DNA from: Candidatus Limnocylindrus sp.
GTDB taxonomy: Bacteria; Chloroflexota; Limnocylindria; Limnocylindrales; Limnocylindraceae
Direction: 5' to 3'
Length of the DNA stretch: 38,707 bases
Assembly (NCBI GenBank): GCA_046086645.1
Contig: JBJSXZ010000152.1
Location: forward strand, 1 to 38,707
Numbering within the stretch: the first letter of the stretch is position 1; each line of letters starts with the position of its first letter. Below the pieces are notes generated by a model. It was not told the origin of the DNA, searched no databases, and saw only the letters and a list, made by a program, of their open reading frames with translations. The position numbers and the translations under genes were made by a program. Shown in pieces: positions 1-38,707 of the stretch.

Positions 1-734
1 CCTGCAACCTTGAGATCTTCGGTGGTAACGGGGGTGCCATCGGTCTTCTCAGCGACCACGATACGGCCGAGTCGGGCACGCAGGTCGGCCAGGTTTGAGG
101 CGAGGGCAAGCACCGCCATGACCTCGCTTGCAACCGTAATCACCGTCTCTGACTCGCGCACGATGCCGTTTTCGCGCCCGCCAAGGCCGATGATCGTTTT
201 TCTGATTGCTCGATCGCTGATGTCGACAACGCGCGGCCAAGTGATGCTGCGCACATCAATGCCGAGCGCGTTGCCATGGTGTAGGTGGTTGTCGAGGAAT
301 GCCGCAGCGAGGTTGTGCGCCGCGCCGATCGCGTGGACGTCGCCCGTCAGGTGGAGGTTGAACTCTTCCATTGGAATCACCTGGCTGTAGCCCCCTCCCG
401 CCGCGCCGCCTTTAATGCCGAACACCGGGCCGAGTGAGGGCTGGCGGATTGCAACCGTGGCCTTATGTCCAATCACATTCAAGCCTTGAGCGAGGCCGAT
501 CGTTGTGGTGGTCTTCCCTTCGCCGAGCGGCGTGGGGGTGATTGCGGTAACGACGACATACTTGCCGCGGCTGCCGCGCTTCTCGAGTCGCTCAATCGCC
601 TCTATGCTGATCTTCGCCTTGGTCCGTCCGTACGGCTCTACCTCGTGATCGTGGAAGCCGAGTGCGCTGGCAATCTCGCCGATTGGTCTCGGGTTGACGC
701 TGCGCGCAATCTCAAGGTCAGACGGAAATCCCAT
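1..734 (-). CDS. fhs: formate--tetrahydrofolate ligase, N-terminal part (gene runs off the left edge)
   Basis: Absent from the ORF track because it is truncated. My minus-strand translation from ATG (rc of 732-734) reads [22 protein letters not shown]...[22 protein letters not shown]...[27 protein letters not shown], the typical Fhs N-terminus and P-loop. Confidence 0.9.
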
Positions 735-743
735 GGGGCGAGT

Positions 744-1613
744 CTACGCCCCCGCCTGACGTGCCGCCGCCCGCGCGGCTTGCAGGATAAGCATCGCATT
801 CGTCATGGGGCCTACGCCTCCTGGGACAGGGCTCAACCAGCCGTCTGGGCCCAGTACAGCATCGACACTTGCCGCATCGACATCGCCGACGATGCTTTCG
901 CCCCGAAGATGAATGCCGACGTCGACAACCACCGCTCCGCGCGCCACATGCTCGCCGCGCACGAGCCCTTCAACCCCGGCCGCGACGACAAGGATCTCTG
1001 CCGTGCGCGTCACGGCGCCCATGTCTGTCGTCCGTGAGTGAACGACCTCTACCTGAGCGCCTGCGAGGCGAAGGAGCTGTGCAACTGGACGACCGACAAC
1101 GGCGCTCCGGCCGACAACGACCGCCCTACGACCGGCAAGAGGAATCTCGTACATGCGGAGAAGCTCCATCACCGCTGCAGCGGTAGCGGGCAGCAACGTG
1201 CCGTCGAGCGTACCGGCGTCGAGCAGCGCTGCGCTCTCCGCCGTTAACCCGTCGACATCTTTGTGCACGGTGATGTGTTTGGCAACCGTCGCTCGATCAA
1301 CGCCGTCGGGGAGTGGCGACTGCAGGATGATGCCGGCAACGTCACGGTTCTCAGCTAGCTCGGCAATTGCGCGAGAGATGTCATCTGCTGTTGCATCACT
1401 TGCAAGGTTGATCGTCTTGGTCGCAAGCCCTGCCGCCGCAGCCTGCTTGAAAAGGCGCTCAGTATAGATCTGTGCGTCTGGCTGACGCGTGGCGATGACC
1501 GCCGCGAGTACTGGCGCTCGTCCATTTCGTGCGACGGTTGCTCGCGCCACCAGCGCTGCCGCCTCTTCAGCAAGCGGAGCTAGGCGCGGCTTCGCCGCAA
1601 GCGACCGACTCAC
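744..1613 (-). CDS. folD: bifunctional methylene-THF dehydrogenase / methenyl-THF cyclohydrolase
   Basis: ORF 744..1802 contains FolD hallmarks (GIILQSPLP, VVVGRSAVVGRP, PVPGGVGPMT). The long N-terminal extension overlaps fchA, so I start it at GTG (rc of 1611-1613), giving 289 aa. Start is uncertain. Confidence 0.88.
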   Translation of the reverse strand: MSRSLAAKPRLAPLAEEAAALVARATVARNGRAPVLAAVIATRQPDAQIYTERLFKQAAAAGLATKTINLASDATADDISRAIAELAENRDVAGIILQSPLPDGVDRATVAKHITVHKDVDGLTAESAALLDAGTLDGTLLPATAAAVMELLRMYEIPLAGRRAVVVGRSAVVGRPVAQLLRLAGAQVEVVHSRTTDMGAVTRTAEILVVAAGVEGLVRGEHVARGAVVVDVGIHLRGESIVGDVDAASVDAVLGPDGWLSPVPGGVGPMTNAMLILQAARAAARQAGA

Positions 1614-1623
1614 GCGTGGTGCC

Positions 1624-2232
1624 TCATGCAGATGGCGGTGCGGCGCGATCGAGATCGGCGAGCGCAGCAATGGTACGTTGTGCCAGTTGTGCGCGTGTTT
1701 CAGACTCTTCGATATAGGGAAGATTTGCCTCAACGTTCTCAGCGGCACTCCGTCCAGCGGCACGCGCAAAGCGACGCGCAACCTCAAGATCACTTGCGGC
1801 ACTTGCGAGCGACCGGTCTGTTAGCGCGGCTGCATCGTTCGCAATGGCAGTTGCAACTTGGAGTGTTTGCAGGGGGACTTCCGCTGCGCGCACTGCAGCG
1901 GCAGAAATCGCAACAGTGCGAGCCTCGCGCTCTTCGTTCGTGTTCTTTGGTAGGCGGAGCGCTTCAATGAATCCGGAATATGCAGCCGCATCGTCGTCGG
2001 CGTACTGGAGGAGTGTCATGCGCGCTGCTGCAGCACGATCGCGCGCTCCCTGCTGTAGCGCGGCATCGCCCCCATCGGGTTGCTTGGAAAGAGAGAGGCC
2101 GGCAACCATCTCGACGAGTGCGGCAGCCATGCCAGTGGCAACTGCGGCGGCCGACCCGCCGCCCGGCGCGGGGGTTGGCGCCGCAAGGGACGCAAGGTAG
2201 CTGGCAAGTGACTGGTCGGCAGGTTTCTCCAT
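1624..2232 (-). CDS. fchA: methenyl-THF cyclohydrolase / cyclodeaminase-family protein (FTCD C-terminal-like)
   Basis: ORF 1624..2331 trimmed to MEKPADQSLASYLASLAAPTPAPGGGSAAA. The GGGS motif and all-alpha sequence are typical of the cyclodeaminase/cyclohydrolase family. Context is folD and fhs. Confidence 0.78.
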   Translation of the reverse strand: MEKPADQSLASYLASLAAPTPAPGGGSAAAVATGMAAALVEMVAGLSLSKQPDGGDAALQQGARDRAAAARMTLLQYADDDAAAYSGFIEALRLPKNTNEEREARTVAISAAAVRAAEVPLQTLQVATAIANDAAALTDRSLASAASDLEVARRFARAAGRSAAENVEANLPYIEESETRAQLAQRTIAALADLDRAAPPSA

Positions 2233-2267
2233 CTGCCGATCGTAGCGGTGCGGCCGAGCCGCGGGTG

Positions 2268-2585
2268 TTAGGCGTGGCTGAGCACGCCTCCTGGCACCGC
2301 AACCGTTGACGCAAATGGCAGCGTCGCCCATGCATCGTCGAACGCCTCGATGCGCCAGGTTCTTGTCCGCTTGGCAAAGCTCAGCACGAGCGCGGCATCC
2401 TCGGTCTCAAGCTCCCAGAGGGTTCGTGGCCCAGTGGCGGCAGAAAAGACGCCCTGCTCGCGGCGGAGGGCGAGCACGCGGGTGACCTTGCGGGTGACCC
2501 CAGCGAAGGAGATCGCCTGTGGGGCACCCGTACGCCAGTGCGCCGTGACTGCCGCCTGGACTGGAACGATCGGTTGCATTGCCAT
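2268..2585 (-). CDS. hypothetical 105-aa protein, candidate SOS-regulated gene
   Basis: ORF 2268..2585. A strong SD GGGAGGAG (rc of 2594-2601) lies 8 nt before the ATG, and two LexA boxes plus a TTGACA lie upstream on the same strand. No TM segment and no motif I recognise. Confidence 0.6.
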   Translation of the reverse strand: MAMQPIVPVQAAVTAHWRTGAPQAISFAGVTRKVTRVLALRREQGVFSAATGPRTLWELETEDAALVLSFAKRTRTWRIEAFDDAWATLPFASTVAVPGGVLSHA

Positions 2586-2620
2586 CTCAATACTCCTCCC
2601 GTGTGGGGCTCCTGCTGATA

Positions 2621-2632
2621 GAACATCTGTTC
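2621..2632. promoter_or_regulatory. LexA (SOS/Cheo) box 1, GAACATCTGTTC
   Basis: Perfect GAAC-N4-GTTC palindrome in the orf105/rplI divergent intergenic region. It sits in the context ATAGAACATCTGTTC, shared with box 2. Confidence 0.8.
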
Positions 2633-2650
2633 TGCATGGCTAGTGTCATA

Positions 2651-2662
2651 GAACATCCGTTC
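2651..2662. promoter_or_regulatory. LexA (SOS/Cheo) box 2, GAACATCCGTTC
   Basis: Perfect GAAC-N4-GTTC, 30 bp centre to centre from box 1. It lies directly beside a TTGACA on the minus strand (rc of 2665-2670). Confidence 0.8.
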
Positions 2663-2733
2663 GGTGTCAAGAGGTGTTTTATGCGAGAATGACCACCTGC
2701 CAGCCGGCCACCCACCATGAAAGGAGCAGCGCC

Positions 2734-3180
2734 ATGAAGGTCATCCTCACCGCAGTTGTCCCGAAGCTCGGCAAGCCCGGCGACGTCAAAGAGGTTGCTG
2801 GGGGGTATGCCAAGAACTACCTCATCGCCAACGGCCTCGCCCTCCCCGCCAGCGATGGGAGCGCCAAGAAGATCGGGGACGCCATTGCCGCCCGCGTGCA
2901 AAAGGGCGAACGAGCCCGCAGCGAGAGCGAGGCATTCGCCCAGAAGATCAGCGCCACCATCCTCACCATGGGGGTAAAGGTCGGCGAGGGCGGGAAGCTC
3001 TTCGGTTCGGTAACGACCAAGGAGATCGCCGAAGCACTTGCCCGACGCGGCCTCGATATCGATAAGCACCAGGTGTTGCTCGACGAGCCTCTGAAGCAGC
3101 TCGGCTCGTACAAGTTGCAGGTGAAGGTTGCGCCGCATCTCGTCTCCGAGGTGACCGTCGTCATTGAACCAAAGGTCTAG
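2734..3180 (+). CDS. rplI: 50S ribosomal protein L9
   Basis: ORF 2674..3180 trimmed to MKVILTAVVPKLGKPGDVKEVAGGYAKNYL, the canonical L9 N-terminus. SD AAAGGAG lies upstream of ATG 2734. Confidence 0.9.
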   Translation: MKVILTAVVPKLGKPGDVKEVAGGYAKNYLIANGLALPASDGSAKKIGDAIAARVQKGERARSESEAFAQKISATILTMGVKVGEGGKLFGSVTTKEIAEALARRGLDIDKHQVLLDEPLKQLGSYKLQVKVAPHLVSEVTVVIEPKV

Positions 3181-3218
3181 CTACGCCTCCTGTCAGCGGG
3201 GTTCTTGGTCGTCGCATC

Positions 3219-4355
3219 CTGCACGTAGACCTTGATGCCTTCTTCGCATCGGTTGAGGTGCGCGACAACCCTGCGCTCGCCGGCAAACCGATTGCCGTCG
3301 GGTATAGCGAGGGCCAGCGTGGCGTCATCTGCGCCGCATCCTATGAGGCACGTGCATTCGGTGTGCGCGCAGCAACATCAACGCGCAGCGCGCTAACACG
3401 CTGCCCGCAGCTCATTCTCGTCGAACCACGGCACGATCGTTATGCGGAAGTTTCGCGCGAGGTCATGGAGGTGCTCAGCGCATGGTCACCAGTCATTGAG
3501 CAGGTGAGTGTCGACGAGGCGTACCTTGACCTTGGTGGTACCGAGCAACTGCTTGGATCTCTTGAAGATGCGGGACGTGGCTTGCGACGCGCCGTGCGCG
3601 CAGAGACTGGGCTGACAATCAGTGTGGGTGGAGCGACGAGCAAGGTTGTCGCCAAGGTCGCCTCTGATGCATCAAAGCCTGATGGGCTGCTTATCGTCCC
3701 GCCCGGGACTGAAGCAGCCTGGCTCGCCCCGCGCAAGGTAGGTGTAATCCCAGGTATCGGTCCTGTTGCCCGCGCAACGCTGCATGAACTTGAAATCACC
3801 ACGTGTGGGGATCTTGCCGTTGCCCACGACGATCACCTTTTGCGACGCTTTGGTCAGCACGGACCAACGTTGAAAAACCTTGCGCGCGGCATCGATGTGA
3901 CGCCGGTCGATGATGGGGGCGAGAGAAAGTCGCTCGGCCGCGAGATGACGCTCGATGAAGATGCATCTGATCCCGACATCCTTGCAGCACTTCTGCTCGG
4001 GCTAGTTGAAACCGTTGCATACGGGCTCCGCAGTGAAGGGCTCCTCGCTCGAACCGTCACCTTAAAGCTGAAGGACACCGAGTTCCAGACCGTCATCTGC
4101 CAGGTCAAACTCCCGCGACCAAGCGATCTCGCAGGTCCGATCTACGAAGCGGCGCGCGCCTTATTGCGTAAGACGGCGAAGGGGACCGCCTACCGCCTGA
4201 TCGGCATATCCGTCTCTGACCTTGGCGCGGATGAGCAACTTGGCCTGTTTGACGCCGCGCACTCTGCGCGTGACCGAGCGCTTACGAATGCGGCGGACAT
4301 CATGCGAAAGAAGTACGGGGACACGGCCGTGACGCGCGCGCGATTGATCGACTAA
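3219..4355 (+). CDS. dinB: DNA polymerase IV (Y-family), start codon unresolved
   Basis: ORF 3258..4355 has Y-family motifs (SYEARAFGV, SVDEAYLDL, SIGGATSKVVAKVASD). The same frame is open from 3168 and encodes ILHVDLDAFFASVE, the catalytic N-terminal motif, upstream of the first ATG/GTG/TTG. I place the start provisionally at CTG 3219. Confidence 0.85.
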   Translation: MHVDLDAFFASVEVRDNPALAGKPIAVGYSEGQRGVICAASYEARAFGVRAATSTRSALTRCPQLILVEPRHDRYAEVSREVMEVLSAWSPVIEQVSVDEAYLDLGGTEQLLGSLEDAGRGLRRAVRAETGLTISVGGATSKVVAKVASDASKPDGLLIVPPGTEAAWLAPRKVGVIPGIGPVARATLHELEITTCGDLAVAHDDHLLRRFGQHGPTLKNLARGIDVTPVDDGGERKSLGREMTLDEDASDPDILAALLLGLVETVAYGLRSEGLLARTVTLKLKDTEFQTVICQVKLPRPSDLAGPIYEAARALLRKTAKGTAYRLIGISVSDLGADEQLGLFDAAHSARDRALTNAADIMRKKYGDTAVTRARLID

Positions 4356-4367
4356 GTGATTCGTTTG

Positions 4368-5147
4368 CTACCGCCAGTACCCCAAGATTTCAACTAGACG
4401 CTCAGGTGTAACCCATGGGCCGAGCCGCACGCGCGGCAGCGAGAGTGACGAGTCGGTCGTCTCCCGCGCCCCCCACTGCGTCGTGAAGGCCATTTGAATT
4501 CCGGCAGAACGGACCGACGCAATGAGATTCGCTGATTGGTACCCATAAGGATACGCGAACGTTGTTGGTCGAACACCTGTCCACAGCTCAATTGCAGCTT
4601 GTGCGTCGCGGACAAGTGCGTCCGTCTCTGAACGATTGGCGAGCGGGTCAAATACATGGAGTGAGGTGTGGTTGCCGATCTCCATCCCTGCAAGGGCAAG
4701 CGCTTGCACCTGCTCTACGCTGAAGTACTTCTCGCGACCAACCTTATGCGTGATGACATAGAACGTTGCAACGAATCCGTGCTCTTGGAGAATTGGGAGG
4801 GCGTTCTCATACCCGTCGACCGTGCCGTCGTCAAAGGTTATGACGAAAGTTTTTCTTGGGATCGTGTCCCCGGCCGCCACTGCCGCGGCAAGTTGCGCCG
4901 CGGTGATCGTCTCCCAACCAGCATCGTCGAGCACCGCCATCTGCGCTGCGAACTTCGTTGGATTGACGAAGAGGCTCGGCCATATCGCATCAGCCGGTGC
5001 ACGTGCAATGCGGTGGTACATCAGAACAGGCACGTGATACACACGCCGGGCGCGGGCAACAACGGCAGTCGGTGCTGCCGACACCACTACACACGCGACG
5101 AGGATCAGTGCTCGAAGCAGAATGCGCATTCGAGCATCTTGGCGCAT
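4368..5147 (-). CDS. polysaccharide deacetylase (NodB domain), N-terminal signal/anchor
   Basis: ORF 4368..5147 has an N-terminal hydrophobic segment (ILLRALILVACVVVSAAP) and NodB motifs (ITFDDGTVDGY, GNHTSLH). The start could instead be the internal MRILL at 5129. Confidence 0.85.
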   Translation of the reverse strand: MRQDARMRILLRALILVACVVVSAAPTAVVARARRVYHVPVLMYHRIARAPADAIWPSLFVNPTKFAAQMAVLDDAGWETITAAQLAAAVAAGDTIPRKTFVITFDDGTVDGYENALPILQEHGFVATFYVITHKVGREKYFSVEQVQALALAGMEIGNHTSLHVFDPLANRSETDALVRDAQAAIELWTGVRPTTFAYPYGYQSANLIASVRSAGIQMAFTTQWGARETTDSSLSLPRVRLGPWVTPERLVEILGYWR

Positions 5148-5204
5148 CGCGACAGGGTGGGTGGGCTGGCCAGGTTCCCACCTGTAGTCATGCGTGCCAG
5201 CTAG

Positions 5205-5233
5205 TTGACAAAATTCCGAACAGCCGTTCTAAT
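5205..5233 (+). promoter_or_regulatory. lexA promoter with embedded LexA box (GAACAGCCGTTC at 5218-5229)
   Basis: TTGACA (5205-5210), a 17-nt spacer, then TCTAAT (5228-5233). A perfect GAAC-N4-GTTC spans the spacer and the -10. The ATG of lexA begins 7 nt after the -10. Confidence 0.7.
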
Positions 5234-5239
5234 AAGGGC

Positions 5240-5884
5240 ATGACGAAACATGAGCACAACCGGAAGGCGCGAATCCTCCAGGCCATCGCTGAGGGGGTGC
5301 GCCGGAATGGCACCCCTCCAACCGTGCGCGAGATTGCCGACTTCGTCGGGCTCTCGGCCCCCTCTGCCGTCCACCATCACCTGGAGACGCTCGAGCGGGA
5401 GGGTTTGATCGAGCGCGGCGCTGGGCTCTCGCGCGCCATTCGCCTCACCTCACGCGCACACGCCCTCCTCGAGATCGACGAGATCGAGCCGGTTTCAGCG
5501 CCGATGCGCGCGCGCGACCTTGTCGTCGTGGGCCAGATCGCTGCAGGCGGCCCCATCGAGGCGTACGAAGAGCGCGCCGAGACCGTTGCCGTGCCAGAGT
5601 TCATGTCGACCCCCGACTCCTATCTCCTGAAGATCCGCGGCGACTCTATGATCGAGGCGCAGATTGCCGACGGCGACTACGTGGTGATTAAGCCTGGAAG
5701 TGTGGCGAGCGATGGTGACATCGTTGTCGCTCAGGTTGAAGAGAATGCCGTCACGCTGAAGCAGATCTTCCGCGAGCAGGGGCGCGTGCGGCTCCAGCCA
5801 GCGAATAAGTCGTATCCGCCGATGTACTACCCAACGGTGACCGTGCAGGGCGTGCTCGTGGGAGTTCTGCGCCGCGTTCACTAA
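5240..5884 (+). CDS. lexA: LexA repressor
   Basis: ORF 4997..5884 trimmed to MTKHEHNRKARILQAIAEGVRRNGTPPTVREIADFVGLSAPSAVHHHLETLEREGLI (wHTH). It has an AG cleavage-site region (VVGQIAAGGP) and an S24 peptidase domain (GDSM...VTLK). Confidence 0.95.
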   Translation: MTKHEHNRKARILQAIAEGVRRNGTPPTVREIADFVGLSAPSAVHHHLETLEREGLIERGAGLSRAIRLTSRAHALLEIDEIEPVSAPMRARDLVVVGQIAAGGPIEAYEERAETVAVPEFMSTPDSYLLKIRGDSMIEAQIADGDYVVIKPGSVASDGDIVVAQVEENAVTLKQIFREQGRVRLQPANKSYPPMYYPTVTVQGVLVGVLRRVH

Positions 5885-5900
5885 CGCGCACCTGTGCGCG
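5885..5900 (+). terminator. possible stem-loop after lexA (CGCGCA-cctg-TGCGCG)
   Basis: A 6-bp GC stem with a 4-nt loop starts 1 nt after the lexA stop. There is no U-tract, so terminator function is uncertain. Confidence 0.3.
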
Positions 5901-5913
5901 ACATGCCAAAGAG

Positions 5914-5922
5914 TTATCCACA
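5914..5922 (+). promoter_or_regulatory. perfect consensus DnaA box TTATCCACA
   Basis: Exact 9/9 match to the DnaA-box consensus, about 100 nt upstream of dnaB. Confidence 0.5.
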
Positions 5923-5943
5923 GAAATTCTTCAATTCAGTCTG

Positions 5944-5976
5944 TTTCGTGGAGAGATTCTCGCCCTTTCGTGGAGA
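5944..5976 (+). repeat. direct repeat TTTCGTGGAGA x2, 22-bp period
   Basis: Identical 11-mers at 5944-5954 and 5966-5976. The reverse complement (TCTCCACGA) resembles a degenerate DnaA box (6/9), and AGATCCACC at 5974-5982 is another 6/9 match. Confidence 0.4.
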
Positions 5977-6018
5977 TCCACCTAGAGCCGTCGCCGACTT
6001 TTTGCGAGGATACGCCCT

Positions 6019-7395
6019 ATGACAGGATCACTTCCCCCGCAATCATCTGAAGCTGAAGAGTCGGTGCTTGGCGCACTCTTAATCGATGCGACAGCCATGG
6101 ACGAGGTCGGCTCGATCCTTGGGCCGGGTGACTTCTATAAGCCGGCGAATGCCAAGGTATACGCGGCTATCCAGGCGTTGCATGCTAAGGCGCAGCCGAT
6201 AGATATCCTCACAGTATCCGAAGAGTTGGAGCGACGCGGCCAGATTGAGGAGATTGGCGGACGTGCGGCACTTGCCGATCTCTGCGATCGAACGCCGACG
6301 GCAGTGCATGCGCCGCAGTACGCACGGATCATTGAGCGCAAGTCGATGCTGCGCGGCCTCATCAGTGCGGCGGGAAAGATTGCAGCAATCGGCTACGAAG
6401 ATTCAGCCGACGCGGGTGAGGCCGTCGACCGCGCCGAGTCGGAACTCTTCGCGATCAGTCAGAAGCGTGCGGTTGGCGGCTTCACTGCACTCGGCAAGTT
6501 GCTCCATCAGGCCTACGATCGGCTCGACTTCCTTCACCAGCATCGTGGCCAGCTTATGGGGCTGCGAACCGGACTCCATGCGATAGACACGATCATGCAA
6601 GGGCTCCAAAAGTCGGACTTCATCGTGCTTGCTGCGCGACCTTCGGTAGGTAAGACCTCGCTTGCACTGAACATTGCGGAGAACGTCGCCATGAAGGAGG
6701 GGAAGTCGGTCGGCGTCTTCTCGCTCGAAATGAGCAAGGAGCAGCTAGTCTTGCGCCTCCTTTCAAGCGTGACGAACATCGACTCGTACAACCTACGCAG
6801 CGGCTACCTAAAAGAGCTCGACTTTCCGAAGATTGCCGACGCGATGGCAAAACTTGAGCAGGCGAAGATCTTCATCGACGATACGGCGAGCATCTCGGTC
6901 ATGGAGCTGCGCACAAAGGCACGTCGACTGAAGATGGAACATAGCCTTGACCTTCTCATCGTCGACTACCTGCAGTTAATGCAGCCAGGGCAAATGAGCC
7001 GCGATGGGAACCGAGTCCAAGAGGTTTCCGAAATCTCTCGCGGCCTGAAGGCGCTGGCGCGTGAACTTGAGATCCCTGTCATTGCCCTTTCGCAGCTGTC
7101 GCGCCAGATGGAGAATCGCGAGAAGCGCGTGCCGCGCCTATCAGACCTGCGGGAGTCTGGTGCAATCGAGCAGGATGCCGACGTCGTAATCTTCCTCTAC
7201 CGCGAGGGAACGGAGCAATCAGAGGATGTCAACGTGAAAGGAGAAACGATCAACTTCAGTGTTGCGAAGCATCGCAACGGACCAACGGGCGGCGGTCAGC
7301 TTTGGTTCATCAAGGACCAAACAAGGTTTGTCACGTTGGTGCCGACGCGCGGAGATGCCCAAGAGAGCGCGATGGAGAGCGAGTCGGTACTCTAG
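6019..7395 (+). CDS. dnaB: replicative DNA helicase
   Basis: 458 aa. It has the N-terminal motif PPQSSEAEESVLGALL, Walker A (ARPSVGKTS), Walker B (LLIVDYLQLM) and RESGAIEQDADVV. There is no intein-sized insertion. Confidence 0.95.
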   Translation: MTGSLPPQSSEAEESVLGALLIDATAMDEVGSILGPGDFYKPANAKVYAAIQALHAKAQPIDILTVSEELERRGQIEEIGGRAALADLCDRTPTAVHAPQYARIIERKSMLRGLISAAGKIAAIGYEDSADAGEAVDRAESELFAISQKRAVGGFTALGKLLHQAYDRLDFLHQHRGQLMGLRTGLHAIDTIMQGLQKSDFIVLAARPSVGKTSLALNIAENVAMKEGKSVGVFSLEMSKEQLVLRLLSSVTNIDSYNLRSGYLKELDFPKIADAMAKLEQAKIFIDDTASISVMELRTKARRLKMEHSLDLLIVDYLQLMQPGQMSRDGNRVQEVSEISRGLKALARELEIPVIALSQLSRQMENREKRVPRLSDLRESGAIEQDADVVIFLYREGTEQSEDVNVKGETINFSVAKHRNGPTGGGQLWFIKDQTRFVTLVPTRGDAQESAMESESVL

Positions 7396-7400
7396 GGGGC

Positions 7401-8624
7401 ATGACCCTCTCACTTGCCCGCGCAGGGATGCGCCGCGCCTCGTACCTCTACCTCGGCGTAGGCCTCATGCAGGCGTGCTATCTCCCCTACACCGCAATCG
7501 TCTTTCATAGTCGCGGGGTCGGCGTTGAGTCGATCGGCCTCATCAGCGCGATGAACGCCATGATCGCCCTCACAGCAGCACCGATCTGGGGCCACCTTGG
7601 TGACGCGACACTCGGCCGCGCTGCGGCGTTTCGGCTCTCACTCCTCCTGAGCGCTACGGGGGTAGCGCTCTTCGCCTTCGGCCCGCTTGACGGCATTCCA
7701 GGTGCGACCCTGAGCGCATTCGCCGGCGCGGGGATCGTCCCACTCCTTGATGCCATCGGCATGGAGCGCCTTGCTGCAACGGGCGGGCAGTGGGGGCCGT
7801 TGCGTGCGCTCACCAGCGGGAGTTATGCCACCGCCTGCATCGCATCGGGCGCAGTCGTTGCAGCGGCGGGAATTGGCGCCATCGGCCCACTCTACGCTGG
7901 CGGTGCACTCATCATCTTGCTCGGAACCATTGGGTTGCGCACCAACGCCCCCCTCAATCTCCACGCAGCGGCAGAACAAGAGTTGCAGCGGAGCGAGCTT
8001 GCTGGTGGTAATGCGGAGATCGCAGTTGTCGGAAGCTGGCGTGATCGGTTCGGCACTGCAAGCATCACCTTCCGTCGTTCACCGCGCCTCGCTCCGTTCT
8101 TGCTCTTGAGTCTCTTTATGAATCTCGGTGCAGGCGCCTTCTATGCCTACGGCACGATTCGCATGCAGGATCTCGGTGGCACGGAGTCGATGGTCGCGTT
8201 GAGCTCGAGCGTCTCGGCAGCGGTTGAGATTCCATTCTTCATCGCTGGCGCAGTTGTCGTCACGCGCCTTGGCTTGCGCACGCTCTACATCTTCGGGCTC
8301 CTCGGCCTGGCTGCCTGCACCCTCGCCTACGCAGTGATCCCGTCGCCAGAACTCCTGATCACTGCGCGTGGGCTCTGTGGCGTTGGGTTCTCCAGCACGC
8401 TCTTGGCGAGTGTTATGGCTGTTCGCTCCATGGTGCCACTCGAGCTCCAGGCAACGGGGCAGGCGCTGCTCGGTGCGATCTCATTCGGTCTAGCCGTTTC
8501 TATCGCCTCACTCGTTGGAGGTGTGATCTACGCGCAGTTAGGCGCAGAGACGCTCTTCTATCTCGCGACGCTCATCTTGCTGAGTGCGATCCCTTTTGCT
8601 ACGCGCATCTTACGCAACATCTAA
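7401..8624 (+). CDS. MFS transporter
   Basis: ORF 7302..8624 trimmed to ATG 7401 (MTLSLARAGM...), just after the dnaB stop. The 407-aa product is polytopic and hydrophobic with about 12 TM-like segments. Confidence 0.8.
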   Translation: MTLSLARAGMRRASYLYLGVGLMQACYLPYTAIVFHSRGVGVESIGLISAMNAMIALTAAPIWGHLGDATLGRAAAFRLSLLLSATGVALFAFGPLDGIPGATLSAFAGAGIVPLLDAIGMERLAATGGQWGPLRALTSGSYATACIASGAVVAAAGIGAIGPLYAGGALIILLGTIGLRTNAPLNLHAAAEQELQRSELAGGNAEIAVVGSWRDRFGTASITFRRSPRLAPFLLLSLFMNLGAGAFYAYGTIRMQDLGGTESMVALSSSVSAAVEIPFFIAGAVVVTRLGLRTLYIFGLLGLAACTLAYAVIPSPELLITARGLCGVGFSSTLLASVMAVRSMVPLELQATGQALLGAISFGLAVSIASLVGGVIYAQLGAETLFYLATLILLSAIPFATRILRNI

Positions 8625-8633
8625 CGCTTGACG

Positions 8634-9740
<1,107 letters not shown>

Positions 9741-9865
9741 GCGCCGAGTGTAGAGTCTGCCGCTCCTGACGCGGGGGCACACCGCACAGCGGGTACGTGA
9801 GGAGTACGCACCTATGAGCACCATTCAGCCAAATCGTGGCGCTGCCGCGATAGCGAGGAGGGGGT

Positions 9866-11566
9866 ATGGCTGAAACTCAACGCGTACAGATGGCCCGTCC
9901 ACGACTAGAGGCACACCTTGACCGCATCGCTGAGGGTGGCGTCGCGCTTATCGCAGGGAGCTCTGGGTATGGGAAGAGCAGCGCGGTTGCCGCATGGGCC
10001 TCTCGGTCTCCGCAGCCAACGCGCTGGATCCGGGCGAGTACGCGCCTTCATCATGCGCTGGCGCTTGCGGTCGATGAAGATGATGGGGCGCGCCTTCCGC
10101 GCCTCAGCCGAGCTATCCGTCGCCGACACTCGCTTGAGACGTGCACCGCTGCGCTGAGCGCAGATCTTGCGTCACCATTCGGATGCATGAATCTGGTCCT
10201 TGACGGGGTTGATGCGCTTGTTGCCACGAGCGAAGGGTTAGATTTTTTGCGGAGGATTGTCGAACGTAATCCCGACACCTCCCGCGTCGTTCTCATCGGC
10301 AGGCGGAATGCGGCACTCCGGCTCGCAATGGCCGAGAGTAAGCGACCAATCGTGGAGATTGGTGCTCTAGATCTACGCATCTCACCACTCCAGACACGCC
10401 AAATCGCAGAGTCCCGTGGCCTAGCCGCCGAGGGAAATCGTCTAGAGCAGGCACGACGCGATGCTGCTGGGAACGGCGGCGCTGTTGCAGTGTGGGCGGC
10501 ACAAGCAAGCGGGGCACTCCCTCGTGGAGAGCTCGAAGATTTCATTCGGCGTGATGTTGTCGGCGAGAGTGCTGCGACACTTGAGCGACTGGTTAGCGAT
10601 GCCGGTGATCGGCCCGATGAGATGGCACTGCAGTGTCTCTGGAGCGAAGGACTCCTTATTGCGCCTGCAGATCGTGATGAGCTTGGCTCCGAGCAGTGGC
10701 AGGTACCGGCGATGATTGCGCAGGCACTGAGCATCCCGCAGAGCGTTCCCGGGGTAGAGGTGCAGCGCCACTATATTGATGCACCACAGTTGAAGATCCA
10801 CGTGACGAGTCGTGTCGCACACATCCATGATCTTGGACCACTCACGCTAGAGGTTGAAGGCCGCGTGGTTGAAGGGGCAGCAATTCGACCTCGGTCGCTG
10901 GCGTTGCTCCTCTATCTCGCAACACGCCCGAGGCAGACAGCAACGCGCGAAGAGGTCATCGACGCGCTCTGGCCTGATGCAGAAGAGTCGGCGGGGCTCA
11001 ATTCGCTGAACCAGGCGATCTTTCATCTGCGGCGAACCATTGACCCGCACTACGACGAGGCGGCAGCAACGAACTCTCCAACACCCTACGTTCGGCATGA
11101 GGCAGAGGTTGTCTCCTTGCACCCCGAACTTGTGCGATTTGATTCGGCGATACTCAACGCGCGGCTTGATCGCTCGCAGGCGAATGCGCGAACAGAAGAG
11201 CTCGAGGAACTCCTTGAGAGCTACCGCGGTCCCTTTGGCGTGGAACTGCCATTCGAATCGTGGGTCGCGACGTATCGTGGCTCGCTGGAGATCGGCCTCT
11301 TGAGCCTGTTGGAACGGGCAGTTCTTGCGGCGTATGAGATGGGTGATCTCGATCGCGCGATTGATCTGTCGGCTCGCGCCGCTCGAATCGATCCGGCAGA
11401 TGGTGGGCTGCTTGAGCGACTCGCCATCTTGCTCGATGAGGGTGGTGCCACGGTAAGCGCTCGCCGTGCAGCACGTAGGGCGCTTCTACTCTTGGATGAT
11501 TTATCAATTACGCCAAACCCGCACCTGAGGAGGATTAGCGGCGGGCAGGATCCTTCGTTGAAGTGA
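9866..11566 (+). CDS. transcriptional regulator: MalT-like P-loop NTPase followed by SARP-type wHTH + BTAD
   Basis: The N-terminus has RPRLEAHL...LIAGSSGYGKSS (Walker A) and NLVLDGVD (Walker B). The C-terminus has LGPLTLEVEGRVV...RSLALLLYLATRP...REEVIDALWPD (OmpR/SARP wHTH) followed by a BTAD-like helical region (LESYRGPF...). Confidence 0.75.
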   Translation: MAETQRVQMARPRLEAHLDRIAEGGVALIAGSSGYGKSSAVAAWASRSPQPTRWIRASTRLHHALALAVDEDDGARLPRLSRAIRRRHSLETCTAALSADLASPFGCMNLVLDGVDALVATSEGLDFLRRIVERNPDTSRVVLIGRRNAALRLAMAESKRPIVEIGALDLRISPLQTRQIAESRGLAAEGNRLEQARRDAAGNGGAVAVWAAQASGALPRGELEDFIRRDVVGESAATLERLVSDAGDRPDEMALQCLWSEGLLIAPADRDELGSEQWQVPAMIAQALSIPQSVPGVEVQRHYIDAPQLKIHVTSRVAHIHDLGPLTLEVEGRVVEGAAIRPRSLALLLYLATRPRQTATREEVIDALWPDAEESAGLNSLNQAIFHLRRTIDPHYDEAAATNSPTPYVRHEAEVVSLHPELVRFDSAILNARLDRSQANARTEELEELLESYRGPFGVELPFESWVATYRGSLEIGLLSLLERAVLAAYEMGDLDRAIDLSARAARIDPADGGLLERLAILLDEGGATVSARRAARRALLLLDDLSITPNPHLRRISGGQDPSLK

Positions 11567-11978
11567 GTGCGACCTTAATGGCAGCCGCGGTGGAGACAAA
11601 CACTGTCGTTCCAAAGATCAGACACCAGCCACACCAGGCGCCAATCACGAATGCTTGAACGCCGATGAGGCCGAGTTCAATCACGCTCCCAGCGACCCCT
11701 GCCATCAGCCAAACGAAAAGCGCACGCTCGCCCCCTTGGCGAGCGTGAAGGAGTGAGGCAGCGAAAAGTACGAGTGCTCCAGCAACGCCAATCGCCGCAA
11801 CGGGGATTGGGCCGATGCTCGACCAGACAGAGGCTTCAACTTTGGCGCAACCGCCGAACGGGCCGAGTGCAGGCCCGCAGAGCAACGTGATGCCAATTAC
11901 ACGTACTGCAAGGAGATACGAAGAGACTGCAACGCCAACGAGCGAGGCAACGATGCCGACGCGGTGCGCGCGGCGCAT
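11535..11978 (-). CDS. vitamin K epoxide reductase (VKOR) family protein
   Basis: 4-TM protein with a loop Cys pair (CGPALGPFGGC) and a CxxC in a TM helix (CGWC). It lies immediately downstream of the DsbA-like gene. Its 3' end overlaps the convergent regulator gene by 32 nt. Confidence 0.8.
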   Translation of the reverse strand: MRRAHRVGIVASLVGVAVSSYLLAVRVIGITLLCGPALGPFGGCAKVEASVWSSIGPIPVAAIGVAGALVLFAASLLHARQGGERALFVWLMAGVAGSVIELGLIGVQAFVIGAWCGWCLIFGTTVFVSTAAAIKVALTSTKDPARR

Positions 11979-11981
11979 GAA

Positions 11982-12662
11982 CTACTTCTTGCCGAGAGCG
12001 GCGTCGATCTTCGCGCTGATCGCATCAATGGTTGGAAGGCCTGCCTCCATCCAGTCGCCGATCTTGAGCGTTGGCGTGCTATTGACGCCGAGTGCAGCTG
12101 CTGCAGCGGCATCTGCTTCTACCTCAGCACGATTCGCTGGATCGGTAATGCAGTCGTCATATGCCGCAAGGTCAAGCCCTGCTGCCGCCGCAATAATGCG
12201 GAGGCGCTCATCGCTGAAGCCGCCCTCGTTCTCGCCGTGCTGATTCGCATAGACCCACGAGCTGAATGCCCAGTACTTATCTTGCTTCTCGGCACAAACA
12301 GCACCAGTAGCCGCTGTAAACGATTCTTCGCCCAAGAATGCGTAGTGGTGGTGCTCGATGCGCAGCTTGCCATCGACGACATATCGCTCATAGAGCCGTG
12401 GCTCAATGTTGTTGGCCCACTGTCCACAGATCGGACACTGGAAGTCAGCCCACACCTCGAGCACAACCGGGGCGTCGATAGCGCCGATGCCACGGCCCAC
12501 AGTGAACGCGGGATCTGGGTTTTCGAGCAGTGGGGCGACTGGCGCAAAGGATCCGGTCGGGTTGGGCTTGCCCCCTTCGAACGGATTGGCGAGGAAGATC
12601 ACCACGACGGCAACGGCTCCCACAACCAGCCCGGTAAGCGCGGCGTTCTTCAACATGCTCAT
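11982..12662 (-). CDS. DsbA-family thiol:disulfide oxidoreductase, membrane-anchored
   Basis: ORF 11982..12692 trimmed to MSMLKNAALTGLVVGAVAVVVIF (anchor). Thioredoxin-fold active site is FQCPICGQW. Confidence 0.85.
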   Translation of the reverse strand: MSMLKNAALTGLVVGAVAVVVIFLANPFEGGKPNPTGSFAPVAPLLENPDPAFTVGRGIGAIDAPVVLEVWADFQCPICGQWANNIEPRLYERYVVDGKLRIEHHHYAFLGEESFTAATGAVCAEKQDKYWAFSSWVYANQHGENEGGFSDERLRIIAAAAGLDLAAYDDCITDPANRAEVEADAAAAAALGVNSTPTLKIGDWMEAGLPTIDAISAKIDAALGKK

Positions 12663-12697
12663 GCACGAAGTATAGGGGGGTCTGCAGATCATGCTAA

Positions 12698-12714
12698 ATG
12701 AGACTGAGTCTCAT
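12698..12714. promoter_or_regulatory. Fur-family (putative Zur) operator, ATGAGACT-G-AGTCTCAT
   Basis: Perfect 8-1-8 palindrome with TGA...TCA arms, in the dsbA/zur divergent region. It overlaps the inferred -35 and spacer of the zur promoter (-10 TAGGAT at 12721-12726). Confidence 0.6.
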
Positions 12715-12732
12715 ATGTGCTAGGATCTCCGT

Positions 12733-13158
12733 ATGAGCGAACAGCTACTCGAACTACTCAACGGCGCAGGGGTCCGCCTCACTGGGCCGCGGCGCGAGTT
12801 GGCTGCCCTGATCAGCAAGCGGGGCGGGCACTTCACCGCTGCCGATCTTGTTGCGGACGCAGCGAAACGCCGACTGGGGATTGGGCGCGCAACGGTCTTC
12901 CGCTTCCTTGACCTGCTCACCGAACAGGGCGTCATGGAGCATGTCGATCTGCCGGATGGTCGTCACGCCTATGTCCCCTGCGAACCAACGCACCATCATC
13001 ACCTGGTCTGCACGCGTTGTGGCTCGGTCAATGAGGTTGCAGACTGCGGTATCGACTCCGTGACGGCCGAGGCGGCTCGTCGAAGCGGTTTTGAGATCCA
13101 GTCGCACCGGCTTGAGCTCTTCGGGCGCTGCCCGAAGTGTCAGAGGGTTAAGCGATGA
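12733..13158 (+). CDS. zur: Fur-family metalloregulator, probably Zur
   Basis: 141 aa with a wHTH (RATVFRFLDLLTEQGV), an HHHH run and two CxxC pairs (CTRCG, CPKCQ). First gene of a metal ABC-uptake operon. Confidence 0.85.
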   Translation: MSEQLLELLNGAGVRLTGPRRELAALISKRGGHFTAADLVADAAKRRLGIGRATVFRFLDLLTEQGVMEHVDLPDGRHAYVPCEPTHHHHLVCTRCGSVNEVADCGIDSVTAEAARRSGFEIQSHRLELFGRCPKCQRVKR

Positions 13159-14069
13159 CGCGTCGCGGCGTCACATGGTTCCTCGCAACCATCCTGCTCA
13201 GCGCAGGATGTGGTGCACCGGTCAGAAGTTCGTCAGCCTCCACATATACGGTCGTTGCAACCTCGAGTGTGTTTGCGGATCTTGCATCCATGGCACTTGG
13301 TGACTCCGCACGCGTTATCTCGCTTGTGCCGGCAGGTTTCGACGTGCACACATTTGAGCCATCGCCAGAAACATCTCGTGTTGTCTCTACCGCAGATCTT
13401 CTTCTCATGAATGGACTCGGACTTGACGACTGGGTTCAATCTATCCTCGACGCTTCACCTATCTCAACAAAAAACGTGTTGCGCCTCGGCGAGCAGATTG
13501 AAGCGACGGATCACTGGGTCTACCTGCAAGAGGGTGGCTCCGGTGGCGTTGACCCGCATATCTGGCTTGATCCTGCAGGCGCACTGATCTATATCAAGCG
13601 CATTGCAGCACGAGTGGTGCAGGATCTCCCAGACGCCCGCAGTGCAATTGAATCTTCACTTGCAACAGCTATTGCGGCAATTGAGTCGCTTGACACATCA
13701 CTCAAGACAAGCTTTGCGTCAATTGCTTCACGCAAGATCATCACCTTCCACGATGCGTTTGGGTATTTCGTGCGCGCGTACGGCCTTGAGGTTGTTGGCG
13801 TCGCAGTAGAAGCTCCGGGGCAAGATCCAAGTGCGCAGCAGATCGCAGAGCTGATTGACCTCATCAACACTACAGGAGTCCGCGCGATCTTTAGTGAGGC
13901 GCAGTTCCCATCGAAGGTGCTTGACCAGATCGCAGCTGAGACTGGCGCAACCGTGCTGGGAAGCCTCTACTCCGATGCATTGGGACCCAGTCCAGCAGAT
14001 AGCTACCTTGGGATGATGCGTGCGAACGGTGCGGCTATTGCTCAGGCGCTCGGCGGAGTCGCACCATGA
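13155..14069 (+). CDS. znuA: metal (Zn/Mn) ABC transporter substrate-binding lipoprotein, TroA/ZnuA family
   Basis: Lipobox LLSAGC and the DPHIWLDP motif. ATGA overlap with zur. Metal specificity is not determinable by eye. Confidence 0.85.
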   Translation: MTRRGVTWFLATILLSAGCGAPVRSSSASTYTVVATSSVFADLASMALGDSARVISLVPAGFDVHTFEPSPETSRVVSTADLLLMNGLGLDDWVQSILDASPISTKNVLRLGEQIEATDHWVYLQEGGSGGVDPHIWLDPAGALIYIKRIAARVVQDLPDARSAIESSLATAIAAIESLDTSLKTSFASIASRKIITFHDAFGYFVRAYGLEVVGVAVEAPGQDPSAQQIAELIDLINTTGVRAIFSEAQFPSKVLDQIAAETGATVLGSLYSDALGPSPADSYLGMMRANGAAIAQALGGVAP

Positions 14070-14857
14070 AGACGGCTGCAGTGATGCTCAACGGCGTTAC
14101 GGCCGGCTACGGCGACCGCGCCGCCATCCAAGATGTCAATCTCGCGATTGCCGCCGGGTCACTTACCGCAATCTTCGGACCGAATGGAGGCGGCAAGTCG
14201 ACACTGCTGAAGTGCATCGCCGGGCTGATGCAACCGTGGTCTGGCAGCATTGCGGTGCTTGGTGGTCCTGTAGGAAGATTTGCTCAACGCGTTGCCTATG
14301 TGCCCCAGGCAGAACAGGTCGACTGGAGTTTTCCCGTCTCTGTCGACGAGGTGGTCATGATGGGTCGCACCCCAATGATTGGGATTGGACGCTCGCCGCA
14401 ACAGAGAGATCGCGATCAAGTTGCAATGGCGCTTGATCGTGTTGAGATGGGGCACCTTTCAAAGCAGCAGGTCGGTGCACTTTCGGGCGGGCAGCGACGT
14501 CGCGTCTTCCTTGCGCGTGCGATTGCCGCAGACCCTGAGATCTACCTGCTCGACGAGCCGGTGACCGGTGTCGACCCGGTGACGCAAGAGAAGATCATGA
14601 ACGTGCTCGACGATGAGGCCGCACGTGGACGCACGGTCATTGCTACGACGCACGATCTCGCCTGTGCCGCGCAGCGGTTCCATGACGTCGTCGCGCTTGC
14701 TGGTCGCATCGTTGTGCACGGAAAAGCACAGTTGGTGCTTGATCGCGAGGTGCTTGAGAAGACCTACGGTGGCCACCTTGTACCACTTGCCGGCGGTGGA
14801 GTTGTCTTGCTCGATGACCCGCACCATTCGCATGGTGCGCACGAGGGCCACGAATGA
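14066..14857 (+). CDS. znuC: metal ABC transporter ATP-binding protein
   Basis: Walker A GPNGGGKST, signature LSGGQRRRV, Walker B IYLLDEP. ATGA overlap with the upstream gene. Confidence 0.9.
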   Translation: MKTAAVMLNGVTAGYGDRAAIQDVNLAIAAGSLTAIFGPNGGGKSTLLKCIAGLMQPWSGSIAVLGGPVGRFAQRVAYVPQAEQVDWSFPVSVDEVVMMGRTPMIGIGRSPQQRDRDQVAMALDRVEMGHLSKQQVGALSGGQRRRVFLARAIAADPEIYLLDEPVTGVDPVTQEKIMNVLDDEAARGRTVIATTHDLACAAQRFHDVVALAGRIVVHGKAQLVLDREVLEKTYGGHLVPLAGGGVVLLDDPHHSHGAHEGHE

Positions 14858-15714
14858 ACCCTTTCGACCTCATCTTGCAGCCACTGGCGTATGAGTTTTT
14901 TGTGCGCGCACTGATTGCGAGTGCACTGGTTGGGGTCGCCTGCGCCGTTGTTGGCGCCTTCGTCGTGCTGAAGGGGATGAGCTTTATCGGTGATGCGGTA
15001 AGCCACTCGGCCTTCCCAGGGATCGTCATCGCCTACCTGTTCGGGCTGCCGATCATCCTTGGCGGCGCGGTCGCCGCCATTGCGACCGCGTTGGGAATTG
15101 GTGCACTCACGCGACACTCAGGGTTGCGCGCCGATGCCGTGATCGGCGTCCTATTTGCTGGCATGTTTGCGCTTGGCGTCGCCCTTTTTTCGGCGATCCC
15201 AAACTATGTCGGCGACCTCTTCCACTTCTTGTTCGGCGACGTGCTGGGTATCAGTGTTGCCGACCTGATCACCCTCTCAATCCTTGTCACACTCTTGCTG
15301 TTCGTTGTCCGACTCCTGTGGAAGGAGCTGCTCTTTGCCACGTTTGATCCCCTTGGTGCAGGGGCGGCCGGCTTACCCGTGCGACGCCTCGATGATCTCC
15401 TCTTGATCCTGATCGCGGTGACGGTAGTTGTTAGCCTGCAGGCTGTTGGTATCGTGCTGGTGGTTGCAATGATCACGACGCCGGCCGCCACGGCACAGCT
15501 CCTTACAAAGCGCTTCGCGCACATGATCACCGTCGCCGCGATGATCGGGATTGCCTCCTCTGTCGCTGGGCTCTACGTGAGCTACACGATGAATCTTGCC
15601 TCTGGTGCGGCGATCGTCTTAATCGAGACGCTCGTCTTTGCTGGTGCGCTCACGGTTGTCACGGTGCGCAACCGCATGCGCGCAGTCCGTGCTGGGGAGA
15701 CCAGTAGCAGTTAG
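14854..15714 (+). CDS. znuB: metal ABC transporter permease
   Basis: 286-aa polytopic ABC-3 type permease. ATGA overlap with the ATPase gene. Confidence 0.9.
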   Translation: MNPFDLILQPLAYEFFVRALIASALVGVACAVVGAFVVLKGMSFIGDAVSHSAFPGIVIAYLFGLPIILGGAVAAIATALGIGALTRHSGLRADAVIGVLFAGMFALGVALFSAIPNYVGDLFHFLFGDVLGISVADLITLSILVTLLLFVVRLLWKELLFATFDPLGAGAAGLPVRRLDDLLLILIAVTVVVSLQAVGIVLVVAMITTPAATAQLLTKRFAHMITVAAMIGIASSVAGLYVSYTMNLASGAAIVLIETLVFAGALTVVTVRNRMRAVRAGETSSS

Positions 15715-15716
15715 GT

Positions 15717-16637
15717 CTATCGCAATCCGGCGAACAAATCGCTTTCAGGATGCGCAGGTTCATGATCGAGCCGATGCGCAATGAGGCGATACTGTTCCAT
15801 CGCGCCGAGATCAAGCAAGTCTTGGTCGCTCAGGAGCAGCAACGGACTGTCGTGCTTGATCTGTGTCGCATGGGCTTGAATGGCGCGCCGCTTTTCAGCG
15901 AGTTTCGTACTGATGTCGATGCGTGTCGTGATCAACGCATCTGGGCACGCCATGGCCGCACGCCACGCACGCCACTTCTCGAGATCTTCAGGCGTGGCAT
16001 CTTTCGGTTCGCTCCACCATGAGTCGATGCCGCGAGATTCGAGGAGCTGCAGCACCTTGTCGCGCTGCGAATCGGGTGTGCGAACCTCATACAGTTTCTT
16101 CGGCGACCAGGCAGATCCGGCCTCAGGGCGCCATGTTGGATCGCCAGCAACCTCCCAGGCACGGCGGGTAACGCGCGCAGCAGCAATGTGGTCGGGATGG
16201 CCGTAGCCGCCAAACTCGTCGTACGTCGCGAGCACATCGGGGTGAACCGCACGAATGATGCGCACGAGGCGCTCAACCGTGCCGTCGAGATCTGTCGTGC
16301 TGTGCTGATGGAATGAGCGTGGATCGTCGTTGCCTGCATCGCCAACCATGCCTGAGTCGCGGAAGCCGAGATTCACGAAATGGCTGACACCAAGCGCAGC
16401 CATTGCCGCGGCGATCTCACCCATGCGCGTCTCGCCAAGTTTGGCGTGTTGCTCTGGCGTGTCTCGCTCAGGAATAACGATCTCTCCGAGTTCACCACGT
16501 GTTCCGGTGACAACATAGGTGTCGGTACTCGAACTATGTGCCGCTGCATAGGTTGCGAGCGTCCCACCCATCGAGATCGTCTCGTCGTCGGGATGTGCGT
16601 GAACCGCCATGAGCAGGAGTCGACCGCGTGGATCCAT
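15717..16637 (-). CDS. PIG-L/LmbE family deacetylase (MshB/Mca-like)
   Basis: LLMAVHAHPDDE motif and HPDH motif. Length and overall pattern resemble mycothiol-type deacetylases/amidases. Confidence 0.8.
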   Translation of the reverse strand: MDPRGRLLLMAVHAHPDDETISMGGTLATYAAAHSSSTDTYVVTGTRGELGEIVIPERDTPEQHAKLGETRMGEIAAAMAALGVSHFVNLGFRDSGMVGDAGNDDPRSFHQHSTTDLDGTVERLVRIIRAVHPDVLATYDEFGGYGHPDHIAAARVTRRAWEVAGDPTWRPEAGSAWSPKKLYEVRTPDSQRDKVLQLLESRGIDSWWSEPKDATPEDLEKWRAWRAAMACPDALITTRIDISTKLAEKRRAIQAHATQIKHDSPLLLLSDQDLLDLGAMEQYRLIAHRLDHEPAHPESDLFAGLR

Positions 16638-16707
16638 CCTTAGATCCTACGCGCCAGAGGCGAAGTGGGTCGGCTACCCTATGGGGAGACGAGACCAAGG
16701 AGGGCAC

Positions 16708-17529
16708 ATGGCCGATCAGTCGACGCAACGTTGGGCACTCATTCTCGGCGCCTCAAGCGGCATTGGTGAGGCGACGGCTCGGCGTGCAGCCGAGGCGGGC
16801 TACAACATTTGTGGTGTCTACCTTGGCCGTTCACGTGGCGAGAAGCTCGACGCGGCCATAACTGCGGTGAAGGCCACAGGCGTTGAGGCACTCTACATTC
16901 GCGGCAACGCCGCCGATGACGAGAAGCGTGCCGAGGTTGTCGCACAATTGAAAGAACGCTTCACCGCCGCAACCGCCGCGAGAGAGAAGCCGCAACTTGG
17001 CATCGTCCTCCACTCTCTCGCCTTCGGCAGCCTGCAACCCTTCTTGCCTGACGGCGACACGGCGATCATCACCCGCAAGCAGATGGACATGACATCTGAT
17101 GTGATGGCGCATTCGCTCGTCTACTGGGTACAAGACCTCTACGCGGCAGGATTGATCGGCAGCACGACGCGAATCTTCGCAACATCATCCGAGGGTGCTG
17201 CTAAGGCTGTCCCGATGTACGGAGCAGTCGCCGCCGCCAAGGCGGCAGTCGAGGCCCACTGCCGACAGCTCGCACTGGAACTCGCGCGACTCGTCCCCGG
17301 CGCAACGGTCACGGCACTTCGCCCTGGTGTCGTCGATACGCCTGCGCTGCGCAAGATCCCTGGAAGCCAAGATTGGATCGACGTGGTGCTGAAGAAGCAT
17401 CCGGGCAAGCGGCTCACGACACCTGACGATGTTGGCCGCGCAATCGTTGCGCTCTCAGCTGCAGGATTGGGTTGGGTTACTGGCAACACCATCACGATCG
17501 ACGGTGGAGAACAAATCGCTGGGGGCTGA
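16708..17529 (+). CDS. short-chain dehydrogenase/reductase (enoyl-reductase-like SDR)
   Basis: ORF 16609..17529 trimmed to ATG 16708 behind SD AAGGAGG. Motifs are GASSGIGEA, a Y-x3-K (YGAVAAAK) and ITIDGG at the C-terminus. Confidence 0.85.
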   Translation: MADQSTQRWALILGASSGIGEATARRAAEAGYNICGVYLGRSRGEKLDAAITAVKATGVEALYIRGNAADDEKRAEVVAQLKERFTAATAAREKPQLGIVLHSLAFGSLQPFLPDGDTAIITRKQMDMTSDVMAHSLVYWVQDLYAAGLIGSTTRIFATSSEGAAKAVPMYGAVAAAKAAVEAHCRQLALELARLVPGATVTALRPGVVDTPALRKIPGSQDWIDVVLKKHPGKRLTTPDDVGRAIVALSAAGLGWVTGNTITIDGGEQIAGG

Positions 17530-17531
17530 CC

Positions 17532-17858
17532 CTAACTTCGTGCTCGCAGCACAATGCGCGCGAACAGCAGAGGGACCATTACGGTTGCCAGCGCAAGGGT
17601 CGGCGTCACTTCTCGGATCACTCCGGTGATGCGTGCACCAGCAAGGAGCGCACATCCGATGCCGACTACCATGCCCGTGGTCGATGGACGGATGCCAGAG
17701 CGCAGTCGTACGACGTTTGTGCCGATCAGGATGAGCGCCACTGCGAGCCACGCGGGCCCAGCAGAGGCAGAGACGGTGTCGCCGACGAGCAGCGTATATG
17801 CGACGACGAGTGCAGCAAGTGCAGTGAGAGAGATTCGGTTGATCGTTTGCCCGCGCAC
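17532..17858 (-). CDS. hypothetical small membrane protein
   Basis: 108 aa with about 3 hydrophobic segments. The GTG start overlaps the upstream gene's stop by 1 nt. No recognisable family. Confidence 0.4.
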   Translation of the reverse strand: MRGQTINRISLTALAALVVAYTLLVGDTVSASAGPAWLAVALILIGTNVVRLRSGIRPSTTGMVVGIGCALLAGARITGVIREVTPTLALATVMVPLLFARIVLRARS

Positions 17859-18535
17859 TAAGAAACCCTCTTGCCGATCAGTGCTGCCAGGTGTGCAGAA
17901 GGATCTGTAATCGGTGGCGTCTCTTCATCGGGAATCAGCCGCGTGAAGCGCGTCTGCATCTCGAGTATGCCCGCCCAGATTGGCTCTGCTGCATCTTCGT
18001 CTTGGCCATGAACGCCCCCATCACGGATCTTTGCCGAAGCTTCGGTGATCCTTGCTGCAAGGAGCGTTGTTGCTTTCAGCTCTTGGTCGTGCGAGCGGCG
18101 CAGCTCCTTTGAGCGACCCGGAACGAGTTTCTCAATAAACGCATCGAGCTGCGCGACCTTTTCTTCGCCAGTCACCTCTTCACACACGCCAAAGAGCGTT
18201 GCCGAACGATAGTTGAACGAGCTATCGAAGCCACTGCGGGCGAGCACGATCCCGTCGGTCAGGTAGATTGAAACGCACACCTCGGTGCCGACCACCTTAG
18301 AAAGGAATCTGCTCGCGGCAGATCCGTGCCAGTAGAGGCGGTCGCCATCTCTCCAGTGCGCGGTTGGCGTTGCGTGCGGCCGCCCGTCAAGTAGGTAGGC
18401 AACGGTGCAGGTCAACGCCGCATCGACAACGGGGTAGATCAGTTCGCGCTCGTAGGCTGCTCGGTCGGGGAGGCGGCGGACGCGCGTCCGCTCGCTTGGT
18501 GGGAAGCCGTCGTTCACGGGGATCTCTCGAGGCAT
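17858..18535 (-). CDS. pyridoxamine 5'-phosphate oxidase-family (flavin-binding split-barrel) protein
   Basis: ORF 17858..18625 trimmed to MPREIP (rc of 18533-18535). The upstream part of the ORF is the translated tRNA-Asp gene. RVRRLPDRAAYERELIYPVVD... is typical of the Pyridox_ox_2 group. Confidence 0.7.
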   Translation of the reverse strand: MPREIPVNDGFPPSERTRVRRLPDRAAYERELIYPVVDAALTCTVAYLLDGRPHATPTAHWRDGDRLYWHGSAASRFLSKVVGTEVCVSIYLTDGIVLARSGFDSSFNYRSATLFGVCEEVTGEEKVAQLDAFIEKLVPGRSKELRRSHDQELKATTLLAARITEASAKIRDGGVHGQDEDAAEPIWAGILEMQTRFTRLIPDEETPPITDPSAHLAALIGKRVS

Positions 18536-18572
18536 GGGGTCATAGTAGTCAACGCCGGCAGGAGGAGTTTCC

Positions 18573-18649
18573 TGGCGGACCCGACCGGATTCGAACCGGC
18601 GATCTCCAGCGTGACAGGCTGGCATGTTGGGCCGCTACACCACGGGTCC
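18573..18649 (-). tRNA. tRNA-Asp (anticodon GTC), CCA encoded
   Basis: The reverse complement reads GGACCCG...CCAGC-CTGTCAC-GCTGG...GCCGGTTCGAATCCGGT-CGGGTCC-GCCA. It is 77 nt with a paired acceptor stem and a canonical T-loop. Confidence 0.95.
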
Positions 18650-18692
18650 GCGACAGGACTGCGAAGCCTACCAGAGGGGGTACGATCCGACT

Positions 18693-19826
18693 ATGGGATA
18701 CGGGGGAGACGCTGCCGCACGATCAGGAGGGGCGGGCCGTATCGATCTGCGCTCCGACACGGTCACCCACCCCACCCCCGCGATGCGTGCTGCGATGATT
18801 GCGGCCGACCTTGGTGACGACGTCTTTAATGATGACCCCACTGTTATCGCCCTTGAGGCGCGCGCGGCTGCACTACTTGGCAAAGAGGCGGGGCTCTTTG
18901 TTGCATCGGGGACGATGGGGAACATCGTCAGCCTCATGGCTCACGTGCCGCGCGGCGGAGAGATCATCGCTCCAGCCGAAGGGCACATTCCGAACGACGA
19001 GGCGGCAAACTACGCCGTTGCGGCGGGGGCCGGGCTCCGCATCATTCATGAAAACTCAGATGGTGAGATGCCGGTCGATGCCGTTATTGAGGCGATCCAG
19101 GATCCTTCGGACCCCCATAGCGCGATCACCTCACTTGCCGTTGTAGAAAACTGCCACGCGCACACATTCAGTAGACCGATCACTCCGACGTACATGCGTG
19201 CGCTACGTGCCGCGCTCCAGCCGCGCGGCATCCCTATCCATGTTGATGGTGCGCGCCTTTTCAACGCGGTTGTTGCGTTAGGTGTCACGCCGCGGGAACT
19301 GGTTGCCGACGCAGATAGCGCAACGTTCTGCTTGAGCAAGGGTCTTGCTGCACCGATCGGCAGTGTTGTCGTGGGCAGTGGTGACTTCATCTGGAGGGCC
19401 CGCCGCGCACGTAAGCTCCTGGGCGGCGGCATGCGCCAAGTGGGTGTGTTGGCAGCCGCTGGACTTGTTGCACTCTCCGATGGGCCCGATGGAACTGTTG
19501 CGCGCCTCGCTGAAGACCACGCTAACGCTCGCATGCTCGCTGAAGGCCTTGCAGGGTTGAGTGGCGTCCTCTCGCCCGGCTATATCGCGCAACCAGTTGG
19601 CGAAGTGCTCGATCCTGCACGCGTGACGACAAACTTTGTCCTCTTTAAAGTCGCCGGTGACTCAGACCGTCGCGCGCGATTCTTGAGTGAGCTTGAGCGG
19701 CGCGGCGTGCTCATGGTTGCCTACCCGCACGGACAAATCCGTGCCGTTACGCACTATGGCATCACGGCAGCCGACATCACTGCGACGATTGCTGCTGCTG
19801 CTGCTGCGTTGCACGCAACGGCCTAG
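18693..19826 (+). CDS. ltaE: low-specificity L-threonine aldolase
   Basis: ORF 18624..19826 trimmed to ATG 18693. [19 protein letters not shown]...[10 protein letters not shown]...ASGTMGN is the typical beta-eliminating lyase/threonine aldolase N-terminus. Confidence 0.85.
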
Positions 19827-19835
19827 CAGAACTCG

Positions 19836-20549
19836 ATGCTCATCGTTCCGTCGATCGACATTGAAGGGGGTCGGTCTCGCCTCGTCTATTGGCCAGGTGC
19901 TGCAACCGGCATCGGTGCACCAACCGACCAGCCGGCGCGAATTGCGCGCATGCTCGTGGATCAAGGTGCGGAACTGATTCATCTCGTTGACTTTGATGGC
20001 GCCCGTGCCGGTGCCCCGGCAAACCTCGCCGCAGTTGGAGCGGTCGCCGGGCTTGTTGCGACACCACTCCAGGTCGCGGGTGGGCTCGAATCTGCTGAGG
20101 CGATCCAGCTTGTCTTCGCCGCCGGTGCGACGCGTGCGGTTGTCAGCATGCAGATGATCGATAACCCGCCGCTGCTGCGTGCATGCCTGGCTGCCGCTGG
20201 CGACTGGCTCGCCGTGGGGCTTGACCCGCGGCCTGATCGGCTCGCGGCATTCCCATGGAGGCAGGCAGGGCCAAAAAAGGCGGAGGAGATCATCGACGAC
20301 CTCGCTGCCGTTGGTGTCATGCGCGTCGTCCTTAGTCACGGTGGTGGCCCAAGTGAGGCTGGTGCGTTTGCGCAACTGGTACGCCGACAGCCAACGATGG
20401 AGCTCACGGTTGCAGGTGGGGTGCAGAACCTTGATGGCATCCGGCGGCTGCGCGACGCAGGAGTTGCAGCACTTATCCTTGGCGAGCCACTGTTCTCAGG
20501 TGCGATCTCCCTTGATGCGGCGCGATCTGTAGCCGATCCACGTCAATAG
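19836..20549 (+). CDS. HisA/HisF-fold (beta/alpha)8 protein, divergent HisA paralogue
   Basis: MLIVPSIDIEGG, HLVDFDGA, LQVAGGLES, VGLD and VAGGVQNL match the HisA layout. The usual D-I-x-R-D-G-T segment is replaced by LSHGGGPS. Confidence 0.7.
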   Translation: MLIVPSIDIEGGRSRLVYWPGAATGIGAPTDQPARIARMLVDQGAELIHLVDFDGARAGAPANLAAVGAVAGLVATPLQVAGGLESAEAIQLVFAAGATRAVVSMQMIDNPPLLRACLAAAGDWLAVGLDPRPDRLAAFPWRQAGPKKAEEIIDDLAAVGVMRVVLSHGGGPSEAGAFAQLVRRQPTMELTVAGGVQNLDGIRRLRDAGVAALILGEPLFSGAISLDAARSVADPRQ

Positions 20550-20564
20550 CCCTAGAATCCACGG

Positions 20565-21566
20565 ATGGCAGTTGCAGCGAAAAAGTCTAAGTCGACAAAT
20601 CGCGCGTCGCGAATACGCGAGCCGTTCCCCCTCAGCGCGCTCGCCGGACTCGGCGCAGTCATCGCAACGGGAATCCTCTGGGGCACGATCGGCGTCGTGA
20701 CCGGTCAACTGAAAGCAGCCTTCCCGAACGCAGATGGCACCGGTAGCGCGCTGAGCTCGCTCGTTCTTGTCGCGATCCGCCTCGGCATCACCGCTCCCGC
20801 TGCAGCGATCACCGCGCGCCTCCTGCTCGGCAACGGTGCGTTTCGTCTTGGTCGCCGAGCAATTGCACTCGGGCTTGGGCTTGGCTTAGTACAAGCATTC
20901 TTTCAGTACGCATACGTTGAGGCCGTAACGAATGCGGGCGTTGGGATCGCGACAGCGATTGAACTCTGTTTAGCACCCGTCTTCGTCGCAGCCGTAAGTG
21001 TTGTCCTTCTGCGCGAGCGGCCTGACCGATTCGTGGTTGGAGCGATTGCGTTCGCAGCAGCCGGGACGCTTGTGCTCGCGCTCAACGGCACAAGCCCGAA
21101 GTTTGCTGCAACGTTTGATGTCGGTATTGCCTGGTCACTCGCCTGCATGGTTGGCTACGCCTCATACATCGTGCTGGTGCGACGACTTGCCACGGGGATC
21201 CACCCACTCGAACTTGTCGCACTCGCGTCTGCTGGCGGCTTCACGGTGCTGGCTCTCCCCGCTTCGCAGATCGGACTGCCAAGCCTTACCGGGGTCAACA
21301 TCATCGTGCCGGCCGTACAGTTTTCCTACCTCGCGCTTATCGCAACCTGTCTCGCCTATGCACTCTTTGTCTCAGGCGTTCGTGCAACGAGTGCAACCAT
21401 CGGATCGCTCGGTGCACTGGCAATGCCGCCGACTGCAACAGTCCTCGCGGCAATTGTGTTGGGCCAGGTCCCAACGCTTGAGGTGCTCGCCGGGCAGCTT
21501 CTCCTGATGATTGCCATGGCGGTAACGATCATCCGAACCGCCCGACAAGAACAGCACGCACGATGA
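20565..21566 (+). CDS. EamA/DMT-family transporter
   Basis: 333 aa with about 10 TM segments in two repeated halves, typical of the drug/metabolite transporter superfamily. Confidence 0.8.
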   Translation: MAVAAKKSKSTNRASRIREPFPLSALAGLGAVIATGILWGTIGVVTGQLKAAFPNADGTGSALSSLVLVAIRLGITAPAAAITARLLLGNGAFRLGRRAIALGLGLGLVQAFFQYAYVEAVTNAGVGIATAIELCLAPVFVAAVSVVLLRERPDRFVVGAIAFAAAGTLVLALNGTSPKFAATFDVGIAWSLACMVGYASYIVLVRRLATGIHPLELVALASAGGFTVLALPASQIGLPSLTGVNIIVPAVQFSYLALIATCLAYALFVSGVRATSATIGSLGALAMPPTATVLAAIVLGQVPTLEVLAGQLLLMIAMAVTIIRTARQEQHAR

Positions 21567-22192
21567 GGCGGTCGCTTCTTGCGGCAGCCGTTGCGCTGCT
21601 CATACTCTTCGCTATTGCAGCGTGCGACTCACAGCAGGATGTTGGAAAGAAGCCGGGCTGCCCAAGTGAACAACCGGCAGCACTCACCAATCACGAAGAG
21701 TTTGATATTGAGATGCGCACATCGATGGGCAAGATCACCCTCCATCTCGCTGCCGATAACTCGCCGATTGCGGTTGGAAACTTTGTTGCACTTGCGAGCT
21801 GTGGTTTTTATGACGACGTGATCTTCCACCGGATTGCGACGATGCAGGATGGTACGCCGTTCGTCATTCAGGGTGGTGATCCGCTTGGAACGGGCAAAGG
21901 CGGACCCGGCTATCTGATCGATGACGAGCCGGTGATTGGTACCTATCGACGCGGAACAGTCGCCATGGCGCGAACGAGCGAACCAAACTCGCAAGGGAGT
22001 CAGTTCTTCATCGTCCTCTCAGACGCTGCCGCCGGGCCGCTTGAGCAGGCCCGTACCTACGCAATATTGGGCGAGGTGTCTGCGGGCATGGATACGGTTG
22101 ATGCGATCTCACAGGTTCCGCTCGCGGGTGGCACCCAGCCGATCGACCCCGTTGTCATCGAGAGCGTATCCGTCACGCGCACCACTCCGTAG
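21563..22192 (+). CDS. peptidyl-prolyl cis-trans isomerase (cyclophilin), lipoprotein
   Basis: Signal peptide plus lipobox (FAIAAC). Cyclophilin motifs are FHRI and VIQGGDPLGTGKGGPGY. ATGA overlap with eamA. Confidence 0.9.
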   Translation: MRRSLLAAAVALLILFAIAACDSQQDVGKKPGCPSEQPAALTNHEEFDIEMRTSMGKITLHLAADNSPIAVGNFVALASCGFYDDVIFHRIATMQDGTPFVIQGGDPLGTGKGGPGYLIDDEPVIGTYRRGTVAMARTSEPNSQGSQFFIVLSDAAAGPLEQARTYAILGEVSAGMDTVDAISQVPLAGGTQPIDPVVIESVSVTRTTP

Positions 22193-22257
22193 CACGGTAG
22201 AATCCGACCAATGCTGGCGTAGCTGGCACACGCGGCACTGCCGCAGAGGGGAGCCCG

Positions 22258-22713
22258 ATGGCCACTGCACGTATTGAAACTAATCTGGGTGTCATTGAGT
22301 TTGAACTCCTCGACGGCATGGCCCCAAAGACTGCAGAAAACTTCACCACACTTGCAAAGAAGGGCTTCTATAACGGCGTGATCTTTCATCGCGTCGTACC
22401 TGGCTTTGTGATTCAGGGTGGCGACCCCGATGGAACAGGACGCGGCGGTCCCGGTTACTCATTCGACGATGAGCCGGTGACCGTCCCGTATGCGCGTGGC
22501 ACCGTCGCGATGGCGAATTCTGGACCAAACACAAACGGGAGCCAGTTCTTCATCTGCCTTCAGGACCTGCCGCAGCTCCCGCCGAAATACACGATTTTCG
22601 GTCAGGTGACCTCGGGCTTGAAGGTGGTTGACGCAATCGCTGCGACCACCATCGGGGCTGGGGATCGCCCTATCGAGCCTGTAACAATGTCGAGCGTCAC
22701 GATTAGTGAGTAG
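22258..22713 (+). CDS. ppiB: peptidyl-prolyl cis-trans isomerase (cyclophilin), cytoplasmic
   Basis: 151 aa with FHRVVPGFVIQGGDPDGTGRGGPGY and GSQFFI. Confidence 0.95.
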   Translation: MATARIETNLGVIEFELLDGMAPKTAENFTTLAKKGFYNGVIFHRVVPGFVIQGGDPDGTGRGGPGYSFDDEPVTVPYARGTVAMANSGPNTNGSQFFICLQDLPQLPPKYTIFGQVTSGLKVVDAIAATTIGAGDRPIEPVTMSSVTISE

Positions 22714-22962
22714 CCCGCGAACCGACTCAAACACACGCTCCTCGCCCGTTTAGGGGCTTGGAATCGGTCACCCAGAGGAGTATCCTGAGCGCAGCTGTTC
22801 TTGTTCGAAGGTCATGGGTAGGTGGGTTAGGGTAGTCGCTTTAGGCGACGTGATAGATGCTCTTCGAGCGTTGCAAGCAGGGTTGACTTGTTCGCCCTTC
22901 AAGCGGACCGGCTTCAGGCGGTCCCCTTAAACGGGGGGCCGCCTGATCTATTCTCAGCGCAG

Positions 22963-23039
22963 GCGCTCGTAGCTCAGTGGATTAGAGTGTCTCCCTCCGA
23001 AGGAGAAGGTCGCAGGTTCGAATCCTGTCGGGCGCACCA
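22963..23039 (+). tRNA. tRNA-Arg (anticodon CCG), CCA encoded
   Basis: GCGCTCG-TA-GCTCAGTGG...TCTCC-CTCCGAA-GGAGA...GCAGGTTCGAATCCTGT-CGGGCGC-ACCA, 77 nt. Confidence 0.95.
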
Positions 23040-23072
23040 TCGCTCTTTCCTTCGCACCATTAGACTCGCCCC

Positions 23073-23513
23073 ATGCAGAGCCGTGATGTCCAGCGGGTCC
23101 CGCCACATCGTCGCCCCACCCTAGTCGTAGCGGTCATCGCGACGGTAGCGGCGATCGCCGTCGGCCTTACCGGAGATGATGAGCGCCTCCTCTTGATCCC
23201 CGCTGCACTCGGACTTCTCTGGGCGGCCGCGTACCGGGCACACGCAAGCGAGAGCTTTCGATCGAGGCGTTCCCCGCAAGGGTCAATCGTTGTCCGTCGC
23301 AACCCAACTCCCGAGCCACGGCAACGAAACGAGATGCCGCCAACTTCATCGGGCCACTCGCCCTCTGCAGTAGTGGGCGCGACACGGGTTGCAGATAAGA
23401 CGCTGGTGAGACGCGTTGCTCAAGGCATGCCCGCCGCCCCCTCTCGCGAGAGTAAGGGGAAAAAGAAAAAGCGTCGCGGTGGTGGCGAGGAGGGCCCGAA
23501 CCTCGGGCTTTAA
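23073..23513 (+). CDS. hypothetical protein (two hydrophobic segments, basic disordered tail)
   Basis: ORF only. It starts 34 nt after tRNA-Arg and ends in KGKKKKRRGGG, encoded by an A-rich run atypical for this sequence. No family recognised. Confidence 0.35.
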   Translation: MQSRDVQRVPPHRRPTLVVAVIATVAAIAVGLTGDDERLLLIPAALGLLWAAAYRAHASESFRSRRSPQGSIVVRRNPTPEPRQRNEMPPTSSGHSPSAVVGATRVADKTLVRRVAQGMPAAPSRESKGKKKKRRGGGEEGPNLGL

Positions 23514-24220
23514 GGCGCGAGTCGCACCCGAACCTTTGGCGGTTTTGCTCGATTCGAACATCCTGCGCTCATCCAGTTGTTGCGAATGGCCGACCTCTCT
23601 GCGCTATTCATGCTAAGTCCCCATCGAATCTTTACGTCCACCCATTCGACAAGATAGGTACACCAACTCCCCCGGTAGGGTGGCATCCAGAGCGACGGGT
23701 CATCGTCACCCTTAGAACGATTCTCCCCCAGCGAAACTGCACGGAGCGTCCAACCAACACCAAGATCATTTGCGTAGGACTTTCTTCGTGCAAGCGTCCA
23801 CGATGCAGCGCCAGATCGCCAGACTTCGGCGAGCGGCACCATGTGATCGACGTCAAGTTGGATTGCAATGCTCACGACCTTGTTGTCGTAAAGGCTGTAC
23901 CAGCGGCCACTGCGCACCGTAACGCCAGAGGCGTTCATTACTACCGTGGTGGTGGATTCGTTGATGAGCACCTCTGCGCGTGTATCAAGGCCGTCGTGAT
24001 CGTCGTCGGTCCAGGAGCTACCGAACTGCGCACTCCGGTTGTACGCGCCCGTGTAATCAGGCCTGACTGACAAACACGAGAGTGCGCTCAGGAGTTGGAG
24101 CGTGGCGCCTTCTCGTTCGCACGTTGCGCTCCGTGCCATTGCCGGTGATGTCGGAAAGAGTGCAGCAAAGAGCAAGAAGACGGCGGCGAGAGGCTTGAGG
24201 TGTAGGTGATGGTTGCACAT
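23510..24220 (-). CDS. secreted His-Me finger/HNH-like nuclease (DUF1524 / GmrSD C-terminal-like)
   Basis: ORF 23510..24262 trimmed to MCNHHLHLKPLAAVFLLFAALFPTSPAMA (signal peptide). Motifs are DVDHMVPLAEVW and NxxxxNRSKGD, typical of DUF1524-type nucleases. Confidence 0.7.
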   Translation of the reverse strand: MCNHHLHLKPLAAVFLLFAALFPTSPAMARSATCEREGATLQLLSALSCLSVRPDYTGAYNRSAQFGSSWTDDDHDGLDTRAEVLINESTTTVVMNASGVTVRSGRWYSLYDNKVVSIAIQLDVDHMVPLAEVWRSGAASWTLARRKSYANDLGVGWTLRAVSLGENRSKGDDDPSLWMPPYRGSWCTYLVEWVDVKIRWGLSMNSAERSAIRNNWMSAGCSNRAKPPKVRVRLAP

Positions 24221-24251
24221 TCGACAAGTCTTGCCTTTCTGCGCACCAGCT

Positions 24252-25067
24252 CTACGACACAACCGCCGTTTCAGCGCGAAGGAGCAGGGTTCCGTCGGAG
24301 TCGAGCACGCTCAAGGCGTAGCCCTGCGCGGCATCTCCTGTGTGTGCATAGAGCAACACGTCCACAGTGGCACCCCGTGCAAGTGCGAGGAACTCCAGCC
24401 GGATGTGGCGCCGCGTGGCAACGAGCTGGTCGGGGGCGAGCTGCGCGAGTGCCTCGTCGACCACTTCAAGCCACGCGGCATTGTTGATATGGCCGAGCGG
24501 GTCAACATCGGCGGCACGCAGTGCAATCGTCGTCTTGAGCGACGGTGCCTCGGCTGCTGGTGTGGGGACTTTAGTTGGAACAAACGTGGCACCAATCGAG
24601 GCGACGAATGGCTCGAACTCCGCGGGGAAGCGCGTCGGTTTTCCCGCCGCGTCGGTCATCACCCAGTCAATGATCGCGTCAGCGGCTACTCGACCTTCGC
24701 CTGTGAAGATGCGCGTACGCCGGCGTGCCATGACATGACGGAATCCCACAAGAGCAGTTGTACCAACAAGTGCCTCATTTGCGCGCGGCATCTCATCGAG
24801 AATCATGTCAATCGATCGAACCACCCAGCCGACTCCACGCGCCTCGTACCATGCCCGTCCATACTCAAGTCTTTCGCTGTGTTGCCAAGCGAGGTCTTGC
24901 GCATGGCGCAAGATTGCAGCAGCACGCATGCGCCCATCGCGAGCACACTCGTCGAAGCGTACACTTCGTGCCGCATCTCGATACCGTGCAGTTGCGGGGA
25001 GGTGCGCCTCATCAGGTGCGTCGCCCGAAACGAGTCGGGCTTCCAGTTCACGGCGCTGCGCGCTCAT
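24252..25067 (-). CDS. acyl-ACP thioesterase family protein (double hot-dog)
   Basis: 271 aa. The segments VRFDECARDGRM, GVGWVV and IDWVMTDAAGKPTRFP, and the second half with DVDPLGHINNAAW, match the acyl-ACP thioesterase layout. Its ATG shares 1 nt with the upstream stop (TGATG). Confidence 0.75.
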   Translation of the reverse strand: MSAQRRELEARLVSGDAPDEAHLPATARYRDAARSVRFDECARDGRMRAAAILRHAQDLAWQHSERLEYGRAWYEARGVGWVVRSIDMILDEMPRANEALVGTTALVGFRHVMARRRTRIFTGEGRVAADAIIDWVMTDAAGKPTRFPAEFEPFVASIGATFVPTKVPTPAAEAPSLKTTIALRAADVDPLGHINNAAWLEVVDEALAQLAPDQLVATRRHIRLEFLALARGATVDVLLYAHTGDAAQGYALSVLDSDGTLLLRAETAVVS

Positions 25068-26101
25068 CAGTGAGCGAGCCTCCCGAGAGATTCGAGTGTG
25101 ATGATGCGCGTCTTTTCGCGCGGGCCGCGAACGATCTCGAGCCGGGCAGCAACGACAGGTGCGCTGTCGAAGAGCACGAGTCCGATGCCGATTCGCACGC
25201 CGCTACCCGCCGCACGGATTCGTGCGTCTTCGAGTTCGGCGAGAAGGCTTGAGTCGATGCCGCGCGCACCCCACTTGCAATCCCAGAGTTCGGGGGTTGG
25301 GCCAGACTCAACACTCACGTCAAATGGGTGTGGGTCGGCAGAGACACCGTCAACGGCAAATCGTCGCTCGCGCCGAACGAGGCGCTCTGGATCGCGTGCG
25401 AGCGCAGGTCGACGCCGAAGGAGCTCGGCCGTAACCGCTTCAACTATGGCTCCGCGAAACTGGGCGTTGGACTGTGGTGCCTTATCGCCAACCTGTAGCG
25501 AGCCGACGATGAGTGGGTCGCTACTCCCCCGTTGCGGTGCGAGCACGCCAAAGTACGCCGCGGCGGTGGCTGCGTCGGGGGCCGGATCGTTCATGATCGC
25601 GCGAGCTGCCAGGCGCTCAGCCGGCTTAGCGCCCGCAATCGCAACAGCAAGAGGCTTTAAGAGAGGATCCGCCTGAATCCCTGCATACACCACCGCGCGA
25701 CCATCGCGCGGTGCATCGGTAAACGAGATCCCAGCCGGCAAGCGGGCGGCGACTGCGGCTCCGGTTCCTGTGCTGGTGGCATCGCTCGGAAGTGCCGCTG
25801 GATTAAAGCTAGCGAGGAGGAGGAGCGTCGAGAGGCGCGGCTGCATGCCGATCCAGTCGATCGCACGATGCGGGTCGCCAGCAGCAAGCACGCGTTCGGT
25901 TGCAGCGGTGAGCGCATAGAGTCCCTGTTGTGCGACGGGCGGAAGTGGACGGTCGCCAATTGCCGCATGTGTTCGCTCAAGCTCCGTAGCCCCTCGTTCG
26001 CTCAGTGCCAGAACGTAATCGAGTGCGTCAACTACCTCTTCGCCCATGCTCACGAGGCGGTTGAATGTGTCACGTTGCTGCTGCAGCACCGGGTTGCTCA
26101 T
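25067..26101 (-). CDS. hypothetical protein with a C-terminal PD-(D/E)xK-nuclease-like segment
   Basis: ORF 25067..26113. ATG at 26101 forms an ATGA overlap with the holB stop. The C-terminal part has PFDVSVES...ELWDCKWG, compatible with a D...(D/E)xK nuclease core. The N-terminal ~230 aa are unrecognised. Confidence 0.6.
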   Translation of the reverse strand: MSNPVLQQQRDTFNRLVSMGEEVVDALDYVLALSERGATELERTHAAIGDRPLPPVAQQGLYALTAATERVLAAGDPHRAIDWIGMQPRLSTLLLLASFNPAALPSDATSTGTGAAVAARLPAGISFTDAPRDGRAVVYAGIQADPLLKPLAVAIAGAKPAERLAARAIMNDPAPDAATAAAYFGVLAPQRGSSDPLIVGSLQVGDKAPQSNAQFRGAIVEAVTAELLRRRPALARDPERLVRRERRFAVDGVSADPHPFDVSVESGPTPELWDCKWGARGIDSSLLAELEDARIRAAGSGVRIGIGLVLFDSAPVVAARLEIVRGPREKTRIITLESLGRLAH

Positions 26102-27300
26102 AATCTTGGCCACCGCAAGGCGAGCGCGTCAAGCAAGAGCTCTGGATTTCCATTGGCGTTCAGTGCAGAGAGTGAGCGTTCTACCGCACGGAGAGCGGCT
26201 GCCCATGTTGTGGCGCTTGTACGCGAGGCGACGGCCGAGAGTTCGGCAAGGTCTTCAGGGAATGCAACCGATCCAGGCGCGCCAGCAGCGACACAGGCAA
26301 GGTCATGCGCGACGCCACGCCAGAGGCGCAGGAGTGCACGAACACGTGCGCGGCGCTCGGCAGGAGTCGGCTTTGCGCTTGTCCGCTTTGTCGTTGCGCG
26401 CTTTGGTTTTGCTGGTGCGGGGGCTCCTGGCTCTCCATCATCACGTGCGCCTTCCGAGTCTGCCGTCAGCCCTTCGCGCTCCCCCGCTTCGTCGTCTCTC
26501 GACTCTGCGACGAGAATTGCACTTGCATCGGTCACTAGTGTGCCGAGAAGTGCGAGTCGAACGTGCGGAAGCTTTGAGCTGAGATCGATGATCTGACGAC
26601 GAAGTTGCGCGTGTGCGCGTGCTGCCTCACCCGTAGCACCCGCACTGATGAGCGTGCCTGGGCGTCCGCCTGCCATACGCAGGAGTCGTGTTGCTGCTGC
26701 TGCGTCGACACTGAGGCGCTCGGCGATAAGCTCCGCAGCGGCGGCGGCCTCTGGTAGGCCGATGCGCACCGTTGCACAGCGACTGCGAATTGTGGGCAGG
26801 AGCGTTGCGTCTTCTGCCGCAGAGAGCACGACATGCGTGTGCAGTGGGGGCTCTTCGAGCGTCTTGAGCAGCGCGTTTTGCGCCGCCTCGTTCATTCGGT
26901 CGGCACGTTCGATCAGCGCAACGCGGCGCCCACCTTCGATTGGGAGTAGCGCGAAACTGGCGACAAGTTCGCGGATCGGTTCAATGCCGATCTGATCGGA
27001 TGCGCCACTCGGCTCAATCCGTACAAGATCGGCATGATTGCCCGATGCAACGAGTCGGCATGGACGACAGGTGCCACACGGCCCGCCATCGATCGGCGTT
27101 GCACAGAGAAGCGTTGCAATGGCGTCGCGCGCGAGCGTTCCGGCACCGGCGCCGCGCGGACCAACGATCAGGAGTGCGTGCGGTGGCGTTCCGTTAAATA
27201 GCTTGGCGAGATGCGTAGCGGCGGCATCGTGCCCGCGCACGAGGAAACGTGCGGGGCGATGCATGCCGCGTGATGGCGGCGCGCTGACCGCCTTCACCAT
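26098..27300 (-). CDS. holB: DNA polymerase III delta-prime subunit
   Basis: Degenerate P-loop GPRGAGAGT, Zn module CGTCRPC, NALLKTLEEPP and the SRC motif (TIRSRCATV). A C-terminal acidic/basic low-complexity insertion makes it 400 aa. Confidence 0.85.
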   Translation of the reverse strand: MVKAVSAPPSRGMHRPARFLVRGHDAAATHLAKLFNGTPPHALLIVGPRGAGAGTLARDAIATLLCATPIDGGPCGTCRPCRLVASGNHADLVRIEPSGASDQIGIEPIRELVASFALLPIEGGRRVALIERADRMNEAAQNALLKTLEEPPLHTHVVLSAAEDATLLPTIRSRCATVRIGLPEAAAAAELIAERLSVDAAAATRLLRMAGGRPGTLISAGATGEAARAHAQLRRQIIDLSSKLPHVRLALLGTLVTDASAILVAESRDDEAGEREGLTADSEGARDDGEPGAPAPAKPKRATTKRTSAKPTPAERRARVRALLRLWRGVAHDLACVAAGAPGSVAFPEDLAELSAVASRTSATTWAAALRAVERSLSALNANGNPELLLDALALRWPRL

Positions 27301-27303
27301 TCG

Positions 27304-28653
27304 CTAGGACCCCTTGCTCCCCTTGGGCTTCGGACGTGTGGCAGGCTTCTTGAGTGCGACCTTTGCGGTCGGCTTGACCGGACGCTTTGTCGCTGGCTTA
27401 GCCACTGAACGTCCTGCCGGCTTCGCGCCGCGCGCACGTCCACGTGAGACCGGAGCATCTTTGCCTGAAAGCGCAGGCGCATCGGTCGCCGATCGGCCGG
27501 TTGCCTGCAGCTGCGTGCGCAAGAGCGCTGCAACCTCTGGTGACACGTCGCTGATCTCATCACCACCGCGGAGCGATACATTGCGCTGCGAGCGAGCAAC
27601 CTCATCTGCGATGCGCGATGGACCCAAGCCGAGCTCGCGACGCCCTGTGCTGTTCACGCTGCGCCTTCCGCCGGATCGGTCTCCTGAACCAAGATACTCA
27701 GGAACGCCACCCGGAACCGCGTCGAGGTCGCGTAGTGTCATCACTTCAATCTCGTCGCCATCGGCGTCAACGCCGCCGCCCTGTAGGTATCCGGGCTCGC
27801 CTGAGAGACCGCGTCCGCGACGGCCGCGTCCACCGCGACGGCGGCGACGGCGACGGCCGTCATCATCTGTTTCACCCACCTCACGCGGCCGCGCAATTGC
27901 GGCGGCAGCAATATCGCTCGGATCAAGGTCGTCGAGGGTGAATGTCTCGATGGAGTCGGCATCGAGCACCGTGCTGCCAACACGAATCGTTGAGCTGCGC
28001 ACGCGCTCCTCTGCCGCACGTGGCGCGGCGCCACGTCGCGGTCGCACACCACGCTCTGGTCGCTCAGGTACGCCGCGTCGTGCGCGCATTGGCGCTTCCG
28101 ACTGCTTGTCGGGAACCTCAGTCATTGAAAGGTCTTCCTCGCCCTCTGCGGCGACACGGCGACCACTGCGGGCCCCCGCCTCAACCTTGGCGATCGAGGT
28201 GATCTCGATGAACTGATCGGCGACCTCAACGAGGTCACTGCTCGTGTTGGCGCGGAAGCTCACCACCTCGACGCGAATGCCCATATCTTGCACGGCGCGA
28301 ATTGCCGGAGCGAAGTCTCCGTCGCCGGAGATAACGACGGCGATATCAAGCTTTGGTGCAAGGCGCACGAGATCGACCACGAGCTCGATGTCGAGGTTCG
28401 CCTTGAATCGTCCGTCGCCATACTTGCGCACATCCTTAGAGACAACCTTGTAGTTGTTGCGTGCAAGGAAGTTGTGGAATGCCTTCTGGTTCTCGTTGTC
28501 TGGGTCAAGCCCGGTATAGGCGTATGCGCGAACAAGGTCGCGGTTCGCCGTCAAGGTCTTGAGGAGCGTCACGTAGTCGATATCGACCCCGGCGGCCTTT
28601 GCTGCGTAAAACACATTTGCTACGTCGACAAATATTGCGATGTTGCGTGCCAT
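27304..28653 (-). CDS. NYN-domain (LabA/DUF88-like) putative ribonuclease with a long Arg/Gly-rich and AKP-rich tail
   Basis: N-terminal 160 aa: IAIFVDVANVFY...DIELVVD...VVISGDGDFAPAI...VEVVSF, the NYN/PIN-like acidic pattern. The remaining ~290 aa are low complexity (RRRRRRRGGRGRRGRG; KPATKRPVKPTAKVALKKPATRPKPKG). Confidence 0.85.
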   Translation of the reverse strand: MARNIAIFVDVANVFYAAKAAGVDIDYVTLLKTLTANRDLVRAYAYTGLDPDNENQKAFHNFLARNNYKVVSKDVRKYGDGRFKANLDIELVVDLVRLAPKLDIAVVISGDGDFAPAIRAVQDMGIRVEVVSFRANTSSDLVEVADQFIEITSIAKVEAGARSGRRVAAEGEEDLSMTEVPDKQSEAPMRARRGVPERPERGVRPRRGAAPRAAEERVRSSTIRVGSTVLDADSIETFTLDDLDPSDIAAAAIARPREVGETDDDGRRRRRRRGGRGRRGRGLSGEPGYLQGGGVDADGDEIEVMTLRDLDAVPGGVPEYLGSGDRSGGRRSVNSTGRRELGLGPSRIADEVARSQRNVSLRGGDEISDVSPEVAALLRTQLQATGRSATDAPALSGKDAPVSRGRARGAKPAGRSVAKPATKRPVKPTAKVALKKPATRPKPKGSKGS

Positions 28654-28786
28654 AAATTTGGTACCTCTGGTTTCTTGTAGTCATTGATGTGGCATGCGCT
28701 GCTACGACGGGGCTGGCGCCGGTATCGGCTGCCTGCCCGCGCGTCGGAGCGCACGGCTACACCTGCCCACCCTAGCAGAGGGGGCT

Positions 28787-28802
28787 CGCCCGACAGGATT
28801 CG
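28787..28802 (-). repeat. 16-nt inverted copy of the tRNA-Arg 3' region (CGAATCCTGTCGGGCG)
   Basis: The reverse complement of 28787-28802 is identical to 23019-23034 (T-loop to acceptor stem of tRNA-Arg). It is not part of an intact tRNA, because the upstream half of the T-arm is absent. Confidence 0.6.
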
Positions 28803-28829
28803 TGCGTAAACGGCGCTTGTTGGGTTGTT

Positions 28830-29300
28830 TTAGCGATCGTTCCGCGCGTCGACGATCTGTGCGGCGCCAGCGATCCAGACGCCGAGGCCAACCAGGGTGA
28901 CCCACAGGCCAGGTGCCGTGTTGAGGCCGAAGACCGCTGAAAGCGGGAGGTCGTTACCGGTAGCGGTGACAGCTGCCTCGCCCGCAGCTAGGAGGAATGC
29001 GCACGTTGCACTACATACGAGCACGAGATGGGTCGGCCACCAGTCAATCCTCAGCGGTTCGCCAACCGCCTCTGGCGCGATGATCACCGCGAGAACTGCA
29101 AGTGCAGCGAAGAAGCCAACAAATCCTGGCGAGTCGAATGCGTTGCCAATCTCTGGTGCAAGCCCGCTACCACTGATCGTCCACCATGCCGGAAGCGCGC
29201 CGAGCACCACGATAACTGCACCAGCTGCACTCAAACCGCGACCATTGCTCCGCCGAAAGAGGCTTGCCGATGAGGATTGAACGTTGCCGAGTGGTTTCAT
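28830..29300 (-). CDS. hypothetical integral membrane protein
   Basis: ORF 28830..29315 trimmed to MKPLGNV, 1 nt after the hpt stop. It has about 4 TM segments and no recognisable family. Confidence 0.5.
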   Translation of the reverse strand: MKPLGNVQSSSASLFRRSNGRGLSAAGAVIVVLGALPAWWTISGSGLAPEIGNAFDSPGFVGFFAALAVLAVIIAPEAVGEPLRIDWWPTHLVLVCSATCAFLLAAGEAAVTATGNDLPLSAVFGLNTAPGLWVTLVGLGVWIAGAAQIVDARNDR

Positions 29301-29301
29301 C

Positions 29302-29880
29302 TCAGGCGCCTCCAATGATGGATGAATACAGTTCGCGCTTCAACACACCGACATAGCGAAGGTTGCGATAGTGCTCGCCGAAATCGAGGCCGTATCCAAC
29401 AACGAACTCGTCGGGGATCTCAAACCCTGTCCACGTGACGGGAATGTCAACCAGTCGTCGTGCTGGCTTGTTGAGTAACGTTGCAATGCGAACCGAGCGA
29501 GGATTTCTTCCTTCAAGGTAGGTGGTGAGGTAGCTGAGCGTGAGGCCAGTGTCGATAATGTCCTCGACGATCACCACGTTGCGACCCTCGATAGATCCCG
29601 ATAGATCTTTCAGGATGCGCACCTTGCCGCTGGACTCCGTGCTGCCACCACCGTACGACGAGACCTCCATCAGGTCGATCTCGACATTACGCGGTATGGC
29701 GCGCATGAGATCGGCAACAAACACGAGTGAGCCCTTCAGCACGCTGACAAGCACGATCGCTTCGCCTGCCGGGTATGCAGCGTGAATCTCGGCGCCGAGC
29801 TCGCGCACGCGCGCTGCGATCGCCTCTTCGGCGATTAGCACCGTTGCGATGTCGTCGTGCGGATCTGCGCTTGCCGTCAT
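29302..29880 (-). CDS. hpt: hypoxanthine phosphoribosyltransferase
   Basis: ORF 29302..29970 trimmed to MTASADPHDD. It has the PRPP-binding motif VVIVEDIIDTGLT and KGSLVFVADL. Confidence 0.95.
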   Translation of the reverse strand: MTASADPHDDIATVLIAEEAIAARVRELGAEIHAAYPAGEAIVLVSVLKGSLVFVADLMRAIPRNVEIDLMEVSSYGGGSTESSGKVRILKDLSGSIEGRNVVIVEDIIDTGLTLSYLTTYLEGRNPRSVRIATLLNKPARRLVDIPVTWTGFEIPDEFVVGYGLDFGEHYRNLRYVGVLKRELYSSIIGGA

Positions 29881-30016
29881 GCACGCTCCTGCTGCTTCCC
29901 CCGCGCCGCGTTGAGAACACGGCTCTCGTGCACGGATAATAGGGTGTGCGGCACCACCCACGCAGCCCACCCTTGCGCAACGCGCTCGGCGGCCTCCACC
30001 ACTGGCCGCAGATCGG

Positions 30017-30033
30017 ATACCCTCCAGGGGTAT
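30017..30033. promoter_or_regulatory. putative CsoR operator ATACCCT-CCA-GGGGTAT
   Basis: GC-rich pseudo-palindrome (6/7 arm match) of the TACCC...GGGTA type. It overlaps the csoR ATG (30032). Confidence 0.5.
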
Positions 30034-30361
30034 GGAGCCGCATCTGGGCCACAGCTACACCAAGGATCGGAAGATCCTCGTGAACCGCCTGCGCCGCCTT
30101 GAGGGTCAGGTTCGCGGGATTGCCCGCATGGTCGATCGCGAAGAGTATTGCGTTGACATCTTGCAGCAGACCGCCGCGCTTCGCGCCGCAGTTGATGCTC
30201 TCGGGCTCTTAATCCTTGAAGACCATGTTCGCGGCTGTGTGAAGAGCGCAATCGAAAAGGGTGACGCAGATACCTACGTAGAGGAGGTCCTCGACGTCGT
30301 TCGACGTTCGATGGGTCGCCCCGCACGCAATACGGCTCCGAAGACTGGGGCGAGCGACTGA
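30032..30361 (+). CDS. csoR: CsoR/RcnR-family metal-sensing repressor
   Basis: 109 aa with LVNRLRRLEGQVRGIARMV and a C-H-C ligand pattern (YCVDIL ... HVRGC), typical of Cu(I)-sensing CsoR. Confidence 0.85.
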   Translation: MEPHLGHSYTKDRKILVNRLRRLEGQVRGIARMVDREEYCVDILQQTAALRAAVDALGLLILEDHVRGCVKSAIEKGDADTYVEEVLDVVRRSMGRPARNTAPKTGASD

Positions 30362-30375
30362 CTACGAACGGGCGA

Positions 30376-31089
30376 CTGCCGCTGCCGACTGACCCAGCGG
30401 CACTTGCGCCAACAGAGGTCGAAACGCTCGAAGAACTTGCGCCGTTACTTGCTGCCGCAGGGCTCGCACCACTCAATGAGAGTGAGCGCGCGGTAGTTGC
30501 TGTCCACCTGCGACTCCTCGACGCGTGGAATCCTGCAATTAACCTTACGCGCATTACTGCACCGCGCGATCGTGCTGTGCGCCATCTGCTCGATGCCCTT
30601 GTTGCAGTACCACTGATCGAACCGCTCCTCCCTGCGCAAGGTGCGAAGATCGCCGACCTTGGATCGGGCGGTGGCTTTCCCGGCGTGCCACTCGCTGCAC
30701 GCCTCCTCACCGCGCACACTGACGCATCGCTTGACTTGATCGAGTCAATACAAAAAAAGGCGCACTTTCTCCAAACTGTTGCGAATGTGACTGGCTTCGG
30801 TTCACGGTTGCGCGTACAGGCCGCACGCGCAGAGGCACTCGGACATGCTGGTGGGCCACGCTACAACCTTGTTACCGCTCGCGCCGTTGCACCACTTGCC
30901 GATCTTTTGAAGCTTGCTCTACCGATTTTGGCGCCGGGCGGCCGCCTGATCGCGTGGAAGCGGAGCAGCAGGGAATGGGATGACGAATTGGCGCTCGCGC
31001 AATCGAAGCACCCATTTGCAACCTTCGACGTCCGAGTTGTGTCTGCGCAACATGGACCCGCTTCCCTCTTGGTCTTTTGTACTCGCTAA
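30376..31089 (+). CDS. rsmG: 16S rRNA (guanine527-N7)-methyltransferase, start codon unresolved
   Basis: ORF 30577..31089 has the SAM motif DLGSGGGFPGVPLA. The same frame is open from 30265 and encodes ...HLRLLDAWNPAINLTRITAPRDRAVRHLLDAL, the conserved RsmG N-terminal region, with no ATG/GTG/TTG. In-frame CTG codons lie at 30358, 30376 and 30382. Confidence 0.85.
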   Translation: MPLPTDPAALAPTEVETLEELAPLLAAAGLAPLNESERAVVAVHLRLLDAWNPAINLTRITAPRDRAVRHLLDALVAVPLIEPLLPAQGAKIADLGSGGGFPGVPLAARLLTAHTDASLDLIESIQKKAHFLQTVANVTGFGSRLRVQAARAEALGHAGGPRYNLVTARAVAPLADLLKLALPILAPGGRLIAWKRSSREWDDELALAQSKHPFATFDVRVVSAQHGPASLLVFCTR

Positions 31090-31166
31090 AGGTGAGTGAG
31101 CGGGGGCGGGTGTAAGATACAAAAGACGTAGTTCAGCGCTTGCTGCTGAGAAAGGCCCTCTCAGAA

Positions 31167-33164
31167 ATGGAAAAGAAAACTGGCGAAGGACACCACTGGC
31201 ACAACCACGTAACGGGTGAAGAACTTTTTGTTGAAAAAGATGCTGACCACCTCATTGCTTCAGAGGCTGGAAGTGAGCCAGTACACACATTTGAACGGCG
31301 GGCCTTGTCCGCTAAGCGCGTACTCTTTGGACGCCGACTCACCAATGCAGAGGAGGGTGAGCAGCGCTTAAGCAAGAAGCTTGCCTTGCCCATATTCTCT
31401 TCTGATGCGATCTCGTCGAGTGCGTACGCAAGCGAGGAGATCCTCATCGTCCTTGCCTCAGCAGGCTCTTCATACCTGGCTTTCGGGCCAGTAATTGCGC
31501 TAGCTGTCGGCCTTCTTCTTGGTGTCGTAGCGCTAAGTTACCGCCAGGTCTGCTTTGGCTTCCCGAAGGGGGGCGGGGCGTATGCGGTAGCACGGAGCAC
31601 GCTCGGAACGTGGCCTGCCTTGGTGGCTGCCGCGAGCCTTGTGATTGATTATGTGTTGACGGCAGCCGTCAGCACGGCCGCAGGGGTAGCCGCCATTACT
31701 TCAGCGGTCCCCGAACTTGCGCCTGTGAGACTCGAACTCGCGTTAGCTGCGCTCTTCGTTTTAGTGCTAGCAAATCTACGTGGACTGCGGGAGTCCGGTC
31801 GGCTTTTTGCGATCCCGACCTATTTCTTTATTGTTGGCGCGATCAGCGTCATAGGCGTTGGCCTGATCCGCATTGCGTTGGGTGATCCTGCCGTGAACTG
31901 GAGCCAGGGTGTAGAGATTATTCCGCATGACGGAATGCAACTCATCCTGCCGTTTCTGGTCTTGAAAGCATTCGCCTACGGCTCCGTTGCCCTCACTGGA
32001 ACCGAGGCAATTTCTGATGGGGTTGCCGCCTTTAAGGAACCTGAATCGAAGAACGCAGCAGACACGATGAGCATCATGTCGTTGTTGCTCGGCTCAATCT
32101 TTTTTGGCATTTCTCTGTTGGCATTTGCCTATGGAAAAGTGCCGCAAGAGGTCGGCGGCGAAACCTTGCTCTCACAGATTGCACGAACCTCGTTTGATGG
32201 CGGGGTCTTATACGCACTTTTCCAGATAGCAACGACTGGGATATTGCTGCTCGCAGCAAATACGGGGTTCAACGGTGGCCCGCAGCTTGCTCGAATCCTT
32301 GCTCGCGACGGATTCTTGCCAAAGCAGGTTGGGCAGCGAAGCGACCGCCTGGCATATGCGGGAGGGATTCTTGCCATCGCAATCGGCGCGGTGCTCTTCC
32401 TCCTCTTCACCGGCGCGCTCGTCACGCTGTTAATTCCTGCCTACGCAATTGGGGTATTCCTCGGTTTTACCATCAGTCAGACAGGTATGGTTCTACATTG
32501 GAAGAGAATTGGCGGACTGGGCTGGAAGAGCAAGGCGACGCTTAACGGAATCGGTGCCGCTGTCACCGGAATTGTGTTTATCATTATCTCAATTGCCAAG
32601 TTTGCAGTCGGCGGGTGGATTATTTTCATCCTCGTTCCAATCGTTGCGTTGTTCATGTATTTTGTTCGGCGACGATACGATATGCACGAACGCGAGCTCG
32701 CAATTCCGGCCGGAGTAATTTTTGATGCACCGCACCGGCCGAGGAGAATATTTGCTCCGTTTGGTGAAATCAACCGCTCGACGGTGCGCGCCATAACACT
32801 TGGGCGCCTCCTAGAAGGCTCAACGGGCGAGCTAATTGCACTAAGGGTTGTCTTCAGTGACGAGGAGGAGCGCACGGTTCGGGCTAAGTTTGAGTACCTT
32901 TTCCCTGGCGTACGGCTGGTTACAGTCGACTCTCCATTCCGTGCAATTGTGGAGCCGATCTGCCATTACCTTGACGAGATTGAAGAAGAGCCTCACGAGT
33001 CAGGCGTTCTGCCAATAAACGTCGTCATGATTCCTGAATATTCGGGGCGCCATTGGTGGGACCGAATCCTCCACAACGGAAATGGGAAGCATTTACGAGA
33101 GACCCTGATTGGGCGCAAAAACACGGTGATTCTCGATATCCCCTATCGCCGCGAACTGGAGTAA
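31167..33164 (+). CDS. APC-superfamily amino acid/cation permease with a C-terminal cytoplasmic domain
   Basis: ORF 31140..33164; ATG 31167 (MEKKTG) is preferred over TTG 31140. About 12 TM segments are followed by a ~170-aa soluble tail. The gene is noticeably more AT-rich than its neighbours. Confidence 0.85.
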   Translation: MEKKTGEGHHWHNHVTGEELFVEKDADHLIASEAGSEPVHTFERRALSAKRVLFGRRLTNAEEGEQRLSKKLALPIFSSDAISSSAYASEEILIVLASAGSSYLAFGPVIALAVGLLLGVVALSYRQVCFGFPKGGGAYAVARSTLGTWPALVAAASLVIDYVLTAAVSTAAGVAAITSAVPELAPVRLELALAALFVLVLANLRGLRESGRLFAIPTYFFIVGAISVIGVGLIRIALGDPAVNWSQGVEIIPHDGMQLILPFLVLKAFAYGSVALTGTEAISDGVAAFKEPESKNAADTMSIMSLLLGSIFFGISLLAFAYGKVPQEVGGETLLSQIARTSFDGGVLYALFQIATTGILLLAANTGFNGGPQLARILARDGFLPKQVGQRSDRLAYAGGILAIAIGAVLFLLFTGALVTLLIPAYAIGVFLGFTISQTGMVLHWKRIGGLGWKSKATLNGIGAAVTGIVFIIISIAKFAVGGWIIFILVPIVALFMYFVRRRYDMHERELAIPAGVIFDAPHRPRRIFAPFGEINRSTVRAITLGRLLEGSTGELIALRVVFSDEEERTVRAKFEYLFPGVRLVTVDSPFRAIVEPICHYLDEIEEEPHESGVLPINVVMIPEYSGRHWWDRILHNGNGKHLRETLIGRKNTVILDIPYRRELE

Positions 33165-33181
33165 GCCCTGCCAGTAGCCCC

Positions 33182-33224
33182 GTACATCTCTTGACAACAT
33201 CATTGATATGTTTCTAGGATGTAC
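33182..33224 (+). promoter_or_regulatory. hspR-lon promoter with nested inverted repeats
   Basis: TTGACA (33191-33196), an 18-nt spacer, TAGGAT (33215-33220), 6 nt, then ATG 33227. AACAT-N7-ATGTT (33196-33212) lies in the spacer, flanked by GTACATC (33182-33188) and GATGTAC (33218-33224). Confidence 0.5.
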
Positions 33225-33226
33225 GT

Positions 33227-33571
33227 ATGTTCAGGGTAGAAGGGGTCGTTGATCCAGCGCAGCCGGTCTACGTGATCAGCGTGGCTGCTGGCCTGCTCCA
33301 AGTTCATCCTCGAACCTTGCGCATCTACGAAGAGGAGGGGCTGATCTGCCCCTCGCGAACCGAGACGAACATTCGCCTCTTCTCCGCCAATGACCTTCGG
33401 CGAATCCTTTGGATCCGCCACTTGACCCAAGAGTTGGGCGTCAATCTTGCAGGAGTGAAGCTCCTCTTCGAACTTGAGGAGCGGTTGGGGGAGCGCATCC
33501 TCGAGCGACTCTATGAGGAGGGGCGCGATGAGCGAAGCGAAAAGGCGACAGCGAAAGGAGCACGACGATGA
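33227..33571 (+). CDS. hspR: MerR-family heat-shock repressor, HspR-like
   Basis: 114 aa. VYVISVAAGLLQVHPRTLRIYEEEGLICPSRTETNIRLFSANDLRRILWIRHL is the MerR/HspR HTH. ATGA overlap with lon. Confidence 0.8.
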   Translation: MFRVEGVVDPAQPVYVISVAAGLLQVHPRTLRIYEEEGLICPSRTETNIRLFSANDLRRILWIRHLTQELGVNLAGVKLLFELEERLGERILERLYEEGRDERSEKATAKGARR

Positions 33572-36072
33572 ACGAGCGTGAGATGAACGACGACCTCGAG
33601 CTTGAGTTGGACGAGGTCGAGCAGCTCGAAATTGACGAGGCGGTCGAGGCCGCCGAAGAGGATGGCTCCATTGTGCCAACCGGTTCAGGAAGCTTCCCGC
33701 TTGTTCCACTTCGCGAGATCGTGATCTTCCCCGAGATGGTTGCGCCACTCAAGGTCGGACGCGATAAGAGCGTTGCAGCAATTCGTGCCGCAGTTGAGAC
33801 CGGAGGTTGGCTCGCACTTGTCACACAGCGTGAGCCTGAGCAAGAACAGGTTGACGGCATTGAGCAATTGCACCGCATGGGCACGCTTGCAAAGATCGCT
33901 CAGGTGGTAAACCTTCCGGACGGCACACTACGCGCTGTTGTCCAGGGCCAGAAGCGCATTGCCGTTCGCGGGCTCGATACGTCAGGCAGCTATCTTGCAT
34001 TGAAGGCTGAAATCGTCGAGGCGCCGCACGCTGAGGGCGTCGAGGTAGAGGCGCTCATGAAGACCATCCAGACGCAGGTCGAGACCTACGTGACCTCCGG
34101 CGCACCGGTGCCGCCTGAAGCGGCTGTTGCCGCAAAAAACATCAGTGATCCTGGCCTTCTTGCAGACATGACCGCCTATACGCCCGATATGACCACGGAG
34201 CAGCGACAGGAGCTGCTTGAGACGATCGATGTTGTCGACCGCCTGAAGTATGTCTCCGCCTTCCTGGCACGTCAGATTGAGATCCTTGAGATCAAGGGTC
34301 GCATCCAGTCTGAAGTGAAATCAGAGATGGATAAAGGCCAGCGAGAATACTTCTTGCGCGAACAGATGAAGGCGATCCAGCGCGAACTCGGCGAAGACGA
34401 CCCGCAACAGGCAGAGGCAAACGAGTTGCGCGAGAAGGTCGAAGCGTCAGGCATGCCGGCCGAGACGAAGTCGCGCGCACTGAAGGAGCTCGACCGGATG
34501 AGCCGGATCCCGTCTGCCTCGCCAGAGGTTGGCGTCATCCGCACCTATGTCGACTGGCTGATCTCCATGCCGTGGAACGAAGCAACCGAGGATCAGTTGA
34601 ACATTGCGGGTGCCGCAAAGGTGCTGAACGAGGATCACTACGGACTCGAGAAGGTGAAAGAGCGAATCGTCGAGTACCTCGCGGTGCGCAAGTTGGCGCC
34701 GCAGGTGAAGAGCCCGATCCTCTGCTTCGCGGGGCCTCCTGGTGTTGGGAAAACTTCACTCGGTAAGTCGATTGCCCGAGCGATGGGACGGAAATTTGTC
34801 CGAATGAGCCTCGGTGGACTTCATGACGAGGCAGAGATCCGCGGCCACCGACGCACCTACATTGGCGCGCTTCCTGGTCGTATCGTGCAGGGAATCAAGC
34901 AGGCGGGAACGAAAAACCCTGTCTTCATGCTCGATGAGATCGACAAGCTCGGCGCGGACTTCCGCGGCGATCCATCATCGGCACTCCTTGAGGTGCTCGA
35001 TCCGGAGCAGAACTCTACCTATCAAGACAATTATCTCGAGGTGGAGTTCGATCTTTCGCAGGTGCTCTTCGTTGCAACTGCGAATCAACTCGACACAATC
35101 CCTGCGCCGCTCCGCGATCGCATGGAGATTATTCAGATCCCTGGATACACCGAAGTCGAGAAGGTAGAGATTGCAAAGCGCTACATCATCCCCAAGCAGC
35201 GAGAGAATCACGGCTTGGTGGATTCGCAGGTAACGATCCCCGATGAGACGCTCGTGCACCTGATTCGACACTACACGCGCGAAGCTGGTGTTCGCAACGC
35301 TGAACGCGAGATCGCCACGCTCATGCGCAAGGTTGCACGAAGCGTTGCAGAGAAAAAGTCGCGCAAGGGTGTCGTTGATCTAAAGAAGATGGCGGCCTGG
35401 CTTGGCCCGGAGCGCCACGAATACGGCGAGATGGATACCGATGACCAGATCGGCTCGGCGATTGGGCTTGTTGTAACCCCAACGGGCGGTGACGTTGTCG
35501 CAGTCGAGGTGGGTGTCATGGATGGCCGTGAGGAATTGATCCTTACTGGGCAGTTGGGCGACGTGATGAAAGAGTCGGCGCGAGCCGCGCTGACCTGGAT
35601 CAAGTCGCACGGTGCCGAGCTGGGAATCCCGGCGGAACGCTTCGAAAAGACTGGGCTCCACATCCACGTACCGGCTGGTGCGATCCCGAAGGATGGGCCT
35701 TCGGCTGGGGTGACGATGGCGACGGCGATCGTCTCAGCGCTCACGGGCATCCCAGTGCGAAAAGACGTGGCAATGACCGGCGAGATCACCCTGCGCGGGC
35801 GAGTGCTCCCGATCGGCGGGCTGAAGAGCAAGGCGCTCGCCGCGCATGCTTCTGGTGCTCGCATCGTGCTCATTCCGAAAAAGAACGAGAAGGATCTTCA
35901 GGAAGTTCCGGAAGAGATTCGGAAGGCCTTGAAGATCATCCCGGTCGACACGATCGGCCAGGTCCTCGAGCACGCGCTGCGACGCAAGCCACGGCCACTG
36001 CCAGCAACCGCGAGCCCGGTACGGCCGCGGATCGCCGTTCGCGCACCTGGGGGGCACGTACGACCGAGCTAG
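33568..36072 (+). CDS. lon: ATP-dependent Lon protease (LonA)
   Basis: 834 aa with a LON N-domain, Walker A GPPGVGKTS, Walker B MLDEIDK and the protease motif PKDGPSAGV with catalytic Ser. Confidence 0.97.
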   Translation: MNEREMNDDLELELDEVEQLEIDEAVEAAEEDGSIVPTGSGSFPLVPLREIVIFPEMVAPLKVGRDKSVAAIRAAVETGGWLALVTQREPEQEQVDGIEQLHRMGTLAKIAQVVNLPDGTLRAVVQGQKRIAVRGLDTSGSYLALKAEIVEAPHAEGVEVEALMKTIQTQVETYVTSGAPVPPEAAVAAKNISDPGLLADMTAYTPDMTTEQRQELLETIDVVDRLKYVSAFLARQIEILEIKGRIQSEVKSEMDKGQREYFLREQMKAIQRELGEDDPQQAEANELREKVEASGMPAETKSRALKELDRMSRIPSASPEVGVIRTYVDWLISMPWNEATEDQLNIAGAAKVLNEDHYGLEKVKERIVEYLAVRKLAPQVKSPILCFAGPPGVGKTSLGKSIARAMGRKFVRMSLGGLHDEAEIRGHRRTYIGALPGRIVQGIKQAGTKNPVFMLDEIDKLGADFRGDPSSALLEVLDPEQNSTYQDNYLEVEFDLSQVLFVATANQLDTIPAPLRDRMEIIQIPGYTEVEKVEIAKRYIIPKQRENHGLVDSQVTIPDETLVHLIRHYTREAGVRNAEREIATLMRKVARSVAEKKSRKGVVDLKKMAAWLGPERHEYGEMDTDDQIGSAIGLVVTPTGGDVVAVEVGVMDGREELILTGQLGDVMKESARAALTWIKSHGAELGIPAERFEKTGLHIHVPAGAIPKDGPSAGVTMATAIVSALTGIPVRKDVAMTGEITLRGRVLPIGGLKSKALAAHASGARIVLIPKKNEKDLQEVPEEIRKALKIIPVDTIGQVLEHALRRKPRPLPATASPVRPRIAVRAPGGHVRPS

Positions 36073-36098
36073 ACGCACTCGAACGACTGACAGAGCGG

Positions 36099-36791
36099 GT
36101 GAGAACAGCGCTCGTACGTGACGAGCATGGAATGCTCGCGCCGCTCCCGATTGCACTTCCGGCGGCCCTAACGCCGCGCGTCTTGCCCAACCTCGTAGCG
36201 GTTCCGCATACGCCACCAGTTGGTCGCACGCTACGTCGCGCCGTTGTTACCGCACTTCTTGTTCCGCCTACCGCACGCAGTTCGTGCAACAGCATCGGCG
36301 GCGGAAGTGGCAGCGATATTCATCCATACGAGTGCCAGGTGTTGCTCATTGAGCGCACAGATGGTGGCGTCCATGGCGGCCAAGTTGCGCTCCCAGGTGG
36401 CAAGGCCGAGCCAGGAGAAACTCCAATGCAGACAGCGATTCGCGAACTTCATGAGGAGCTCGGGTTTGACGCTGGTGATGCTGCGCAGGGGATCACCTTT
36501 GTCGGCTCACTCGACGCAGCGTATGTGCCGACGAGTGATTACAGCGTAGAAGTTCTCATTGCCATCGCACCACGTGTTCCAGTGATCGTTCCTGATCCGA
36601 GTGAGGTTGCCGGGACTCTTGGGGCAGAACTCGGATTATTTGATCCACGACTTCCAATCCTTGAGGTGGATGCGATTGAGCGTGGGGTTTCACTTCGCTA
36701 TGGCACGATCACACTTCCTGGAAATCGACGTGCATGGGGGCTGACTGCGCGACTCTTGTGTGAGCTTGCTGCGCGCTGTGCTGCGGCGTAG
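36099..36791 (+). CDS. NUDIX hydrolase (CoA pyrophosphatase-like)
   Basis: Nudix box GGKAEPGETPMQTAIRELHEELG. The GTG start is uncertain. Confidence 0.8.
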   Translation: MRTALVRDEHGMLAPLPIALPAALTPRVLPNLVAVPHTPPVGRTLRRAVVTALLVPPTARSSCNSIGGGSGSDIHPYECQVLLIERTDGGVHGGQVALPGGKAEPGETPMQTAIRELHEELGFDAGDAAQGITFVGSLDAAYVPTSDYSVEVLIAIAPRVPVIVPDPSEVAGTLGAELGLFDPRLPILEVDAIERGVSLRYGTITLPGNRRAWGLTARLLCELAARCAAA

Positions 36792-36804
36792 TCTTGCGGT
36801 TCGA

Positions 36805-37989
36805 TTAGCCCTTGCGTTGTCGGGGGCCGGGCGGTAGCGGGATTGGCGCAGAGTAGCCGCTCGGGAGTCGACCCTCATCTGCAAGCCGTCGGATCACGAA
36901 GCCGTAGTACTCTTCGACCGATGCGCCGACATGTTCCCAGCTGAACAGTTCCGAGCGCTCTACACCTGATTTCGAAAGTTGTGCGCGAAGATCTTGATCC
37001 TCAATGAGACGACGTAGCGCATCGGCGAGTGCCTCTGAGTCGCCTGGCGGGACCAGGAGGGCCTCGCGGTCGCGACGCACCACCGCTCGGTATCCGTGAA
37101 TATCGGAGCAGATGATGGGTGCGCCGGCAGACATCGCCTCAAGCAGCACGATGCCGAACGACTCACGGCCGGTTGCCGGTGACACGTAGATGTCGGCCGT
37201 CTTGAACAGTTGGCGCTTCTCCCCTTCGGACACGCGGCCAAGAAACTCGACATTGTCGAGTTGGCGCGTAAGCACATAGCGCCGTGCTTCGCGCTCGCCC
37301 GGTCCTGTACCAGCAATCAGAAGGCGAGATGGGACGCCATCAATCTGCAACTTGCGAAATGCTCGGAGGAGGTGAATGAGTCCCTTGCGCGACTCCATGC
37401 GTCCAACAAAGAAGATGTTCGGTACGCCATCGCGATAGCGAGCAATTGGTACGGCGCGCTGGTAGCTGAGTGGGTCAACACCGTTTGGCAGGATCTTGTA
37501 CTCGCCTGGAAAGTAGCGACTGATGAAATGCCGCGCTGCAGAGCTCACGGCGATGCGCCCGTGAAGTTTTGCTGCGTAGTGACCGAGTGCGCGCTTACCA
37601 AACTCGTAGCTTGCGGAGAGGCCACCAAACGCATGGAAGGTGCCCACGTTCACGGATGTTGATACGCTCAGCGTCACAAGGCTAAGGAACGGAACAAACG
37701 GCTCGTGGAAGTGCAAGACGTCGAATCGCTCGCGCTCCAAGAGTTGGCGCATCTGACTCAGATACGTTGGGCTGAGTGTGATCGTCCCCATTGATCCATT
37801 GAACGGGACGCTGAACCCCTTCCCGATACGAATCACATCGCCTTCAGAGGCACGCTGCACACCGTGGCTACTCGTGATGATCCGCACGTCGTGACCGCGG
37901 GAACGAAGGACGCGGTAGAGGTTGCCTACATGATCGTTGACGCCGCCTGGCATCGGATAGGCGTACGGGGTGATCAAGCCAATCTTCAT
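36805..37989 (-). CDS. GT4 glycosyltransferase, PimA-like
   Basis: MKIGLITPYAYPMPGGVNDHV is a typical GT4/PimA N-terminus. The C-terminus has an E-x7-E region (ESFGIVLLEAMSAG). Confidence 0.85.
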   Translation of the reverse strand: MKIGLITPYAYPMPGGVNDHVGNLYRVLRSRGHDVRIITSSHGVQRASEGDVIRIGKGFSVPFNGSMGTITLSPTYLSQMRQLLERERFDVLHFHEPFVPFLSLVTLSVSTSVNVGTFHAFGGLSASYEFGKRALGHYAAKLHGRIAVSSAARHFISRYFPGEYKILPNGVDPLSYQRAVPIARYRDGVPNIFFVGRMESRKGLIHLLRAFRKLQIDGVPSRLLIAGTGPGEREARRYVLTRQLDNVEFLGRVSEGEKRQLFKTADIYVSPATGRESFGIVLLEAMSAGAPIICSDIHGYRAVVRRDREALLVPPGDSEALADALRRLIEDQDLRAQLSKSGVERSELFSWEHVGASVEEYYGFVIRRLADEGRLPSGYSAPIPLPPGPRQRKG

Positions 37990-38707
37990 TGCTGCTCCCC
38001 CTTCTCCTTCTCGTGCTCGCGCAGGTGCGCACGTGGATCGTAAACGGCAGGGCGCTGGCGACTCCCTGGGTAGCCGAGGTCACGCCCTTGGCGTGCGCCG
38101 CCGAGGCTCCAGACCGGACGGGTGAGTCCGGCGAGGTCTTGGCCAAGCCCGATCAGGTTGCGCAGCATCTGGCGCCCGAAGATGCTCGGGCTCTCCATGA
38201 GCGCGTGGTCGGTGCCGCCTCCGAACTCGATTGTGCGCTCGAGGATCGCGGCGCGAAGGTCGGCTGCCCCGCGCCCAGGAAAGGTACTCCAGACGCGCCC
38301 GATCGCCTCAACCACGTGGGCATCTGATGCGCCGATGCCGAGGATCCCTAACTCCGCAGCGAGCCGCTGAACCCGTGCCCGTGGGTAGGTGCCGAAGATC
38401 GTCGGGTTGAAGATCTCGATCGCGTCGGGCCGACAGGCAGGGTCTCGGTCGTTCGCAACGGAGCGAAGTGTCCCCTCTTGCGTACAGAGAAAGTGCGGAA
38501 AGAGCGGGTGAGCTGAGATCGCGATCCCTCCCTGCTCATGCACCTCGGCGATCGTGCGACGGAGTGAGCGCAGTGGTTTGACTCGTTCCTTGAGGAAGAG
38601 TGCAACGAGATGCCCTTGCAGCGTTGAGATCTCCTCGCCAACGACAACCTCGACGTGAAGGCTGCTGGCGACCGCCATCGCCTGCGCCGCCTGTGCTGCG
38701 TCGATTC
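37986..38707 (-). CDS. PHP-domain metal-dependent phosphoesterase (N-terminus beyond the right edge)
   Basis: The track ORF starts at 38678, but the frame stays open to the window end (...IDAAQAAQAMAVAS...). Motifs are EISTLQGHLVALF, ISAHP and GASDAH. ATGA overlap with the GT4 gene. Confidence 0.75.
   Translation of the reverse strand, partial: IDAAQAAQAMAVASSLHVEVVVGEEISTLQGHLVALFLKERVKPLRSLRRTIAEVHEQGGIAISAHPLFPHFLCTQEGTLRSVANDRDPACRPDAIEIFNPTIFGTYPRARVQRLAAELGILGIGASDAHVVEAIGRVWSTFPGRGAADLRAAILERTIEFGGGTDHALMESPSIFGRQMLRNLIGLGQDLAGLTRPVWSLGGARQGRDLGYPGSRQRPAVYDPRAHLREHEKEKGEQQ

Follow-up and report, generated by a model that had tools for sequence, protein, structure and literature searches.

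A predicted LexA-repressed gene beside a Y-family polymerase in Limnocylindria, probably encoding a divergent ImuB-C-like protein

Results

Organization of the orf105 locus

The window is the whole stretch of DNA analyzed here, 38,707 nt from Candidatus Limnocylindrus sp. The reading frame orf105 (termed orfX in related genomes) is located on the minus strand, with fchA downstream and rplI, a dinB-like gene, and lexA on the opposite strand. The genes and sequence elements of the locus are as follows.

1624–2232, minus strand: fchA (FTCD_C cyclodeaminase; Pfam FTCD_C), 35 nt downstream of orf105, with folD next
2268–2585, minus strand: orf105 (orfX), encoding a 105-aa protein, predicted to be all-beta, with a variable tail ending in ...SHA
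2593–2600, minus strand: Shine-Dalgarno sequence GGGAGGAG, with the ATG at 2585; its GGAGGAG core is conserved in the upstream alignment
2621–2632: proximal LexA box (box 1), GAACATCTGTTC, which on the gene strand reads GAACAGATGTTC; located at about +3 to +14 in the predicted transcript
2642–2647, minus strand: predicted -10 hexamer GACACT, 17 nt after the -35 hexamer
2651–2662: distal LexA box (box 2), GAACATCCGTTC, reading GAACGGATGTTC on the gene strand; within the -35/-10 spacer
2665–2670, minus strand: -35 hexamer TTGACA of the orf105 promoter, read from the sequence and conserved upstream of relatives
2682–2690, plus strand: TGCGAGAAT, probably an extended -10 for the divergently transcribed rplI-dinB pair
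2734–3180, plus strand: rplI, ribosomal protein L9 (Pfam Ribosomal_L9_N and L9_C), the divergent neighbor
3183–4355, plus strand: dinB-like Y-family polymerase (Pfam IMS, IMS_C, IMS_HHH), the proposed partner
5218–5229: single LexA box in the lexA promoter, GAACAGCCGTTC, 10 nt before the lexA ATG, as expected for autoregulation
5240–5884, plus strand: lexA (Pfam LexA_DNA_bind and Peptidase_S24)

Orthologues, a third-position bias, and the conserved Shine-Dalgarno sequence identify orf105, at the level of sequence, as a real gene. The closest orthologues keep the length of 105 aa at 64–75% identity, and the differences between orthologues amount to 45–61 at third codon positions against 16–24 at each of the other two. 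The frame is thus conserved as coding; the original prediction had named a lack of such conservation as a refutation. The spacer between the Shine-Dalgarno sequence and the ATG is 7 nt and not 8 nt as first described. Some relatives (P0001, P0010, and P0015) appear extended at the N-terminus, but these extensions are translated LexA-box region. Apparent fusions, such as the 543-aa P0094, proved to be out-of-frame read-through in GC-rich DNA and not true fusions.

A predicted double LexA operator in the orf105 promoter

Upstream of orf105, two perfect GAAC-N4-GTTC palindromes are observed in a common context, ATAGAACATCYGTTC. This is the LexA motif of Gram-positive lineages (PMC3323433). Coordinates and context are those given in the original prediction, and the arrangement it described is also found: on the minus strand, TTGACA (2670–2665) is followed by box 2 within the 17-nt spacer, while box 1 (2621–2632) lies between the promoter and the strong Shine-Dalgarno sequence (2600–2593). 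Box 1 begins about 10 nt past the predicted -10 hexamer, which was assigned on the basis of TATGACACT, a sequence beyond the box that is conserved in the upstream alignment. A consensus promoter scan of positions 2100–3300 found no promoter and did not accept GACACT, since this -10 is weak; the orf105 promoter call therefore rests on conservation.

The whole window contains three perfect GAAC-N4-GTTC sites, against 0.59 expected, a number reached in 3 of 100 shuffles. The third site is located upstream of lexA and therefore supports a genuine motif and not noise; orf105 has one operator more than lexA itself. A further box-like sequence just before dinB (TGAACCAAAGGTCT, 3165–3178) has two mismatches, overlaps the C-terminal codons of L9, and is unconserved in relatives, and we attribute it to chance.

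The operators are conserved among relatives. TTGACA precedes the distal box by exactly 2 nt in all 86 distinct upstream regions. A box in the promoter spacer, 2 nt after TTGACA, is present in all of about 95 distinct related loci, and nearly all of these have a second box 23–36 bp farther downstream, close to the predicted transcript start. Counting sites at most 160 nt upstream of the start, at least two perfect boxes are present in 84 of 95 distinct loci and one in 3; the remaining 8 include loci with boxes 166–197 nt upstream. Overall, the loci (822 kb in total) contain 220 perfect boxes, of which 172 lie in these short windows upstream of orfX, and the same LexA box is found upstream of lexA in every locus reaching that gene. 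Phylogenetic footprinting, proposed in the original prediction, thus places conserved boxes upstream of the orthologues.

The proximal box is nearly invariant in orthologous loci (GAACAGATGTTC or GAACAGACGTTC), and in relatives the boxes keep fixed positions with respect to the -35 and -10 hexamers and the predicted start. The distance between the boxes is 23 or 30–36 bp, with a mode of 34. The 30-bp spacing, earlier read as three helical turns, is therefore not conserved, and helical phasing was rejected as a design principle. Soil relatives have TAGTGT or TACGGT at the position equivalent to the predicted -10. The most divergent relatives retain a single box, or a box and a one-mismatch box, within a TTGACA-17-TATTGT or TAGGCT promoter.

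These observations point to a predicted double LexA operator embedded in the orf105 promoter and conserved throughout the class. They support the proposal that this is the geometry of a tightly LexA-repressed gene, which should turn on after DNA damage.

Gene neighborhood and the target of the operators

dinB adjoins orfX in every locus that extends upstream, with lexA nearby. This adjacency covers the window, the Limnocylindrus loci, about 80 soil species, and the most divergent relatives (in the order lexA-dinB-orfX in L100). The polymerase keeps the catalytic motifs HVDLDAFF and SVDEAYLD, and its C-terminus carries QLGLF. No canonical start codon is present ahead of the conserved dinB N-terminus in the window, and in most loci dinB itself lacks a perfect LexA box. 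Neither dnaE2 nor imuA was seen in the loci. The DinB C-terminus, ...QLGLFDAAHSARDRALTNAADIMRKKYGDTAVTRARLID, resembles by eye the RecA N-terminus, which we take to be K-ALxxALxQIEKQFGKGSIMRLG; a BLASTP comparison with the E. coli RecA N-terminus was not significant. The polymerase partners of standalone ImuB-C proteins are described as carrying a RecA-NT-like motif after the clamp-binding motif (PMC6511836).

The boxes could instead mainly serve the divergent rplI-dinB pair, which would make dinB the canonical SOS target and orf105 a bystander or secondarily co-regulated. In the window and in close relatives, dinB starts within about 20–40 nt of the rplI stop, without a promoter or canonical start of its own, and the end of the window's distal box is 23 nt upstream of the conserved -10 region of rplI (TGCGAGAAT), so that bound LexA could occlude the rplI -35 region. 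However, the boxes lie at an invariant distance from the -35 and -10 of orf105, whereas their distance to the rplI -10 varies by 7–8 nt between relatives: ATTCTCGCA is itself invariant in the upstream alignment, and it is its spacer to TTGACA that differs between groups. The proximal box, moreover, lies within the predicted orf105 transcript. In about 80 soil species, dinB and orfX are on the same strand, with the boxes downstream of dinB and immediately upstream of orfX; they therefore cannot control dinB there, and orfX is their target. We consider it quite improbable that the boxes act chiefly on rplI-dinB.

On the other side of orf105, the order orfX-fchA-folD-fhs is kept in 96 of 103 loci. 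This adjacency is as conserved as that of dinB, and the neighborhood alone therefore does not single out the polymerase. orf105 could be read as heading a one-carbon folate operon, orf105-fchA-folD-fhs, that is SOS-inducible; it would then affect the supply of folate or nucleotides during repair and not the polymerase. In the window, no significant hairpin was found in the 35-nt gap between orf105 and fchA, so read-through into fchA-folD is likely. Across the loci, however, gap lengths run from 35 nt to over 2,600 nt, some relatives having psiE or other genes in between, and in 76 of 84 soil loci orfX is followed by a strong, conserved hairpin. The hexamer TACGAT (2244–2239), 6 nt before the fchA ATG, may be the -10 of fchA, and relatives have a conserved TAnnnT 6–8 nt ahead of the fchA start, which points to a separate leaderless promoter. 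No similarity of orf105 to any folate-related protein was found, and an Rfam search of the region and of the orfX-fchA gaps returned no known RNA. A role in folate supply appears very unlikely to us.

Remote similarity to the ImuB C-terminal domain

The orf105 family is present in 318 species genomes, almost all of them metagenome-assembled genomes of Limnocylindria or Chloroflexota. The orf105 protein itself has no match in Pfam, NCBIfam, or PHROGs, nor any sequence match in the PDB. Family profiles searched against PDB sequences yielded nothing useful, and a tblastn search of plasmid sequences with a divergent member gave no match. The profile searches suggested in the original prediction are thus negative for orf105, but informative for its relatives: DUF6504, matched by 6 of 61 members, is the only recurrent Pfam family. 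The best match, in P0032, aligns residues 18–80 with positions 24–100 of the 103-position profile (E-value 1.7e-4, 22.3 bits); like all DUF6504 matches of relatives, it falls below the Pfam gathering score of 24.2 bits.

DUF6504 is the C-terminus of ImuB. The model matches residues 411–488 of a plasmid ImuB, and PGAP labels an ImuB following ImuA as 'DUF6504 family protein'. We found no literature on DUF6504, PF20114, or Limnocylindria and LexA. An hhalign comparison of 61 family members with 11 ImuB C-termini gave a probability of 69.6% (E-value 4.2e-5), below the usual acceptance level of 90–95%, over 76 collinear columns ending in a common R-W strand. Reversed and column-shuffled controls reached at most 1.6%, with E-values of at least 0.03, and with only the eight closest, Limnocylindrus-type sequences the probability dropped to 7.3%. 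HMM-to-sequence scores were weak: the best was 14.3 bits, and the orf105 protein scored 7.8, compared with 6.6 for the highest-scoring reversed decoy. The hhalign probability of about 70% suggests homology to ImuB-C but does not prove it.

Residues R41, E43, and W77 are invariant in the family, and R54 and R73 are nearly so; W77 aligns with the tryptophan of the ImuB R-W-F motif. The Trp and Arg residues match the published ImuB-C signature, which consists of a C-terminal Trp and two basic residues (PMC3765255).

Predicted fold and C-terminal tail

Two AlphaFold2 models of orf105 (pLDDT 78.9 and 81.3) show six strands over residues 3–83. The predicted structure is a soluble all-beta domain, in agreement with the earlier observation that the product has no transmembrane helix. 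Foldseek searches of the PDB with both models returned nothing below an E-value of 0.1; the top matches were lysostaphin SH3b and profilin, with TM-scores below 0.35. In BFVD, a single marginal match was obtained to an uncharacterised phage protein (A0A8S5PG70, E-value 0.034, TM-score 0.51). No ImuB-C structure was found in the searched PDB set. The ImuB-C domain is described as beta-only, about 80–100 residues long, and without a close PDB relative (PMC6511836, PMC12926913). The predicted fold class of orf105, beta-only and without a PDB relative, fits these reports.

The variable tail of the family ends in Ala in 216 of 227 members and in Ala-Ala in 189 of 227, compared with 11.4% Ala overall; orf105 itself ends in His-Ala and not Ala-Ala. 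Such a nearly universal end on an otherwise variable tail suggests a putative degron, and the protein may be short-lived.

The similarity to ImuB-C has to be weighed against a lineage-specific SOS effector unrelated to this domain, such as a division or replication inhibitor or a RecA modulator. Two operators would then keep the gene silent as leaky expression is harmful, and the Ala-Ala end would ensure quick clearance; a double operator and a degron-like C-terminus are typical of harmful, transient SOS proteins. No curated family matches orf105, the family is confined to one class, and the ImuB-C similarity is sub-threshold, all of which agrees with such an effector. Yet DUF6504 is the only recurring Pfam match, the profile–profile alignment runs collinearly through the whole domain and scores far above the controls, and both the signature residues and the fold class fit ImuB-C. 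Neither a transmembrane helix nor similarity to SulA, YneA, DinI, or UmuD is found by Pfam and Foldseek, and the constant adjacency of a Y-family polymerase would be left unexplained. We regard an unrelated effector as unlikely, although it is the strongest of these competing explanations.

These results bear on the original prediction of an undescribed SOS effector. It holds in that no curated model matches orf105, and is qualified by the sub-threshold DUF6504 matches of relatives and the profile similarity to ImuB-C. Among the classes it had named, the evidence points to a mutasome part; neither a division inhibitor nor a toxin finds any support. The absence of SulA, YneA, and DinI signatures noted by eye is borne out by the lack of Pfam and NCBIfam matches and of Foldseek matches to UmuD', SulA, and DinI structures.

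Discussion

We consider it fairly probable that orf105 is a LexA-repressed, highly divergent standalone ImuB-C-like (DUF6504-related) subunit of the neighboring polymerase. A module of lexA, a Y-family polymerase, and an ImuB-C-like protein probably occurs throughout the class Limnocylindria, with orf105 as its LexA-controlled member.

To our knowledge, few components of bacterial mutagenic repair are as poorly understood as standalone ImuB-C proteins, for which neither a structure nor a biochemical function has been reported. The closest known systems are standalone ImuB-C proteins paired with an active Y-family polymerase, such as the GSU0042-like proteins of Geobacter sulfurreducens' lexA-imuB-C-polY operon (Aravind et al. 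2013, PMC3765255; Timinskas and Venclovas 2019, PMC6511836). According to these reports, standalone ImuB-C proteins are most often paired with DinB and often with LexA, the Geobacter operon is damage-induced, and the predicted function is non-catalytic recruitment or regulation of translesion synthesis (PMC3765255, PMC6511836). orf105 shares several features with these systems: it encodes a small, beta-rich protein of about 90–105 aa with a C-terminal Trp and basic residues, whose gene stands beside a catalytically intact DinB-like polymerase, near lexA, and under SOS control, here predicted.

The differences are also clear. The similarity of the orf105 family is at profile level only, below the Pfam DUF6504 threshold. 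orf105 has its own promoter with two LexA operators and is not inside a lexA operon, its linked polymerase gene is generally without a perfect box, and the family carries a variable tail ending in Ala-Ala. Limnocylindria (Chloroflexota) are not among the lineages listed for standalone ImuB-C in the relevant sections (PMC3765255, PMC6511836).

In the ImuA-ImuB-DnaE2 mutasome, the ImuB C-terminus is putatively the same domain, beta-barrel-like, without PDB relatives, and ending in the R-W strand. In contrast to that system, the orf105 domain is free-standing, and its partner polymerase keeps its catalytic motifs in loci where no dnaE2 or imuA is seen. In its mode of action, orf105 plausibly resembles UmuD' of Pol V and YolD/YqjX, as a small, all-beta, SOS-induced, proteolytically controlled accessory subunit licensing an error-prone polymerase. 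It shows no similarity to them in sequence or fold and does not belong to these families: orf105 has no Pfam Peptidase_S24 or YolD match, and no Foldseek match to UmuD' or SH3 structures is better than an E-value of 0.15.

As an ImuB-C-like subunit, orf105 may act as follows. In undamaged cells, RNA polymerase would be blocked by two LexA dimers bound at the promoter, the first in the -35/-10 spacer and the second at the transcript start. Once DNA damage had activated RecA, LexA would cleave itself and orf105 would be transcribed. Since lexA has one operator fewer, orf105 may be derepressed later or repressed more tightly. The protein would then bind the neighboring DinB-like polymerase, perhaps along with RecA or DNA, and license or modulate translesion synthesis, as proposed for standalone ImuB-C proteins. 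Once LexA is restored, a ClpXP-type protease could remove the protein rapidly by way of its Ala/Ala-Ala end.

A further, more speculative view, which we hold with low confidence, has two branches. Either the ImuB-C similarity is spurious and orf105 represents an unrecognised class-wide SOS effector with a new fold, or orf105 is ImuB-C-like and the sole damage-dependent switch that licenses translesion synthesis. In the second branch, the polymerase would be made constitutively; in this genus, its gene would depend on the promoter of a ribosomal-protein gene and lack a canonical start codon. Gating would apply to the small subunit alone, by the double LexA operator for its synthesis and by an Ala-Ala degron for its removal.

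With orf105 as an ImuB-C-like subunit, the family extends the standalone ImuB-C proteins to a class of Chloroflexota that is abundant in fresh water and soil, and it includes a member whose divergence lets it escape the current Pfam and NCBI models. The accessory protein, and not the polymerase, would carry both the tight double operator and the putative degron, an unusually clean design. If confirmed, the system would provide a simple model of how cells license an error-prone polymerase, as well as grounds to widen the DUF6504 model and thereby name more than 1,500 'hypothetical' protein clusters.

A double LexA operator at the orf105 promoter

Two perfect GAAC-N4-GTTC palindromes sharing the flank ATAGAACATCYGTTC precede orf105 (2268-2585, minus strand), a gene for a 105-aa protein, as the original prediction held. 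The elements of the region are arranged as follows.

2682-2690: TGCGAGAAT, preceding rplI; invariant, probably an extended -10 element
2670-2665, minus strand: TTGACA, -35 element of orf105; box 2 begins 2 nt after it
2651-2662: box 2, the distal LexA box, GAACATCCGTTC, perfect GAAC-N4-GTTC palindrome
2647-2642, minus strand: hexamer GACACT of orf105, 3 nt after box 2; box 1 lies another 9 nt on
2621-2632: box 1, the proximal LexA box, GAACATCTGTTC, perfect GAAC-N4-GTTC palindrome
2600-2593, minus strand: Shine–Dalgarno sequence (SD) of orf105, GGGAGGAG, 20 nt past box 1
2585, minus strand: ATG of orf105, 7 nt after GGGAGGAG

The earlier account of TTGACA, box order and SD is accurate, except that the SD-to-ATG spacing had been put at 8 nt. 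With a predicted transcript start near 2635, the 5' leader would span about 50 nt and carry a strong SD.

Perfect GAAC-N4-GTTC sites number three in the whole 38.7-kb window, against 0.59 expected. The third (5218-5229) is located 10 nt upstream of lexA, whose product has LexA_DNA_bind and Peptidase_S24 domains, and we therefore regard this motif as the LexA operator of Candidatus Limnocylindrus. The lexA promoter follows the same design as that of orf105, with a single box. The same type of LexA operator is also reported in Dehalococcoides, a member of the Chloroflexi. It has been described in Gram-positive lineages (PMC3323433). A LexA-box-like sequence just before dinB (3165-3178, TGAACCAAAGGTCT) has two mismatches, lies over the final codons of L9 and is not kept in relatives; it is probably a chance occurrence.

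Conservation of orf105 and its operator

Comparison of orthologues indicates that orf105 is a real gene. Its 105-aa orthologues (64-75% identity) come from Candidatus Limnocylindrus or Chloroflexi MAGs and bear no annotation beyond 'hypothetical protein'; their nucleotide differences number 45-61 at third codon positions versus 16-24 at each other position. The SD is also conserved.

The boxes upstream of orfX, as we call the orf105 family gene across relatives, were compared in three sets: 18 loci from close relatives; 80 species-representative genomes with more distant homologues (25-40% identity), located by searching 1.84 billion proteins with a profile and by scanning GTDB genomes; and 4 loci of the most divergent family members. 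The GTDB scan placed homologues in 318 species, nearly all of them MAGs of Limnocylindria or Chloroflexota. Perfect or near-perfect boxes lie just 5' of orfX in every locus collected. In 84 of 95 distinct loci, at least two perfect boxes lie no more than 160 nt upstream of the gene; some of the remainder have perfect boxes at 166-197 nt. Across 822 kb of loci, 172 of the 220 perfect boxes fall in these short upstream windows, and most others precede lexA.

TTGACA stands exactly 2 nt ahead of the distal box in all 86 distinct upstream regions, with a TAnnnT-like hexamer 3-4 nt after that box and the second box 7-22 nt later. The spacing of about three helical turns noted originally applies to the window (30 bp), but the distance is 23 or 30-36 bp among relatives. 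Helical phasing is therefore not the conserved feature; by this comparison, it is rather the occupancy by boxes of the -35/-10 spacer and of the transcript start.

Genomic context and the target of the boxes

In the window, the box region is common to orf105 and the divergent rplI-dinB unit, and LexA may have a secondary effect on rplI-dinB in the Limnocylindrus genus. The reading in which the boxes mainly serve that unit takes a smaller share of the probability. Against it, the distance from TGCGAGAAT to the boxes shifts by 7-8 nt between relatives, while the orf105-side geometry is fixed. In soil Limnocylindrales the genes follow one another on one strand as rplI-dinB-[boxes]-orfX-fchA-folD-fhs, the rplI-dinB segment being inverted in the Limnocylindrus genus (window 2268-4355 versus loci L019-L098). 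Since the soil boxes lie downstream of dinB and upstream of orfX, gene order identifies orfX as the conserved target.

A smaller share also goes to orfX belonging to a folate operon: fchA-folD(-fhs) come after it in 96 of 103 loci, and in the window a gap of 35 nt without a significant hairpin separates orf105 from fchA, so that read-through from the SOS promoter into fchA-folD is possible there. Among loci, however, the length of this gap varies between 35 and over 2,600 nt; in some close relatives (L001-L008 and L014-L018, not the window) psiE lies between orfX and fchA, and 76 of 84 soil loci have a conserved hairpin after orfX. Moreover, a conserved TAnnnT stands 6-8 nt before the fchA start (in the window TACGAT, 2244-2239, minus strand; ATG at 2232). 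We read fchA-folD as probably having its own leaderless-type promoter.

TAnnnT-like -10 hexamers recur 4-8 nt before starts, as TACGAT for fchA (TACAAT or TAGGAT in relatives) and TAATAA for lexA (5205-5239, ATG 5240), which suggests that leaderless mRNAs are common in Limnocylindria. The structured element directly 3' of orfX in the soil loci (5277-5366 in L019) is absent from the window. Its first hairpin carries the loop CCCUCCC. In the second, 9 of the 11 stem pairs show compensatory changes, while the CCGGUAC loop and the closing pairs, GC and CG, do not vary. The element matches no Rfam family and might serve as a terminator lacking a U-tract, as a hairpin bound by protein, or as regulatory RNA in the 3' UTR.

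Most loci have no perfect LexA box for dinB itself. In the window, no ATG, GTG or TTG is found between the in-frame stop TGA at 3165 and the conserved N-terminus RRILHVDLDAFF; homology begins at about 3201, no more than some 20 nt past the rplI stop (3178-3180), with an in-frame ACG at 3183-3185. Six related loci likewise lack a canonical start, and all keep an in-frame ACG, most also a CTG. Translation of dinB may therefore start at a non-canonical codon or be coupled to that of rplI, and gene callers cut the DinB protein short. Its C-terminus has QLGLF followed by RALTNAADIMRKKYGDTAVTRA; the likeness of the latter to a RecA N-terminal motif was seen by eye, and BLASTP did not confirm it. In 14-19 soil loci, dinB is directly preceded by a single ORF or a pair of ORFs, each of about 400 aa (L101:1151-3648; L019:2365-3576), the stop of the second overlapping the dinB start in L101. 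They have no Pfam or PDB sequence match and no homologue in the window, and may be further module members.

Similarity of the orf105 protein to ImuB-C

The window protein has no match in Pfam, NCBIfam, PHROGs or PDB sequence searches. AlphaFold2 models built with 17 and 61 homologues are consistent (pLDDT 78.9 and 81.3) and predict six long β-strands over residues 3-83, followed by a disordered tail; Foldseek found no structural relative in the PDB. The sole BFVD neighbour is an uncharacterised 100-aa phage protein (A0A8S5PG70, Siphoviridae sp. cthL03), a marginal match (E 0.034, TM 0.51-0.53, 87 columns) that hints at a related predicted fold in phages.

When 61 members were scanned one by one, DUF6504 was the only recurring Pfam family, matched by six; the best, P0032, stays below the cut-off (E 1.7e-4, 22.3 bits versus 24.2; residues 18-80 aligned to positions 24-100 of the 103-position model). 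A search with an ImuB C-terminus consensus matched 741 plasmid records, at genes labelled 'DNA polymerase Y family protein' beside 'error-prone DNA polymerase'. One of these ImuB proteins matches DUF6504 at residues 411-488, and on Afipia pHCG3 the ImuB after an 'ImuA family protein' is called 'DUF6504 family protein' by PGAP; these matches identify DUF6504 as the C-terminal domain of ImuB (ImuB-C).

When the profile of the 61 family sequences was aligned with one of 11 ImuB C-termini, the match had a probability of 69.6% (E 4.2e-5) over 76 collinear columns (family residues 7-82, ImuB-C positions 20-106), ending in a common R-W strand; reversed or column-shuffled controls reached at most 1.6% (E 0.03). 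Scores of an HMM against single sequences are weak (14.3 bits at best, and 7.8 for the window protein versus 6.6 for the best decoy), and the eight closest sequences alone gave 7.3%. Homology to ImuB-C is therefore likely rather than proven, and it is improbable that orf105 is a lineage-specific effector unrelated to ImuB-C.

Aravind et al. (PMC3765255) define ImuB-C as a β-rich domain in which a C-terminal Trp and two basic residues are conserved; the orf105 family is alike, with W77 and R41 invariant and R54 and R73 almost so. In a 2026 survey, ImuB-C is modelled as a β-barrel without PDB relatives (PMC12926913), comparable to the all-β fold predicted here, and the PDB copy we examined contains no ImuB-C structure. 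Aravind et al. (PMC3765255) find standalone ImuB-C 'most frequently combined with a gene for DinB', with LexA often present too, and Timinskas and Venclovas (PMC6511836) describe modules of active PolY with standalone ImuB-C (and lexA). The window is similar: the Y-family polymerase beside orf105 keeps the catalytic motifs HVDLDAFF and SVDEAYLD, and lexA is nearby. In locus L100 the order is lexA-dinB-orfX.

A putative SOS-regulated polymerase accessory

We consider it probable that orf105 encodes an ImuB-C-like, mutasome-type accessory of a Y-family polymerase. Of the original proposal, the SOS gene with a tight double operator stands on the sequence evidence, while in place of an undescribed effector class, orf105 is most likely a new and highly diverged member of a superfamily already known.

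Beyond the family domain, the tail differs among members in both length and sequence. Ala is nevertheless the last residue in 216 of 227 distinct family proteins, and 189 have Ala-Ala at the end (overall Ala content 11.4%); in the window protein the last two residues are His-Ala. A C-terminal Ala-Ala characterises ssrA-type ClpX degrons. The N-terminal fragment of LexA is cleared through an exposed ClpXP-dependent C-degron (Neher et al. 2003, as cited in PMC5742171). We infer that the orf105 protein may be short-lived.

In the proposed mechanism, LexA dimers on both operators would silence the orf105 promoter until RecA-stimulated LexA cleavage derepresses it. The ImuB-C-like protein would then join the DinB-like polymerase, and possibly RecA or DNA, permitting or modulating translesion synthesis, and proteolysis through its C-terminus would reset the system. 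As most dinB genes have no perfect box of their own and, in the Limnocylindrus genus, dinB is coupled to rplI without a canonical start, the small ImuB-C-like subunit may, speculatively, be the regulated component of the module.
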